Shown: positions 1 through 64,000 of the stretch, in pieces
Layout of the letters: every line of letters begins with the position of its first letter
How positions within the stretch are numbered: position 1 is the first letter of the stretch
Assembly: GCF_000006765.1 (NCBI RefSeq)
Contig: NC_002516.2
Strand: one strand, 5' to 3'
DNA: 64,000 bases
Source: Pseudomonas aeruginosa PAO1
GTDB lineage: Bacteria; Pseudomonadota; Gammaproteobacteria; Pseudomonadales; Pseudomonadaceae
Program-made: the position numbers and the translations under genes
The notes under the pieces: generated by a model
The model's database searches: none
Seen by the model: only the letters and a program-made list of their open reading frames with translations
What the model was told of the DNA's origin: nothing

Positions 1-543
1 GAAGGCGTACATGTCGCCGTCCTTGATCGTCCGCGCGCTAGTGTCCACGCCTACCGTGCTGCCGTCCGGCAGCACCGGCTCCATGCTGTTGCCGCTGACC
101 GTGACGCAGGCTGCACTGGCCGGATCGATGTTCTTCTTGCGCAGGGTGTACTTGCCGAAGCGCAGCTTGCGCCCGCCGGTCTGCAGGATCACCGTGCTGC
201 CCTTGCCGCCGGACAGCTCGATCTCCTTGTAGAAGGGCAGTTCGATCTCGTCGGCATCCAGGGGCGTTTCGTCGTCCCATGACTCTACTGCGCCAAGCCA
301 ACTGGCATTGGGGCCTGCATTCGCCTGGCCGCGCTCGGCGAGCATCTCGCCACGACCTTCCGCCAGCCACAGGGGGTTGACGCCGCAGGCGCCGGCGATC
401 TGCGCGACGAAGCTGGTGGCGCGGGACTTGCCGCGCTCCAGATCGGAAATGGAGGTCTGGGTCATGCCTACCGCCTGGGCAAGCTGGACCTGGCTGAGAT
501 GGGCGTGCTTGCGCGCCGCCTTGATGCGATCTTTGAGTTCCAT
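1..543 (-). CDS. alpR: AlpR, lambda CI/LexA-like HTH-S24 repressor (3' end outside window)
   Basis: Minus frame from ATG 543: MELKDRIKAARKHAHLSQVQLAQAVGMTQTSISDLERG (HTH_3) ... VSGNSMEPVLPDG (S24 autocleavage Ser motif). Not in the ORF track because it is truncated. Confidence 0.93.
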   Translation of the reverse strand, partial: MELKDRIKAARKHAHLSQVQLAQAVGMTQTSISDLERGKSRATSFVAQIAGACGVNPLWLAEGRGEMLAERGQANAGPNASWLGAVESWDDETPLDADEIELPFYKEIELSGGKGSTVILQTGGRKLRFGKYTLRKKNIDPASAACVTVSGNSMEPVLPDGSTVGVDTSARTIKDGDMYAF

Positions 544-551
544 AGGTGGAA

Positions 552-604
552 AGACTAAGGGTGTGCCTGTGGCATTGCAAGCGTCCGTATATGGGTATTA
601 CCAT
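552..604. promoter_or_regulatory. Back-to-back alpR/alpA promoters sharing palindromic -35 TTGCAA (575-580)
   Basis: Minus: TTGCAA-17-TAGTCT (557-552). Plus: TTGCAA-18-TACCAT (599-604). Inverted repeat TATGG-N6-CCATA at 590-605. Confidence 0.5.
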
Positions 605-713
605 AATTTCAGCGCTTTCCTACTCGCGTCGGGTAGGACGGCGGCCCAACACAGCCACTGCGGGTGGCTAATGCGAGCGGCCAGCCAGGTGGGCCGGCCA
701 AGGAGGGAATACC

Positions 714-1244
714 ATGTTTCAAAGTACCGAGCAGGCGCTGGCCGTGGCCTACTGGATGTTCGAGCACCAGCCGGGACCGAAGTCGTCGACGGCGATGGTG
801 ATCGATGGCCTGCGCGAGCGCTTCGATCGCAGCTTCATCGAACACCTGCCCAGCGGTTTGAGTCCGCACGAATGGCAGGCCCAGGCGGTGATGACCGTGC
901 GTTTCGCCCAGCGCCAGCTGGCTGCGCACCCACTGGAGCTGGCGGTGGTGCGGGCCGAGTTCGCCCGCGGGCGGGATTTCGTCCTTGGCCTGGCGGCTTT
1001 GCGCGACTGGCTGAAGCCCGGGGCCGACCCGATCGAGCAGCGGGCAACCCTGGCCTTGCTGATGCGCATGTTCCGTCGTCCGCCGTCGAGCATCCGCGAG
1101 ATCGAGCGACTCAGCGGGCTGTCGAAGAGCACCCTGCATCGCTGGGACAAGGAATGGCGCGAGCGGGTCGTCGCTTTGCTGCGCCAGGCCTTGCAGCGGC
1201 TGGAGGAGCCGATGGCGGAGGTGGGGATCGTGGGCGAGCGCTAA
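714..1244 (+). CDS. alpA: AlpA, Q-like DNA-binding processive antiterminator
   Basis: 176 aa, divergent from the CI-like repressor, C-terminal HTH (SIREIERLSGLSKSTLHRWDK), good RBS GGAGGG. Confidence 0.9.
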   Translation: MFQSTEQALAVAYWMFEHQPGPKSSTAMVIDGLRERFDRSFIEHLPSGLSPHEWQAQAVMTVRFAQRQLAAHPLELAVVRAEFARGRDFVLGLAALRDWLKPGADPIEQRATLALLMRMFRRPPSSIREIERLSGLSKSTLHRWDKEWRERVVALLRQALQRLEEPMAEVGIVGER

Positions 1245-1277
1245 AAAAATTTCTGCATGAAAACGGGTTTTCCCATA

Positions 1278-1306
1278 TTGACGCTATGGGACGATAAAGG
1301 TATAAA
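1278..1306 (+). promoter_or_regulatory. PalpB sigma70 promoter; spacer is the expected AlpA-binding element region
   Basis: TTGACG(1278-83)-17 bp-TATAAA(1301-06). That the AlpA element lies in this promoter is recalled from the literature. Confidence 0.8.
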
Positions 1307-1329
1307 TTCTCCACGATTGAAATTCCTCT

Positions 1330-1395
1330 GGCCGAAGCCCGCCGATGCGGGCTTCGGCCGTTCCGGGCCCGCCTTTTCGGCGGGCCTTTGCATTT
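1330..1395 (+). terminator. Tandem hairpins/terminators in the alpB leader
   Basis: Perfect 13-bp stem 1330-1359; 8-bp stem 1366-1386 followed by TTTGCATTT. Confidence 0.8.
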
Positions 1396-1408
1396 CCGGG
1401 AGTCATCC

Positions 1409-1783
1409 ATGTCCGAGCCAAGCTCTGCGGCCTCCGCCGCCAGCGCAATGGCTGGCGTCGGCCTGGCCATGTACCTGCCGGGTATCGATGGCAACGCCTT
1501 GCTGGGAGGCTTCGGCGGCGCCATCTTCTTTGTCGTGTTCGCCCGTGACTACAACGCCCTGACCCGCCTCGGCTACCTGCTGGTGTCCTGGGTCGGCGGC
1601 TATTACGCCGGAATCGAGGCGCTCGGCCGCGGATTGACCCAGACCAGCGGCATGGCCGCCTTCGTCGCCGCGACCCTCTGCGTGACCGGCGGCATCGGCA
1701 TGCTCGAGTGGATGCGTGGCGGCGAACTGCCCAGCTGGATGCGCGGGCTGTTGCGCCGCCGGGGAGGCAAGTCCGATGGTTGA
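1409..1783 (+). CDS. alpB: AlpB, phage holin-like membrane protein
   Basis: 124 aa, hydrophobic helices, basic C-terminus (LLRRRGGK), RBS GGGAG. Confidence 0.85.
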   Translation: MSEPSSAASAASAMAGVGLAMYLPGIDGNALLGGFGGAIFFVVFARDYNALTRLGYLLVSWVGGYYAGIEALGRGLTQTSGMAAFVAATLCVTGGIGMLEWMRGGELPSWMRGLLRRRGGKSDG

Positions 1784-2051
1784 TCCGCTGTCCACCCTGA
1801 CCGTGCTGGTCTGCTCGGCGATCTGCATGCGCCTGATCACCTATCGCCGCGCCGGCGCGCGTTTCCGCCCCGGCGTTTCCCTGTGCGCCTACCTGCTGGC
1901 GTTGTGCACCGGCTGCCAGGCGCTGGGAATAGTGGCCGGGTTGTATCGCGCCGAGCACCTCTCGCCGTGGATGCTCGGGGTACTGCTGGTGCTGCTGGTC
2001 CTGCTGTTGCAGGCGCGCGGCAACCTGGCGCGGGTCCTGCGCCTGCATTGA
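1776..2051 (+). CDS. alpC: AlpC, second small holin/antiholin-like membrane protein
   Basis: 91 aa, 3 hydrophobic segments, overlaps the alpB stop by 8 nt. Confidence 0.8.
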
Positions 2052-2142
2052 ACGAACGTACTTCGCTCCGGCCTGGCCGGCGGTTGTATCCGCCGCGTCG
2101 GTGCCTGTCCGTCATCCATCCATCCTGAAAAAGGAGTTCGCC

Positions 2143-2646
2143 ATGTCCAGTGCAACCGTGCGCCTGGATCACGCCGCCCTGCGCGAAACGTTGCGGCAGT
2201 TGTTCGGCCTGCCCGCCGGCAGCGTCATCGATGCCGATCAACTGCTGGCCCCGCCGGCCATCCCCTTCATGACCTTGCGCCTGGAGTCCTTGAGCCTGCT
2301 TGGCAAGGTGCGGCGGGAGTTTTCCGCCAGTGGTGAGCAGGAGTCCCTGCTGGCCAGTTGCGAGAGCATCTTTCGCCTGACCTGGCATGGTCCCGAGGCG
2401 CACCAGTACCTGCAGGATGCCCGCTGCCTGCTGCAGTCAGGCAATGCCGGCGAGCGCCTGCGCGTGCTGAAGGCCAGCCTGCTGCGCCTGACACCCATCG
2501 AAAACCTGTCCGTCGTGCAGGATGGCCAGGCGCTGGGGCAGGCTCGTTTCGACCTTGTTCTCGCTCACGAACACGTGCTGCTCGTCGACCTCGAGCGCAC
2601 CGCTCCCGGGCAGGCCTCCGGGGGGGCGGGTGGAACGGCTTCCTAG
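2143..2646 (+). CDS. alpD: AlpD, phage-derived protein (tail/neck-terminator-like)
   Basis: 167 aa, strong RBS AAGGAG, position in the operon; family resemblance judged by eye. Confidence 0.75.
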
Positions 2647-2698
2647 AGGTCGTTGCGATGCATCGTAGCGATGCCATCCATACATAGAGGAGAGATCC

Positions 2699-3151
2699 AT
2701 GGTCATGTTGATCAGTCGTCGCGTCGGCATCGTTCGCCTGGATGCGGTGATTTCCGAAAACCTCGCGCAGGCTGCCGTCAGCGCGCGCGGCGACCAGCTC
2801 ATCACCATCGTCGGCAGCATTGTCGACCATGCGCCCGCTGGCGAGCCGTTGCCCTCCTTGCTGCCGATGGAGGGAGGCAGCCGCGCGTTGAACGAGTGCC
2901 GTGTGCGCAAGGGCATCGCTGCCTTGACTTCACTGCAAGGCGCTTCCGAAACGGTGGACGTGCAAACGGGATTCCACCTGTATCGCGGTCTGTTCATCAC
3001 GCGCGTTGTTGCCCGGCGAACCGCAGAAAGAGGATTGAGCCTGACCATAACCGCCAGCCAGAGGCGTGCGCGGCGGGCAGGCGGTAGGTTGCTTAAGACT
3101 GTCGTCCGTCTTTTCCATGCAGGCAGGGCGACACCCTGCCCGGCACGCTAA
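2699..3151 (+). CDS. alpE: AlpE, phage-derived protein (Dit/baseplate N-terminal-like)
   Basis: 150 aa, RBS GAGGAG; family resemblance judged by eye. Confidence 0.7.
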   Translation: MVMLISRRVGIVRLDAVISENLAQAAVSARGDQLITIVGSIVDHAPAGEPLPSLLPMEGGSRALNECRVRKGIAALTSLQGASETVDVQTGFHLYRGLFITRVVARRTAERGLSLTITASQRRARRAGGRLLKTVVRLFHAGRATPCPAR

Positions 3152-3171
3152 GGGCGATGCCGGTCCTGCTT

Positions 3172-3711
3172 TCATCGGTATGAGGACGGCCCGGCCTTAG
3201 CTCCCGGGATCGACTCGCTCCACCCGGTACCTTCTCTTCCCTTCACACATCCCTCCTGATCGAAGCTCACGCTTCTCGCTCCCCGTCGCTTGTCGGCCTT
3301 GTACTGATAACGCACCTCCGCATTGTTCCCGCTGACCCGGTCCGGCTTGCCCAGCGCCCGCTCCACATCGGAGCGGGTCATTCCCGCCATTATCCGCTGC
3401 TCCACGATCGCCTTGCGGCGTTCCTTCTCGTCCAGGCGTCTGCCGCAGCGATCTTCTCTTTCTCCGATCACCGCGAGCGGCACGCTTTTCCGGCCGATGG
3501 ACGCCTTTTTCGTCTTCGTCTCGGCCATCGGCGTGACGCTCCTGCCTCCCGGCGGCGGGTTGTCCGCCACGACGGTCTCGCCGGCCTGCCCGGCGGGGCA
3601 ACCGAGTTGGGTGAAGCTGACATGGCCGCTGGCGTCTTCGCAGCGGAATACCGCAGCGGCCTCGCAGGTGGACGCCAGCGAGAGGAGGAGAAGGAGGGAC
3701 AGGGAACGCAT
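3172..3711 (-). CDS. Exported DUF4124-domain protein with C-terminal SmpA/BamE-like segment
   Basis: Signal peptide, VFRCEDASGHVSFTQLGCP (DUF4124), GMTRSDVERALGKP; GGAG 8 nt before ATG 3711. Confidence 0.75.
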   Translation of the reverse strand: MRSLSLLLLLSLASTCEAAAVFRCEDASGHVSFTQLGCPAGQAGETVVADNPPPGGRSVTPMAETKTKKASIGRKSVPLAVIGEREDRCGRRLDEKERRKAIVEQRIMAGMTRSDVERALGKPDRVSGNNAEVRYQYKADKRRGARSVSFDQEGCVKGREGTGWSESIPGAKAGPSSYR

Positions 3712-3889
3712 GGGCGGCACTCCGGGTCGGATAAGGGTGAGTGCAGGCTAACGCGTTGCCTTTTTCCGCGGGGCCGAGTGTCCTGAGTGAAATTTCCGGC
3801 GTCGCAGTCAGGCGTCGAGTGACGATGAACTTTGTGCCGCAAGCGCTTGTTCTTGCCGCCATTTTGTAACGCGCAAAACGCAAGCGGAG

Positions 3890-3898
3890 TGTTATCAT
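3890..3898 (+). promoter_or_regulatory. Extended -10 promoter for mgtE
   Basis: TG-T-TATCAT; implies an approx 130-nt leader. Confidence 0.5.
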
Positions 3899-3937
3899 TA
3901 TCCGTATCTGCCCCGAGAGGGCCCTTGGAACACCCCC

Positions 3938-3994
3938 ATGGACTTACCCAGTAGAAACTCGAACAGTTTCCCGTTTGACCAATCACGTTTCTGA
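3938..3994 (+). CDS. Candidate 18-aa leader peptide MDLPSRNSNSFPFDQSRF upstream of mgtE
   Basis: ATG..TGA in the leader, GGA 8 nt upstream, overlaps alternative pairing segments. Confidence 0.45.
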   Translation: MDLPSRNSNSFPFDQSRF

Positions 3995-4004
3995 TTGACC
4001 CCTT

Positions 4005-4038
4005 TGGCGTGCTCCGCTACTGGGGGTGGAGCGCGCTA
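4005..4038 (+). promoter_or_regulatory. Hairpin sequestering the mgtE Shine-Dalgarno and the first base of its AUG
   Basis: 14-bp stem with G-U pairs, 4005-4018 paired with 4025-4038, covering GGAG 4028-4031. Confidence 0.65.
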
Positions 4039-5486
4039 TGACCGAAGTAGAAGCCAAGAAGCCGCAGGAAAGCCTGCAGGACCGCCTAGCGCAGGTGGTC
4101 GAGCTGCTGCATCGCCACAAGGTGGTGGAAGACCTGACCCATCGTCAGGAAGGCCAGCACCATGACCGGGTGGAAAACCTCGTCCACCGGCAGAATCTCG
4201 TAGAACTCCAGCGCAAGCTGGAGGAACTGCACCCCGCCGACATCGCCCACATCCTCGAATCGCTGCCGCTGGACGACCGCCTGACGGTCTGGCAACTGGT
4301 CAAGTCCGAGGACGACGGCGACATCCTCCTCGAAGTCTCCGACGCGGTCCGGGAAACCCTGATCGCGGACATGGACGACCACGAGATCATCGCCGCGACC
4401 AAGGACCTGGACGCCGACGAACTCGCCGACCTGGCACCGGAACTGCCGCGCGACGTGGTCCATGAACTGATGGAAAGCCTCGACGCGCAGCAGCGCGAGC
4501 GAGTGCGTTCGGCGCTGTCCTACGAGGAGGACCAGGTCGGCGCGCTGATGGACTTCGAGATGGTCACCATCCGCGAGGACGTCAGCCTGGAAGTGGTGCT
4601 GCGCTACCTGCGCCGCCTGAAGGAACTGCCCGGGCATACCGACAAACTGTTCGTGGTCGACTACGACGGCGTGCTCAAGGGCGTGCTGCCGATCAAGCGC
4701 CTGCTGGTCAACGATCCGGACAAGCAAGTGCTGGAAGTCATGGCCACCGACCCGGTGACCTTCCACCCGGACGAGGACGGCTACGACGCCGCCCAGGCAT
4801 TCGAGCGTTACGACCTGATTTCCGCGCCGGTGGTGGACAAGGGCGGCAAGCTGATCGGTCGTCTGACCATCGACGAGATGGTCGACCTGATCCGTGAGGA
4901 AAGCGAAAGCGAAGTCCTCAACATGGCCGGTCTGCGTGAAGAAGAAGACATCTTCGCCTCGGTCTGGAAGTCGGTGCGCAACCGCTGGGCCTGGCTGGCC
5001 ACCAACCTGATCACCGCCTTCGTCGCCTCGCGGGTGATCGGTCTGTTCGAAGGCTCCATCGAGAAACTGGTGGCGCTGGCCGCGCTGATGCCGATCGTTG
5101 CCGGCATCGGTGGCAATTCCGGCAACCAGACCATCACCATGATCGTCCGCGCCATCGCGCTCGACCAGGTACAGCCGACCAGCAACAGTCGCAACCGCCT
5201 GCTGCGCAAGGAGCTTGGCGTCGCGCTGGTCAACGGCCTGGCGTGGGGCGGAGTGATCGGCGTGGTGGCCTTCTATCTTTACGGCAACTGGGAACTGGGC
5301 GTGGTGATGACCGCCGCGATGACCCTGAACCTGCTGCTGGCGGCGATGATGGGAGTGCTGATCCCGATGACCCTGCATCGTTTCGGACGCGATCCGGCGA
5401 TGGGCTCCAGCGTGATGATCACTGCGATGACCGACAGCGGCGGTTTCTTCATCTTCCTCGGCCTGGCGACGATCTTCCTGATGTAG
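4038..5486 (+). CDS. mgtE: Magnesium transporter MgtE
   Basis: N-domain (LHPADIA), tandem CBS domains, TM domain with GGNSGNQT and AMTDSGG. Confidence 0.97.
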   Translation: MTEVEAKKPQESLQDRLAQVVELLHRHKVVEDLTHRQEGQHHDRVENLVHRQNLVELQRKLEELHPADIAHILESLPLDDRLTVWQLVKSEDDGDILLEVSDAVRETLIADMDDHEIIAATKDLDADELADLAPELPRDVVHELMESLDAQQRERVRSALSYEEDQVGALMDFEMVTIREDVSLEVVLRYLRRLKELPGHTDKLFVVDYDGVLKGVLPIKRLLVNDPDKQVLEVMATDPVTFHPDEDGYDAAQAFERYDLISAPVVDKGGKLIGRLTIDEMVDLIREESESEVLNMAGLREEEDIFASVWKSVRNRWAWLATNLITAFVASRVIGLFEGSIEKLVALAALMPIVAGIGGNSGNQTITMIVRAIALDQVQPTSNSRNRLLRKELGVALVNGLAWGGVIGVVAFYLYGNWELGVVMTAAMTLNLLLAAMMGVLIPMTLHRFGRDPAMGSSVMITAMTDSGGFFIFLGLATIFLM

Positions 5487-5503
5487 CCGGAGCGCCACGC
5501 GAG

Positions 5504-5527
5504 AAGCCGCCCACGGGCGGCTTTTTT
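5504..5527 (+). terminator. Intrinsic terminator of mgtE
   Basis: AAGCCGCC-CACG-GGCGGCTT + T run. Confidence 0.85.
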
Positions 5528-5535
5528 CATGGCGG

Positions 5536-5928
5536 TCAGATCAGCGGGGAAACCTTCGGTGGCGACCAGGACAGCACGCTCAGGCAGCGATCGCCGCCAT
5601 TGACGAAATACTCGTCGACGGCCTTGGTCTCGCGGGCGACGAAGCCCTCGCGACGGCATTCCTGGTCCAGCCAGCCGCCTTGCTCGACCCGGTACAGCCA
5701 ACCCTCGGATGCCGCACAGGCTGGCCAGAATTCCAGCAGGTCGGCAGCGTCGAGCTGGCGCAGGCCTTCGACTTCGACGAACTCGACGCGCCAGGTGCGC
5801 TGGTTGGCGAGGTCGCGGACGAGGATGGTCAGGCCGGCGCGATCCTGGCGGCACTCCAGGAACCAGGGGTCGACGCAGGGCGGCGCCTGGAGCAGAACCG
5901 CCAGCAGTGGCTCCGCGCGTTCAGCCAC
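5536..5928 (-). CDS. Hypothetical protein
   Basis: 130 aa, GTG start overlapping the upstream gene stop, typical codon usage. Confidence 0.65.
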   Translation of the reverse strand: MAERAEPLLAVLLQAPPCVDPWFLECRQDRAGLTILVRDLANQRTWRVEFVEVEGLRQLDAADLLEFWPACAASEGWLYRVEQGGWLDQECRREGFVARETKAVDEYFVNGGDRCLSVLSWSPPKVSPLI

Positions 5929-6382
5929 GGACGCGCAGGGTCAGGCCCTTGAGGAAGTTGCGCAGCAACTGGTCGCCGCAGGTCCGGTAGTTGCTGTGGC
6001 CGGGCTTGCGAAACAGGGCGCTCAGCTCGGGTTTGGAGACCGGGAAGTCGACGCTGTCGAGGATGGCATGGAGGTCTTCCTCCTTGAGTTCGAAGGCGAC
6101 CCGCAGCTTCTTCAGGATCATGTTGTTGCTCAACGGCAGCTCCAGCGGCGGTAGCGGACGCGACTCGTCGCGACCGCGGCGCTGGATGATCAGTCCGTCC
6201 AGGCAGCGCGCCAGGTAGCGGTCGGGGCAGGCCTGGAAGCCGTCTTCGTCTTCCTTCTTCAGGTAAGCCTCGAGCAGGTCCGCTTCGACTTGCTCGCCGA
6301 ACCGGGCGGCCAGTTCGGCCAGATGTGCGTCGGGAAGATCCAGCAGGTAGCGCAGGCTGCGTAGTACGTCGTTGTTGAGCAT
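5921..6382 (-). CDS. DUF1456/YehS family protein
   Basis: MLNNDVLRSLRY...LSNNMILKKLRVAF...CGDQLLRNFLKGL duplicated motif. Confidence 0.88.
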   Translation of the reverse strand: MLNNDVLRSLRYLLDLPDAHLAELAARFGEQVEADLLEAYLKKEDEDGFQACPDRYLARCLDGLIIQRRGRDESRPLPPLELPLSNNMILKKLRVAFELKEEDLHAILDSVDFPVSKPELSALFRKPGHSNYRTCGDQLLRNFLKGLTLRVRG

Positions 6383-6408
6383 CGTGCTCTCCGGAACGGT
6401 TGGCGATG

Positions 6409-6433
6409 AAAAAGCCCCGCGGGGCGGGGCTCT
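6409..6433 (-). terminator. Terminator after rimO
   Basis: AGCCCCGC/GCGGGGCT stem with a U tail on the minus strand. Confidence 0.75.
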
Positions 6434-6443
6434 TCAGGGGGGC

Positions 6444-7766
<1,323 letters not shown>

Positions 7767-8012
7767 GGCTAACCTCGGTAGGCGGGCGCGCTTGCTGGCG
7801 CCTCTGATCAAAAAGTGCGCAATTCTAGCGGCAGCGCCGCGGCTTTTCCAGTCTCCCGTGCAGCTCTTTTCCGGCCCTGGAAAAACTCACCGCGGGCGCT
7901 CGGCAATCGGCTCCCCGGCCTTCTATAGTCATAGCAGTCCGTGGCCTCGGCGCTTGCATCGCGGACGGCATGGGCGCAGCATTTGCCGAATTTTTCCGGG
8001 GGAAAGCGTTTC

Positions 8013-9917
8013 ATGAGTGATGCAGCGACGCGTGCCGAGGAGACTTCGGAGGGGCATTCCAGCTCTGCCATCGGCCTGATGGTCGGGGCGGTTGGAGTCT
8101 GCTATGGGGATATTGGCACCAGTCCCTTGTATACCCTGAAAGAGGTCTTCATCGGCGGCTACGGGGTGCAGGCCAACCACGATGGCGTCCTTGGCGTGCT
8201 GTCGCTGATCTTCTGGTCGCTGGTCTGGGTCGTTTCCATCAAGTACGTGATCTTCGTCCTGCGTGCCGACAACCAGGGCGAGGGCGGGGTGATGGCGCTG
8301 TCGGCCCTGGCGCGCCGGGCGGCGGCGCCGTTCGGCAGGCTGCAGACCTTCGTGGTGGTTGCCGGCCTGATCGGCGCGGCGCTGTTCTACGGCGACAGCA
8401 TGATCACCCCGGCGATCTCGGTACTGTCGGCGGTAGAAGGGCTGGAGATCGCCTTCGACGGCCTGGAGCACTGGACGGTACCGCTGGCGCTTATCGTGCT
8501 GATCGGCCTGTTCCTGATCCAGAAGCACGGCACCGCGCGGATCGGCATCCTATTCGGCCCGGTCATGGTGCTCTGGTTCGGCGCCCTGGCGGCGCTGGGC
8601 GTCTACGGGGTGATCCAGCAGCCGGAAGTGCTGCAGGCGATGAACCCTGTATGGGCCGTGCGTTTCTTCAGCTCGCATCCCGGCATCGGTGTCGCCATCC
8701 TCGGCGCCACCGTACTGGCGCTGACCGGCGCCGAGGCGCTGTACGCCGACATGGGCCACTTCGGTCGCAAGCCGATCGCCCGTGCCTGGTTCCTGCTGGT
8801 GCTGCCGGCGCTGGTGCTGAACTACTTCGGCCAGGGCGCGACCATCCTTTCCAACGCCGAGGCGGCGCGCAACCCCTTCTACCTGCTGGCGCCGGGCTGG
8901 GCGCTGCTGCCGATGGTGGCGCTGTCCACCCTGGCCACGGTGATCGCCTCCCAGGCGGTGATCTCCGGCGCCTTCTCCCTGACCCGCCAGGCGATCCAGC
9001 TCGGCTACGTGCCGCGGATGACCATCCAGCACACTTCCAGCCACGAGCAGGGGCAGATCTACATCGGCGGGGTGAATTGGGCGCTGATGGTCGGCGTGGT
9101 CCTGCTGGTGCTCGGCTTCGAGTCCTCGGCGTCGCTGGCGGCTGCCTACGGCGTGGCGGTGACCGGAACCATGCTGATCACCACCCTGCTGATGGGCGTG
9201 GTGATCTGGCGCCTGTGGAAATGGCCGCTGTGGCTGGGCGTCCCGTTCTTCTGCGTGATGCTCGCGGTGGACAGCCTGTTCTTCGCCGCCAACCTGCCCA
9301 AGGTGATCCAGGGCGGCGCCTTCCCGGTCATCGCGGGTATCGTCATCTTCATCCTGATGTCCACCTGGAAGCGTGGCCGCCAACTGCTGGTGGAGCGTCT
9401 CGACGAGGGCTCGCTGCCGCTCTCGGTGTTCATTTCCAGCATGCGCGTGCAGCCGCCGCACCGGGTCCAGGGGACCGCGGTGTTCCTTACCGCGCGTACC
9501 GACGCGGTGCCTCACGCGCTGCTGCACAACCTGTTGCACAACCAGGTGCTGCACGAGCAGGTGGTGCTGCTCACCGTGGTCAACGAAGACAGCCCACGGG
9601 TTTCGCCGGATCGCCGTTTCGAGGTCGAGGCCTATGGCGACGGGTTCTTCCGGGTGATCCTGCACTTCGGCTTCATGGAAGAGCCAGACATCCCGGCTGC
9701 CTTGCGCCTGTGCCATCTCAACGAACTGGACTTCAGCCCGATGCGCACCACCTACTTCCTCAGCCGGGAGACGGTGATTCCATCCAAGCGCATCGGCATG
9801 GCGCGCTGGCGCGAGGGGTTGTTCGCCTTCCTGCTGAAGAACGCCAACGGCAACCTGCGCTATTTCAACCTGCCGCTCAACCGGGTGATCGAGTTGGGAA
9901 CCCAGGTCGAGATCTGA
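8013..9917 (+). CDS. kup: Potassium uptake protein Kup
   Basis: [31 protein letters not shown] motifs. Confidence 0.97.
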
Positions 9918-9928
9918 TCCGCTCCGCT

Positions 9929-9964
9929 GCAAAAAAGCGCGCCCGATTGGGCGCGTTTTTTTGC
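9929..9964. terminator. Bidirectional terminator kup/cytochrome b561
   Basis: A6-GCGCGCCC-GATT-GGGCGCG-T7. Confidence 0.9.
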
Positions 9965-9971
9965 GCGTTTC

Positions 9972-10520
9972 TCAGCGCCGTTGCGGCAGCATCCGTACCA
10001 GGGTGTTGTCGCGGCTGACGAAGTGATGGAAGAGCGCCGCGGCGGCGTGCAGGCCGATCAGGAAATAACCGGCGTTGCCGATGGTTTCGTGCCATTCCTT
10101 GATTTGCCCGGCGAGGTCGGGGTTCTTGTCGACCAGCGGCGGTAGCTCCAGGCCGAAGAACGGTATCGGCTTGCCGGCGGCGCTGAGGATCAGCCAGCCG
10201 GCGAAGGGCAGGCCGATCATCATCAGGTAGAGGGCGTAGTGCATCAGCCTGGCCAGCGTCGCCTGCCAGGCGGGGATGGCGGGCTCTATGCGCGGGGTAG
10301 GGGTGGCCAGGCGCACCAGCAGGCGCAACCAGACCAGCAGGAAAACGCTCAGGCCAAGCATGAAGTGCCATTGCTTGAGCAGTTCGCGGGTTTCGCTGCC
10401 CTTGGGGAAATTGCCCTTCAGTTCGATACAGGCGTAGACCCCGGCGATCAGCAGCAGGGTCAGCCAGTGCAGGGCAATGGTCAGGCTCCCATAACGGGAT
10501 TCGGTGTTTTTCCAGCTCAT
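9972..10520 (-). CDS. Cytochrome b561 (CybB/YceJ family)
   Basis: 4 TM helices with heme His residues: LHW, WHF, LMHY, WHE..LHAAAALFHH. Confidence 0.92.
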   Translation of the reverse strand: MSWKNTESRYGSLTIALHWLTLLLIAGVYACIELKGNFPKGSETRELLKQWHFMLGLSVFLLVWLRLLVRLATPTPRIEPAIPAWQATLARLMHYALYLMMIGLPFAGWLILSAAGKPIPFFGLELPPLVDKNPDLAGQIKEWHETIGNAGYFLIGLHAAAALFHHFVSRDNTLVRMLPQRR

Positions 10521-10680
10521 CACGGTTCCTTCTCTTCGGCTCTCGGGAGCCCGCTCTGCGGCGGGTCGGCCGGTATTCTCGGCGGCTCCGCTGAAGCCAG
10601 CCTGAATGCCCCCGGCAGGCTCAGTCTAGCTGGCGCCGGCCGGGGACAAGAAGGGCGGAGCGGGGAGAGCTTGATCGCGA

Positions 10681-11964
10681 TCAGGCGTCGGGAGCGTTCT
10701 CGCGGTCGCGGATGGCCTGGAGCATCTTCTTCGCCAGGGACAGGTAGTCCTCGTCGAAGTGGTGGCCGCCCGGCAGTTCGAGCTTCTCGCCGACGGCCTG
10801 GGATTGGGTACAGCCGCTTTCGTCCTTTTCTTCGGCGCCATAGATGCAGAACACCTTGGCTGCCGGCAACCTGGCCATTTCCGGGCCGGTGGCGGCTTCC
10901 TCGCCGGCCTTGCCCAGCCAGCCTTCCACTTCGATCTCGAAGCTGCCGGTCCGCGCCAGCGCCAGCAGCAGCATGGCTTTCACTTGCTGCTGGTCCTTTC
11001 CGGGCAGGCGGTTGTAGATCGCCGGCAGGATGTCAGCGCCGAACGAGTAGCCGGCCAGGACGAAACGTTTCGCGCCCCACTTCTCGCGGTAGTGTTGCAT
11101 CAGCTTGGAGAGGTCGGCGGCGCTCTGTTCCGGGCTCTTGTGTTGCCAGTAGTAGCGCAGGGTGTCGATGCCGACCACCGGGTAGCCCATGCTGGCCATA
11201 TGCTCGGCAGAGTCCTTGTCCAGGTCGCGCCAGCCGCCGTCGCCGGAATAGAACAGGGTGACGATGTCCGAGGGTTGCGCCGCGGGGACCTCGAGTACCG
11301 GCAGGGCCTCGGCGTTGCCTTGCAGTTGCAGGCGCAACTGATGGGCGAGCACGTCGGACAGCGGGGTGTCGTAGTCGCTGATGCTGGTTTCCGCGCTCGA
11401 CTGCTTGCGGACGAAGACTGCGGTGTCGTCGTCCGGGTTGTCGTTCCAGGCCAGCAGCCACTGGCCGTGCGACGCCTGGTGCGGCAGCGGGGCGTCGCAG
11501 TCGCGCTCGGCCAGGGCAATGTCGAAGCCGACCGAGAGCGCCTTGGCCTTGTCGTCGTCCTGGCTGGCGAGCCAGCGCCAGGCGGTGGTCGAGCCCGGGC
11601 CGATGCCGGCGACCAGGTTCGGCTTGCCGCCGAGGCGGGCAATGACCGCTTCGAGCCGGGACTGCTGCGCCCTGCAATCGCCGTTTTCCGGAGGGAAGTA
11701 CTGGATCACCCGGGCGGCGCTGTCGTGAGCCAGGTTCAGCATCTGGGCGTCGTTCAGTTGCTGTTCGGGGGCGGCGATCACCACCACCCGCGAGCGCGGC
11801 TTCTCGCCGGGTTCGGCAAGGGTGGCGTGGCCGCCGTCGTCGAGGTCCAGGGCTTCCAGTTTCGCCTGGGCCGCCGGTCGGCTCCAGAGCAGCAGGGCGG
11901 CACCGACGATCAGCACCAGGGCGGCGACCAGAAAACGGCGCCAGTGACGTTTCACGACAGACAT
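10681..11964 (-). CDS. AcvB/VirJ-family periplasmic aminoacyl-phosphatidylglycerol hydrolase
   Basis: YSGDGGW, GYSFGAD nucleophile motif, GGHHFD; directly downstream of the aaPG synthase. Confidence 0.9.
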   Translation of the reverse strand: MSVVKRHWRRFLVAALVLIVGAALLLWSRPAAQAKLEALDLDDGGHATLAEPGEKPRSRVVVIAAPEQQLNDAQMLNLAHDSAARVIQYFPPENGDCRAQQSRLEAVIARLGGKPNLVAGIGPGSTTAWRWLASQDDDKAKALSVGFDIALAERDCDAPLPHQASHGQWLLAWNDNPDDDTAVFVRKQSSAETSISDYDTPLSDVLAHQLRLQLQGNAEALPVLEVPAAQPSDIVTLFYSGDGGWRDLDKDSAEHMASMGYPVVGIDTLRYYWQHKSPEQSAADLSKLMQHYREKWGAKRFVLAGYSFGADILPAIYNRLPGKDQQQVKAMLLLALARTGSFEIEVEGWLGKAGEEAATGPEMARLPAAKVFCIYGAEEKDESGCTQSQAVGEKLELPGGHHFDEDYLSLAKKMLQAIRDRENAPDA

Positions 11965-11965
11965 A

Positions 11966-14611
11966 TCAGCGTTTCACCAATCCAGTCAGGCCGCCGGCGA
12001 TCAGCGCGGCGGTATCGGCCAGGGCCACCAGCGGGTCGAGCCCGGCTGGCACGGCCAGGTAGCGGGGTTCCCAGTCGGGCTGGAACTTGTCCTTGAAGCG
12101 TCGCAGCCCCTGGAAATTGTAGAACTGTTCGCCCCGCCGGAAGACCAGCGCGCCCAGGCGCTGGGTCAACGGCGCGCCGCGCCTTGGCTGGAGCCCGGCC
12201 AGCGGCACCATGCCGAGGCTGAAGCGCGCGTGGCCCTGGGCCTTGTAGTGGAGGATGAGGCCGAGCATGAGGAACTCCATGGTCAGCTTCGGCGCGTCCG
12301 GGTGCACGCGCATCAGGTCGAGGCTCGCCAGTTCGCGGCTGTCGGTTTCCAGCAGGTTGGCGAAGGCCACCGGCTTGCCCTGGTGGCGGACGATGGCGAT
12401 GCGGAAGAAGTTCAGGTACGCCGGGGTGAAGCGGCCCAGGGAGAAGCCTTTCTCGCGCACCTGCTTGCCGCCCAGCCAGGCGTCCGATATCGCCTTCAGC
12501 TCGTCCAGCGGAGCCTGGCCCGGTTCATGGAACTCCAGGGCCAGGCCGTCGCGCTGGCCGCGGTTCCAGGTGTAGCGCAGGTCTTTCATTTCCTTGCCCT
12601 TGTTCTCCAGGTCGAAGCGCAGCAGGTCGACTCGCGCTTCTTCGCCGAGCTTGAGGGCGGTCAGGCCAATGTCCATGTAGAACGGCAGGTTCTCGGCACG
12701 CACCTGGTAGAACACCGGGCGGGCATGGTGCAGGTCGCAGAGGTCGCGGAATTGCCAGATCAGTTCGGCGCGCTGCATGGCCGGGCCGATCGGGTCGTAC
12801 AGGGCTATCATGCTGCGACCGCGGCGGGCGTACATGAGGAAAGCGTCGTCGCTCTCATGGAAGAGCAGGGCCTTGTCGCCGGTCAGGGCCAGGCCGCCAT
12901 CCGGCTGGTCCGAGTGGCGGATGATCCGCGCCGCGCGCTGCAGCTCTTCCGCGTTCGGCTCGCGGATCGCCGGCGGTGCCGCGCGCAGCAGCCAGCCAAG
13001 GGCCAGGGCCAGGAGCAGCAGGCAACTGCCGAGGGCGGCGCGCAGGGCGCGCGGGGCGTCGGCGTCCAGGGCGAACTGCCACCAGAGCTGGTTGCTGTAA
13101 TGCACGTCCTGGTTGGCGAACAGCAGCAGCCAGACCGAGGCGCCGACCACGCAGATGCTGGCGCCTACGTAAAGCGGCGAGAAGGGTACTTCCATCAGCC
13201 GGCTGGGACGGTAGAAGGAGCGGCGGAACATGGCGAGCAGCGCGGCGGTCAGGCTCAGCAGGCTGGCTTCCTCCCAGTCGAAGCCTTTCAGCAGCGAAAG
13301 CAGGGCGCCCACCAGCAACAGCACCAGGGTCAGGGCCCAGGCGGCCGACAGCCGTCGGCGCAAACCCTGCGCGAGCAGGAGGCAGAGCACGCCGATCAGG
13401 CTGGCGACCAGGTGCGAGGCATCGATCAGGCGATGTGGAATGAGGAAACCGAGGTGTTCCAGGCGGGTGTCGATCGCCGGTGTGGCGCCGGAAAACAGCA
13501 GCACGACACCGGAGAGGAAGACCAGGATCGCCAGGATCGGTGCGGCGAAACCCGAGGCGACGCGAATCGCCTGGCGCGTCACCCACAACCGGCGCGCTTC
13601 GAGGAACAGCAACAAAAGGCAGGCCAGCAGCAGTGGCAGCACCACATAAATCAAGCGGTACAAGAGCAGGGCCGCGGCCAGCGGCGCGGCGCCCAGTTGG
13701 CCGGCGAACGCGGCCAGCAGCACCGCCTCGAACACCCCGACTCCGCCCGGTACGTGGCTGAGTACGCCGGCGGCCAGGGCGAGCAGGTAGACCAGCAGGA
13801 ACGCCGCGAAGGGTGGGGTTTCCGGCAGCAACAGATAAAGGACGGTAGCGGCGGCGGCGACGTCGAGGGCGGTGATCAGCAGTTGCAGCAGCGATAGGCG
13901 CAGGCCTGGCAGGCGCAGGCTGCGGCGGCCGAGGCGGACCAGCAGGCTGTCGGGGGACGGCCGTTCTCCCGGCAGGCGGTGCCGGGCCAGGAACGCCACC
14001 AGGCCGACAGCCAGCGACAGGACGGCGATCGCGATGACGGCGACCAGGGCGCGGGGCAGGTGCAGCGCCGACGCCGCATCGTCGAGGTCGCAGAGTGCGG
14101 CGAGTGCCGCCAGCACCGGCAGTGCGCAGCCCAGGGAAAGGCTGGCAAATAGCGTCATCCGGGCAATTTCGGCAGCGCCGATGCCATGCCGGGAATACAG
14201 TCGGTAGCGTACGGAGCCGCCGGAAAGCAGCGACAGGCCTACCGCATTGCCGATGGCGAAGGCGCTGAAGCCGCCGGTGGCCAGGCTGCGCATGGGCAGC
14301 GTGACGCCAGCGAAGCGGCTGGCCGACCACTCGTAGCCGAGCAGGATGACGAAGCCGAGGGCGGTCGCGCTCAGGGCGCCGAGCAGCGCCGGCCTGGGCA
14401 CGTCGGCGATGGCATCGTGGAGGGCGCCGGGATCGATCTCCCGTAGCAGGTGGTAGCAGGCCACCAGCGCCAGGCCGAACAGCAGCAAGGTGAAGACCAG
14501 GCCGATGGGCTGGCGGTAGGCGGTAATCCGATCGATCAGCCGGATGCGTTGTGGGGACGCGGGAGAGCTGGGTGGAGCGGGATGTTCTGGAACGGGAGCG
14601 TCGGTGCGCAT
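11966..14611 (-). CDS. mprF: Alanyl-phosphatidylglycerol synthase (MprF family; flippase plus synthase domains)
   Basis: 881 aa, multi-TM N-terminus, EKGFSLG and YNFQGLRRFKDKFQPDWEPRY; GAGG RBS before 14611. Confidence 0.95.
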   Translation of the reverse strand: MRTDAPVPEHPAPPSSPASPQRIRLIDRITAYRQPIGLVFTLLLFGLALVACYHLLREIDPGALHDAIADVPRPALLGALSATALGFVILLGYEWSASRFAGVTLPMRSLATGGFSAFAIGNAVGLSLLSGGSVRYRLYSRHGIGAAEIARMTLFASLSLGCALPVLAALAALCDLDDAASALHLPRALVAVIAIAVLSLAVGLVAFLARHRLPGERPSPDSLLVRLGRRSLRLPGLRLSLLQLLITALDVAAAATVLYLLLPETPPFAAFLLVYLLALAAGVLSHVPGGVGVFEAVLLAAFAGQLGAAPLAAALLLYRLIYVVLPLLLACLLLLFLEARRLWVTRQAIRVASGFAAPILAILVFLSGVVLLFSGATPAIDTRLEHLGFLIPHRLIDASHLVASLIGVLCLLLAQGLRRRLSAAWALTLVLLLVGALLSLLKGFDWEEASLLSLTAALLAMFRRSFYRPSRLMEVPFSPLYVGASICVVGASVWLLLFANQDVHYSNQLWWQFALDADAPRALRAALGSCLLLLALALGWLLRAAPPAIREPNAEELQRAARIIRHSDQPDGGLALTGDKALLFHESDDAFLMYARRGRSMIALYDPIGPAMQRAELIWQFRDLCDLHHARPVFYQVRAENLPFYMDIGLTALKLGEEARVDLLRFDLENKGKEMKDLRYTWNRGQRDGLALEFHEPGQAPLDELKAISDAWLGGKQVREKGFSLGRFTPAYLNFFRIAIVRHQGKPVAFANLLETDSRELASLDLMRVHPDAPKLTMEFLMLGLILHYKAQGHARFSLGMVPLAGLQPRRGAPLTQRLGALVFRRGEQFYNFQGLRRFKDKFQPDWEPRYLAVPAGLDPLVALADTAALIAGGLTGLVKR

Positions 14612-14636
14612 CAGCCACCTCATGGGAATTTGCGCG

Positions 14637-14664
14637 ACAGAGTATGGCCTCTCGGGCGAGTTCC
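14637..14664 (-). promoter_or_regulatory. Candidate AlgU (sigma22/E) promoter of the aaPG operon
   Basis: GAACTC-16 bp-TCTGT versus consensus GAACTT-N16/17-TCTGA. Confidence 0.5.
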
Positions 14665-14859
14665 CAAGTGGTCGCAGCAGATTTTTTCTGTGCGGGGCGG
14701 CGTCCTGTCACAGGGAGAAGACCGCCGGGTTTTGCAGGAGTTGCGTCGGCGAAGTGGCCGAAGGCCATTTGCTGGTATTCGTTCAGCGATGGTTCAGCTT
14801 GCCGTGGGCATAGTGGCGGCTTGCACTGTCCGACCATTTCCGAGGGGGGAAGGGTGACG

Positions 14860-15219
14860 ATGATCCAGGCGGGCATTCATGTCGGCGCCGGAGTCGTGCT
14901 GGGCGTGGCCGCTGGATGGTGGCTGGGGGATTGGGAACAGTCGTTGCAGGTCAAGGACTCGGTGGCGCGGGTCGATTGCCTGTTGTACGGCGCCCTGCTG
15001 GTGGTGTTGCTCCGCCACGACGGTTGGTTGCGCCGCCTGGGCCTGCTGGGCCTGGGGCTGTTCTGCGGTTCCCTGCTGGTCTATTCGGTGAATCCGGCAA
15101 GCCTGTTCGCTGCGAAAGAGTCCTGGAGCCTTGCGCGGATCTCCATGCGGGCCTTCGGTCCGCTGGTGATGCTGGTCGTGGGGATGGCCTGCGCGCGCCT
15201 GGCACACGAGTTGCGCTGA
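14860..15219 (+). CDS. Small hypothetical membrane protein
   Basis: 119 aa, about 4 hydrophobic segments, purine-rich RBS. Confidence 0.7.
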   Translation: MIQAGIHVGAGVVLGVAAGWWLGDWEQSLQVKDSVARVDCLLYGALLVVLLRHDGWLRRLGLLGLGLFCGSLLVYSVNPASLFAAKESWSLARISMRAFGPLVMLVVGMACARLAHELR

Positions 15220-15233
15220 CGCAGGCATTGCGC

Positions 15234-15548
15234 TCACGCCGGAGTCAGGTGACGCGATTCCTCGCGGTATTCCTTCAACCAGCGCAGCACTTCCACGGCC
15301 TCCCAGCGAGAGGGGTCGTACAACGCATAGATCTCGCCCTGGTAGCCGACCACATCGAGCGGCCGGTGGAAGCCGGCGCGCTGGAACAGCGCCTCGATCT
15401 CGGCGAAGCAGGTGTTGAAGTGCACGCGGGTGAACGGCGTCTTGCCGTCGGTGACCAGGCCGTCCATCTGCAGTTCGTCCACTGCCTGGCGGATGTCGTC
15501 GAGTTCCATCCGGTTCACGCTGCGCTTCAATTGTTCGACGTTCAGCAT
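15234..15548 (-). CDS. Small LexA-controlled hypothetical protein
   Basis: 104 aa MLNVEQLKRS...; RBS GGAAAGGA; SOS box upstream. Confidence 0.8.
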   Translation of the reverse strand: MLNVEQLKRSVNRMELDDIRQAVDELQMDGLVTDGKTPFTRVHFNTCFAEIEALFQRAGFHRPLDVVGYQGEIYALYDPSRWEAVEVLRWLKEYREESRHLTPA

Positions 15549-15600
15549 CTGTCTGTCCTTTCCGTATCCGTTACCGAGCATTCATCGAAGGCTGAGCTGG

Positions 15601-15616
15601 CTGTACGAATATACAG
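15601..15616. promoter_or_regulatory. LexA (SOS) box
   Basis: CTGTACGAATATACAG = CTGT-N8-ACAG. Confidence 0.9.
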
Positions 15617-15684
15617 TTAAATGTGCGATGATGCGAGCGAACGGAGGGCGAGGCGATGCAGTGGAACAGGAGGGGCGGAATGCA

Positions 15685-15720
15685 AAAAGCCCCGGCGCTA
15701 TCGCTAGTGCCGGGGCTTTT
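15685..15720. terminator. Terminator downstream of tRNA-Met
   Basis: 16-bp stem, TCGC loop, A/T runs on both sides. Confidence 0.88.
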
Positions 15721-15726
15721 CGAATG

Positions 15727-15803
<77 letters not shown>

Positions 15804-15816
15804 TCTGTGTGGGCGC

Positions 15817-15844
15817 ATTCTACGGACTCTCGTCGGGCTGTCAA
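15817..15844 (-). promoter_or_regulatory. Stable-RNA-type promoter of the tRNA
   Basis: TTGACA-16-TAGAAT followed by GC-rich discriminator GCGCCC. Confidence 0.85.
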
Positions 15845-15949
15845 TCGATTTTTCGAAAAAAGTGTTTTTTCTTCAAATGCTTAGCGCTTGCCCAATGTTA
15901 GAATTCAGCGCTCCGGGGCAGGCCCGGCGGGGCTTGTAGCGAGATTCCG

Positions 15950-16999
15950 GTGCGGAAAATCATCCATATAGACTGCGACTGTTTCTATGCCGCCCTCGAG
16001 ATGCGCGACGACCCCAGCCTGCGCGGCAAGGCGCTGGCGGTTGGCGGTTCGCCGGACAAGCGCGGAGTGGTCGCCACTTGCAGCTACGAGGCGCGAGCCT
16101 ATGGCGTGCGCTCGGCGATGGCCATGCGCACGGCGCTCAAGCTGTGTCCCGATCTGCTGGTGGTGCGCCCGCGTTTCGATGTCTACCGGGCGGTGTCGAA
16201 GCAGATCCATGCGATCTTCCGCGATTATACCGATCTGATCGAGCCGCTTTCGCTGGACGAGGCCTACCTGGACGTCAGCGCTTCGCCGCATTTCGCCGGT
16301 AGCGCCACGCGGATTGCCCAGGACATCCGCCGCCGGGTGGCCGAGGAGCTGCACATCACCGTTTCGGCGGGCGTCGCGCCGAACAAGTTCCTGGCCAAGA
16401 TCGCCAGCGACTGGCGCAAGCCGGACGGGCTGTTCGTGATTACCCCGGAGCAGGTCGACGGGTTCGTCGCCGAGTTGCCGGTGGCCAAGTTGCATGGCGT
16501 CGGCAAGGTCACGGCGGAGCGCCTGGCGCGGATGGGCATCCGCACCTGCGCCGACCTGCGCCAGGGCAGCAAGCTGAGCCTGGTGCGCGAGTTCGGCAGC
16601 TTCGGCGAACGCCTGTGGGGACTGGCCCATGGTATCGACGAGCGACCGGTGGAAGTCGACAGCCGGCGCCAGTCGGTGAGCGTCGAATGTACCTTCGATC
16701 GCGACCTGCCGGACCTGGCGGCTTGCCTGGAGGAACTGCCGACCCTGCTCGAGGAGCTGGACGGACGCCTGCAACGCCTGGATGGCAGTTATCGGCCGGA
16801 CAAGCCGTTCGTTAAACTGAAGTTTCACGATTTCACCCAGACCACGGTGGAACAGTCCGGCGCCGGGCGCGACCTGGAGAGCTACCGGCAATTGCTCGGC
16901 CAGGCCTTTGCCCGTGGCAATCGTCCGGTGCGCCTGATCGGCGTCGGCGTGCGCCTGCTCGACCTGCAGGGCGCCCACGAACAACTCAGGTTGTTCTGA
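15950..16999 (+). CDS. dinB: DNA polymerase IV
   Basis: IIHIDCDCFYA, SLDEAYLD, C-terminal clamp motif QLRLF; extended -10 TG-T-TAGAAT at 15896-15904. Confidence 0.97.
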   Translation: MRKIIHIDCDCFYAALEMRDDPSLRGKALAVGGSPDKRGVVATCSYEARAYGVRSAMAMRTALKLCPDLLVVRPRFDVYRAVSKQIHAIFRDYTDLIEPLSLDEAYLDVSASPHFAGSATRIAQDIRRRVAEELHITVSAGVAPNKFLAKIASDWRKPDGLFVITPEQVDGFVAELPVAKLHGVGKVTAERLARMGIRTCADLRQGSKLSLVREFGSFGERLWGLAHGIDERPVEVDSRRQSVSVECTFDRDLPDLAACLEELPTLLEELDGRLQRLDGSYRPDKPFVKLKFHDFTQTTVEQSGAGRDLESYRQLLGQAFARGNRPVRLIGVGVRLLDLQGAHEQLRLF

Positions 17000-17005
17000 T
17001 GCTCC

Positions 17006-18934
17006 TCATGGCGTCAACGAAGTCGCGAGGTTCCGCGGCGACGGCTCTTCCCCTACCGGCAAGGCGCTGAAGCGGCCGAGATCCTGCAGCAGTTCCAGGC
17101 GTGCTGCACGGAGTGGGCCGCGTATGGCTTCCTGTTGTTCCACGTCGAGCGGGCGGTCGTCGCCATCGCTCACCGGACCGTGGTGACGGTCCGCGCCACG
17201 CAGTGGGAAGCTCACCTTGAAGCCTTCGCCCAGGTAGGCGATGCGCGTGGTATCGGCGCTCACCGCATAGTCGCGATGGTAGTCCGCTGCGAGCAGGTCC
17301 TGTCCCAGCGAGTAGTCGCGGGGCGGATTGCGTACGCCCAGCAGCGGCAGGAGCGTTGCGGGCAGGTCGATGTGGCTGGTGATGCCGCGGACGGCACGGG
17401 GCGCCTGTCCGGGAATGCTCAGCACGGCGACGGTGCCGGTCTGGTAGCGATTGAACTCGGTATTGTGGCCCCAGCGCGAGCGTTCCATGAACTCTTCCCC
17501 ATGGTCGCCGAGCACCACTACCGCGGTGTTTTCCAGCAGGTGCTGGTTTTCCAGGTGCTGCAGCAGGCGGCCGATCTGTGTATCGACTTCGCGCACGGCA
17601 TTCAGGTAGCGGTTCTTGATCAGCGGCATCTGCGCCTGGAAATCGGTGGTCAGGTAGTTGAAGTTGACCAGATAGGGGCGGATTTTCGCGGTCTCGTCGC
17701 GGAAGCTGTAGTTGGCGTGGCTCGACTCGAGGAACAGGCAGGCGAAGAACGGCCGGTCGGGTAGTCGGCGATCGACGAAGCGCAGCAGGTCGTCGGTGTT
17801 CCGGGCGTCGCGCTGCCAGGCAGGCTCCGGGCTATCCAGCACGTGCAGGTCTTGGGGGCGCAGGTTGACGAACACGCTGCGGTCGAAGGGCGGATAGCTG
17901 AAACGTTGCGCGGCATTGATCCGGAACTGGTAGTTCTGCTGCCTGAGTACCTCCATGAGCACCGGCGGCTGGCCGGCCTTCAGCACGGCGTCCCAGTAGC
18001 CGCCGTGCAGCCCGTAGAACATGCCGAAGACGCCCATCTGGGTCAGGTTGCCGCTGCTGTAGTGGTTGTCCAGGCGGATCGCCCGGTTGGAGAAGTCCCA
18101 CAGCCTGGGCATGTAGCGCGGATCGAGCATGTCCCCGCGGAGCGACTCGGCGACGATCCAGACGATGTTCAATGGGTGCGCCGGGGCGCTGATCTCCAGC
18201 GGCCGGAGAGGATAGTGCAGGTCGCTCTGCTGCTGGAGCAGCTCGCGCTGGGTGGGCGTCGGCTGGATGCCCAGGCTTCGCGCCAGGCTGCGGACGGTCA
18301 ATGGCAGGTAAAGCGGATAGCGTTCGCTGGCCAGCAGGATCGGCCGGTAGTCGCGCAGGGAGCTGAACGCATAGACCAGGCGTTCGCCCAGGGCCAGGCA
18401 GAGGAAGGCCGCCAACAGGTAGCGCCAGGCGCGCCGAGGGAGCGCGGGAAGGCGTTCGCGGCTGACCTGGCAGGCGCTGTACAGCAGCACCTGCAGGCAG
18501 AGCAGGGCCAGGGCCGCCAGGCTTGCGCTGAGCAGGGTGCCGTCGCCGCTGCCGAGGCTGGAGAGGCCGCCGGGCGAGACCAGCAGGCCGATGCTGAAAC
18601 CGTTGAGGTGGAATCCGTACAGGTCGTAGAGGGTGCGGTCGGCGTAGAGCAGTATCTGTACCGCCGCGCTGCCGACGATGGCCAGCACGCCTGCCAGCCA
18701 CGGACTGAGGCGCACGGGAAGGCGATCATGGAAATGCAGGAGCAGTCGGCAGGCGAGGTACACCGGGACTATATAAAGGAAGGCGTAGCTCAGGCTGGCA
18801 GCGACGCTCCAGAGCGGCAGCCAGGCGTCGTCGAAGACGATCCCGTCCTGCAGGCGCAGCACCTGCCAGAGCACCACCAGCCACGACAACAGAAAGAAGC
18901 GGTTGAGTGTCTCGGTGCTGGGTGGGGCGAACAT
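17006..18934 (-). CDS. YejM/PbgA-like inner-membrane sulfatase-family protein (DUF3413)
   Basis: 5 N-terminal TMs, IVAESLRGD, HYSSGNLT, GDHGEEF; GGAG RBS before 18934. Confidence 0.88.
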   Translation of the reverse strand: MFAPPSTETLNRFFLLSWLVVLWQVLRLQDGIVFDDAWLPLWSVAASLSYAFLYIVPVYLACRLLLHFHDRLPVRLSPWLAGVLAIVGSAAVQILLYADRTLYDLYGFHLNGFSIGLLVSPGGLSSLGSGDGTLLSASLAALALLCLQVLLYSACQVSRERLPALPRRAWRYLLAAFLCLALGERLVYAFSSLRDYRPILLASERYPLYLPLTVRSLARSLGIQPTPTQRELLQQQSDLHYPLRPLEISAPAHPLNIVWIVAESLRGDMLDPRYMPRLWDFSNRAIRLDNHYSSGNLTQMGVFGMFYGLHGGYWDAVLKAGQPPVLMEVLRQQNYQFRINAAQRFSYPPFDRSVFVNLRPQDLHVLDSPEPAWQRDARNTDDLLRFVDRRLPDRPFFACLFLESSHANYSFRDETAKIRPYLVNFNYLTTDFQAQMPLIKNRYLNAVREVDTQIGRLLQHLENQHLLENTAVVVLGDHGEEFMERSRWGHNTEFNRYQTGTVAVLSIPGQAPRAVRGITSHIDLPATLLPLLGVRNPPRDYSLGQDLLAADYHRDYAVSADTTRIAYLGEGFKVSFPLRGADRHHGPVSDGDDRPLDVEQQEAIRGPLRAARLELLQDLGRFSALPVGEEPSPRNLATSLTP

Positions 18935-18999
18935 CAAGCGTCTCCGGGCGAGGATGCGGAAGCCTAGGGACGTGGTGGTCAAGCGGGAATGAAATGGAT

Positions 19000-19015
19000 G
19001 TCAAAAAAATGTAAA
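19000..19015 (-). promoter_or_regulatory. Candidate ColR box
   Basis: Minus strand TTTACATTTTTTTGAC fits the recalled P. putida consensus YYNASNNYTTTTTSAC at every position. Confidence 0.55.
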
Positions 19016-19046
19016 CGGGCGGCGCCGGGTAGCGCCGCTTCAGGCT

Positions 19047-19454
19047 TCAGTCGTGCTCGGGAACCAGGCGCAGCGGCTTGCCTTCGGCCGGCCACAGGCG
19101 CAGCTCGTCGGACGGCGAAATGTCCCAGTGCTGGACGCTCTGCAGCAGGGCCAGGAAGCGCCGTTCCTGCTCCATGATCTCCGCTGCGCACAGGCGGCGG
19201 GTGCTGCCGATGGCGCCGAACTGAAGGAGGTCGTCCTGCAGGGTGTAGCTGGCGAACCAGTGGTTGCAGCCGCCATTGCCGAAGGCGCGGCCCTGGCCGT
19301 CGAAGGTCAGGCTGATGTGGCTGTAGTCCATCGTCGGTTGTGCCCCGACCCAGTCGACCTGGTAGGCCTGCTCGGTTTCCAGGGTGGTCTCCTGGCTGGC
19401 GCAACCGCCCAGGATCAGGGCGGCGGAGGCGAAGAGGGCGAGAGAGGGTTTCAT
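19047..19454 (-). CDS. META/HslJ-domain lipoprotein
   Basis: Lipobox ILGGC; GNGGCNHWFASY...IGSTRRLC. Confidence 0.88.
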   Translation of the reverse strand: MKPSLALFASAALILGGCASQETTLETEQAYQVDWVGAQPTMDYSHISLTFDGQGRAFGNGGCNHWFASYTLQDDLLQFGAIGSTRRLCAAEIMEQERRFLALLQSVQHWDISPSDELRLWPAEGKPLRLVPEHD

Positions 19455-19521
19455 GGCGTTTCCTTTGCGCATTTCGTACGGGCGATAGTTCACAGACCGT
19501 CGGTCGGACGGGGCGTTCGCC

Positions 19522-19947
19522 CTACTGGCATTTCGGGCACAGGTGCTTGCCTTCGCGGCTGCGCCAGCCCAGTTCGTGAATGCGTTCTTCGGCGGCCGGC
19601 GCCAGGGCCTTGCGACCGAGACTGGCGTCCACGGCGAACTCGAAGTCGAGACGAGCCTGGCACTGGTCGCAGTCGACCTGCCAGGTATGGATCGCCAGTT
19701 CGCGGAATGCCGGGCCGCGGGCGACCGCCAGCCACTGGCCGGGTGGGTTGATCAGGTGGCGAACCTTTTCCACGGTCAGGCGCATGCTCAGGGTCTTGCT
19801 GCCCTTGAGGCTGACCAGCAGCACGTCGTCGGCCTTGATCGAGCCGCCGGTGCCGGTGACCTGGTAGCGCCCCGGGGAGAGCGCGCGGCATTCGTTGAGG
19901 GTGTATTGCGGGTTGAGCAGGGTGTAACGGAAATCGTGTTCAGCCAT
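19522..19947 (-). CDS. Hypothetical protein with two CxxC pairs (zinc-ribbon-like)
   Basis: CDQC ... CPKC, 141 aa, GGAG RBS. Confidence 0.78.
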   Translation of the reverse strand: MAEHDFRYTLLNPQYTLNECRALSPGRYQVTGTGGSIKADDVLLVSLKGSKTLSMRLTVEKVRHLINPPGQWLAVARGPAFRELAIHTWQVDCDQCQARLDFEFAVDASLGRKALAPAAEERIHELGWRSREGKHLCPKCQ

Positions 19948-19982
19948 GGAGCCTCCAATCAGCCGCGCATGCTACCACGCCA

Positions 19983-20972
19983 TCAGGCCCGGACCCGATT
20001 GCGCGGCGTCCCGTCCTGCCAGGCGGCGATGTTGTCCAGGGTGGTGTCGGCGATCGCCGCCAGGGCCTCGCGGGTAAGGAAGGCCTGGTGGGCCGTCACC
20101 ACCACGTTGGGGAAGCTCAGCAGGCGTGCCAGCACGTCATCCTGCAGGGGCTGGTCGGAGCGATCCTCGAAAAAGATATCCGCTTCCTCTTCATAGACAT
20201 CGAGGCCGAGGTAGCCCAGTTGTCCGCTCTTCAGCGCCTCGATCAGCGCCGCGGCGTTCACCAGGGCGCCACGGCCGGTATTGATCAGCATCGCGCCGGG
20301 TTTCATCGTCGCCAGGCGCTGCGCGTCGATGAGGTGGCGGGTGTCGGCGGTCAGCGGGCAATGCAGGCTGACGATGTCGGACTCGGCGAGCAGGGCGTCG
20401 AGCGCCAGGTAGCGGCCGCCGAGTGCTTGGATGCGCGGATTGGGATAAGGATCGTAGGCCAGCAGCTCGCAGCCGAAGCCGGCCATGATGCGGGCGAAGG
20501 TCTCGCCGATCTGTCCGGTGCCGATCACTCCGACGCGTTTGCCGTGGAGGTCGAAGCCGGTCAGCCCATGCAGCGAGAAATCGCCCTCGCGGGTCCGGTT
20601 GTAGGCGCGGTGCAGGCGCCGGTTGAGCGTCAGGATCAGGCCGACCGCGTGCTCGGCGACAGCGTGCGGCGAATAGGCCGGGACGTGCACCACCGGCAGG
20701 CCGAGCGCTTCGGCGGCGGCCAGGTCGACGTGGTTGTAGCCGGCCGAGCGCAGGGCGACCAGGCGCGTGCCGCCGGCCGCCAGGCGTTCCAGCACCGGCC
20801 GCGAGAGGTCGTCGTTGACGAAGGCGCAGACTACTTCGAAGCCCTGGGCGAGGACCGCCGTGTCCGCCTGCAGGTGGGCCTGCTGGAAGTGCAGTTCGAA
20901 GCCGTGCCGGTGGTTGCTGGCCTGGAAGCTCTCGCTGTCGTAGGCCTGGCTGCTGAAGAACAGGATGCGCAT
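19983..20972 (-). CDS. ldhA: D-lactate dehydrogenase
   Basis: [36 protein letters not shown]. Confidence 0.95.
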
Positions 20973-20974
20973 GG

Positions 20975-23752
<2,778 letters not shown>

Positions 23753-23912
23753 ACGTCTCTCCGTCGAGCCAGATCGGGATGGCCGACGCTCCCCGGCCAT
23801 ACGTTTACCCCGCGCAGTTTAGCGGGTCGCGGAAGGGGAATCTGCACCGATGTGCGCAGCCCGGCGGATTCGGCTTGCGACGAAGCGGAAAGATCGTGAA
23901 TACTGGCACGAT

Positions 23913-23927
23913 TGCTAATCAATCTTA
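23913..23927. promoter_or_regulatory. Candidate Fur box before pirR
   Basis: TGCTAAT-C-AATCTTA, 10/14 to the 7-1-7 consensus. Confidence 0.55.
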
Positions 23928-23937
23928 TTTGGCTGCC

Positions 23938-24657
23938 ATGTTCCCATCCCTGACGCCCGACCCCCGACTGCTGGCCATCGAGGACGATCCGACACTGGGC
24001 GCACATCTGTTCCAGCACCTCAATGGCAGCGGTTTCGAGGTGACCTGGTGCCGAGACGGGGAAGAGGGGTTGGCGGCTGCGCGCAGCGGCGGCTATGACC
24101 TGATCCTGATGGACATCATGCTGCCCGGGCGCGATGGCCTCGAGATTCTTCGCCAACTCCGCCAGGAGCAGGCGCTGCCGGTGATCCTGATGTCAGCCCT
24201 GGGCGCCGAGCAGGACCGCATCGCCGGGTTCAGCCAGGGCGCCGACGATTATCTGCCGAAGCCTTTCAGCCTGGCCGAGCTGCGGGTACGCATCGATGCC
24301 ATCCTGCGTCGGATCGCCCTGGAGCGGGGGGGCGCGCCGGGCCGCTGCGCCGAACCGCTGGCGCGGCCCTCGCTGCAATTCTCTGCCGATGTCTGCGATG
24401 TCAGCCTTGGCGAGCGGTTCGCCGGCCTGACGCCGACCGAATACCGCCTGCTGGAAACCTTCCTCGCCGCGGAAGGCGAGACCCTGACCAAGGCCTTCCT
24501 TTACCAGCATGTCCTGCACCGCGGTCATACCCAGCATGATCGCAGCCTGGACATGCACGTCAGTCACCTGCGGCGCAAGCTGCAACGCCTCGGTTACGCC
24601 GGTCACCAGTTGCATACCGTCTGGGGCAAGGGTTACGTCCTGACACCGGCGCCATGA
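23938..24657 (+). CDS. pirR: OmpR-family response regulator PirR
   Basis: Receiver (ILMDIMLP, ADDYLPKPF) plus winged helix; upstream of a kinase and a TonB receptor. Confidence 0.92.
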   Translation: MFPSLTPDPRLLAIEDDPTLGAHLFQHLNGSGFEVTWCRDGEEGLAAARSGGYDLILMDIMLPGRDGLEILRQLRQEQALPVILMSALGAEQDRIAGFSQGADDYLPKPFSLAELRVRIDAILRRIALERGGAPGRCAEPLARPSLQFSADVCDVSLGERFAGLTPTEYRLLETFLAAEGETLTKAFLYQHVLHRGHTQHDRSLDMHVSHLRRKLQRLGYAGHQLHTVWGKGYVLTPAP

Positions 24658-25994
24658 TGCCCAACCGTCATTCGCTGTTCTGGCGCCTGGCCCTGGTGCT
24701 GGTGGCGTTCTTCCTGCTATCGGTATGGCTGTCCTGGACCTGGGGACGCAGTGCCGAACTGAAGGGTTACTACCTGTCCGCCGAAGCCCGCTCCGCCTTG
24801 GCGGATTATGCGCGGCGAGCCGAACGTGCCTGGCTCGACGATGGCCGCGAGGGCATCGACCGTTGGCTGGCCGAGCCGCGCCAGCGGGCGCTGGACTGGG
24901 TGGTCGTGCTCGACGGACGGCTGCAATCGCTGGGCAGTCGTCCGCTCACCACGGAGGAAGCCGAGCGCCTGACTTTCCTGCGGGGCGTCGACTGGCCGAT
25001 GAGCTCCCGCTCGTTGTCGCGGCCGTTCATCAGCCTGCGCTTCCCCGAACATCCGGAGCAAGGCCGGGTGGTCCTGCGTCTTCCCGCCGAGTTCGTCCCT
25101 CCCGGCTTGTCGCCGGCCAAGCGCCTGGTCACCCATGGCCTGGTGCCGGCCGGGCTGGCCCTGCTGCTGGGAGTGTTGCTGTATCGGCGCTGGATAGTGC
25201 CGCTGGGACGCCTGCGAGCGCAGGCCAATGCCCTGCGCGGCAACGACCTGACGGCGCGTACGCAGGCAGAGATCAGCCGGCGCAGCGACGAGTTGGGCGA
25301 TCTGGGGCGGGCGTTCGACCATATGGCCGAGCGACTCGACGAGCACATGGTGTTGCAGCGCCAACTGCTCCGCGATCTCTCCCACGAGCTGCGCACGCCG
25401 CTGGCGCGCCTGCAGGTGGCGGCAGAGGGCACGCTGTCCGCGCAGCTCCTGCGCGAGCGCCTGGAGCAGGAGGTACAGGGCATGCAGCAACTGGTGGACA
25501 ACACCCTGGAGCTGGCCTGGATGGACACCGAACGCCCGGTATTGGCGCTGGAGGACATTTCCATCCCGGCGTTATGGGACCTGCTGGTGGAGAACGCACG
25601 CTTCGAAAGCGGCTGGGCCGCCGAGCGGTTCCGCAGCGCTCTGCCCGAGGATTGTGTCGTGCGTGGCAACCTCAATGCACTTGCCCAGGCCCTGGAGAAC
25701 CTGCTGCGCAACGCCATCCGGCATTCGCCGGAAGGCGGCGTGATCCGCCTGCATGGTCGGCGCGAAGGAAGTTGCTGGTGGCTTTGCCTGGAAGACCAGG
25801 GCGAGGGTGTGGCCGAGCACCAGTTGGAGACCATCTTCCGCCCGTTCACCCGGCTGTCTTCGGCACGTACCGGCAAGGGCTTCGGCCTGGGACTGAGCAT
25901 TGCCCGTCGCGCCGTGGTGCTCCAGGGCGGCCGCCTATGGGCGGAAGCCGCCGATCCGGGGCTGCGCCTGTGCCTGGTGCTGCCTTCTGCCTAG
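24654..25994 (+). CDS. pirS: Sensor histidine kinase PirS
   Basis: 2 TMs, HAMP, DLSHELRTPL, ENLLRNAIRH, GFGLGLSIA. Confidence 0.92.
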   Translation: MMPNRHSLFWRLALVLVAFFLLSVWLSWTWGRSAELKGYYLSAEARSALADYARRAERAWLDDGREGIDRWLAEPRQRALDWVVVLDGRLQSLGSRPLTTEEAERLTFLRGVDWPMSSRSLSRPFISLRFPEHPEQGRVVLRLPAEFVPPGLSPAKRLVTHGLVPAGLALLLGVLLYRRWIVPLGRLRAQANALRGNDLTARTQAEISRRSDELGDLGRAFDHMAERLDEHMVLQRQLLRDLSHELRTPLARLQVAAEGTLSAQLLRERLEQEVQGMQQLVDNTLELAWMDTERPVLALEDISIPALWDLLVENARFESGWAAERFRSALPEDCVVRGNLNALAQALENLLRNAIRHSPEGGVIRLHGRREGSCWWLCLEDQGEGVAEHQLETIFRPFTRLSSARTGKGFGLGLSIARRAVVLQGGRLWAEAADPGLRLCLVLPSA

Positions 25995-26009
25995 CGAGGC
26001 GCAGGTGCC

Positions 26010-26064
26010 TTTACATTTGGCCTGGATGTAAATGATCTTTACTCTCTTTTGTTAATGATTATCA
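26010..26064 (+). promoter_or_regulatory. pirA control region: inverted repeat plus Fur box
   Basis: TTTACAT-N9-ATGTAAA (26010-26032); TGTTAAT-G-ATTATCA (26050-26064, 13/14 Fur). Confidence 0.75.
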
Positions 26065-26229
26065 TCCGTGCCGATCTCCTCGGCCGGCCTTGTTCCGGGT
26101 CTGCGCCCTGTCCTACCCGTGCCGAGACGTCACCCGCGCAACGCCGGCGACCCAGGCTTCAGAAAAAACGTCAACGTATCCCTCGTGGCTCGCCTGCTAC
26201 CCGTTTTCCCTCGACAGGAGTAGTCACGC

Positions 26230-28458
26230 ATGTACCCCCAATTCCGTCGCGGCCATCTCGCCGCTGCCGTCCTTTTCGCTTCATCGAGCCTGCTGGGCGG
26301 GCAGGCCCTGGCCGAGGACGAGCGCCTGGAAGAACTGGACGAACGCGCCGAATCGGTGGTCCAGCTGGGTGACGAGGTGGTGCTGGGCACCGCCGAACAG
26401 GAGCTCAAGCAGGCACCGGGGGTATCCATCATCACCGCCGAGGACATCAGGAAGCGCCCGCCGGTGAACGATCTCTCCGAGATCATCCGCACCATGCCCG
26501 GGGTCAACCTCACCGGCAACAGTTCCAGCGGCCAGCGCGGCAACAACCGGCAGATCGACATCCGCGGCATGGGGCCGGAGAACACCCTGATCCTGGTCGA
26601 CGGCAAACCGGTCAGCTCGCGCAACTCGGTGCGCTACGGCTGGCGCGGCGAACGCGACACCCGCGGCGACAGCAACTGGGTGCCGCCGGAGGAGGTCGAG
26701 CGCATCGAGGTCCTCCGTGGGCCCGCGGCGGCACGCTACGGTTCCGGCGCGGCGGGCGGGGTAGTCAACATCATCACCAAGCGCCCGACCGATCGTTTGC
26801 GTGGTTCCATGACGGTGTTCACCAACATTCCGGAAAGCTCCAAGGATGGCGCCACGCGCCGCGCCAACTTCAGCCTTAGCGGGCCGCTGACCGAAGCCTT
26901 GAGCTTCCGCGCGTACGGCAGCGCGAACAAGACCGATTCGGACGATACCGACATCAACCTCGGACATACCGTCAACCCGAGCCGTACCGTGGCCGGACGC
27001 GAAGGGGTACGCAATCGCGATCTCAGCGGGATGCTGTCGTGGCAGGTGACCCCCGACCAGGTCGTCGATTTCGAAGCGGGCTTCAGCCGACAGGGCAATA
27101 TCTATGCCGGCGATACCCAGAACAACAACGGCACCGCCAATACCCAGGGACTCGCCGACGACGGTGCGGAGACCAACCGCATGTATCGCGAGAACTACGC
27201 CATCACCCACAACGGGACCTGGTCGTTCGGTACTTCCAGGTTCGTCGCCCAGTACGACTCCACCCGCAACAACCGTCTGGAGGAGGGGCTGGCCGGTTCC
27301 GTCGAGGGGCAGATCGGCGCCGACCGTTCGTTCAGCGCCAGCAAGCTGGAGAACTATCGCCTCAGCGGCGAACTCAACCTTCCGTTGCATGCGTTGTTCG
27401 AGCAGGTGCTGACGGTGGGCGCGGAGTGGAACAAGGAAACCCTCAACGACCCGTCCTCGCTCAAGCAGGGCTTCGTGGGAAGCGATAGCTTGCCGGGGAC
27501 CCCCGCGGCCGGCTCGCGAAGCCCGAAAAGCAAGGCGGAGATCCGCGCGCTGTACGTGGAAGACAATATCGAACTGCGCCCCGGCACCATGCTCACCCCC
27601 GGGCTGCGCCTGGACGATCACAGCGACTTCGGCCTGAACTGGAGCCCGAGCCTGAACGCTTCCCAAACGCTCGGCGAATACTTCACGGTCAAGGCCGGTA
27701 TCGCACGGGCCTTCAAGGCGCCCAACCTGTACCAGAGCAACCCGAACTACCTGCTCTATACCCGTGGCAACGGTTGCCCGATCCAGACTAGCAGCGGCGG
27801 CTGCTACCTGGTCGGCAACGAGAACCTGGACGCCGAGACCAGCGTAAACAAGGAACTGGGCATCGAGTTCCGGCGCGATGGCTGGGTCGCCGGGCTCACC
27901 TACTTCCGCAACGACTACAAGAACAAGATCGTCGCGCCGCTGGATGTCATGGGACAGACCGGGACCGGCAACAACATCCTGCAATGGAGCAACGCGAAGA
28001 AAGCAGTGGTCGAGGGCCTGGAAGGCAACCTGCTGGTCCCCCTGCACGAGGACCTGAGCTGGAGCACCAACCTGACCTATATGCTGCAATCCAAGGACAA
28101 GGACACCGGCAACCCGCTTTCGGTGATCCCCGAGTACACCCTGAACTCGACCCTGGACTGGCAGGCCAGCGAGCGTCTTTCCACCCAACTGACCAGCACC
28201 ATCTACGGCCGCCAGGAGCCGCCGAAGCATGGCACCAGCCGCAACACGCCGGTGGTCTCGCGAAAAGAGGTGGGTACCTATGGCATCTGGGGCGTCAGCG
28301 CCGGCTACACCTTCAGCGAGAACCTGAGCGTACGGGGCGGGGTAAGCAACCTCTTCGACAAGCGCCTGTACCGCCAGGGCAACTCCTTCGACGCCGGCGC
28401 GGCAACCTACAACGAGCCGGGTCGCGCCTACTACGTTTCGATGACCACCTCGTTCTGA
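26230..28458 (+). CDS. pirA: TonB-dependent ferric catechol/enterobactin receptor PirA
   Basis: FepA-like plug (LKQAPGVSIIT, GNNRQIDIRGMGPEN), beta-barrel, terminal Phe. Confidence 0.95.
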   Translation: MYPQFRRGHLAAAVLFASSSLLGGQALAEDERLEELDERAESVVQLGDEVVLGTAEQELKQAPGVSIITAEDIRKRPPVNDLSEIIRTMPGVNLTGNSSSGQRGNNRQIDIRGMGPENTLILVDGKPVSSRNSVRYGWRGERDTRGDSNWVPPEEVERIEVLRGPAAARYGSGAAGGVVNIITKRPTDRLRGSMTVFTNIPESSKDGATRRANFSLSGPLTEALSFRAYGSANKTDSDDTDINLGHTVNPSRTVAGREGVRNRDLSGMLSWQVTPDQVVDFEAGFSRQGNIYAGDTQNNNGTANTQGLADDGAETNRMYRENYAITHNGTWSFGTSRFVAQYDSTRNNRLEEGLAGSVEGQIGADRSFSASKLENYRLSGELNLPLHALFEQVLTVGAEWNKETLNDPSSLKQGFVGSDSLPGTPAAGSRSPKSKAEIRALYVEDNIELRPGTMLTPGLRLDDHSDFGLNWSPSLNASQTLGEYFTVKAGIARAFKAPNLYQSNPNYLLYTRGNGCPIQTSSGGCYLVGNENLDAETSVNKELGIEFRRDGWVAGLTYFRNDYKNKIVAPLDVMGQTGTGNNILQWSNAKKAVVEGLEGNLLVPLHEDLSWSTNLTYMLQSKDKDTGNPLSVIPEYTLNSTLDWQASERLSTQLTSTIYGRQEPPKHGTSRNTPVVSRKEVGTYGIWGVSAGYTFSENLSVRGGVSNLFDKRLYRQGNSFDAGAATYNEPGRAYYVSMTTSF

Positions 28459-28481
28459 TCGCCGCGGCCAACGCGCTTTCA

Positions 28482-28512
28482 CCGGCAGGCGCAACGCCTG
28501 TCGGACCTTTCT
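28482..28512 (+). terminator. Probable pirA terminator
   Basis: CCGGCAGGCG-CAA-CGCCTGTCGG then ACCTTTCTTT. Confidence 0.55.
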
Positions 28513-28707
28513 TTGGCGTTGGTCAGGCATCGGCTGTCCAACGCCAGGTTTTCTCTTCGGACGCCTCTGGTCATCGCATCGCATGCCGTTTCGGGCGGTC
28601 TTTCGGCTGAATCGGCATGCATGACCGGATATTGCGGTGCTAGGGTCCGGCCCCAGTTTCCCGGTATCATGCTCAGCCTTTACCGTCAGTGCCGAACGAG
28701 TGCCTCC

Positions 28708-29607
28708 ATGACCGTGCAGTACCCGACTATCGCCGACTGCGTTGGCAATACCCCTCTGGTGCGTCTGCAGCGCCTTCCCGGGGAAACCTCCAATACCCTG
28801 CTGGTGAAGCTCGAAGGCAACAACCCGGCGGGATCGGTGAAGGACCGCCCGGCCCTGTCGATGATCACCCGTGCCGAACTGCGCGGCGACATCCGCCCCG
28901 GCGATACGCTGATCGAGGCTACTTCCGGCAACACCGGCATCGCCCTGGCCATGGCGGCGGCGATCAAGGGTTACAAGATGATCCTGATCATGCCGGACAA
29001 CTCCACGGCCGAACGCAAGGCGGCGATGACCGCCTATGGCGCCGAGCTCATTCTGGTCAGCAAGGAAGAGGGCATGGAGGGCGCGCGCGATCTGGCCGAC
29101 AAGCTGCAGCGCGAAGGCCGCGGCAAGGTCCTCGACCAGTTCGCCAATGGCGACAACCCGGAAGCCCATTACCACAGCACCGGCCCGGAAATCTGGCAGC
29201 AGACCGGCGGCAGCATCACCCATTTCGTCAGCTCCATGGGCACCACCGGGACCATCATGGGCGTCTCGCGCTACCTCAAGGAGCAGAACCCGGCGGTGCA
29301 GATCGTCGGCCTGCAACCCATGGAGGGCTCGGCCATCCCGGGAATCCGACGCTGGCCGCAGGAATACCTGCCGAAGATCTATGACGCCAGTCGCGTCGAC
29401 CGGGTCGTCGACATGCACCAGGACGAAGCCGAGGACATCATGCGCCGGCTGGCCCGCGAGGAAGGCATCTTCTGCGGCGTGTCCTCCGGTGGGGCGGTGG
29501 CGGCGATGCTGCGCCTGTCCCGCGAACTGGAGAATGCCGTGCTGGTGGCGATCATCTGCGACCGCGGCGACCGCTACCTGTCTTCCGGCGTCTATGACCC
29601 GCGCTGA
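28708..29607 (+). CDS. cysM: Cysteine synthase B
   Basis: NPAGSVKDR (PLP Lys), EATSGNTG. Confidence 0.96.
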
Positions 29608-29615
29608 GCATGTCC

Positions 29616-30968
29616 ATGGCCAGAAATAAGGGCGGGCTGCGCTTCCAGCCCAGCGGTGGTGCGCGCGGTCCCGCGATACCGGTAGGCAAGAAGCAGCGCC
29701 TGACCATCGAGCGCCTGGCCCATGACGGCCGAGGTATCGCCCACGAGGCGGGGATGACCTGGTTCGTCAGCGGAGGGCTGCCTGGCGAGGAACTTGAGGC
29801 CCGGGTGCTGGGCGCACGAAGCAAGGTGGTCGACGCGCGCAGCGAGCGCCTGTTCAGCAGTAGCGACCTGCGTCGCCGCGAGCCCTGCACTGTAGCGGGT
29901 CGCTGCGGCGGCTGCACCCTGCAGCACCTGGAACACGGCGAGCAGTTGGCCCTGAAGCAGCGTACCTTGCAGGAGCAGTTGCAGCGTTTCGCCGGGATCG
30001 AGCCGGAAGAATGGGCCGCCCCTCTGGTCGGGCCCGAATTCGGCTATCGGCGCCGCGCTCGGATCGCCGTGCGCTGGGATGCCAGGGCGCGGCGTCTGGA
30101 TGTCGGCTTCCGTGCCTCGGCCAGCCAGGAGATCGTCGCCTTCGATGAGTGCCTGGTCCTGGTGCCGCCTTTGCAAACGATTGCCCGTGCCCTGCCTGCT
30201 CTTCTGCAGGACTTCCGCAAGCCGGAAAGCATCGGCCACGTGGAGCTCTTCCATGGCACGGCCAGTGCATTGCTGTTGCGGCATACGACTGCCCTGGTCG
30301 ACGAGGATCGCCAGCGCCTGGCCGCTTTCTGCTCCGCACACCAGGCCCAGCTCTGGCTGCAAGGTGCGGAACAGCCCTTGCCGGTGGAGCCGGCCGCCGA
30401 ACTGGGCTACTCCTTGGGTGACTGGCAACTGACTCTGGCATACCGACCCGGAGACTTCGTCCAGGTCAATGCGCCGGTGAACGAGTCGATGATCCGCCAG
30501 GCCCTTGACTGGCTGGCGCCGACCGCCGACGAGCGGGTCCTCGACCTGTTCTGCGGGCTGGGCAATTTCTCCCTGCCGCTGGCGCGCCGGGTGGCGCGGG
30601 TAGTCGGGGTGGAGGGCGTGGCGGCGATGGTCGAGCGGGCAGGCGCCAACGCGCTGGCCAATGGCCTTGGCAACGCGCACTTTTTCCAGGCCGACCTGTC
30701 CAAAGCGCTTGCCGAAGCGCCCTGGGCGGAGCAAGGTTTTACCGCTGTGCTGCTCGATCCGCCGCGCGACGGCGCGTTCGAGGCGGTACGCGAAATGAGT
30801 TCTCTGGGTGCCCGGAGGGTAGTCTATGTATCCTGCAATCCGGCGACCCTGGCGCGCGATGCTGGCGAAATGGCCAGGCAGGGCTATCGTCTGAAGCGCG
30901 CCGGAATCCTCGATATGTTTCCGCAGACCGCACATGTCGAGGCCATGGCTTTGTTCGAGGCAGGCTAG
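29616..30968 (+). CDS. rlmD: 23S rRNA m5U1939 methyltransferase
   Basis: TRAM, Fe-S CxxxxxCGGC, [25 protein letters not shown]; upstream of relA. Confidence 0.94.
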
Positions 30969-31052
30969 GATGCCTGCGTAATCCGACCAGCCCGTTCGAA
31001 GGCTGGCGCAGTCATCGGTGGGCTACGCGCACCGTGGTAAAGGGTAGGCAAG

Positions 31053-33296
31053 ATGGTACAGGTGAGAGCGCACCAGCCGGTCAACACCGACGGCAGTATC
31101 AACCTCGAGGCCTGGCTGGACCACGTCCAGAACCTCGTCCCCGGGCTCGATCGTCAGGGCTTGCTGGAGGCTTGCGAGTTCGCTCGCGAATCCGAGCAGC
31201 GAGCGATCGCCGCACAGAACTCCTGGGCGGAAGGCACGTCCAGCTTCCAGACCGGACTGGAAATCGCCGAGATCCTCGCGGATCTCAAGCTGGATCAGGA
31301 GTCCCTGGTCGCCGCGGTCATCTATCGAGGCGTGCGGGAAGGCAAGATCACCCTGGAAGCGGTCAACAAGCATTTCGGGCCGGTGGTGGCCAAGCTGATC
31401 GAGGGCGTGCTGCGCATGGCCGCGATCAGCGCCAGCCTCAATCCGCGCCATTCCATGGTGCTGGGTACCCAGGCGCAGGTGGAGAACCTGCGCAAGATGC
31501 TGGTGGCGATGGTCGACGACGTTCGCGTCGCCCTGATCAAGCTGGCCGAGCGCACCTGCGCCATTCGCGCGGTGAAGAACGCCGACGAGGAAAAGCGCCA
31601 CCGCGTCGCCCGGGAAGTCTTCGATATCTACGCGCCGCTGGCCCACCGCCTGGGCATCGGGCATATCAAGTGGGAGCTGGAGGACCTGTCCTTCCGTTAC
31701 CTCGAGCCCGACCAGTACAAGCAGATCGCCAAGCTGCTGCACGAGCGCCGGCTGGATCGTGAGCAGTACATCGCCAACGTGATGAGCCAGTTGAAGGAAG
31801 CTCTCGCGGCCACCGGCGTACAGGCCGATCTCAGCGGACGGGCGAAACACATCTATTCGATCTGGCGCAAGATGCAGCGCAAGGGCCTGGACTTCAGCCA
31901 GATCTACGACGTTCGCGCCGTGCGCGTGCTCGTTCCGGAGATGCGCGACTGCTACACCGCGCTGGGCATCGTGCATACCCTCTGGCGGCACATTCCCAAG
32001 GAGTTCGACGACTACATCGCCAACCCCAAGGAAAACGGCTATCGCTCGCTGCATACCGCAGTGATCGGCCCCGAGGGGAAGGTGCTGGAAGTACAGATCC
32101 GTACCCACTCCATGCACGAAGAGGCGGAGCTCGGAGTCTGCGCGCACTGGCGCTACAAGGGGACCGACGTCAAGGCCAGCTCCAACCATTACGAGGAAAA
32201 GATCTCCTGGCTGCGCCAGGTGCTCGAATGGCACGAGGAACTGGGCGACATCGGTGGCCTGGCGGAGCAACTGCGGGTCGATATCGAGCCGGACAGGGTC
32301 TACGTCTTCACTCCCGACGGCCATGCCATCGACCTGCCCAAGGGCGCGACCCCGCTGGATTTCGCCTATCGGGTCCACACTGAAGTCGGGCACAACTGCC
32401 GCGGGGCGAAGATCAACGGACGCATCGTGCCGCTGAACTACAGCCTGCAGACCGGCGAGCAGGTCGAGATCATAACCGGCAAGCACAGCGGTCCGAGCCG
32501 CGACTGGCTGAACAGCAACCTGGGCTACGTCACCACCTCCCGGGCGCGGGCGAAGATCGTCCACTGGTTCAAGCTGCAGGCGCGGGACCAGAACGTCGCT
32601 GCCGGCAAGGCCCTGATCGAACGCGAGCTGTCGCGCCTGGCGCTGCCGCCGGTGGATTTCGACCGGCTGGCGGAGAAGGCCAACGTGCGTACCGCCGAGG
32701 ATATGTTCGCCGCTCTCGGCGCCGGCGACCTGCGCTTGGCGCACCTGGTCAACTATGCCCAGCAACTGGTCGAGCCGGACCGCGACAGCGAGCAACTCGA
32801 ACTGATCCCGCGCAAGCCGAGCAAGATCGGCCACGGCAAGCGCGGCGACGTGCAGATCCAGGGTGTCGGCAACCTCCTGACGCAGATGGCCGGCTGCTGC
32901 CAGCCGCTGCCGGGAGATCCCATCGTCGGCTACATCACGCTGGGCCGTGGGGTCACCATCCACCGCCAGGATTGCGCCACCGCGCTGCAACTGGCGGGAC
33001 GCGAACCGGAGCGGATGATCCAGGTCAGCTGGGGGCCGGAGCCGGTTCGCACCTATCCGGTGGATATCGCGATCCGTGCCTATGATCGTTCCGGCCTGTT
33101 GCGCGACGTGTCCCAGGTGCTGCTCAACGAGCGGATCAACGTTCTGGCGGTGAATACCCGTTCGAACAAGGAAGACAACACCGCGACCATGCAACTGACC
33201 ATCGAGATTCCCGGTCTGGACGCTCTTGGACGCCTGCTGGCGCGCGTCTCGCAACTGCCCAACATCATCGAGGCGCGGCGCAACCGTACGCCTTGA
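31053..33296 (+). CDS. relA: (p)ppGpp synthetase I
   Basis: 747 aa; degenerate HD domain, synthetase, TGS, ACT. Confidence 0.97.
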   Translation: MVQVRAHQPVNTDGSINLEAWLDHVQNLVPGLDRQGLLEACEFARESEQRAIAAQNSWAEGTSSFQTGLEIAEILADLKLDQESLVAAVIYRGVREGKITLEAVNKHFGPVVAKLIEGVLRMAAISASLNPRHSMVLGTQAQVENLRKMLVAMVDDVRVALIKLAERTCAIRAVKNADEEKRHRVAREVFDIYAPLAHRLGIGHIKWELEDLSFRYLEPDQYKQIAKLLHERRLDREQYIANVMSQLKEALAATGVQADLSGRAKHIYSIWRKMQRKGLDFSQIYDVRAVRVLVPEMRDCYTALGIVHTLWRHIPKEFDDYIANPKENGYRSLHTAVIGPEGKVLEVQIRTHSMHEEAELGVCAHWRYKGTDVKASSNHYEEKISWLRQVLEWHEELGDIGGLAEQLRVDIEPDRVYVFTPDGHAIDLPKGATPLDFAYRVHTEVGHNCRGAKINGRIVPLNYSLQTGEQVEIITGKHSGPSRDWLNSNLGYVTTSRARAKIVHWFKLQARDQNVAAGKALIERELSRLALPPVDFDRLAEKANVRTAEDMFAALGAGDLRLAHLVNYAQQLVEPDRDSEQLELIPRKPSKIGHGKRGDVQIQGVGNLLTQMAGCCQPLPGDPIVGYITLGRGVTIHRQDCATALQLAGREPERMIQVSWGPEPVRTYPVDIAIRAYDRSGLLRDVSQVLLNERINVLAVNTRSNKEDNTATMQLTIEIPGLDALGRLLARVSQLPNIIEARRNRTP

Positions 33297-33310
33297 GGCG
33301 AGGCGGAAAC

Positions 33311-33346
33311 AGGCCACGGGCGCTCGCAGGCTGCCCGTGGCCTTTT
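33311..33346 (+). terminator. Terminator after relA
   Basis: 11-bp stem AGGCCACGGGC/GCCCGTGGCCT + TTT. Confidence 0.8.
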
Positions 33347-33400
33347 CGTTTCCGGAAAGGGCAGAATGCCCGGACCGTTCACTGAAGACCCGAGATACCC

Positions 33401-34231
33401 ATGTACCGACTCGACGACCTGCTCCACCTCATGGCGCGCCTGCGCGATCCCGAATTCGGCTGCCCCTGGGATCTCCAGCAGAGCTACGCGACCATCGTCC
33501 CGCACACCCTGGAAGAAGCCTACGAAGTAGCGGACGCCATAGAGCAGGGGGATTTCCCGCAATTGCGCGAGGAACTGGGCGACCTGCTGTTCCAGGTGGT
33601 CTATTACAGCCAGTTGGCTCGCGAAGAGGATCGCTTCGCTTTCGACGAGGTGGTGGACGGCATCACCCGCAAGCTGATCCGTCGACATCCCCACGTATTC
33701 CTCGATGGCGATCTCTATGGCAAGCCCGATGCGGCGAAGCTGGCCGAAGCGGCAGTCAAGCAGCGCTGGGAAGAACTGAAGGCCGAGGAGCGTGCCGCCA
33801 AGGCCAAGGAGCCGCAGCAGTTGTCGCTGCTGGATGACGTTCCTGTCGCCCTGCCGGCGTTGTCACGGGCGGCGAAGCTGCAGAAGCGCGCGGCGCAGGT
33901 CGGCTTCGACTGGCCGGAAGCGCTGCCGGTGGTGGACAAGGTTCGCGAGGGGCTGGACGAAGTCCTCGAGGCGATGGCAGAGGGTGACGAGGGTGCCGTG
34001 GGCGAGGAGGTTGGCGACCTGCTGTTCGTCGTGGTCAACCTGGCCCGGCATCTCAAGGTCGATCCGGAGGCTGCTCTGCGCCAGGCCAACGGCAAGTTCG
34101 AGCGGCGATTCCGGTTCATCGAGCGGAACCTGCGCGAAGCCGGCCGGAAAGCCGAAGAGTGTTCGCTGGAGGAACTGGACAGCCTCTGGGGCGAGGCTAA
34201 GAAAGCGGAGAGGAGCGCGCCCGGCTGTTAA
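33401..34231 (+). CDS. mazG: Nucleoside triphosphate pyrophosphohydrolase MazG
   Basis: CPWD, LEEAYEV, EELGDLL tandem domains; second domain reads REGLDE. Confidence 0.94.
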   Translation: MYRLDDLLHLMARLRDPEFGCPWDLQQSYATIVPHTLEEAYEVADAIEQGDFPQLREELGDLLFQVVYYSQLAREEDRFAFDEVVDGITRKLIRRHPHVFLDGDLYGKPDAAKLAEAAVKQRWEELKAEERAAKAKEPQQLSLLDDVPVALPALSRAAKLQKRAAQVGFDWPEALPVVDKVREGLDEVLEAMAEGDEGAVGEEVGDLLFVVVNLARHLKVDPEAALRQANGKFERRFRFIERNLREAGRKAEECSLEELDSLWGEAKKAERSAPGC

Positions 34232-34273
34232 TGGGAAAATTACCGTGGCAGCCGGGCTGCCACGGCATCTGAA

Positions 34274-35212
34274 TCAGCCGAAGATCCAACGATAGAGGAT
34301 GACCAGCAGGATCACCGCCAGCACCGGGCGGAGGATTCGGTAGGCCTTCGGGTAGGCGCGTTTGAAGCGCTTCACCTGGGCGCCGATGGCATTGCCGCCG
34401 CGAATGGCGACCGAGTAGGCCTGGTTGATGCTGCCGACGCGTTCGCCTTCGACGTTCTGCGGTGCGGTCGCACGCCCGAGAATGCCGCTGATCCAGCGAT
34501 TGAGGCGGGTCAGCAGGCGGGAGCGGAGCGGCCGCTCGATATCGCAGAAGAGAATCACCCGGGTCTGCTCGGTCTCGTTCTTCACCCAGTGGACGAAGGT
34601 TTCGTCGAACATCACGTCTTCGCCATCACGCCACGCGTAGGGCTGGCCGTCGACGTAGATGCGGCAGTTGTCCGAATTCGGCGTGGACAGGCCGAGGTGA
34701 TAGCGCAGCGAGCCGCCGAAGGGGTCGCGGTGCGGATTCAGGTGGCTGCCGCCGGGAAGCAGGGTGAACATCGCGCCCTTGACGTTGGGGATGCGGCTCA
34801 CCAGCTCTACGGTCTTCGGGCAGAGCTGCTGGGCGGAGGGCAGCGGGCCGTCGTACCAGGTCAGGTAGAAGCGCTTCCAGCCTTTCTTGAAGAACGAGCC
34901 GAAGCCGGCTTCGTTATTGTTCAGGGCAGCCCGGATATAACCCTCGTCGAACAGGTTGAGGGCTTCTTCGCGGATGGTTTGCCAATTGTTCTTCAGTTCG
35001 TCCAGCTCCGGAAAACGGCTGCGATCCAGATAGGGCTTCGAGGGAACGCTGGAGAACAGGTACATCAGCGAGTTGTAGGGGGCGAACCAGGCGGAGTGGT
35101 TGACCAGTTGGCGCAGGAAGGGCAAGCGCGCGCGCCCACGGAAATGGACGAACAGGACGCTGGCGACGAACAGGCCCACCAGAGTGACTTTTACCAGGAG
35201 AGAAACGCTCAT
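34274..35212 (-). CDS. lpxO2: Lipid A dioxygenase LpxO2
   Basis: N- and C-terminal TMs, HLNPHRD...HWV 2OG-Fe(II) motifs. Confidence 0.9.
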   Translation of the reverse strand: MSVSLLVKVTLVGLFVASVLFVHFRGRARLPFLRQLVNHSAWFAPYNSLMYLFSSVPSKPYLDRSRFPELDELKNNWQTIREEALNLFDEGYIRAALNNNEAGFGSFFKKGWKRFYLTWYDGPLPSAQQLCPKTVELVSRIPNVKGAMFTLLPGGSHLNPHRDPFGGSLRYHLGLSTPNSDNCRIYVDGQPYAWRDGEDVMFDETFVHWVKNETEQTRVILFCDIERPLRSRLLTRLNRWISGILGRATAPQNVEGERVGSINQAYSVAIRGGNAIGAQVKRFKRAYPKAYRILRPVLAVILLVILYRWIFG

Positions 35213-35444
35213 GCCTTGCTTTCCATGCCTTCGATATCAGGGGCCGGGAGGAGTGCCTGCGGGTGCTCGGGACGGTAGGGAGGGGTCTCCAGGGCATGCG
35301 TGGCAGTTTGCGAGCCGCCGAGACTTGCGTTGAGGCGGCTGAGGCTGGAGGATTATACCCCCTGCGAGGGCCGGCTGAACCCCAGTCGGCTGGAAGATTA
35401 TGCCGCACCCCACCGGGCGTGCCACGCGAGCGAGTCGTTGACGA

Positions 35445-35984
35445 ATGAGCATGTCATTGCGTGACCAGTTGCTGAAAGCCGGGCTGGTCAATGAGAAACA
35501 GGCCAAGCAGGCCACCAAGCAGAAACAGAAACAGCAGCGCCTGGAGCACAAGAACCAGGTCGACAAGGACGACTCCCAGCGCCAGGCGGCGGAGCAGGCC
35601 AAGGCGGAAAAGCTGGCGCGCGACCAGGAGTTGAACCGCCAGCAGCAGGAAAAAGCCGAGAAGAAGGCCAAGGCCGCGCAGATCAAGCAACTTATCGAAG
35701 GGACGCGCCTGCCCAAGCTGGAAAGCGACGACTACTACAATTTCGTCGACGCCAAGAAGGTCAAGCGGATCGCGGTCAACGACCTGATCCGCGACAAGCT
35801 GAGCCGAGGCAGCCTGGCTATCGTCAGCTATGACGGACGCTACGAGATCGTGCCCCGGGATGCGGCGGTGAAGATCCAGGAGCGCGATCCGCGGCGGGTG
35901 GTGCTGCTCAACGTACAGAGCCAGGAGCCGGACGAAGACGATCCCTACAAGGACTATGTGGTGCCCGACGATCTCATGTGGTGA
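35445..35984 (+). CDS. DUF2058/YaiL family protein
   Basis: SLRDQLLKAGLV...DDPYKDYVVPDDLMW. Confidence 0.92.
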   Translation: MSMSLRDQLLKAGLVNEKQAKQATKQKQKQQRLEHKNQVDKDDSQRQAAEQAKAEKLARDQELNRQQQEKAEKKAKAAQIKQLIEGTRLPKLESDDYYNFVDAKKVKRIAVNDLIRDKLSRGSLAIVSYDGRYEIVPRDAAVKIQERDPRRVVLLNVQSQEPDEDDPYKDYVVPDDLMW

Positions 35985-36171
35985 GGCCCGCATCCGGAGT
36001 GTCGCTTGACCGGTACGGATGCCGGTCAACTACCAATTCTGGAATGCGAAGCAGTTCTAAAATAACTACCGATGATTTCGTTTCGATAGCATAATGCCTT
36101 TCCTCAGAAATATCCCACGGTTGCCTTTGCGTGCATCTGTGGGCTAGCCGCCTATCGAAAAGGACGTTGGT

Positions 36172-37500
36172 ATGCCTTCCTCACAGCTTCCGGGGGCTTC
36201 GCCCTCGGAGATCGATCTCGTTCAGCTGTTCCAGCAATTGTGGGCGTCGAAATGGCTGATAGCGCTGATCGCGGCCTTGGCGACCGCCGCTGCGCTCGCC
36301 TACGCGCTGTTGGCTGTTCCAACCTACCAGGTGGATGTCCTGTTGCGGCCAATCCAGACCAAGGCCCTGGAGGCTGTCAATGTCAACGGGCTGTATGCCC
36401 TGACTCCGCGGGAAGCGCTGGATCGCGTCGGCAACGAGCTGGCAGCCTACTCCGGCAGGCTGGAGTATTTCGAAGCCCATCCAGAGCTATTCCAGCAATT
36501 GAACGCCGAGGGCTTGTCCCCCGAGCAGGCTTTCTGGAAGTTCAACCAGGATGCCTTCAGCATGCAGCAGGCGGACTTGAAGAAGGACCCCCAGGCGGCG
36601 CCTTTCTTCCGCTTGTCCATGCAGTATCCCCAGGGCATGGATGGTGCCGCCATTCTCAACGGCATGCTCGCGTCGACCATCGAGAACGAGCGTCAGCGAA
36701 TCCTGGACGACCTCCAGGCGCGTATCGACGGTCGCCTGCAATTCCTCGAGCAGGATATCGAAGGCAAGCGTGCCAGTTACCAGGCTACCAAGGAGGGCAA
36801 GATCGCCCGGTTGCTGGAAGCGGACAGCATCCGGCGGGCCGGCCTGGAGGATGAGCTCAAGGCGTTGCGCGGGCGGCTGAAGATGGTGCGCGATTCGCGT
36901 ATCCAGCAGCTCAACGAGGCTATCCAGATCGCCACCCGGCTGGGGATCGTCAAGCCGACGACCCCGGGCGCACTGGGAGAGGTCGGGCAGGATGGCTCGC
37001 GCAGCGTTTTCCGCACCGAGGTGAATAACCAGCAGATACCCCTGTATTTCATGGGTGTCGATGCCTTGACCGCCGAGCGCGATACCTTGCTCAAACGCAA
37101 GGGCGATGACTTCACCGAGCCCCGCGTGGCGAAGATCCAGCAGGAGCTGAAGCAGCTGGAGAACAACCGTGAAGTGCAATACCTGCAGGCTCGAAAGGGC
37201 GAGGAGCGTTTCTTCGAAAACATCGACAAGCTGCGTGGAGAGCAGGCGCGCCTCAAGACTCTGAAGGCGAGCGAGCTGAAGATCGAACTGGTGCGGATCG
37301 ACCAGAAGGCTTCGACCCCTCTGAAACCGATCAAGCCGCGCAAGGCCTTGGTGGTGGCCTTGGGCCTCCTGGGCGGGTTGGTGTTCGGCGTGCTGGTGGC
37401 TCTGGTTCGGGCGATGTTGCGTACCCCTCGGCAACGGGTACAGGAAGATAGCCTGCCGCCGGGAGTCGTCAGCCTCGACCGGAGCCTTTCAGGGACCTGA
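36172..37500 (+). CDS. wzz2: O-antigen chain-length regulator Wzz2 (very long chains)
   Basis: EIDLVQLFQQLW N-terminus, coiled coil, PIKPRKALVVALG..GG C-terminal TM. Confidence 0.9.
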   Translation: MPSSQLPGASPSEIDLVQLFQQLWASKWLIALIAALATAAALAYALLAVPTYQVDVLLRPIQTKALEAVNVNGLYALTPREALDRVGNELAAYSGRLEYFEAHPELFQQLNAEGLSPEQAFWKFNQDAFSMQQADLKKDPQAAPFFRLSMQYPQGMDGAAILNGMLASTIENERQRILDDLQARIDGRLQFLEQDIEGKRASYQATKEGKIARLLEADSIRRAGLEDELKALRGRLKMVRDSRIQQLNEAIQIATRLGIVKPTTPGALGEVGQDGSRSVFRTEVNNQQIPLYFMGVDALTAERDTLLKRKGDDFTEPRVAKIQQELKQLENNREVQYLQARKGEERFFENIDKLRGEQARLKTLKASELKIELVRIDQKASTPLKPIKPRKALVVALGLLGGLVFGVLVALVRAMLRTPRQRVQEDSLPPGVVSLDRSLSGT

Positions 37501-37509
37501 GATCAAAGG

Positions 37510-37536
37510 TGCGCCCCCGAAGTACGCGGGGGCGCA
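37510..37536. terminator. Hairpin between convergent wzz2 and a small ORF
   Basis: TGCGCCCCCG/CGGGGGCGCA 10-bp stem, weak U tails. Confidence 0.6.
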
Positions 37537-37540
37537 TGGT

Positions 37541-37732
37541 TCAGGCCGATTCACCTATCTGCCGCAGTTCTTCTTCTTTCTCCAGCTTGATCCGATAGGC
37601 GTGGGCGTCATCCTCGTTATGGAAGACGCCAACCAGCAGTCCCTGCTGATGCACGTCCCAGCAGCGGCGGCCAAGCGCACGCAGCTCGCGGGATTTGTGG
37701 TCATCGTCACGCTCGGTCACTGTCACACTCAT
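37541..37732 (-). CDS. 63-aa small protein of unknown function
   Basis: ATG with GGAG 7-8 nt upstream, non-overlapping, ends at the hairpin. Confidence 0.65.
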   Translation of the reverse strand: MSVTVTERDDDHKSRELRALGRRCWDVHQQGLLVGVFHNEDDAHAYRIKLEKEEELRQIGESA

Positions 37733-37747
37733 CTTTCTGCTCCAGGG

Positions 37748-37761
37748 TTGATCTGCATCAA
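37748..37761. promoter_or_regulatory. Perfect Anr/Dnr (FNR-type) box
   Basis: TTGATCTGCATCAA = TTGAT-N4-ATCAA. Confidence 0.8.
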
Positions 37762-37824
37762 GGCAAATCCAGCCTATTTCAATAGCAGGCTAATCAAATA
37801 GCCCTGGAATTGAGAAAAACCTTT

Positions 37825-38151
37825 TCAGTTTCCAAGGTGTGAAGATGGCATGCCGGATGCTCTGGAACAGGCCTCTTCCCTCAGGCGTATGCGGCCGAAC
37901 AAGGCCGCTTCCGTGAGGGCGGTAATCGCCAACAGGCGATCCAGGCGCAGCAGCAGAGTCGCTCCTTCGACGGCCACCTCAAGGTATTCCTCCTTGCCGC
38001 CGCCTGGCCGAACGGCCCGGGTATGCGTCGTGCGCGCCTCGGCTTCGAAGCGAACACCGTCCTCGAGTTCGAGGAGCAACCGGTAGCGGTAGAGGCAGGC
38101 GATCTCCAGGTAGTCATGGAGATCGCAGGCGATCGGGCGGTAGCTGTCCAT
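37825..38151 (-). CDS. Rof/YaeO-like Rho-binding antiterminator
   Basis: YRPIACDLHDYLEIAC..LELEDG..KEEYL..LRLDRL resembles Rof. Confidence 0.8.
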   Translation of the reverse strand: MDSYRPIACDLHDYLEIACLYRYRLLLELEDGVRFEAEARTTHTRAVRPGGGKEEYLEVAVEGATLLLRLDRLLAITALTEAALFGRIRLREEACSRASGMPSSHLGN

Positions 38152-38156
38152 TGGCC

Positions 38157-38411
38157 TCAACAGCCTTCCAGGGGAAGGATGTAATGGCCATGGAGCCGAA
38201 TGGCTTCGGCAACCTCTGCTGTCGCAATCTCGCTGTGGCAGTAGCTGCAATGCCCCTGGCTGATATCGGCCTCGTCTATGCCTCTTCCGGCGAGCCAGCG
38301 TCGAGCGAACTCGCCGGCGCGAGCCCCCAGCTCCTCCGTGACCAGGACATCGAAGTGCAGGTAGCGGCCGTCGCGGGTTCGCACATGGGTGTCGAAGATC
38401 TTCACCTCCAT
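38157..38411 (-). CDS. DUF2024 family protein
   Basis: IFDTHVRTRDGRYLHFDVLV ... CSYCHSE. Confidence 0.82.
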   Translation of the reverse strand: MEVKIFDTHVRTRDGRYLHFDVLVTEELGARAGEFARRWLAGRGIDEADISQGHCSYCHSEIATAEVAEAIRLHGHYILPLEGC

Positions 38412-38422
38412 GGCCGTTCTCC

Positions 38423-38656
38423 TTATTTCAGATCGCTGAGCGCCGCACCGAAGTTAAGGTGCAGTACCTGTCCGTCGACAACCAGGGCAGGAACCGACTT
38501 GACCCCGGCCTTTTCCGCCTCGGCGATGCGTGCCGATTGTTCGGCGAGATGGACCACTTCGATGTCCACCTGCTTGCGATCGAGCAATGGCAGCAAGGAA
38601 CGTTCGGCTTCGACACAGATTGCGCAGCCGGCGTGGTAGTAGATGGCTTTGGTCAT
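38423..38656 (-). CDS. Small thioredoxin/glutaredoxin-like protein
   Basis: YHAGCAIC (CxxC), GVKSVPALV (cis-Pro motif). Confidence 0.88.
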   Translation of the reverse strand: MTKAIYYHAGCAICVEAERSLLPLLDRKQVDIEVVHLAEQSARIAEAEKAGVKSVPALVVDGQVLHLNFGAALSDLK

Positions 38657-38677
38657 GCTGATTCTCCTGTGGGAAGT

Positions 38678-38752
38678 TAGTATCGATACGATACGTTTTC
38701 AGCCTAAACAAGGCGCGACCTCTTTGTCAAACATGTTTTTAGTCGATACTAT
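38678..38752. promoter_or_regulatory. Twin operator-like sites and sigma70 promoter between the divergent thioredoxin operon and MarR gene
   Basis: TAGTATCGATACGA (38678-91) and TTTAGTCGATACTA (38738-51) approximate the palindrome TAGTATCGATACTA; TTGTCA-17-TACTAT (38724-52). Confidence 0.7.
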
Positions 38753-38771
38753 ATTGGCAAGGAGGTATCCC

Positions 38772-39332
38772 ATGTCCGCCATCGCCCTTTACGATTATCT
38801 GGAAAGGCTGACCAGCCTGATGCGTGCCTGGTCCCGCGAGCAGCCGCTGGTGGCTGAGCTGCAGCCGGTGCAGTTGAGCGCCTTGCATTACCTGGCGCGT
38901 TGTAATCGCTATTCGGATACTCCGCTGGGCGTGACCGAATACCTCGGCTTGACCAAGGGCACAGTGTCGCAATCGCTCAAGGTGCTGGAAGGGCGGGGGC
39001 TGATCAGCAAGCTGCCGGATGCGCGGGATCGGCGCAGCGTTCATCTGCGGCTGACCGATGCGGGGCGCGCGCTGATCGAGGCGGTGATTCCGCCGCAGTT
39101 CCTCGAGCAGGCCGTCACGGCACTGGGCGAGAAGGGCGAACACTTGCAAGGCTTGTTGCGTGATCTTCTGGTCGTCATCCAGCGTCAGGAGGATGTGCCT
39201 GGTTTCGGCCTTTGTCGGTCCTGCCGGTTCCATCAACGGCGTGCGGGTTCGCCCTTCTGCGGTCTAACCGGGGAGCCGTTGAGCGATGCCGATGCCGAAC
39301 TGATCTGCCGCGAGCACCAGGCCTGCGGCTGA
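38772..39332 (+). CDS. MarR-family regulator with Cys-rich C-terminal extension
   Basis: LTKGTVSQSLKVLEGRGLI..DRRSVHLRLT; C-x2-C-x11-C-x15-C-x2-H. Confidence 0.9.
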   Translation: MSAIALYDYLERLTSLMRAWSREQPLVAELQPVQLSALHYLARCNRYSDTPLGVTEYLGLTKGTVSQSLKVLEGRGLISKLPDARDRRSVHLRLTDAGRALIEAVIPPQFLEQAVTALGEKGEHLQGLLRDLLVVIQRQEDVPGFGLCRSCRFHQRRAGSPFCGLTGEPLSDADAELICREHQACG

Positions 39333-39341
39333 TCCGCGGGC

Positions 39342-39371
39342 AATAAAAAACCGGGCAATGGCCCGGCTTTT
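39342..39371. terminator. Bidirectional terminator
   Basis: A6-CCGGGC-AATG-GCCCGG-CTTTT. Confidence 0.8.
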
Positions 39372-39385
39372 CGTGGGAGGGGGGA

Positions 39386-40102
39386 TCAGCTCTTTTCGCC
39401 AGTGACGGTCTTGCCGTCGATGGTGCCTTCCTTGAGCATGATCTGGTATTCCTTGCCGTCGGTTTCCATCTGGTACAGGCGGACCAGCAGGTAGTCCCAG
39501 TCCTTGGCGAACCAGAGGATGGTCTTGCGGTTGCTCTTGCCCGGATCACGCACGCGCTCGACCTTGATCGCGTTGATCAGGCCGGCCTGGGTGCGTACCT
39601 TTTCCTCGCCGAGAACCCGGAAGTCGTAGGTATCGACATCCTCGCCCTCGATGATCTGGTAGCTCATGCTCTTCTTGCCGTCGGCAACGTCATGCTGCAG
39701 GACCAGTTGATAGGTGGACTTGTCCAGTTGACCGCGATTCAGGGGTTGCCGCACCGCATCGCCGCGGTCGCTGCCGAGCACCTGCTTCTGCGACCAGTCG
39801 AAGTCCAGCTCGATCTGCTTACCTTTGCCCAGACCCTGGCGGGCGAAGCGGTAGGTCTGCGGCAGGAAGGTGTCGTTCTCGACCTTGAAGGTGCTGACTT
39901 CGTTGAGACTGGCCAGCAGCATGGAGGCCTCGAAGTCCAGTTGCCAGCGGCCGTCGCCGAGAGCCTTCAGGCTGCGGGAGGCATTGCCGCTGATGGGCAT
40001 CTGTTTCCAGTCGGCGGTATAGCTGGCGGTGAACGGCTTCAGCTCGAAGGCATAGGCCGGCAGGGTCAGCAGCGTCAGCAGGAACAGCATGGCTTTACGC
40101 AT
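39386..40102 (-). CDS. DUF3108-family exported protein
   Basis: Signal peptide MRKAMLFLL..AYA; WFAKDWDYLLVRL; AAGGAG RBS. Confidence 0.85.
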   Translation of the reverse strand: MRKAMLFLLTLLTLPAYAFELKPFTASYTADWKQMPISGNASRSLKALGDGRWQLDFEASMLLASLNEVSTFKVENDTFLPQTYRFARQGLGKGKQIELDFDWSQKQVLGSDRGDAVRQPLNRGQLDKSTYQLVLQHDVADGKKSMSYQIIEGEDVDTYDFRVLGEEKVRTQAGLINAIKVERVRDPGKSNRKTILWFAKDWDYLLVRLYQMETDGKEYQIMLKEGTIDGKTVTGEKS

Positions 40103-40763
40103 TGCGAATCTCCTTGGTGCGAATCTGATGGCCGGTGGCAGGCAGGGCCTGGCCATCCAGCAGGGCGCCCTGTTCGCCCAGGCGCAAGCGGCCCTCGGCG
40201 AACCAGCGCATGGCCAGCGGGTAGATCCGGTGTTCTTCCTCGTGAACCCGTCTGGCCAGGCGTTCCGGCGTATCTTGCGACTCTACCGGGATTACTGCCT
40301 GTACGACCAGTGGCCCCCCATCGAGTTCCTCCGTCACGAAGTGCACGCTGCAACCGTGCTCGCGGTCGCCGGCTTCGAGGGCGCGTTGATGGGTATGCAG
40401 CCCTTTGTGGCGCGGCAGCAACGAGGGATGGATATTCAGCAGACGCCCCTGGTAATGGCGAACGAAATCGGCGCTGAGGATGCGCATGAACCCGGCAAGG
40501 ATCACCAGGTGCGGTTCATGGGCATCGATCCGTTGTGCCAGGGCCTCGTCGAAGCTTTCGCGATCGGCATAGGCCTTGTGATCGAGCACCTCGGTCTGGA
40601 TGCCGGCCTGGCGTGCGCGTTCCAGGCCATAGGCGTCCGCGCGGTTGGAGATCACCGCGCGGATCCGGGCCGGCGTGGCGCCGTCCCGGAGGCTGTCGAT
40701 CAGCGCCTGCAGGTTGCTGCCGGAGCCGGAAATCAGCACCACGACATTGCAGAGTTTCGGCAT
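40095..40763 (-). CDS. purN: Phosphoribosylglycinamide formyltransferase
   Basis: VLISGSGSNLQA, LAGFMRIL, NIHPSLLP. Confidence 0.97.
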   Translation of the reverse strand: MPKLCNVVVLISGSGSNLQALIDSLRDGATPARIRAVISNRADAYGLERARQAGIQTEVLDHKAYADRESFDEALAQRIDAHEPHLVILAGFMRILSADFVRHYQGRLLNIHPSLLPRHKGLHTHQRALEAGDREHGCSVHFVTEELDGGPLVVQAVIPVESQDTPERLARRVHEEEHRIYPLAMRWFAEGRLRLGEQGALLDGQALPATGHQIRTKEIRNA

Positions 40764-41824
40764 CAGTGGTTTTTCAGATTGTTCAGGACCACGCGCTCGG
40801 CGTCCGCGCCGCAGGTTTCGATGCGACCGATCTGCCAGGGTTGCTCGCCGGCGGCACGCAGGACTTCCAGGGCTTTCTCGGCGTCGCTCTGGGCCACGCA
40901 GATGACCATGCCGACGCCGCAGTTGAGTACGCGATGCATCTCGGTCTCGTCGACGTTGCCCTGTTCCTGCAGCCAGTCGAATACCGCCGGACGGTTCCAG
41001 CTGGCGACATCGATCACGGCCTGGGCGTTGTCCGGCAGGACGCGCGGGATGTTGTCCAGCAGGCCGCCGCCGGTAATGTGAGCCATGGCCTTGACCGCGC
41101 CGGTCTGCTTGATCAGTTGCAGCAGCGGCTTGACGTAGATGCGGGTCGGCGCCATCAGCAGGTCGGCCAGCGGCTTGCCGTCGAGTTGGACCTGCGCGAT
41201 GTCGGCGCCGGAAACCTCGATGATCTTGCGGATCAGGGAGTAGCCGTTGGAGTGCGGGCCGGAGGAGGGCAGGGCGATAAGCGCGTCGCCGGCCTGGACC
41301 CTGGAGCCGTCGATGATCTCGGCCTTTTCCACGACGCCGACGCAGAAGCCGGCCAGGTCATAGTCTTCGCCTTCGTACATGCCGGGCATTTCGGCGGTCT
41401 CGCCGCCGACCAGGGAACAGCCCGCCAGTTCGCAACCGGCACCGATGCCGGTGACTACGGTGGCGGCGACGTCGACGTTGAGCTTGCCGGTGGCGTAGTA
41501 GTCGAGAAAGAACAGCGGCTCGGCGCCGCAGACCACCAGGTCGTTGACGCACATCGCCACCAGGTCCTGGCCGATGCTGTCGTGCTTGTTCAGGTTGAGC
41601 GCCAGGCGCAGCTTGGTGCCCACCCCGTCGGTGCCGGATACCAGCACCGGCTGCTTGTAGCCGGCCGGGATTTCGCAGAGGGCGCCGAAGCCGCCGAGGC
41701 CGCCCATCACTTCCGGGCGTGCGGTGCGCTTGGCCACGCCTTTGATGCGTTCCACCAGGGCTTCGCCGGCGTCGATGTCCACACCAGCGTCCTTGTAGCT
41801 CAACGAGGGTTGCTTGCTGCTCAT
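40763..41824 (-). CDS. purM: AIR synthetase
   Basis: [30 protein letters not shown]. Confidence 0.97.
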
Positions 41825-42037
41825 AAATCCAGGCCTATAGGGGTAATTCGGAGATCGGCCGGCCGCCCAGGCGTGCAACGCTGTTTGCCGGTTTTGAAGG
41901 CGCGCGATTTTATCAGGCTTGCCACGCAGCGGCCATCTCGGTTGCCGCTGGACGGACTGCTGTTTAAGGTATAGGTCCACTTGCGCGGCCTTCACAGCTC
42001 GTCGCCGCCGTTCCCATCCGTTCGTCGAGAGCCCTCC

Positions 42038-43075
42038 ATGCGCATAGCCCGACTCTTCGTTCTCTGTTTTTCCCTGCTAGGCTTGCCCGTCTTCGCGGCA
42101 ACGGTCCCCAATCTCTACCAGGTCCACGAGCCGGTTTCGTCGCAGCAGCCCGGGGAGCGCGATGCCGGACTGGTGCGAGCCCTGCAGACCCTGCTGGTGC
42201 GCCTGACCGGCAATCCGCAGGCGCCGCAGAACCCGGCATTGGCGGGGTACCTGAAGGATCCGCAGCAACTGATCAGCCAGTACGCCTTCGAAAATGGTCC
42301 GCCGCTGGCGCTGGTGGTCGATTTCGATCCGACCGCCACCGGTAATGCGCTGCGGGCCGCCGGCCTGCCGAGCTGGGGCGCCAACCGGCCGGCGGTGCTG
42401 GCCTGGTGGCTGAACGAAAGCGCCGATGGCAGCTCCCTGGTCGGTGACAACCAGGCCTCGGCCGAACCGCTCAAGCGTGCGGCGCAGAACCGCGGCTTGC
42501 CGTTGCGCCTGCCTCTGGCGGATCTCGACGAACAGATCGTCGGTACCCCGGAAAACCTCACCGCCGCCCAACCCGATGCCCTGCGCGCAGCCTCCGAGCG
42601 TTATGCCGCCGATGCCTTGCTGGCAGTGGACGCCAAGGAGGCGGACGGCAAATGGCAGGCGCAATGGCGGCTGTGGATGGGCGATTCGCGAGAGCAAGGC
42701 CAGGCTGAAGGCGCTACGCCCGACGCGTTGGCAGACAGCGTGATGCTGGCCGTCGGCAACCGCCTGTCCACTCGTTTCGTTGCCACGCCGGAAGCGGCGA
42801 CCGGCCTGACCCTCCAGGTCCAGGGCGCGACACTGGCACGCTATGCCGAGTTGCAACGCCTGCTCGATCCGTTCGGCGCGCGTCTGGTAGGCGTGCGGGG
42901 CGATCGCCTCGACTATTCCGTGAAGGCCAGTCCCGAGCAATTGCGTGCCCAACTGGGCCTGGCGCAGTTGCAGGAAATCCCGGCCGACAGCGTACCGCTG
43001 GATGCCTCCGGCCAGCCCGCAGCGCCCAGCGCGGCGGTGCCGTCGTCGACCCAACTGAATTTCCGCTGGCAGTGA
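42038..43075 (+). CDS. DUF2066-domain exported protein
   Basis: Signal peptide; conserved purM-DUF2066-hda context. Confidence 0.85.
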
Positions 43076-43276
43076 GTCGGCGCGCCGATCCGCTTCTATG
43101 CAACGGAGCGGGCCGGCGCGCGACCGGCCGATGCTCTGGGCAAGGAGCCTCGGCTATCGGCAAACCTTTGATTTTGCTTGCCTAGTTGCTCATTGTGCGG
43201 CCTTGCCGAGGCGTATAAACTTTGCAGCCTTTACGGTGACTCCTGCGGCGTTTTCGGATTGTCCGCCCAGCCTGGC

Positions 43277-43981
43277 ATGAAACCTATTCAGCTTCCCCTC
43301 AGTGTGCGTCTGCGCGACGACGCCACCTTCGCCAACTACTATCCCGGTGCCAATGCCGCGGCACTGGGATATGTCGAGCGTTTGTGCGAAGCCGAGGCTG
43401 GCTGGGCGGAAAGCCTCATCTACCTCTGGGGACACGACGGCGTCGGCCGCAGCCACCTGTTGCAGGCGGCCTGCTTGCGTTTCGAGCAGTTCGAAGAGCG
43501 AACCATCTACCTGCCGATGGCCGATCTGGTGCAGTACGGCCCGGAAATCTTCGACGATCTCGAGCAGTGCGAGCTGGTCTGCATCGACGACCTGGATGTG
43601 CTGGTTGGCAAGCGAGAATGGGAAGAGGGGCTGTTCCACCTGTTCAATCGACTGCGTGATACCGGTCGGCGCCTGCTGCTGGCGGCATCGAAGTCGCCCC
43701 GGGAGCTGCAGGTCAAGCTGCCGGACCTGAAGTCCCGCCTCACCATGGCGCTGATCTTCCAGTTGCACGGTCTTTCCGACGAGGACAAGCTTCGTGCCCT
43801 GCAACTGCGGGCATCCCGTCGTGGCCTGCATCTGACCGATGAAGTCGGTCGTTTCATCCTCAACCGCGGTTCGCGCAGCATGAACTCTCTGTTCGATCTG
43901 CTGGAGCAACTGGATCGCGCTTCGCTCCAGGCTCAGCGCAAGCTGACCATTCCTTTCCTCAAGGAAACCCTCGGCTGGTAA
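43277..43981 (+). CDS. hda: DnaA regulatory inactivator Hda
   Basis: N-terminal clamp motif QLPL, GVGRSHLL, DLKSRL. Confidence 0.95.
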   Translation: MKPIQLPLSVRLRDDATFANYYPGANAAALGYVERLCEAEAGWAESLIYLWGHDGVGRSHLLQAACLRFEQFEERTIYLPMADLVQYGPEIFDDLEQCELVCIDDLDVLVGKREWEEGLFHLFNRLRDTGRRLLLAASKSPRELQVKLPDLKSRLTMALIFQLHGLSDEDKLRALQLRASRRGLHLTDEVGRFILNRGSRSMNSLFDLLEQLDRASLQAQRKLTIPFLKETLGW

Positions 43982-44157
43982 GCGTCGACAGTCCGTCGGC
44001 GAACTCCCGCATGGCCGTGCCGCAGTCCTTGGGTTTCGCTTGCGGCAGGAAGTGACCGCCTTCTATCCGTCTCTCCATCCATGCGCCGGCAATACTGGAG
44101 CGCTGTCCGCAGGCTTCCCGGCGGTCGGCAGGGCAGGAGGGGGCTCCTGCCTTACCA

Positions 44158-44577
44158 TCAGCGTTCCCCGGCGACCCTTCGGTCGTACTGGAATCGCCAG
44201 CGCGTATAGAGCAGCGCGGCGCAGAACAAGGTCACGCTGAGTAGCACTTCGGCCCAGCCGAACAGGCGCTGCGTGGGATCGAAGGCGGCGAGTACGCCGA
44301 GGATGAAATACAGGTTGACCACGTAGCAGGCCCAGGCATGCCCGCGCGCGCTGCCCATGAGCAGTCCGGGGGCCACCACCAGCAGCGGCAGCAGCTTGAA
44401 GGCGAGGACCAGCCAGGGCACCCAGCTCGCCGCACCATGGGCGTCCGCGTAGATCAGGTCGCGAATGAGGATGAGCAGGACCAGGCCGACGAAGCTTCCC
44501 AGGCTGATGGCGCGGCTGAGCGCCAGGCGCGGCTGCAGCCACGCTACTTCGGGCAGCGGTTTGTTCTTGCGGGCCAT
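44158..44577 (-). CDS. DUF2069 membrane protein
   Basis: 4 TMs, KLLPLLVVAPGL..WACYVVNLYF; follows wrbA. Confidence 0.85.
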   Translation of the reverse strand: MARKNKPLPEVAWLQPRLALSRAISLGSFVGLVLLILIRDLIYADAHGAASWVPWLVLAFKLLPLLVVAPGLLMGSARGHAWACYVVNLYFILGVLAAFDPTQRLFGWAEVLLSVTLFCAALLYTRWRFQYDRRVAGER

Positions 44578-44578
44578 T

Positions 44579-45525
<947 letters not shown>

Positions 45526-45649
45526 GTCAGGGGTCGCATGGCCGGTGAAGTGACGGCTATTCTAACCGCCTCGTCGACCAGGACTGAACCCGTCGGCGCG
45601 AAGTACCGCCCCGAGAGGCGAAGAACCGGCGCGACTTCAAGGAGAGGGC

Positions 45650-46885
45650 ATGCGCGAACATTTCAACGATGGGGTCGAGTTCGCTCGCTTCCTCGCTCAT
45701 CGCTTCGTCACCGACAAGGCTCCCAACAGCGCGGCGGCGCTGACCTACACCACGTTGTTCGCGGTAGTGCCGATGATGACGGTGATGTTTTCCATGCTTT
45801 CGCTGATTCCGGCATTCCATGGCATGGGCGAGTCGATCCAGACTTTCATCTTTCGCAATTTCGTGCCTTCCGCTGGAGAAGCGGTGGAAACCTACCTGAA
45901 GAGTTTCACCACCCAGGCCCGGCACCTGACCTGGGTCGGGGTGGTCTTTCTGGCAGTCACCGCCTTCACCATGCTGGTGACCATCGAGAAAGCCTTCAAC
46001 GAGATCTGGCGGGTTCGCCAGCCACGCCGCGGTGTCGGGCGGTTCCTCCTCTACTGGGCGATCCTCAGCCTGGGCCCATTGTTGCTGGGGGCCGGCTTCG
46101 CCGTGACCACCTACATCACTTCGCTGTCGCTGCTCCATGGCCCGGACGCGTTGCCGGGCGCGGAGACGCTGCTGGGGCTGATGCCGCTGGCGTTCAGCGT
46201 GGCGGCCTTCACCCTGCTCTATTCGGCGGTCCCGAACGCCCGGGTCCCGGTGCGCCATGCCCTGATGGGCGGCGTGTTCACCGCGGTACTGTTCGAAGCC
46301 GCGAAAACCCTGTTCGGGCTGTACGTAAGCCTGTTTCCCGGCTACCAGTTGATCTACGGTGCCTTCGCCACCGTGCCTATCTTCCTGCTGTGGATCTATC
46401 TTTCCTGGATGATCGTTCTGTTCGGCGCGGTGCTGGTCTGCAATCTCTCTTCTTCCCGTCTCTGGCGGCGGCGCTCGCTGCCCAAGCTGATCGTCCTGCT
46501 CGGCGTGCTGAGGGTGTTCCTCCAGCGCCAGCAGCTTGGACAGTCGCTGCGCCTGACCCACTTGCATCGTGCGGGTTGGCTGTTGCCCGAGGATGAGTGG
46601 GAGGAACTGCTGGACTTTCTCGAGAAGGAGCAGTTCGTCTGTCGCGCCGGCGGAGGCGAGTGGGTGCTGTGCCGGGATCTTGGCGCCTACAGTCTGCATC
46701 GCTTGCTGAATCGCTGCCCCTGGCCCATGCCTAGCCGAGAGCGCATGCCTGCGAGTCTGGACGAGGCGTGGTATCCGCCGTTCCAGCAGGCCATGGAGCG
46801 CTTGCAGGTGGAGCAGGAGGCGCTGTTCGGAGAAAGCCTGGCCCACTGGCTGGCGGACGGAACCTCGGGAGCGAAGGTGACGTAA
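45650..46885 (+). CDS. YihY/BrkB family membrane protein
   Basis: [36 protein letters not shown]. Confidence 0.9.
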
Positions 46886-46966
46886 AGTGTCAGTTTGCGG
46901 CGAACGATGTGCATGAGGCGCTGCATGCTGCCGGAGGAACCCCAGCAAGCGCAGGGAAAGCGCTGT

Positions 46967-46982
46967 TGGCACGCTTCTGGCA
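46967..46982 (+). promoter_or_regulatory. Candidate sigma54 (-24/-12) promoter
   Basis: TGGCACGCTTCTGGCA; GG-N10-GC, one mismatch to TGGCACG-N4-TTGCA. Confidence 0.65.
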
Positions 46983-47034
46983 AACCCTCGTGTGACAGTC
47001 GTTTCACTCCGTAGTTCCGCCGAGGTTCCCGTTC

Positions 47035-47229
47035 ATGCTCCCAATGTCGAACAAGGTCGTCCATTTGCATCACAAGGATGAGCAGGCAGCGCTTGAGCGT
47101 TTGAACCGGATTACCGGGCTGCAGTTCAGCAGTTGGCCGGAGTCGCTGGTGCCGGCGCGCAGCGTCAGCGAACCGTCGCCTGAGAAAGCGCGGGACGAAC
47201 CCCTGCTCGATCAGGTGCGCCAGGGCTGA
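47035..47229 (+). CDS. 64-aa (or 61-aa from 47044) small protein
   Basis: Free-standing ORF, GAGG upstream, behind the sigma54 motif. Confidence 0.6.
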   Translation: MLPMSNKVVHLHHKDEQAALERLNRITGLQFSSWPESLVPARSVSEPSPEKARDEPLLDQVRQG

Positions 47230-47239
47230 GCGATCCGGC

Positions 47240-47623
47240 TCAAGCTTCGGACACCTGCTGGGACCTGTTTTCCTGCTCCACCGCTTGTACGAAGAACTCC
47301 TCCACGACCAGTCGGGAAAAGGCCGTCGCCGACTTCAGGCGTACCTGCATGTTTTCCACTTTCTGCCGTACGGGCAGGCGGGCAATGCCGGAAAGCAGGA
47401 TGCGTTGCTGGCGGTCGATTCGTCCGTGATCCACCGCCACTTCGCGCTGGCGCCCGCCATCCAGATAGCTGACCACCAGTGACACCAGCAGGTCGCAGGC
47501 ATCCGGAAGATGTAGCCAGGCGGCAATGTTGTAGTCCGCGACCAGGCCCTCGTGGGCTGTCAGGGTCGGGCGTGCGGCATCCACCAGGTGTGCGGGGACG
47601 CTTCCGATCAGATGGTCTTTCAT
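47240..47623 (-). CDS. 127-aa hypothetical protein
   Basis: Globular-looking composition, typical codon usage, TATAAT about 125 nt upstream. Confidence 0.7.
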   Translation of the reverse strand: MKDHLIGSVPAHLVDAARPTLTAHEGLVADYNIAAWLHLPDACDLLVSLVVSYLDGGRQREVAVDHGRIDRQQRILLSGIARLPVRQKVENMQVRLKSATAFSRLVVEEFFVQAVEQENRSQQVSEA

Positions 47624-47967
47624 AAGCAGCAGTGTGTCCGTTTAAAAGGGCTTCGGACTCGTCGCTCTCGACTTCTCCCCAAGTCGATCCTGCCGATGCC
47701 TGGGCATACGGCCGGTTGAGTCGTCGTGTCGTGTGTGGCACGCGGATTATAGGGGTGGTCCTTTGCGTCAAACTGTGCGGTTCGACGGCGATCGTCGTGA
47801 CTCTTCTCGCACTTTGTGCCTTGTAGGAAGTATCGGGGCTTCTTCTTCCCATATTCGTCTCCACTCGGTTTTGCAGAGGTGGATGGCTTCCAGTAAGGTC
47901 TCGCCATAGTGCCGCGCCGGGTTGCCCTGGTCCGGCCGAAGTTTTCCTGACTCGAGAGGTTCCTGAC

Positions 47968-48432
47968 ATGGGGAGTTGGCTACGCCCGCTGGGCGCTGCT
48001 GCGGTGTTGTTTCTCGCGGGCTGTTCGGCGGATTACGGAGTCGACCAGGACGGGCGTCCTGTCGCTGCGGAGCAGTTGGACGGGCATTGGCTGGTGGTCA
48101 ATTACTGGGCTGACTGGTGCGCGCCCTGCCGGACCGAGATTCCGGAGATGAATCGCCTTGCGCAGGTGCTGGAAGGGCAGGGCGGGCGCGTCATTGGCGT
48201 GAATTTCGATGGCCTGCGCGATGCCGAGTTGAAGAAGTCGGCCGATGGCATGGGGATTCGCTTCACCGTGCTGGCCGATGATCCGGCGCCTCGCTTCAAG
48301 CTCCCTCGCAGCGAAGCGTTGCCCGTCACCTATATCGTCGATGCTCGGGGGGAAATGCGTCAGCGTCTGCTGGGCGAGCAGACGGCCGATGGCATATTGA
48401 AACAGCTCGAGGCTTTGCGGGAGGGACGCTGA
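47968..48432 (+). CDS. TlpA/ResA-like thiol-disulfide oxidoreductase lipoprotein
   Basis: Lipobox FLAGC; NYWADWCAPC; LPVTY. Confidence 0.9.
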   Translation: MGSWLRPLGAAAVLFLAGCSADYGVDQDGRPVAAEQLDGHWLVVNYWADWCAPCRTEIPEMNRLAQVLEGQGGRVIGVNFDGLRDAELKKSADGMGIRFTVLADDPAPRFKLPRSEALPVTYIVDARGEMRQRLLGEQTADGILKQLEALREGR

Positions 48433-48707
48433 TGGCGAGGATCTGCTTGCATGCCTATGTCGGCGGCCGGGTACAGGGCGTCGGTTTCCGTCAGGCGACC
48501 CGGGAAGAGGCTGATCGCCTCGAACTCGACGGTTGGGTGCGAAACCTGGATGACGGGCGTGTCGAAGTCGTCTGGGAGGGTGAGGAGGACCGGGCGAAAG
48601 CCCTGGAGCGATGGCTGGGGCGGGGCCCGCGGCACGCGGAGGTCTCTGCGGTCGAGGTCGAGCAAATGCCGCTGCAGGGGATCGCTGGCTTCGTCGTCCG
48701 TCGCTGA
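48432..48707 (+). CDS. acyP: Acylphosphatase
   Basis: GRVQGVGFR, GWVRNLDDGRVE. Confidence 0.95.
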   Translation: MARICLHAYVGGRVQGVGFRQATREEADRLELDGWVRNLDDGRVEVVWEGEEDRAKALERWLGRGPRHAEVSAVEVEQMPLQGIAGFVVRR

Positions 48708-48723
48708 CGAGGCGAGTTCGCCG

Positions 48724-49680
48724 TCAGGGCGTCTCGCCAGGGTCCGCGGCCAGGCGACCGGCATCCCGGAGCAGGGCATGCATGAACTGCTGCTGCAGTT
48801 CGGGGTCGTTGCGCGTGAGCTCGATCAGGCTCTGTTCCAGTTCGCTGGCTTCTTCTTCCAGGCCCAGCTCCGCGAGGCGTTTCACCCGATGGACCCAGTG
48901 GTGGACGTCATCGCCTTCCAGGTCGTCATAGATCAGGGCGTGAGCTTCCAGGAGCTTGCCGCGCAGGCTGCGGCTGACGCGGAGGCTGGCATCGGCGCGG
49001 GTACCATCCTGTGGGTCGCTCACCGAAAGGTGTATCTGCGAGATGCGGCTGATGTCCTGTTCGGCGAAGGGGCTGTCGAGCAGGTTGAGGCGCAGCACGC
49101 CATGACGGTCGGTAAGCAGTTCGTTGAGTTCCTTGCCGGAACTGACCAGGACCGGACGCTCCGCCCAGGGCAGGCTGGAGTATTCCAGGCGCTTGTCGCG
49201 CTGTTTCTCGTCGATGCTCGCGAGATTCTGTTCGGCGCGACCGTTGGATTCCACGTTCATGAACGGATTCACCCCGGCCAGTCCGTAGTTGATCCAGCCG
49301 TGGGTGATGTTGTCCGGTACGCTGCCGAAGGTCACCACGTTGACGATGTTCGCTCCGACGCCGGCCACCAGCGCCACCGCGCCCAACGGGATCTCGTAGA
49401 TCTCCCGCCAGGCCTGGTACGGCGTATAGCGGTCGTAACGGCGCGTCACCTCGAACTCGGTGACCTCGAAGGACTTCTGGTCGTTGATCCGGACCCGGCG
49501 CTGCGGCAGTTCGAGCACATCGGGCTGGCCGACATCGACTTGCAGGGTGTGTTCGAGCAGCTTCCGCTCGACGCGCTCCTCATGCTCGCTACGCTGCGGC
49601 AACTGGTTGGCGCAGCCGCTCAGCAGAAGGCCGCCGCACAGGGCGGCGGCGAATAGGCGCAGGGGTCTTCCGGTGGGCAT
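48724..49680 (-). CDS. Hypothetical lipoprotein
   Basis: Lipobox LLSGC; 318 aa. Confidence 0.8.
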   Translation of the reverse strand: MPTGRPLRLFAAALCGGLLLSGCANQLPQRSEHEERVERKLLEHTLQVDVGQPDVLELPQRRVRINDQKSFEVTEFEVTRRYDRYTPYQAWREIYEIPLGAVALVAGVGANIVNVVTFGSVPDNITHGWINYGLAGVNPFMNVESNGRAEQNLASIDEKQRDKRLEYSSLPWAERPVLVSSGKELNELLTDRHGVLRLNLLDSPFAEQDISRISQIHLSVSDPQDGTRADASLRVSRSLRGKLLEAHALIYDDLEGDDVHHWVHRVKRLAELGLEEEASELEQSLIELTRNDPELQQQFMHALLRDAGRLAADPGETP

Positions 49681-49688
49681 CGTTACGC

Positions 49689-51404
49689 TCAGCGGCTGAG
49701 TTTTTCGGTGATGAACGACATCAGTTCGCCGATCGGCAGGTTCTGCGACTCGCTGTCGCGGCGGCCCTTGTATTCCAGGACGCCTTCGCTGAGGCCGCGG
49801 TCGCTGATCACGATGCGGTGGGGAATGCCGATCAGCTCCATGTCGGCGAACTTCACCCCGGGGCTGGTCTTCTTGTCGCGATCGTCCAGCAGCACTTCGA
49901 AACCGGCTGCGGTCAGCTCGGCATAGAGCTTGTCGGTCGCCTGCTTGACGCTCTCGGTTTCGTACTTCAGCGGTACCAGGGCGATCTGGAACGGCGCCAA
50001 TGCGCTTGGCCAGAGAATGCCGCGCTCGTCATGGTTCTGCTCGATGGCGGCGGCGACCACGCGGGATACGCCGATGCCGTAGCAGCCCATGATCAGGTTG
50101 ACCGGCTTGCCCTGTTCGCTCAGGACGCTCAGCTTCATCGCTTCGCTGTACTTGGTGCCAAGCTGGAAGATATGACCGACCTCGATGCCGCGCTTGATCA
50201 CCAGGGTGCCCTTGCCGTCCGGGCTGGGGTCGCCTTCGACGACATTGCGCAGGTCGGCGACCTCGGGCAGCGGCAGGTCGCGCTCCCAGTTCACGCCGAA
50301 GTAGTGCTTGTCCTCGATGTTGGCGCCAGCGGCGAAATCGCTCATCAGGGCGACGGAGCGGTCGACGATGCAGGCGATCGGCAGGTTGACCGGGCCCAGC
50401 GAGCCGGGGCCGGCACCGATGGCGGCACGGATCTCGGCCTCCGAAGCGAATACCAGCGGGCTGGCGACCAGCGGCTGGTTGGCGGCCTTGATTTCGTTGA
50501 GCTCGTGATCACCGCGGACGATCAGGGCGACCAGGGTGCCTTCTTCGGCGCCATGCACCACCAGGGTCTTGATGGTTTTCTCGATCGGTAGCTGGAAGCC
50601 GTCCACCAGGGCCGCGATGGTCTTGGTGTTGGGCGTGTCGACCAGGCGCATGTCCTCGGTGGCGCTGCCGCGGGCGCTCTCGCGCGGCACGGCTTCGGCC
50701 TTCTCGATGTTCGCGGCGTAGTCGGAGCTGTCGCTGAAGACGATATCGTCCTCGCCGGAGTTGGCCAGCACGTGGAACTCATGGGAGCCGCTGCCGCCGA
50801 TGGAGCCGTTGTCGGCTTGCACGGGACGGAAATCCAGGCCGAGGCGGGAGAAGATCTTGCTGTACGCCTGGTACATCCCGTCGTAGGTCTGCTGCAGCGA
50901 GTCCTGGCTCAGGTGGAAGGAATAGGCGTCCTTCATGATGAATTCGCGTCCGCGCATCAGGCCGAAGCGCGGGCGGATCTCATCGCGGAACTTGGTCTGG
51001 ATCTGATAGAAGTTGATCGGCAGTTGCTTGTAGCTGTTCAGCTCGTTGCGCGCGAGGTCGGTGATCACTTCTTCGTGGGTCGGGCCTACGCAGAATTCGC
51101 GCTCGTGGCGGTCCTTCAGGCGCAGCAGCTCAGGGCCGTATTGCTCCCAGCGCCCCGACTCCTGCCACAGCTCGGCCGGCTGCACCGCCGGCATCAGCAC
51201 TTCCAGGGCGCCGGCAGCGTTCATTTCCTCGCGGACGATGGTCTCGACCTTGCGCAGTACCCGCAGGCCCATTGGCAGCCAGGTGTAGAGACCCGAGGCC
51301 AGGCGACGGATCATGCCGGCGCGAAGCAGCAGTTGATGGCTGATTACCACCGCGTCGGCGGGGGTTTCTTTGAGCGTGGAAAGCAGATACTGACTGGTAC
51401 GCAT
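49689..51404 (-). CDS. proS: Prolyl-tRNA synthetase
   Basis: 571 aa; [17 protein letters not shown]; editing domain; GCYGIG. Confidence 0.98.
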
Positions 51405-51511
51405 CTTTGGCCGTTATGTCGGTTGTATCGGGAGGAATGGCTGGGCATTGTACGGTGCCGGTCTGGCTGCGTACAGGGCGCCGGCCATCGATGATGAGGA
51501 GTCAGCAGGCA

Positions 51512-51919
51512 ATGAACGCGGCGCAGGTACAGGCGTTGATCCGCATGGGGCTACCCATGGCCGAGGACATCGATTTTCGTGTCGAGCGTCTCGACGAACG
51601 ACATGCGCTGGCGCGCATACCTTTTCACGGCAAGCTGGTGCGTCCCGGTGGAACGCTGTCCGGCCCGACCATCATGGCGCTGGCCGACGCGGCGATGTAC
51701 GCGGTCATTCTCGGGCGTCTCGGGGCGGTCGAGATGGCCGTGACCTCGAACCTGAACATCAACTTCCTCAGCAAGCCCAGGCCCGAGGACCTGTTGGCCG
51801 AGGCGAGCATCCTCAAGCTGGGGCGGCGCCAGGTCGTCTGCGAGGTCGGGGTGTTTTCGCAGAGTAATGAGGAAGACCTGGTGGCCCATGTCACCGGTAC
51901 CTACGCCCTTCCTTTATAG
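51512..51919 (+). CDS. PaaI-family thioesterase
   Basis: GGTLSGPTIMALAD hotdog motif. Confidence 0.88.
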   Translation: MNAAQVQALIRMGLPMAEDIDFRVERLDERHALARIPFHGKLVRPGGTLSGPTIMALADAAMYAVILGRLGAVEMAVTSNLNINFLSKPRPEDLLAEASILKLGRRQVVCEVGVFSQSNEEDLVAHVTGTYALPL

Positions 51920-51938
51920 GCGCGTTGCCGCCAAGAAG

Positions 51939-51965
51939 AAAAAACCCGGCGATGCCGGGTTTTTT
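51939..51965. terminator. Bidirectional terminator (oprD)
   Basis: A6-CCCGGC-GAT-GCCGGG-T6. Confidence 0.92.
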
Positions 51966-51982
51966 CGTTGCCTGTCGGTCGA

Positions 51983-53314
51983 TTACAGGATCGACAGCGG
52001 ATAGTCGACGATCAGGCGGAACTCGTTCTGGTCGCCTTCGCCCTGGTCGGCGTTGGCACGGTGCCAGGCCTGGCGGATGCGGAACGACAGGTCCTTGGCC
52101 GGACCGGACTGGACCACGTACTTGGCTTCGAGGTTGGTTTCGTGGTGCTTGCCATCCTCGCCGTAGCCGTAGTTCTTATAGCCGACGTTGTTGTCAGACA
52201 TCTTGGTGCCATCGATGTCCTTGCCATTGATATAGCGGACCATGAAAGTCAGGCCGGGAACGCCATAGGAGGCTAGGTTCAGGTCGTAGCGAGCCTGCCA
52301 GGATTTCTCGCCAGGGCCGTTGAAGTCGGAGTACTGGACAGAGTTGGCGAGGAAAATCGAGTCGCCACCTGCGCCAGAGCCGTTGCGGCCGAAGCCGATA
52401 TAATCAAACGGCTGATCGCCATGGACCTTCTGGTAGGCCAAGGTGAAAGTGTGCGCATCCAGAGTGTAGGCTGCCGCCAGGGACCAAGTGGTGTTGCTGA
52501 TGTCGCCGGCCTTGGCCTTGCCTTCATCGTTTGTGCGGTAGATGTTGAAATCGAAGCCCAGCGATTGGTCGGATGCCAGTGGGATGGTGTAGTTGCTGTT
52601 CAGGTAATACTGGCGATAGATGTCTTCGAGTTCGGCGCCGTACAGGGAGGCGCTGAGGTTATCGGTGATTGCGTAGCGGCCCCCAATGAAATCGGCGCTC
52701 TTGGCGGTCTCGCCTGCGTAGGTGGCATAGAGTTCGCCACGCGATTTGACGGTGGTCGGCTCCTTGCCCTCGGTGAAGTGGCCTGCCTCGAGGTCGAGCC
52801 CTTCGAATTCGCTGCTCTGCAGCTGGAAGCCGGTCGCGGTCTGCGGGAACAGGCGGCTGCCGCCAGCGGCGAAGACCGGGGCGGTCGGTTGCATCTCGCC
52901 CCACTTCAGCATGGTCTTGGAGATGCGCACCTTCACGGCGCCGCCGGCGCGGCTGTAGTCATCGCGCGGCTTGCCGTCGTTCATCACCGGCAGGTTGCCG
53001 GTGCCGGTCTTGTCGGAGGTGCCGTCGAGCTTCAGGCCCAGGTAGCCGAAGGCATCGACGCCGAAGCCCACAGTGCCTTGGGTGAAGCCGGATTCATAGG
53101 TGGTGAGGAAGCCTTGGGTCCAGTCGACGCGGTCCCCGCTGCCGCTCTTGCCGTCACGGTTGAAATAGTAGTTGCGGAGCAGCAGGTCGAGGCTGCTGTC
53201 TTCGATGAACCCCTTCGCTTCGGCCTGATCGCTGACGAATGCGTCGGCCACGGCGAACTGAGTGCTACCTGCGGAAACCGCCAGTGCAATGGCGCTCCAC
53301 TTCATCACTTTCAT
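51983..53314 (-). CDS. oprD: Basic amino acid/carbapenem porin OprD, intact, PAO1-type loop 7
   Basis: 443 aa MKVMKWSAIALAV...VDYPLSIL; MSDNNVGYKNYG loop. Confidence 0.98.
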   Translation of the reverse strand: MKVMKWSAIALAVSAGSTQFAVADAFVSDQAEAKGFIEDSSLDLLLRNYYFNRDGKSGSGDRVDWTQGFLTTYESGFTQGTVGFGVDAFGYLGLKLDGTSDKTGTGNLPVMNDGKPRDDYSRAGGAVKVRISKTMLKWGEMQPTAPVFAAGGSRLFPQTATGFQLQSSEFEGLDLEAGHFTEGKEPTTVKSRGELYATYAGETAKSADFIGGRYAITDNLSASLYGAELEDIYRQYYLNSNYTIPLASDQSLGFDFNIYRTNDEGKAKAGDISNTTWSLAAAYTLDAHTFTLAYQKVHGDQPFDYIGFGRNGSGAGGDSIFLANSVQYSDFNGPGEKSWQARYDLNLASYGVPGLTFMVRYINGKDIDGTKMSDNNVGYKNYGYGEDGKHHETNLEAKYVVQSGPAKDLSFRIRQAWHRANADQGEGDQNEFRLIVDYPLSIL

Positions 53315-53458
53315 TGTGATTGCTCCTTTGGTTTTGAAATTATCTCTGCCATCACAGTGCCGCAGTGACGGCTAGTTCTTCTTGTCGGCGCTAACTTATA
53401 GCACGCAGTGTTTCTTGGCGATAGTTGAGGTTCCGAAGCGACGGATTCTTTACCGTGC

Positions 53459-53526
53459 TGTCGCAAAATTGCATGACGCATGTCGCATCTGCGTAGGTGC
53501 GCAGTTGAAAAAATGACGTATGTCGC
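53459..53526. promoter_or_regulatory. Direct repeats upstream of oprD (ArgR-like TGTCGC)
   Basis: TGTCGC at 53459, 53481 and 53521; ATGACG(C/T)ATGTCGC twice, 40 bp apart. Confidence 0.6.
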
Positions 53527-54032
53527 GGGGTTGGTCACTCTTGTTGAGGTCGCTTCTCAAGTCGCTTTTCCCGATTGGCGGGGCCTTGTAATAAAAATGT
53601 CATGTTCCGTACGGCCCCTCTTACTGTGATGAAAGAGGTATAAGCAAACTCCGTGCACAAATTGGAAAATGGCTTCGCCTATGTATTCCAGTTGGTCTCT
53701 TCGAGAGCGAGGCTATTCTGTTTGAAAGCAAACGAATTATGCTTTGAAACCTGATTGTAATCCGTCTGCTTCAAGGGTTGGTTGCCATCGAGTTGTCTGT
53801 GGCGAATGCGTTTGTATCCACGGCATGTCTTATGTTCGGCGTCGCGCTGTATTCATTTGGCCGGCATCTTATGGGGCGTTCGGCTGGAGAGGCGCGCCAA
53901 GCTGGGGCGGGCGGATGTGTGGGCTTGCTTTGGCCGGGCGGCGAAGTATCCTGCGCGGCAGTTACGGCGGGGCCCTTCCCGGAGGGAGGGGCTAAGCTGT
54001 CCATGAACGACGGTCGAACAGGAGAGGTCAGT

Positions 54033-54461
54033 ATGTTCGCTTTGGATCCCCGGCTGGAGCAGGACACCCTGTTGCTCGGCGACTTTCCCCTCAGCCGCCT
54101 GCTGCTGATGAACGATGCCCGCTATCCGTGGTTCATCCTGGTGCCGAGGCGGGAGGATGTCACCGAGCTGTTCCAGCTCGATGTCGATGACCGGCAGGCG
54201 CTGTGGCGCGAGGCCACGCTGCTGGCAGAGGTCCTCAAGGACACCTTCCGTGCGGACAAGATGAATGTCGCTAACCTGGGCAATGTGGTCAGCCAGCTTC
54301 ACATGCACGTGATCGTCCGGCGACGTGGTGACGACGCCTGGCCCGGCCCTGTCTGGGGGCGCCATCCGGCTCGGCCTTATTCTTCCGAGCAGGTCGAGGC
54401 GATCCGCGGCAAGTTGCGGATGGTGCTGACCGACGGCTTCCGTTTTGCCGGGGAGGCCTAG
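54033..54461 (+). CDS. HIT-family protein
   Basis: LGNVVSQLHMHVI. Confidence 0.9.
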   Translation: MFALDPRLEQDTLLLGDFPLSRLLLMNDARYPWFILVPRREDVTELFQLDVDDRQALWREATLLAEVLKDTFRADKMNVANLGNVVSQLHMHVIVRRRGDDAWPGPVWGRHPARPYSSEQVEAIRGKLRMVLTDGFRFAGEA

Positions 54462-54671
54462 ATGGAGCTGGACGCGCGCATGGATGACCTGGAATGCCGC
54501 CAGGCTTTCCAGGATGACACTTTGCAGGCTCTCAACGATGTGGTGGTCGAGCAGCAGCGCAGCATCGAGCGACTGCAGCTTCAGGTCGCGGCATTGATCA
54601 AGCGTCTGGAAGACGTCCAGGGGCTGGTGGGCGAGGCGGGGGAAGACGAAGCGCCTCCTCCCCATTATTGA
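54462..54671 (+). CDS. slyX: SlyX family protein
   Basis: [16 protein letters not shown] ... EAPPPHY. Confidence 0.93.
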
Positions 54672-54679
54672 ATGCACAA

Positions 54680-54710
54680 AAAACCCGCCGTTCGGCGGGT
54701 TTTCTGTTTT
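54680..54710. terminator. Bidirectional terminator
   Basis: AAAACCCGCC-GTTC-GGCGGGTTTT. Confidence 0.9.
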
Positions 54711-54719
54711 TCGCGGCGG

Positions 54720-55334
54720 TCAGCGGCGGGAGGCGATCACGTCTTCCGCCTGCAGGCCCTTGTCCCGTTGTACCACCGAGAACTCCACGCGCTGGCCTTC
54801 GATGAGGATGCGGTGGCCTTCGCCGCGAATCGCTCGGAAGTGGACGAAGATGTCCTCGCCCGAATCGCGGGAAATGAAGCCGAAACCTTTTGAGGTGTTG
54901 AACCACTTCACGGTACCGGTCTCCCGGTTGCCGCTGTCCTGGCTGCCGCCGAGGGCTGCCGGGGCGCTGGCGCTGCGCGAGACCGGCTTGCCGGGTTTCA
55001 GGCTGCCCGCCAGTTGCAGGGCCGTGGCCAGCACCAGGCTTAGCAGGGGCAGGACGATCGCCGGCTGGTCGGCGATGGTCGGCAGCGGCGCCAGCAGGAT
55101 CAGTGCCTGCAGGACGACGCCCAGGACCAGCAGGGCGGCTGCGCCGGCCTGCAGCGGGCGGGTTGGATGTGACGATTGCAGTACGGGAGCGAAGAGCAGG
55201 TTGATCAGGCCCAGAATGGCCAGGTAGATGGCATCGGGATGTTGCAGGAAGGGTGTGGCTTCGGTTCTTAGGCTGGGAATGAAGGACAGCAATAGGGCGG
55301 CGACGCCCGTGACCAGAAGGACGATTTTCAACAT
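54720..55334 (-). CDS. Membrane-anchored cold-shock-domain protein
   Basis: About 4 hydrophobic helices, linker, then [22 protein letters not shown] (RNP1/RNP2). Confidence 0.9.
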
Positions 55335-55548
55335 GTCAATGAGTTCACCTTGATGGGGTAACGATCAAGTAGCCGGACAGCGCTTCGGTGCATGAAACGA
55401 AAGGTGCGGAAGGAAGGCCGGCCTATGCGCGTGACGCACGGCGGCTATTTAACAGGAAAGCAGGAGGCTACTCAAATCAAGCGGTTGGCGCCGGAGGGGG
55501 AGGGCGGGACCCTGAGGCGGGCCCCGCTTTCTATCGAGCGATCGACGA

Positions 55549-56019
55549 TCAGCTGGCAAGAAGGCTGCGCAACATCCAGGCGGTCTTTTCATGCACCTGC
55601 ATACGTTGGGTGAGCAGGTCGGCGGTGGGTTCGTCGCTGACCTTGTCCAGCAGCGGGAAGATGCTGCGGGCGGTGCGCACCACGGCTTCCTGGCCCTGGA
55701 CCAGTTGCCGGATCATCTCCTCGGCTTCCGGAACGCCTTCCTCCTCCTTGATGGACGACAGGCGGGCGTAGGCGGCGTAGGTGCCGGGCGCCGGGAAGCC
55801 CAGGGCCCGGATGCGCTCGGCGATGTCGTCCACGGCAACGGCCAGTTCGGTGTACTGGCCTTCGAACATCAGGTGCAACGTGTTGAACATCGGGCCGGTG
55901 ACGTTCCAGTGGAAGTTGTGGGTTTTCAGGTAGAGGGTGTAGGTGTCGGCCAGTAGCCGCGACAGGCCCTCGGCAATGGCTGCGCGATCCTGTTCGCCGA
56001 TTCCGATATTGATTTCCAT
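55549..56019 (-). CDS. dps: Dps ferritin-like DNA-protection protein
   Basis: [26 protein letters not shown]. Confidence 0.96.
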
Positions 56020-56103
56020 GGCGTTCTCCTTTCAGTCGGCCTTGTGAATGGGGCACTCCGAAACAGTTGGAGTGAGGCTAACACAGGGTTTTTCCCAGCG
56101 CTC

Positions 56104-56140
56104 TTGGTCTATGTCAAAGGCGGCGATAGGGAGAATCTAT
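56104..56140. promoter_or_regulatory. Candidate OxyR site upstream of dps
   Basis: ATAG-N7-CTAT at 56126-56140, with weaker upstream half-sites. Confidence 0.55.
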
Positions 56141-56458
56141 TCCGACTGCCCGGTCAAGCGAATGGTTCGCAGGGGGAGGCGAAATGCTTCCGTTCAACGG
56201 CCTGGCTTCCCGCGTGACAGGCCGGCGGGGCTGGCTGCAAGCCATGGATTTTTCAGGCTATAATCCCCGCCTTCAATGCGAAGTGGGCCCGGATGCGGGT
56301 GCTTCGCCGTTGCCGTTCACCGGGCAGCGCGGGAGATGTCCTTCCGGGGGCGTACCGATGGTTCCGGTGCTCGGTCAGGGCCGGCGAGAGCCCGGCAATG
56401 GTCGCCAGGCAGCCGGCGGCTCCACAGAATCCAAGACTTACGAGAAGCGAACCACACC

Positions 56459-58234
56459 ATGATGCGCAGCCACTATTGCGGCCAACTGAACGAGAGCCTG
56501 GACGGCCAGGAAGTCACCCTTTGCGGTTGGGTTCACCGCCGCCGCGACCATGGTGGAGTGATCTTCCTCGATGTGCGCGATCGCGAGGGGCTGGCCCAGG
56601 TGGTGTTCGATCCGGACCGTGCGGAAACCTTCGCCAAGGCCGACCGGGTGCGCAGCGAGTTCGTGGTGAAGATCACCGGCAAGGTGCGCCTGCGCCCTGA
56701 AGGCGCGCGCAACCCGAACATGGCGTCTGGCTCCATCGAGGTACTGGGCTACGAACTGGAAGTGCTGAACCAGGCCGAGACTCCGCCGTTCCCGTTGGAT
56801 GAATATTCCGATGTGGGCGAGGAAACGCGCCTGCGCTACCGCTTCATCGACCTGCGTCGTCCGGAGATGGCCGCCAAGCTGAAGCTGCGTGCGCGCATCA
56901 CCAGCAGCATTCGCCGCTACCTGGACGACAACGGCTTCCTCGACGTCGAGACCCCGATCCTCGGCCGGCCGACGCCGGAAGGCGCGCGCGATTACCTGGT
57001 GCCGAGCCGTACCTACCCGGGCCACTTCTTCGCCCTGCCGCAGTCGCCACAGCTGTTCAAGCAACTGCTGATGGTCGCCGGCTTCGATCGCTACTACCAG
57101 ATCGCCAAGTGCTTCCGTGACGAGGACCTGCGTGCCGACCGCCAGCCGGAATTCACCCAGATCGACATCGAGACCAGCTTCCTCGACGAGAGCGACATCA
57201 TCGGCATCACCGAGAAGATGGTGCGCCAGCTGTTCAAGGAAGTGCTGGATGTCGAGTTCGACGAGTTCCCGCACATGCCGTTCGAAGAGGCCATGCGCCG
57301 CTACGGTTCGGACAAGCCCGACCTGCGCATCCCGCTGGAGTTGGTGGACGTCGCCGACCAGTTGAAGGAAGTGGAGTTCAAGGTCTTCTCCGGTCCGGCC
57401 AACGATCCGAAGGGGCGTGTCGCCGCCCTGCGTGTACCGGGCGCCGCCTCCATGCCGCGCAGCCAGATCGACGACTACACCAAGTTCGTCGGCATCTATG
57501 GTGCCAAGGGCCTGGCCTACATCAAGGTCAACGAGCGCGCCAAGGGCGTGGAAGGCCTGCAGTCGCCGATCGTGAAGTTCATCCCCGAGGCCAACCTGAA
57601 CGTGATCCTCGATCGCGTTGGCGCGGTCGACGGCGACATCGTGTTCTTTGGCGCCGACAAGGCCAAGATCGTTTGCGATGCCCTGGGCGCGCTGCGTATC
57701 AAGGTCGGCCATGACCTCAAGCTGCTCACCCGGGAGTGGGCGCCCATGTGGGTCGTGGACTTCCCGATGTTCGAGGAGAACGACGACGGCTCGCTGTCCG
57801 CGCTGCACCACCCGTTCACCTCGCCCAAGTGCACCCCGGCTGAGCTTGAGGCCAATCCGGGCGCGGCACTTTCCCGCGCCTACGACATGGTGCTCAACGG
57901 TACCGAGCTGGGTGGCGGTTCCATCCGTATCCATGACAAGTCCATGCAGCAGGCGGTGTTCCGTGTGCTGGGCATCGACGAGGCGGAACAGGAAGAGAAA
58001 TTCGGCTTCCTGCTCGACGCGCTCAAGTACGGTGCGCCGCCGCATGGCGGCCTGGCCTTCGGCCTGGATCGCCTGGTCATGCTGATGACCGGTGCATCGT
58101 CTATCCGCGAAGTGATCGCCTTCCCGAAGACCCAGAGCGCTGGCGACGTCATGACCCAGGCACCGGGTTCCGTGGACGGCAAGGCCCTGCGCGAGCTGCA
58201 CATTCGCCTGCGCGAGCAGCCGAAGGCCGAGTGA
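56459..58234 (+). CDS. aspS: Aspartyl-tRNA synthetase (non-discriminating type)
   Basis: MRSHYCG, RRRDHGG and PEGARN discriminator positions, [13 protein letters not shown]; -10 TATAAT at 56259-64. Confidence 0.97.
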
Positions 58235-58300
58235 TTCGAATCAACCCGCGGAGGCGCCGCTTGCGGCGCCTCCTGCCGAGAGAGCAATACGGAGTGAGTT

Positions 58301-59047
58301 ATGGCTGGTCATTCTAAATGGGCCAACATCAAGCACCGCAAAGAGCGGCAAGATGCCAAGAAAGGCAAGATCTTTACCAAGCTGATCCGTGAGCTGACCG
58401 TCGCTGCAAGGCAGGGCGGCGGCGTCCCGGCGGACAACCCGCGTCTGCGCCTGGCCGTGGACAAGGCGCTGACCGCCAACATGACCCGCGATACCATCGA
58501 TCGTGCCATTGCGCGCGGCGTCGGCTCCAACGATGCCGACAACATGGTCGAGCTTTCCTATGAAGGTTATGCGCCGAGCGGCGTAGCGATCATCGTCGAG
58601 GCGATGACCGACAACCGCAACCGTACCGCTGCCGAAGTGCGTCATGCCTTCAGCAAGTGTGGCGGCAACCTGGGCACCGATGGTTCGGTCGCCTACATGT
58701 TCGAGCGCAAGGGACAGATCAGCTTCGCTCCCGGCGTGGACGAGGAAGCGCTGATGGACGCGGCCCTGGAGGCTGGCGCCGATGACGTGGTAGTCAACGA
58801 CGATGGCTCCATCGACGTGTTCACCACCTTCGCCGACTTCATTTCGGTGAACGAGGCGCTGGCCGCCGCCGGATTCAAGGGCGACGAAGCCGAAGTCACC
58901 ATGATCCCTTCGACCACCGCGACCCTGGACCTGGAAACCGCGCAGAAGGTGCTCAAGCTGATCGACATGCTCGAGGACCTGGACGACGTGCAGAACGTCT
59001 ATTCCAATGCCGATATCCCGGACGACGTGATGGCGCAGCTCGGCTGA
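58301..59047 (+). CDS. pmpR: YebC/PmpR family regulator
   Basis: [22 protein letters not shown]. Confidence 0.95.
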
Positions 59048-59068
59048 GCCGATCGGAGCGATAACGCG

Positions 59069-59119
59069 AAGCCGGAAGTGGGGTACGCTTGATGCGTTCG
59101 AACCCCGCTTCCGGCTTTT
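59069..59119 (+). terminator. Long hairpin between pmpR and ruvC
   Basis: 16-bp outer stem plus inner stem, short T run. Confidence 0.55.
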
Positions 59120-59131
59120 AGTATCCAGCTT

Positions 59132-59656
59132 ATGACTTTGATTCTAGGGATTGACCCGGGCTCGCGCATCACCGGCTTCGGCGTGGTGCGGGAAACGGCG
59201 CGCGGTTGCGAATACGTGGCGTCCGGATGTATACGGACCGGTAATGGCCCCTTGCACGAGCGTCTACACGTGGTGTTTCGCAGCGTCCGCGAGGTGATCC
59301 GCACCCATGGCCCGACGGCCCTGAGCATCGAGCAGGTGTTCATGGCGCGCAACGCCGATTCGGCCCTGAAGCTGGGGCAGGCGCGGGGGGCGGCCATCGT
59401 CGCGGCAATGGAGGAGGGGTTGAGCGTGGCGGAGTACACCGCCTCGCAGGTCAAGCAGGCAGTCGTGGGGACCGGCGGTGCAGACAAGCAGCAGGTGCAG
59501 ATGATGGTCATGCATCTGTTGAAGCTGACCCAGAAACCGCAGATAGATGCTTCCGACGCCCTGGCCATCGCCCTGTGTCATGCCCATACCCAACAGAGTC
59601 TGGTCCCCCATGGCCTGGTGGGCGCACGCCGACGTGGCGGGCGCCTGCGTCTTTGA
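59132..59656 (+). CDS. ruvC: Holliday junction resolvase
   Basis: [19 protein letters not shown]. Confidence 0.97.
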
Positions 59657-59672
59657 ATAAGGAAAGCTCTTC

Positions 59673-60278
59673 GTGATCGGACGCTTGCGTGGCACCCTGG
59701 CGGAGAAACAGCCGCCACACCTGATCCTCGATGTGAATGGCGTCGGCTATGAAGTGGAAGTGCCGATGACGACCCTCTATCGGTTGCCTTCGGTGGGCGA
59801 GCCGGTGACCTTGCATACCCATCTGGTTGTGCGTGAGGATGCGCACTTGCTCTATGGCTTCGCCGAAAAGCGCGAGCGAGAGCTGTTCCGTGAGCTGATC
59901 CGGCTCAACGGCGTGGGTCCGAAACTGGCCCTGGCGCTGATGTCGGGCCTGGAAGTGGACGAACTGGTGCGTTGCGTCCAGGCACAGGACACCTCCACCC
60001 TGGTGAAGATCCCCGGTGTTGGCAAGAAGACCGCCGAGCGCCTGCTGGTGGAGTTGAAGGACCGCTTCAAGGCTTGGGAAAACATGCCCACGATTGCACC
60101 GTTGGTGATGGAACCCCGTGCCAGCGCTACAGTCTCAAGCGCCGAGGCCGATGCAGTCAGCGCGCTGATCGCCCTCGGCTTCAAGCCACAGGAAGCCAGT
60201 CGTGCCGTCGCAGCCGTACCGGGAGAGGATTTGTCCAGCGAAGAAATGATCCGCCAGGCCCTGAAGGGCATGGTCTAG
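59673..60278 (+). CDS. ruvA: Holliday junction binding protein
   Basis: MIGRLRG, GVGYEV, LYGF, GVGPK. Confidence 0.97.
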
Positions 60279-60288
60279 GTGGCGCCCG

Positions 60289-61347
60289 ATGATCGAGCCT
60301 GATCGCCTCATATCCGCCGTTTCCGGTCGCGAACGCGATGAGCAGCTGGACCGCGCCATTCGCCCGCTGAAGCTGGCCGACTACATCGGCCAGCCCAGCG
60401 TGCGCGAGCAGATGGAGCTGTTCATCCATGCCGCGCGCGGCCGCCAGGAGGCGCTCGACCATACGCTGATCTTCGGTCCGCCGGGGCTGGGCAAGACGAC
60501 CCTGGCGAATATCATCGCCCAGGAAATGGGCGTTTCCATCAAGAGTACTTCCGGGCCGGTGCTCGAGCGTCCCGGCGATCTCGCCGCGTTGCTGACCAAC
60601 CTGGAGGCCGGCGACGTCCTGTTCGTCGACGAGATCCACCGTCTTTCGCCCATCGTCGAAGAAGTGCTGTATCCGGCCATGGAAGATTTCCAGCTGGACA
60701 TCATGATCGGCGAAGGGCCCGCGGCCCGCTCCATCAAGCTGGACCTGCCGCCGTTCACCCTGGTCGGCGCGACCACCCGTGCCGGCATGCTGACCAATCC
60801 ACTGCGCGATCGCTTCGGTATCGTCCAGCGCCTGGAGTTCTACAACGTCGAGGACCTGGCGACCATCGTCAGTCGGTCGGCCGGCATTCTCGGCCTGGAG
60901 ATCGAGCCGCAGGGCGCGGCGGAAATCGCCAAGCGCGCCCGCGGTACGCCGCGAATCGCCAATCGCCTGCTGCGCCGGGTACGCGACTTCGCCGAGGTCC
61001 GGGGGCAGGGCGACATTACCCGGGTGATCGCCGACAAGGCATTGAACCTGCTCGATGTGGACGAGCGTGGCTTCGACCACCTCGACCGTCGTCTGTTGCT
61101 GACCATGATCGACAAGTTCGATGGCGGGCCTGTAGGAATCGACAACTTGGCTGCGGCGTTGAGCGAGGAGCGGCACACGATCGAAGATGTACTGGAGCCC
61201 TATCTGATCCAGCAGGGCTACATCATGCGGACACCGCGGGGGCGCGTGGTAACACGCCATGCGTACCTGCACTTTGGCCTGAATATTCCGAAAAGGTTGG
61301 GGCCGGGGGTGACGACGGATCTGTTCACGTCTGAAGATGGTAATTAA
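60289..61347 (+). CDS. ruvB: Holliday junction helicase
   Basis: [20 protein letters not shown]. Confidence 0.98.
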
Positions 61348-61356
61348 TTGCATTTG
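61338..61356. promoter_or_regulatory. Candidate Fur box for ybgC-tolQRA
   Basis: TGGTAAT-T-AATTGCA, 10/14; iron regulation of this operon is recalled from the literature. Confidence 0.5.
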
Positions 61357-61396
61357 TGGGCGATTGCCGATTGGCAAAGCCGGGACTTGGTTCTAG

Positions 61397-61846
<450 letters not shown>

Positions 61847-61847
61847 A

Positions 61848-62543
61848 GTGGAACCGAACGTCGTCGACCATACCTCCATGTGGAGCCTGATCAGCAACGC
61901 CAGTATCGTGGTGCAGCTGGTCATGCTGACCCTCGTGGCCGCCTCGGTCACATCCTGGATCATGATTTTCCAGCGCGGCAATGCCATGCGCGCCGCCAAG
62001 AAGGCACTGGATGCTTTCGAAGAACGCTTCTGGTCGGGCATCGACCTGTCCAAGCTGTACCGCCAGGCCGGTAGCAATCCGGACCCGGACTCCGGCGTCG
62101 AGCAGATCTTCCGTGCCGGCTTCAAGGAGTTTTCCCGTCTGCGCCAGCAGCCCGGCGTCGATCCCGATGCGGTGATGGAGGGCGTGGCGCGCGCCATGCG
62201 TGTGGCCATCTCCCGTGAGGAGGAGAAACTCGAAGCCAGCCTGCCATTCCTGGCAACCGTCGGTTCCACCAGCCCGTACGTCGGCCTGTTCGGTACCGTC
62301 TGGGGTATCATGAACTCCTTCCGTGGCCTGGCCACCGTGCAGCAGGCAACCCTGGCCACCGTCGCCCCGGGTATCGCCGAAGCGCTGATCGCTACCGCCA
62401 TCGGCCTGTTCGCCGCGATCCCGGCGGTCATCGCCTACAACCGCTTCTCCGCACGTTCTGAGATGCTGATCGGTCGTTACTACACCTTCGCCGACGAGTT
62501 CCAGGCCATCCTGCACCGCAAGGTGCACACCAGCGACGACTAA
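61848..62543 (+). CDS. tolQ: TolQ
   Basis: GTG start; GSTSPYVGLFGTVWGIM, GIAEALIATA. Confidence 0.96.
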   Translation: MEPNVVDHTSMWSLISNASIVVQLVMLTLVAASVTSWIMIFQRGNAMRAAKKALDAFEERFWSGIDLSKLYRQAGSNPDPDSGVEQIFRAGFKEFSRLRQQPGVDPDAVMEGVARAMRVAISREEEKLEASLPFLATVGSTSPYVGLFGTVWGIMNSFRGLATVQQATLATVAPGIAEALIATAIGLFAAIPAVIAYNRFSARSEMLIGRYYTFADEFQAILHRKVHTSDD

Positions 62544-62565
62544 GACGACTGAGAGGTAAGCCGAT

Positions 62566-63006
62566 ATGGCAAGGGTTCGTCACAAGCGCAAGCCGGTCGC
62601 GGAAATGAACGTGGTGCCTTACATCGACGTGATGCTGGTACTGCTGGTGATTTTCATGGTGACCGCACCGATGCTTAACCAGGGGGTCAAGGTCGACCTG
62701 CCGAAGGTGTCCAGCGAGGCGTTGCCTCAGGACAACAACAAGCAGGTCCTGACCCTTTCGGTGAAGGCCGACGGTTCCTATTACTGGAACGTCGGCAGCG
62801 AAGTGGATACTGAAAAACAGACCGATAGTGCCGTGTCGTTGGAACAGATGACCGATGCAGTCACCAAGATCATGAGTGCCCGTCCGGACACCCAGGTATT
62901 CATCCGCGGCGACAAGGCGGTGAACTATGGTGCGGTGGTTGGCGCCATGGGTGCCTTGCAGCAGGCCGGTGTGCCCAACGTCGGGTTGATTACCGAGGCC
63001 CCCTGA
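62566..63006 (+). CDS. tolR: TolR
   Basis: EMNVVPYIDVMLVLL. Confidence 0.96.
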   Translation: MARVRHKRKPVAEMNVVPYIDVMLVLLVIFMVTAPMLNQGVKVDLPKVSSEALPQDNNKQVLTLSVKADGSYYWNVGSEVDTEKQTDSAVSLEQMTDAVTKIMSARPDTQVFIRGDKAVNYGAVVGAMGALQQAGVPNVGLITEAP

Positions 63007-63008
63007 TC

Positions 63009-64000
63009 TTGAAGCAACAGTTCGAACGCTCGCCTTCCGAGAGTTATTTCTGGCCCGTCGTCCTGGCGGTGGTCCTGCACGTTCTGATCTTCGCCATGCT
63101 GTTCGTCAGCTGGGCGTTTGCTCCGGAGCTTCCTCCCTCCAAGCCGATCGTGCAGGCCACGCTCTACCAGCTCAAGTCGAAGAGCCAGGCGACGACACAG
63201 ACCAACCAGAAGATCGCTGGCGAGGCGAAGAAGACCGCCTCCAAGCAATACGAAGTCGAGCAGCTCGAACAGAAGAAGCTCGAGCAGCAGAAACTCGAGC
63301 AACAAAAGCTGGAACAGCAGCAGGTCGCTGCTGCGAAAGCGGCGGAACAAAAGAAGGCTGACGAGGCTCGAAAGGCCGAGGCCCAGAAAGCCGCCGAGGC
63401 GAAAAAGGCCGATGAAGCCAAGAAAGCTGCCGAGGCCAAGGCCGCCGAACAGAAGAAGCAGGCTGACATAGCCAAGAAGCGCGCCGAGGACGAGGCCAAG
63501 AAAAAGGCCGCTGAGGACGCCAAGAAAAAGGCAGCCGAGGACGCGAAGAAGAAAGCGGCCGAGGAGGCCAAGAAGAAGGCTGCTGCGGAAGCGGCGAAGA
63601 AGAAAGCCGCCGTCGAGGCCGCCAAGAAAAAGGCCGCCGCCGCTGCCGCGGCAGCCCGCAAGGCTGCCGAGGACAAGAAGGCGCGGGCATTGGCCGAGTT
63701 GCTTTCGGATACGACCGAGCGCCAGCAGGCCCTGGCCGACGAGGTGGGCAGCGAGGTCACCGGCAGTCTCGACGACCTGATCGTCAACCTGGTGAGCCAG
63801 CAGTGGCGGCGTCCTCCATCGGCGCGTAATGGAATGAGCGTAGAAGTACTGATCGAAATGCTGCCGGACGGTACCATCACCAATGCCAGCGTCAGCCGTT
63901 CGAGTGGCGACAAGCCTTTCGACAGTTCGGCGGTGGCGGCGGTGCGCAACGTCGGCCGTATTCCCGAGATGCAGCAATTGCCGCGGGCTACCTTCGACAG
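63009..64000 (+). CDS. tolA: TolA (TTG start; 3' end outside window)
   Basis: TM with SYFWPVVLAVVLH, Ala/Lys/Glu helix, C-domain WRRPP..FDSSA. Confidence 0.94.
   Translation, partial: MKQQFERSPSESYFWPVVLAVVLHVLIFAMLFVSWAFAPELPPSKPIVQATLYQLKSKSQATTQTNQKIAGEAKKTASKQYEVEQLEQKKLEQQKLEQQKLEQQQVAAAKAAEQKKADEARKAEAQKAAEAKKADEAKKAAEAKAAEQKKQADIAKKRAEDEAKKKAAEDAKKKAAEDAKKKAAEEAKKKAAAEAAKKKAAVEAAKKKAAAAAAAARKAAEDKKARALAELLSDTTERQQALADEVGSEVTGSLDDLIVNLVSQQWRRPPSARNGMSVEVLIEMLPDGTITNASVSRSSGDKPFDSSAVAAVRNVGRIPEMQQLPRATFD
63261..63670 (+). repeat. Coding tandem repeats in TolA domain II
   Basis: QKLEQ x3 and AKKKAAE(D/E) series. Confidence 0.85.

Follow-up and report, generated by a model that had tools for sequence, protein, structure and literature searches.

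In the 64-kb window analysed here (the whole stretch of 64,000 nucleotides from Pseudomonas aeruginosa PAO1), mgtE begins at position 4038, and its 482-residue product carries the MgtE_N, CBS and MgtE domains (Pfam) and shows 100% identity to P. aeruginosa MgtE magnesium transporter proteins. The gene is preceded by a leader that contains a short upstream open reading frame (uORF) and a number of predicted RNA pairings, the most prominent of which encloses the mgtE SD. The features to which we refer below are the following.

3890-3898, + strand: candidate promoter -10-like box, TG-n-TATCAT, with TAT.AT at 3893-3898
3910-3922, + strand: 5′ hairpin P1, a conserved pairing (GCCC/GGGC here, 6 bp in most species)
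3926-3938, + strand: UGG...CCA mini-helix, a conserved pairing that ends at the A of the uORF AUG
3931-3938, + strand: competitor 1, CACCCCCA, a perfect 8-mer complement of 4021-4028
3938-3994, + strand: uORF of 18 codons, MDLPSRNSNSFPFDQSRF, with ATG at 3938 and TGA at 3992-3994
3947-3954, + strand: competitor 2, CCCAGTAG, a perfect 8-mer complement of 4017-4024
3955-4004, + strand: C-rich, G-poor uORF body and spacer, the sequence of which differs between species
3980-3997, + strand: stop hairpin CAAUCA/UGAUUG, in which CAATCA (3980-3985) pairs with TGATTG (3992-3997)
4005-4038, + strand: predicted SD-sequestering hairpin of 14 bp, in which 4005-4018 pairs with 4025-4038 around the loop ACUGGG (4019-4024)
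4038-5486, + strand: mgtE coding sequence, 482 codons plus stop, with ATG at 4038

The -10-like box is strongly preserved among 77 distinct leaders (T8, A9, T10 and A12 are invariant and T13 is conserved in at least 90%) and would place the 5′ end of the mgtE transcript near 3905; the leader length of ~130 nt rests on this putative start. A promoter scan of the region gave no full sigma-70 match, because no -35 element is present. No intrinsic terminator is present in the leader region, and the published supplement of PAO1 processing sites is without an entry for mgtE. One candidate regulator, sRNA196, was rejected: PA0913 is among its predicted targets, yet the sRNA is reported to be without effect. 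At the level of the transcript, RNA-seq found P. aeruginosa mgtE mRNA to be unchanged by Mg2+ depletion or by supplementation to 10 mM (PMC11218974), and the suggestion of the first-pass annotation that Mg2+ is the signal sensed by the leader is therefore unsupported at this level.

Conservation and coding signal of the uORF

The reading frame at 3938-3994 had been proposed from the sequence of this window, and each of its coordinates is right. Its conservation across Pseudomonas, which the first-pass annotation had named as a check on the proposal, is complete: a uORF with the start ATGGAyTTrCCCAGTAG is found in 106/106 Pseudomonas-group mgtE loci examined. Across these loci it is 17-23 codons long, encodes 66 distinct peptides and stops 35-44 nt upstream of the mgtE ATG (exactly 40 nt in 90 loci). 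The joint conservation of the uORF, the position of its stop and the SD hairpin, all three of which are present in every one of the 106 loci, is the strongest evidence that the leader is more than a product of chance.

The distribution of the uORF follows the relatedness of the downstream protein. Specifically, it is present in 80/80 genome loci and 25/25 metagenome loci that encode an MgtE at least 85.9% identical to that of the window, and the exact motif is found in 0/55 loci in which MgtE is at most 78.8% identical (distant mgtE leaders were reached by a representative search and a metagenome scan). Two outliers deserve individual description. Locus L101 (MgtE 68% identical) has a 16-codon uORF at -101, with an N-terminus that is 3 nt shorter in frame and a body that is wholly different. 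Locus L116, the nearest outlying relative (MgtE 79% identical), has merely a 4-codon ORF at the homologous place, and retains CAGUAG, a CAAUCA-like hairpin and GGGUGGAG. A covariance model of the leader (R1), run with default filters, had no match in 55 non-Pseudomonas mgtE loci; with filters off, weak matches at the right place appeared only in L116 (12.6 bits) and L101 (9.7 bits). Within the 64-kb window the model found no further copy, and there is no second copy of the 17-nt motif at up to 3 mismatches. A cmscan against Rfam 15, including the M-box, gave three chance-level matches at E <=10 over 3000-5000, all of them outside the leader, and a scan of the whole window at gathering thresholds returned tRNA only. 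The view that the leader was previously undescribed is thus upheld, both by the lack of an Rfam match and by the lack of any account of it in the literature searched.

With respect to coding, the N-terminal eight residues of the uORF peptide are constrained and the rest of the peptide varies freely. Among the single-base variant codon types of codons 2-8, 7/14 are synonymous versus 19% expected (P ~0.009), and this excess is specific to frame 0, as frames +1 and +2 give P values of 0.32 and 0.68, respectively. Codons 1-6 vary at third positions only (GAC/GAT/GAA, TTA/TTG, AGT/AGC/AGA), and four synonymous codons are in use for Ser8. At codons 3-5 the synonymous sites are nearly invariant and rare codons are kept genus-wide; this near-invariance shows a constraint beyond coding, either at the RNA level or of another kind. 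Indels in the uORF are multiples of three or else move the stop to the second UGA of UGAUUGA, so that its position is held. No three-base periodicity of variation is seen across codons 7-19, where the entropy per codon position is flat (0.69/0.66/0.78). A count of stop codons per frame can say nothing about frame 0, given how that frame is defined. A shuffled uORF body is free of stops in only about half of cases, as against an open frame in 106/106 loci.

The uORF had also been described as containing codons that are rare in this genome and two Pro codons. Counting over 12,069 codons in high-GC3 ORFs of the window confirms the former (TTA 0.2, TCA 0.6, AGA 1.1 and AGT 3.4 per 1000). As for the latter, both Pro codons exist in the window uORF, but only Pro4 is conserved and 36/66 distinct peptides contain a single Pro. 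A search with a 23-residue variant of the peptide as query gave no NCBIfam or Pfam family match, and the peptide strings have no mention in the literature searched. We infer that cells translate the uORF.

Leader hairpins and competing pairings

All leaders examined have the 5′ hairpin P1 in their minimum-energy folds, with 97.8% of its alignment cells able to pair and with changes on both sides in 3/6 pairs. The mini-helix that follows is 99.6% pairable, with one-sided changes only. It involves the sole SD-like element of the uORF, GGA at 3927-3929 (8 nt before the AUG), the two G of which are invariant in 77/77 leaders and which is predicted to pair with the CCA adjoining the AUG. Two other GGA triplets lie at 3940-3942 and at 4029-4031, the last of these being within the mgtE SD. 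The CAATCA/TGATTG hairpin that was reported to span the uORF stop is present, with the stop codon in its 3′ arm; 93% of its cells pair and three pairs are changed on both sides. UGAUUGA carries overlapping UGA triplets in two frames, and the stop-hairpin RNA motif is kept in P. aeruginosa, though it is read there in a different frame than in other species.

The 14-bp hairpin at 4005-4038 behaves in folding as initially described, in that the mgtE GGAG (4028-4031) and the A of the AUG (A4038) are paired in the minimum-energy fold, and it is found in the centroid fold as well. Over 77 leaders, 83.6% of its cells pair, and CUGGG and GGAG show little or no variation. The base of the hairpin lies 7-10 nt downstream of the uORF stop. 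For the leader as a whole the folding z-score is -2.1 relative to shuffled sequences; RNAalifold, when applied to the 77 leaders, returned fragments only, as the sequences are too alike. In models of the window in which a ribosome footprint is placed on the uORF, the probability of the SD being unpaired is 0.00 under every footprint, and in other species a footprint at the last codon frees no more than the base of the stem.

Two 8-nt segments near the uORF start had been put forward as competitors for this hairpin. Both are perfect complements in the window (with the upstream part dinucleotide-shuffled 5000 times, at least one such 8-mer arises with P = 0.10 and at least two with P = 0.03), but they differ across species, with 3931-3938 not conserved and 3947-3954 invariant. 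Competitor 1 was accordingly rejected as a conserved element: its central two pairs are broken in 35-46/77 leaders and 351/500 shuffles equal it. It is species-specific, and is seen in the fold of a transcript that ends at the SD. Competitor 2, or CCCAGUAG (uORF codons 4-6, 3947-3954), is invariant in all 106 motif-bearing loci and, in 99% of alignment cells, can form pairs with the loop and upper part of the SD hairpin. More specifically, the hairpin loop, RCUGGG, complements the invariant CCCAGU of uORF codons 4-5 (99.3% pairable). Covariation of the stems, the other check named at the outset, can be answered in part: the loop-closing pair of the SD hairpin covaries (UA:47, CG:17), but for CCCAGU:RCUGGG no covariation is possible, as one strand is invariant.

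The predicted stability of the CCCAGU:RCUGGG helix depends on how much of the leader is considered. The helix is part of the minimum-energy fold of transcripts that end after CUGGG in 71/77 leaders, and it is kept in the full-length minimum-energy fold in just 22/77. At full length, the competitor fold of 28/77 leaders is less stable than the minimum by no more than 1 kcal/mol, and in this window it is 9.2 kcal/mol less stable than the hairpin fold. Given this gap, and given that no footprint opens the SD, a switch in this window, if there is one, could act only kinetically. Instead of excluding the stem, CCCAG:CUGGG could form alongside it as a pseudoknot contact.

Models of leader action

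On balance, we favour the interpretation that the mgtE leader of Pseudomonas and the genera split off from it is a conserved cis-acting element, in which a translated uORF is joined to a hairpin that sequesters the SD and the start codon. It is probably a uORF-coupled, kinetic switch on mgtE translation. In such a switch, CUGGG would have a choice of partners: within the hairpin it would leave the SD buried, and paired with CCCAG(UAG) of uORF codons 4-6 it would leave the SD free. Since the polymerase reaches CUGGG earlier than the hairpin's 3′ arm, the helix with the uORF would form first. A ribosome initiating on the uORF, or located within its first ~ten codons, would strip this helix and allow the sequestering hairpin to close, and the SD would stay open for longer while the uORF start is unoccupied. 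With the uORF stop held 35-44 nt before the mgtE AUG, a terminating ribosome would end at the foot of the hairpin. Under this scheme uORF translation would repress mgtE, and switching in P. aeruginosa would be kinetic and not an equilibrium process; any factor that affects how ribosomes start on MDLPSS, or how they proceed through its first codons, among them the rare UUA and AGU, would be a candidate signal. Of the earlier interpretation overall, the conserved leader, the uORF, the SD hairpin and the complementarity of competitor 2 are supported, competitor 1 and the second Pro are not conserved, and Mg2+ as the signal is unsupported at the transcript level.

The sign of the coupling may be the reverse, a reading that we consider rather unlikely but worth detailing. 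Here, uORF translation would be positive, with ribosomes that reach the foot of the hairpin and cover the C-rich body coupling mgtE translation to that of the uORF and protecting the transcript from Rho, and CCCAG:CUGGG would hold the leader in its off state as a pseudoknot-type lock, with both ribosome-binding sites blocked together. A distance of 7-10 nt past a stop codon is approximately the reach of a terminating ribosome, and the fixed position of the stop (35-44 nt from the mgtE AUG), with the hairpin base just within that distance, fits such coupling. So does a P. aeruginosa hairpin too stable for the competitor to open at equilibrium, as well as the fact that CUGGG falls precisely within a loop of 6 nt closed by a covarying pair, as would suit a loop-strand contact beside the stem. 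The stretch from CAGUAG to the SD hairpin averages 27% C versus 13% G, with C exceeding G in 77/77 leaders; this composition hints at an involvement of Rho in the mgtE leader, and in enterobacteria the leaders of mgtA and corA bring short ORFs together with termination by Rho (PMC5314796, PMC11552253). Against positive coupling, the last-codon footprint leaves the SD paired in the window and opens little of the stem elsewhere, and a 40-nt gap with a 14-bp stem is long for termination-reinitiation. The indifference of mgtE mRNA to Mg2+ argues against transcription attenuation driven by Mg2+, though not against attenuation by other signals.

That the leader acts instead as a non-coding structured RNA (riboswitch-like, a thermometer, or a platform for the RsmA/CsrA family at the three GGA triplets), with the frame as a by-product, is in our judgement unlikely. 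The near-invariant synonymous sites of codons 3-5 with their genus-wide rare codons, the flat codon-position entropy of codons 7-19, the keeping of the C-terminal half as an RNA hairpin and not as a peptide (with P. aeruginosa using a different frame), and the retention of the RNA motifs in L116 beside a mere 4-codon frame are all in its favour, as are the three GGA triplets, one of them in the mgtE SD, and the finding that strain PA14 has 1.9 times as much mgtE mRNA at 28 C as at 37 C (PMC3460626). However, it does not account for a frame that is open in 106/106 loci when shuffled bodies are so often interrupted, for a synonymous excess confined to frame 0, for indels that preserve the frame or land on the alternative UGA, or for the persistence of the ORF in L101 despite an in-frame deletion and a wholly different body. 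Furthermore, the GGA triplets are predicted to lie in stems, not loops, and no Rfam family matches.

Distinctly improbable is the original suggestion of an Mg2+ sensor akin to MgtL, in which the progress of ribosomes along the uORF, altered by Pro codons or by ribosome destabilisation at low Mg2+, would set MgtE synthesis. In its favour, the controlled gene encodes a Mg2+ channel, the peptide has invariant Asp2 and Pro4 with small residues after them, and the restriction of constraint to the first eight residues fits an early-elongation event; MgtL itself acts by an acidic/proline motif in its first six residues, more strongly at low Mg2+ (bioRxiv 10.1101/2021.02.02.429294). Leader peptides of this ribosome-destabilising (IRD) type are defined by N-terminal D/E with intermittent P, at more than 3 per 10 residues (bioRxiv 10.1101/2021.02.02.429294). 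In the uORF peptides, D/E/P account for 2 of residues 2-7 in 66/66 cases and for 2 or 3 of residues 2-11 in 60/66 (more than 3 in 6/66; 2 in the window), which places them outside the compositional definition of an MgtL-type IRD leader. In addition, the second Pro is not conserved, a consecutive-proline motif of the kind that requires EF-P is absent, the peptide is without a family-model match, and the mRNA does not respond to Mg2+ depletion or supplementation. A further reading, which we would also call improbable, is that the invariant N-terminal octapeptide (MDLPSS followed mostly by Y-S) is a nascent-peptide sensor of a new kind. Perturbed ribosomes would pause on it or abandon translation after only a few codons, and it would so couple the state of the ribosome to MgtE synthesis via a kissing contact between the uORF and the hairpin loop; the perturbation would be low Mg2+, aminoglycosides or scarcity of the tRNAs for the rare codons.

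Related systems and significance

In inducible antibiotic-resistance attenuators, a leader ORF precedes an SD hairpin and the position of the ribosome decides the pairing. The mgtE leader would share this logic, with a leader ORF that is conserved as an ORF and with the SD and the start codon in a conserved hairpin, and a ribosome-targeting drug, tobramycin, raises mgtE expression in biofilms (PMC8615142). The two differ in geometry: in the attenuators the 5′ arm of the hairpin lies under the stalled ribosome, whereas the mgtE uORF ends 7-10 nt before the hairpin and it is the segment covered by the uORF that complements the hairpin loop and top.

Among Mg2+ transport genes, the enterobacterial mgtA/mgtL leader (Salmonella, E. 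coli) likewise places a short ORF before a transporter gene (PMC11552253), has critical N-terminal residues, and lets the translation state of the ORF select the leader fold, as is proposed here. There is no sequence or family relationship between the two, the mgtE uORF N-terminus is not D/E/P-rich by the published criterion, unlike MgtL, and mgtE mRNA is not Mg2+-responsive; moreover, the output of the mgtA leader is Rho-dependent transcription termination, while that of the mgtE leader is evidently an SD-sequestering hairpin. The corA/corL leader (Salmonella, E. coli) is similar in that a ‘constitutive’ Mg2+ channel is preceded by a short ORF and alternative structures (PMC5314796, PMC11552253), but it acts via Rho loading, pausing and termination and has no homology to the mgtE leader. 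The M-box (ykoK) Mg2+ riboswitch of Bacillus mgtE is also a cis-regulatory RNA ahead of mgtE-type genes, and the M. tuberculosis Mbox controls a small uORF that is conserved, with an expression platform that works at the level of translation (PMC12810186); in contrast to the large metal-binding three-helix fold of the M-box, the leader described here consists of ~130 nt of simple hairpins and has no Rfam match. Finally, the ‘mgtE motif’ riboswitch candidate of Thioalkalivibrio is a structured mgtE leader with the SD and AUG at a stem base (PMC11109978). It is a multi-stem non-coding motif, reported solely from Thioalkalivibrio (32 representatives) with no uORF described (PMC11109978), and nothing indicates any relatedness to the mgtE leader of Pseudomonas.

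MgtE is regarded as a constitutive Mg2+ channel in P. aeruginosa, and no mechanism that controls its synthesis is described in the literature searched. The level of MgtE is reported to affect P. aeruginosa type III secretion via rsmY/Z. A leader of which the key parts are unchanged across the Pseudomonas group is a concrete and testable candidate for a post-transcriptional control point. If the proposed scheme is true, mgtE would join mgtA, mgtCBR and corA as Mg2+ transport genes under short leader ORFs, and would differ from them by its output, the sequestration of the SD, and by an unrelated peptide.

Locus and distribution of the leader

The open reading frame starting at 4038 contains MgtE_N, CBS and MgtE domains (Pfam), and in protein comparison its product is 100% identical to MgtE of P. 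aeruginosa. A mechanical ORF list places the start four codons upstream, at GTG 4026 inside the hairpin that holds the mgtE GGAG (the SD hairpin); all relatives begin at an ATG matching 4038. An intergenic gap of 326 nt lies between mgtE and a divergently transcribed gene, which encodes a DUF4124 protein and has its start codon, ATG, at 3711.

Neighbouring gene and RNA gene
3172-3711, minus strand: DUF4124 neighbour gene, 179 residues; N-terminus resembling a signal peptide; DUF4124 domain; borderline BamE-like domain
15727-15803, minus strand: tRNA-Met, anticodon CAT, the sole Rfam or ARAGORN RNA gene of the 64-kb window

A conservation scan using one genome per species yielded 80 mgtE loci from Pseudomonas, Stutzerimonas, Ectopseudomonas and Metapseudomonas (MgtE 87-92% identical to that of the window), all 80 of which carry the start of a short upstream frame (uORF), ATGGAyTTrCCCAGTAG, about 100 nt 5′ of the mgtE ATG. 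The reach beyond the genus was assessed with a 60%-identical representative, aligned to other representatives, and then by a metagenome scan, where the uORF was present in 25/25 loci whose MgtE shares 85.9% identity or more with that of the window; the exact motif occurred in 0/55 loci at or below 78.8% identity. Beyond core Pseudomonas, divergent versions of the leader exist at two mgtE loci from metagenomes, L101 (431-603) and L116 (458-615). Altogether, among 106 motif-bearing loci the uORF occurs in 74 different sequences that encode 66 different peptides; every one spans 17-23 codons, and the uORF stop lies 35-44 nt from the mgtE ATG (40 nt in 90 loci).

Conservation of the leader starts at an invariant TAT.AT box (3893-3898), which is followed by a conserved 5′ hairpin with compensatory changes among 77 distinct aligned leaders of the Pseudomonas group. 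Because conservation begins at this box and runs through the hairpin, we infer that the mgtE transcript would start near 3905. Further upstream, at 3838-3871, there is another conserved block, GCAA-N4-TTGTTC followed by ATTTTGTAACG, which is common to diverse Pseudomonas species and in the window includes a perfect 10-bp palindrome (CAAGCGCTTG, 3840-3849). It is too distant from the -10-like box to be its -35 element, and could be an operator, or a promoter that serves either mgtE or its divergent DUF4124 neighbour.

Coding and RNA-level constraint

Sequence inspection located every leader element listed in the first-pass annotation: the 18-codon uORF (3938-3994) with codons that are indeed rare in the P. 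aeruginosa genome (TTA, TCA, AGA, AGT), a CAAUCA/UGAUUG hairpin spanning its stop, a hairpin of 14 bp (4005-4018 with 4025-4038) with GGAG (4028-4031) and the first base of the mgtE AUG in its 3′ arm, and two perfect 8-nt complementarities to 4017-4028. Two such 8-mers turn up in 3% of dinucleotide shuffles and, taken alone, are only suggestive; one of the segments proposed as competitors (competitor 1, 3931-3938) lacks conservation in the 77 leaders. Conservation across Pseudomonas, a check proposed in the first-pass annotation, was borne out, with the uORF in all 106 motif-bearing loci and compensatory pair changes in the stems. More specifically, 91.8% of cells of the 77-leader alignment are paired in the named structure, as opposed to 38-46% for slid controls, and seven pairs have changes on both sides. 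The pair closing the loop of the SD hairpin covaries (UA 47, CG 17), thus fixing a 6-nt loop, RCUGGG, which is complementary to an invariant CCCAGU; this pairing is possible in 99.3% of cells, and shows no covariation because one strand is invariant.

The uORF is probably translated. No locus has its frame interrupted, while about half of shuffled bodies with matching composition contain a stop, and a GGA with invariant GG lies 8 nt 5′ of the AUG in the 77 leaders. Variation in codons 1-6 is confined to third positions, Ser8 uses four synonymous codons, and in codons 2-8 half of the single-base variant codon types (7/14) are synonymous versus 19% expected (binomial P 0.009), with no such excess in the other two frames. 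Indels are +12, -3 and -6, and the remainder (+1 in the P. aeruginosa window, -2 in locus L011) shift the frame onto the second UGA of UGAUUGA, within CUGAUUGA (3991-3998), where two UGA triplets in different frames overlap, so that termination stays at the same place. The outlier L101 (MgtE identity 68%) carries a uORF of 16 codons, MDSSSRSLHPVKRKHD, at -101, with an N-terminal part 3 nt shorter, in frame, and an unrelated body. Other features speak against coding: periodicity was absent from codons 7-19, the C-terminal half is kept as an RNA hairpin and not as a peptide, and the synonymous sites of codons 3-5 are frozen, so that an RNA-level constraint acts as well. In L116, the nearest outlier (MgtE 79% identical), likewise, only a 4-codon frame stands at the homologous place and the RNA motifs are kept.

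Candidate routes of control

On balance, we slightly favour a leader in which translation of the uORF opposes that of mgtE. Specifically, uORF codons 4-6 would capture CUGGG first, so that the newly made SD stays accessible; this competitor helix (CCCAG:CUGGG) would be displaced when a ribosome starts on the uORF or reads its opening codons, whereupon the sequestering hairpin would close and mgtE translation would be opposed. The main rival, less likely, is positive coupling, in which uORF translation promotes that of mgtE: the stop position is held such that a terminating ribosome would end at the hairpin foot (7-10 nt past the stop), and in 77/77 leaders the body of the uORF is rich in C and poor in G, a composition shared with Rho-loading regions. 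An element without any coding role, with which the 4-codon frame of L116 might be reconciled, is less likely still given the synonymous variation of the early codons. Alternatively, the contact between loop and uORF may be of pseudoknot type, coexisting with the stem.

The mutually exclusive folds proposed in the first-pass annotation, switched by ribosomes on the uORF, are partly supported by predicted folds. In transcripts ending just after CUGGG, the competitor helix belongs to the minimum-energy fold of 71/77 leaders, window included, and is predicted to be lost once the 3′ arm of the SD hairpin exists; when the window transcript reaches only as far as the SD, competitor 1, which is species-specific, is predicted to replace it before the full hairpin forms. 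Forcing the helix costs at most 1 kcal/mol in 28/77 leaders (fluorescens-type), but more than 6 in 29/77 and 9.2 in the window, where no modelled ribosome footprint on the uORF exposes the SD at equilibrium; an equilibrium switch is thus at odds with the P. aeruginosa data. Taken together, the predicted nascent folds and energies fit a kinetic, co-transcriptional switch.

Signal and relation to known systems

Sensing of Mg2+ through proline codons, as originally suggested, is not supported: only Pro4 is conserved across the uORF peptides, and the N-terminus carries fewer D, E or P residues than the published definition of MgtL-like ribosome destabilisation asks for (bioRxiv 10.1101/2021.02.02.429294). 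At the transcript level, P. aeruginosa mgtE does not respond to Mg2+ (PMC11218974). Tobramycin has been reported to raise mgtE in biofilms (PMC8615142), and at 28 °C PA14 mgtE (PA14_52460) mRNA is reported to exceed its 37 °C level 1.9-fold (PMC3460626, Table S2), a difference that might be linked to the very stable SD hairpin.

No Rfam family matches the leader and no NCBIfam or Pfam family the uORF peptide, and, in line with the first-pass annotation, full-text literature searches found no leader or uORF described for Pseudomonas mgtE; a motif published under the name 'mgtE motif' is restricted to Thioalkalivibrio (PMC11109978). A covariance model of the leader finds a single copy in the 64-kb window, and weak matches at the expected position in L116 and L101. 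The Pseudomonas mgtE leader follows a logic similar to that of the mgtA and corA leader ORFs and of classical translational attenuators, and belongs to none of these families.

Follow-up and report, generated by a model that had tools for sequence, protein, structure and literature searches.

Gene organization of the locus

The window, namely the whole 64-kb stretch of DNA analysed in this study, contains a plus-strand gene of the MarR family, which stands back-to-back with a minus-strand operon of trx-like, DUF2024 and rof genes. We take this locus to be PA0939–PA0942, presuming the PAO1 gene order around wzz2, purN and purM. The genes and the hairpins that flank them are as follows:

38772..39332, plus strand: MarR-4Cys, predicted repressor of the MarR family, extended at its C terminus by a four-Cys domain (186 aa)
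39189..39329, plus strand: C-terminal domain of MarR-4Cys (residues 140–186, with C148, C151, C163 and C179)
38423..38656, minus strand: Trx-fold protein with a CAIC motif (77 aa, PF13192)
38157..38411, minus strand: DUF2024 protein with a C-x2-C-H motif (CSYCH) and a C-terminal Cys (84 aa, PF09630)
37825..38151, minus strand: Rof homologue that may inhibit Rho (108 aa, PF07073)
37541..37732, minus strand: small ORF between rof and the terminator (63 aa)
37510..37536, minus strand: terminator-like hairpin that would close the minus-strand unit (10-bp stem, 9 GC pairs)
39351..39366, plus strand: terminator-like hairpin 3' of marR

The marR start was assigned to the ATG at 38772, which has an AGGAGG ribosome-binding site, whereas the ORF list places the start earlier, at 38643. 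The intergenic gap between marR and the trx-like gene comprises 115 bp (38657–38771). The stop of the DUF2024 gene is separated from the start of rof by 5 nt, which is compatible with co-transcription. Family scans and a promoter scan confirmed these features of the first-pass annotation: the genes with their Cys motifs, the gap of 115 bp and the TTGTCA-17-TACTAT promoter. In the literature, PA0939–PA0942 and the guessed PA14 tags were found only as rows in differential-expression tables.

The Trx-like protein belongs to the Trx-fold family (PF13192, 31.3 bits against a cut-off of 24.8) and falls outside the MTH895/ArsE subfamily (TIGR00412, where it scores 27.7 bits and the cut-off is 62). 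Its CxxC motif is invariant in 29 orthologues, as CAIC in the window and as CP[VI]C in the relatives. The DUF2024 protein is a clear member of its family (PF09630, E=6e-31, 106.6 bits against a cut-off of 27) and matches PDB 2HFQ (E=4e-19), the function of which is likewise unassigned. The 63-aa ORF gave no match in family scans (Pfam, NCBIfam) and only "hypothetical" clusters in the Atlas, and among the loci examined it is present only in the nearest genome; it may be the last gene of the operon.

Predicted operators and promoters in the intergenic region

Comparison of the orthologous intergenic regions revealed a conserved operator, a 15-bp 7-1-7 palindrome (GTATCGA-N-TCGATAC). Two predicted sites of this type lie in the gap together with two predicted promoters:

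38680..38694, no strand assigned: predicted operator O1, GTATCGA-N-TCGATAC, with one mismatch in the window
38735..38749, no strand assigned: predicted operator O2 (GTTTTTAGTCGATAC), a degenerate site with an invariant right half and a left half that matches at 4/7
38724..38752, plus strand: predicted marR promoter, TTGTCA-17-TACTAT, from a consensus scan, conserved
38701..38730, minus strand: predicted trx-DUF2024-rof promoter, TTGACA (38730–38725)-18-TAGGCT (38706–38701), with a conserved layout

The half-site bases of O1 are all near-invariant and its flanks are variable; the exact palindrome was found in 25 of 28 orthologous module loci (L002–L029, the window's own species being left out). 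In the window, O2 is a half-site only, with the right half intact. The distance between O1 and O2 is 54–55 bp in 28 of 30 Pseudomonadaceae intergenic regions. The first-pass annotation had described two copies of TAGTATCGATACTA in the gap, and two sites do lie at the places it named, but their register and definition differ. The 14-mer occurs only once (38678–38691) when up to three mismatches are allowed, and the second element (38740–38751) lacks 2 nt relative to it and is no copy. As the orthologous loci show the 7-1-7 palindrome in another register, the 14-mer was rejected as the operator unit.

The TTGTCA-17-TACTAT promoter was recovered by the consensus scan at 38724–38752. With 0.6 sites of this type expected by chance, the single one recovered is not significant by itself; the promoter is also conserved in 29 orthologous loci. 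On the minus strand, the layout of TTGACA, 16–18 nt, [T/C]A-N3-T, 6–8 nt and then O1 was present in 26 of 30 intergenic regions, and the predicted -35 hexamer overlaps that of marR by 5 bp. O1 sits 6 nt downstream of the predicted minus-strand -10, and O2 begins 5 nt past the marR -35 hexamer and overlaps the marR -10.

In the mechanism that we propose, a MarR-4Cys dimer would bind both 15-bp palindromes within the 115-bp gap. Occupancy of O1 would block the position at which transcription of trx-like/DUF2024/rof is predicted to begin, and occupancy of O2 would block the spacer and the -10 of marR's own promoter. Since the promoters stand back-to-back with overlapping -35 hexamers, MarR-4Cys would keep both units off.

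A genome-wide operator scan of the nearest genome returned O1 as the sole site with at most one mismatch, which suggests that MarR-4Cys acts locally. Two sites with two mismatches were found, both within long ORFs. A wider MarR-4Cys regulon in this genome was rejected, because the scan found no other operator sites. In distant relatives, the palindrome (up to two mismatches, often paired) was detected upstream of MarR-4Cys family members in 20 of 37 loci, and such relatives include cases of two full or near-full sites 44–64 bp apart. The earlier view, in which a repressor of the MarR type controls its own gene and stands opposite a Trx-DUF2024-Rof operon, is borne out by the operator pair, by both promoters and by the gene order, which are kept across four genera. 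We consider it highly probable that a dedicated two-operator autorepressor controls the trx-like/DUF2024/rof operon.

The four-Cys regulator, its neighbourhoods and its candidate signal

MarR-4Cys passes the MarR cut-offs of three Pfam models, namely PF12802 (43.5 bits against 27, E=3.6e-11), PF13463 (35.3 against 22.2) and PF01047 (28.3 against 24.6). Its full-length AF2 model (pLDDT 94.7) shows the helical dimerisation region and the winged helix-turn-helix of the MarR fold, with the tail folded confidently and packed on the core, and a Foldseek search with this model matched MepR, MarR, SlyA and CouR (E ~1e-7, 135–148 columns). As expected of a MarR protein, predicted palindromic operators lie at its own and the divergent promoter. 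In these respects MarR-4Cys appears to resemble OhrR, MexR, OspR and MarR, which share the winged-helix dimer, a palindromic operator over promoters, control of their own gene and of a divergent operon and, likely, a Cys trigger. In contrast to these proteins, which have one or two core Cys, MarR-4Cys carries a C-terminal domain of about 45 residues with the motif C-x2-C-x10-13-C-x13-17-C.

The tail motif read by the first-pass annotation, C-x2-C-x11-C-x15-C-x2-H, is present exactly as claimed in the translation and the alignment (C148-x2-C151-x11-C163-x15-C179-x2-H182). All four Cys are kept without exception in 47 representatives at 34–67% identity (alignment A1) and in 41 tail sequences (A2), and the recognition-helix residues are likewise invariant in the 47 representatives, while the His residues around the four Cys vary among family members. 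The family comprises 97 clusters (50% identity) at E<1e-30. Judged by sequence, MarR-4Cys is a broad, previously undescribed MarR subfamily defined by its Cys-rich tail, and no local oddity.

When 47 family members were scanned with Pfam, no model was found for the tail domain; the tail gave a weak double-zinc-ribbon match (DZR_2, E=0.046). The tail-only AF2 model was of moderate quality (pLDDT 70.7) and gave no fold match among solved structures (best Z 2.3), and an Atlas search with the tail returned unnamed clusters only, with scores <0.9. The tail shows no known metal-binding fold, and it could be purely structural. In such a case, the tail would be a structural Zn module, a small organic ligand would act in the pocket common to MarR proteins, and Rof would be under metabolite control. 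Many MarR proteins are indeed ligand-gated, and both the weak zinc-ribbon match and the confident packing of the tail on the core are consistent with this explanation. However, the four Cys are invariant though the surrounding His vary, and the conserved partners of the regulator are all redox, haem or Mo stress-chemistry enzymes, with no catabolic pathway among them; we regard this explanation as improbable. We favour, with some reservation, the four-Cys centre as the sensor. Most likely it would bind Zn through its thiolates or hold Fe-S, with Zn(Cys)4 and an Fe-S cluster being equally possible.

For the latter, a functional analogy with NsrR, IscR and RsrR (Rrf2) and with FNR/SoxR is possible, in which a Cys-ligated cluster that senses NO or redox state frees the repressor from genes that detoxify nitrosative stress. 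Unlike in a family relationship, MarR-4Cys shares neither sequence nor fold with these proteins: the Pfam/NCBIfam scans gave no match to the Fe-S sensor families (Rrf2 NsrR/IscR, FNR, SoxR), and the fold search returned MarR proteins only, with no Fe-S sensor fold.

An orthologue of MarR-4Cys was present in 29 of 151 sampled Pseudomonadaceae genomes, from four genera, with 63–72% identity in the 28 other genomes. The neighbours at these 29 loci were the trx-like gene in all (divergent from marR in 29/29), rof in 28 and DUF2024 in 15. At 38 loci outside the Pseudomonadaceae, they were cytochrome P460 (14), MOSC/YiiM (7), DUF2024 (7), AhpC (5) and Trx (4), and rof was absent (0/38); AhpC/redoxin and CMD genes were among the neighbours there. 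The reverse search from DUF2024 gave 13 loci, of which 8 carry MarR-4Cys and 6 carry P460. The P460 and YiiM/MOSC detoxification genes of other Proteobacteria share with our module the regulator subfamily, the operator, the Trx-like protein and DUF2024, whereas the Pseudomonas module lacks P460 and YiiM/MOSC and has Rof in the distal operon position instead. Cytochrome P460 was also absent from the nearest genome as a whole. These neighbourhoods give DUF2024 its first functional context.

The following data were found in the literature for the partner enzymes: P460 oxidises NH2OH (PMC10411619), and YiiM reduces N-hydroxylated bases (PMC3831636). A MarR protein linked to P460 was not found in the literature. 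From the sequence comparison, it appears that clusters of P460, MOSC and DUF2024 have in MarR-4Cys and its operator an unrecognised regulator; this holds for many Gammaproteobacteria, methanotroph relatives among them.

A chemical signal at the four-Cys centre would make MarR-4Cys leave the DNA. Since the same regulator and operator stand over P460, MOSC/YiiM and peroxiredoxin genes elsewhere, this signal would most likely be hydroxylamine, NO, a related N-oxide or a thiol-reactive species. The P460, MOSC/YiiM and AhpC neighbours point to hydroxylamine/NO-type stress, which is narrower than the generic "thiol or metal stress" suggested by the first-pass annotation. We assign the signal to the hydroxylamine/NO type only tentatively, at somewhat below an even chance. 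The link is drawn by association in other taxa, and, as the nearest genome has no P460, the signal may have changed in Pseudomonas.

Alternatively, in line with the first-pass annotation, the module may be a generic thiol-oxidative or electrophile switch that has no particular tie to nitrogen oxides, in which HOCl, H2O2, diamide or soft metals cause Cys disulfides or Zn loss, the Trx-like protein resets the sensor and Rof buffers transcription. The CxxC Trx-fold gene is the tightest-linked partner of the regulator (29/29 loci), and a reductase partner is typical of thiol-switch feedback loops. The AhpC/redoxin and CMD neighbours in other taxa and the lack of P460 in the nearest genome agree with such a switch, as does the reported protective role of E. 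coli Rof under oxidative stress (PMC12360218). Nevertheless, the commonest neighbours family-wide, P460 and MOSC/YiiM, act on N-O compounds and not on peroxides or HOCl, and we consider this alternative fairly unlikely. Under the preferred hydroxylamine/NO-type signal too, de-repression would yield the CxxC Trx-fold protein, which would likely repair thiols and reset the sensor, together with DUF2024, a Cys/His protein. By analogy with the RsrA-SigR-thioredoxin and OxyR-Grx loops, the CxxC reductase from the sensor's own regulon could return the sensor to its reduced state and end the response, although MarR-4Cys is of a different sensor class.

Rof and its possible action on Rho

The module Rof matched PF07073 over the full model length (1–80) at 91 bits against a cut-off of 27.6, and fell below the cut-off of the NCBIfam equivalog NF008636 (41.2 bits against 117). 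On these scores, it is a family member and not an equivalog of enterobacterial Rof. It also matches the E. coli Rof structures 8W8D, 8PTM and 1SG5 (E=3e-9). The protein carries Cys9 and Cys19, and one more Cys lies in a C-terminal extension that is specific to the species. Cys9 and Cys19 align with C10 and C20 of E. coli Rof; the pair is family-wide and therefore not special to this module. The observation of the first-pass annotation that every protein of the unit carries Cys motifs is thus correct as to their presence, but those of Rof count for little.

Like the Rof (YaeO) of E. coli and Salmonella (8W8D, 8PTM; PMC11018626, PMC11018607), the module protein has PF07073 and the helix motif P-[IL]-x-C-D-x-x-D-x-L-E-[IL]-A-C, and it keeps four contact residues of helix 1, namely C9, D10, D13 and E16 (corresponding to C10, D11, D14 and E17 of E. 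coli Rof), which would face a conserved Rho surface; the Rho of the nearest genome retains 12 of 14 Rof-contact residues. Unlike E. coli Rof, it has His in place of Tyr13 and Ala in place of Asn9, the former in all module-type Rofs, as well as a longer beta3-beta4 loop and an 18-aa C-terminal extension. In E. coli, an Ala mutant of Y13 lost function (PMC11018626).

These differences raise the possibility that module-type Rof is no Rho inhibitor but an Sm-like protein that was recruited into a detoxification operon and acts on some other partner. Besides the Y13 substitution, the different loop and the score under the equivalog cut-off, this explanation draws on a second, more E. coli-like Rof (CDLYD), which adjoins DUF3108/purN in some genera. 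However, the module Rof is the only Rof within the window's genus, being the sole PF07073 gene of the nearest genome, and the single-copy Rofs of another genus also carry His at the Y13 position. Further, helix 1 keeps its C, D, D and E without exception, and the contact surface of Rho is conserved. The prediction of a complex between Rof residues 1–95 and the Rho N-terminal domain (1–130) scored 0.00 and makes no call either way, and a Rof tree, of few columns and many open forks, did not recover a single origin of the module-type Rofs. Taken together, we judge a partner other than Rho quite unlikely, and inhibition of Rho by the module Rof probable.

As inhibitor of Rho, the Rof released by de-repression would, by homology, bind the primary RNA-binding site in the N-terminal part of Rho and keep the hexamer open, so that Rho-dependent termination would be lowered genome-wide for the duration of the stress. 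The gene order, operators, promoters, invariant Cys, neighbourhoods and single target were obtained by sequence analysis and comparison, and from them we infer the repression, the cofactor, the signal and the Rof-Rho binding. As a composite, a self-contained stress divergon, in which a metal- or thiol-based repressor responding to hydroxylamine/NO-type stress controls Rof in Pseudomonas, has in our estimation not quite an even chance of being correct. A wider proposal, which we put forward as speculative and rather unlikely in its full extent, is that MarR-4Cys constitutes a new family of hydroxylamine/NO sensors (with a metal-thiolate or Fe-S tail and the operator GTATCGA-N-TCGATAC) over P460, YiiM-type MOSC, DUF2024 and Trx-like genes across Proteobacteria, and that it captured Rof in Pseudomonadaceae, so that nitrosative or hydroxylamine stress would lower Rho-dependent termination.

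According to the Rof structure papers, the stresses that lead Rof to silence Rho have yet to be found, and rof lacks conserved regulatory context outside Enterobacteriaceae (PMC11018626). The rof gene of E. coli overlaps yaeP and that of Vibrio has no conserved neighbours, whereas the module rof is the last conserved gene under a dedicated repressor. As this repressor comes with a defined operator and with a domain that may sense the signal, what turns Rof on becomes directly testable in Pseudomonas. If true, the capture of Rof by a hydroxylamine/NO sensor would be the first defined signal-to-Rof pathway, and the locus may reveal which stress turns Rho off.

The divergent unit and its predicted operators

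The unit consists of a marR gene divergent from thioredoxin-fold, DUF2024 and rof genes, and an NCBIfam scan of the four proteins gave no further assignment above the NCBIfam cut-offs. Its downstream flank carries DUF3108, purN and purM (Pfam). The unit probably corresponds to PA0939-PA0942, with flanks from Wzz to purM that match the PAO1 order PA0938-PA0945.

36172-37500, +, Wzz/GNVR chain-length-determinant gene (Pfam), directly upstream of the unit
37536-37510, -, strong hairpin, past rof and the 63-aa ORF
37541-37732, -, ORF of 63 aa with no known family, between rof and the terminator hairpin
37825-38151, -, Rof homologue gene, 108 aa; Pfam above cut-off
38157-38411, -, DUF2024 gene, 84 aa, CSYCH; Pfam above cut-off
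38423-38656, -, thioredoxin-fold protein gene, 77 aa, CAIC; Pfam above cut-off
38680-38694, predicted operator O1, one mismatch to the conserved palindrome
38735-38749, predicted operator O2, right half invariant, left half T-rich
38772-39332, +, MarR-family gene, 186 aa; Pfam above cut-off

The marR start was placed at ATG 38772, which has AGGAGG 7 nt upstream and agrees with the starts of orthologues; the start at 38643 in the ORF list was therefore set aside. Only 5 nt separate the DUF2024 stop from the rof start. The 63-aa ORF, present among the fetched loci in the nearest complete genome only, may be a species-specific last operon gene or no gene at all.

The first-pass annotation had proposed a redox- or metal-gated anti-Rho module with two copies of a 14-mer near-palindrome in the intergenic gap. 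Its outline held, but its operator definition did not, since the 14-mer occurred only once in the window search. Alignment of orthologous intergenic regions revealed the real unit, GTATCGA-[A/T]-TCGATAC. The marR gene was carried by four genera among 151 sampled Pseudomonadaceae genomes, from which 29 orthologous loci were fetched, and the palindrome was exact in 25 of the 28 loci other than that of the window's own species; it was not found at loci holding a stand-alone Rof.

O1 and O2 lie 54-55 bp apart in 28 of 30 intergenic regions. O2 starts 5 nt past the -35 box of TTGTCA-17-TACTAT and extends into the -10, while the opposite strand of this marR -35 region reads TTGACA, followed by 16-18 nt, a [T/C]A-N3-T hexamer, 6-8 nt and O1. 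This layout indicates two back-to-back predicted promoters with overlapping -35 boxes and one operator over each. The nearest complete genome held no second palindrome copy at one mismatch or fewer, and its two sites with two mismatches both lie within long ORFs; therefore, the regulator is a local one.

Genomic neighbours of the regulator

Neighbours were counted using Pfam-validated seeds and a systematic HMM pass, with counts limited to 1.5 kb flanks, genes called by simple ORF rules and related genomes that are not independent. At the 29 Pseudomonadaceae loci of the regulator with the four-Cys tail (MarR-4Cys), the thioredoxin-fold protein was found at 29, Rof at 28, DUF2024 at 15, MOSC at one and P460 at none. 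At the single MOSC locus (L025), marR is followed directly by the MOSC gene, and thioredoxin, DUF2024 and Rof genes are present as well, which links the Pseudomonas-type context to the MOSC-type context. In one genus of the family (L016:404-1141 (-), L017, L019), the thioredoxin-like gene and DUF2024 are separated by a gene for an extra 245-aa protein. Its N-terminus looks by eye like a signal peptide, and Pfam assigned it to no family, the one hit being a weak match to Excalibur (E=0.026).

MarR-4Cys was found in 19 of 401 genomes of the phylum-level sample and 21 of 401 of the class-level sample, which supplied 38 loci outside Pseudomonadaceae; methanotroph symbionts are among the named members. 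Within 1.5 kb of MarR-4Cys at these loci were cytochrome P460 (14/38), MOSC/YiiM (7/38), DUF2024 (7/38), AhpC/redoxin (5/38), a thioredoxin-like protein (4/38) and Rof (0/38). The palindrome lies upstream of MarR-4Cys in 20 of the 37 outside loci scanned, frequently as a pair spaced by 44-64 bp. A reverse search with DUF2024 recovered MarR-4Cys at 8 of 13 loci and P460 at 6 of 13. Two matches, MarR-4Cys in L074 (genome G158) and DUF2024 in L122 (G894), are interrupted by in-frame TAA and TAG, respectively, and may be decaying copies.

Hydroxylamine is oxidised by P460 (PMC10411619), and N-hydroxylated bases are reduced by YiiM (PMC3831636); N-O chemistry is thus common to the P460 and MOSC/YiiM neighbours. 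A literature search found no paper linking a MarR protein with P460.

The four-cysteine tail

The nearest named relatives of the window MarR are Pseudomonas proteins. Searched against 1.84 billion representatives, it matched 97 clusters with E<1e-30; with E<1e-10 the number was 576, and the matches were mostly full length. Across 47 representatives (34-67% identical), S48, G63, S66, L72 and R88 are invariant in the DNA-reading region, as are C148, C151, C163 and C179. Both histidines pointed out in the first-pass annotation vary among relatives, and Cys185 is specific to the window's species. The AF2 model of the whole protein is confident (pLDDT 94.7) and its solved-structure matches are confined to the MarR core; the tail matched no Pfam model and, folded alone, no solved structure. 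The tail is a small unmodelled domain with a four-Cys site, for which Zn or an Fe-S cluster may be the cofactor. Five proteins of ~340 aa (P0122, P0127, P0128, P0132, P0152) carry two MarR-4Cys units in tandem and are possibly single-chain 'dimers'.

Rof and the proposed regulation

The module rof is the only PF07073 gene in the nearest genome. Two other genera have two Rof genes each: the first lies inside the module and has CDLHD, and the second adjoins DUF3108/purN and has CDLYD like E. coli (L035-L049, L057, L058), with neither MarR nor operator found nearby. The position of E. coli Rof Y13 is thus Tyr in the second paralogue and His in module-type Rofs. The window module stands at the DUF3108 site occupied by the second Rof in these genera. 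This placement would fit the arrival of a MarR-Trx-DUF2024 cassette upstream of an already resident rof, as one possible history. In the window Rof, the E. coli contact residues C10, D11, D14 and E17 are conserved, Y13 is replaced by His and N9 by Ala; 12 of the 14 Rof-contact residues are conserved in Rho of the nearest genome.

There is good support for an architecture in which trx-DUF2024-rof is under a dedicated repressor that also controls its own gene and uses two operators. The four-Cys domain is probably the repressor's sensor; the thiol or metal signal first proposed is sharpened by the neighbours with N-O chemistry toward a hydroxylamine- or NO-like signal, which seems plausible, and Rof may then inhibit Rho.
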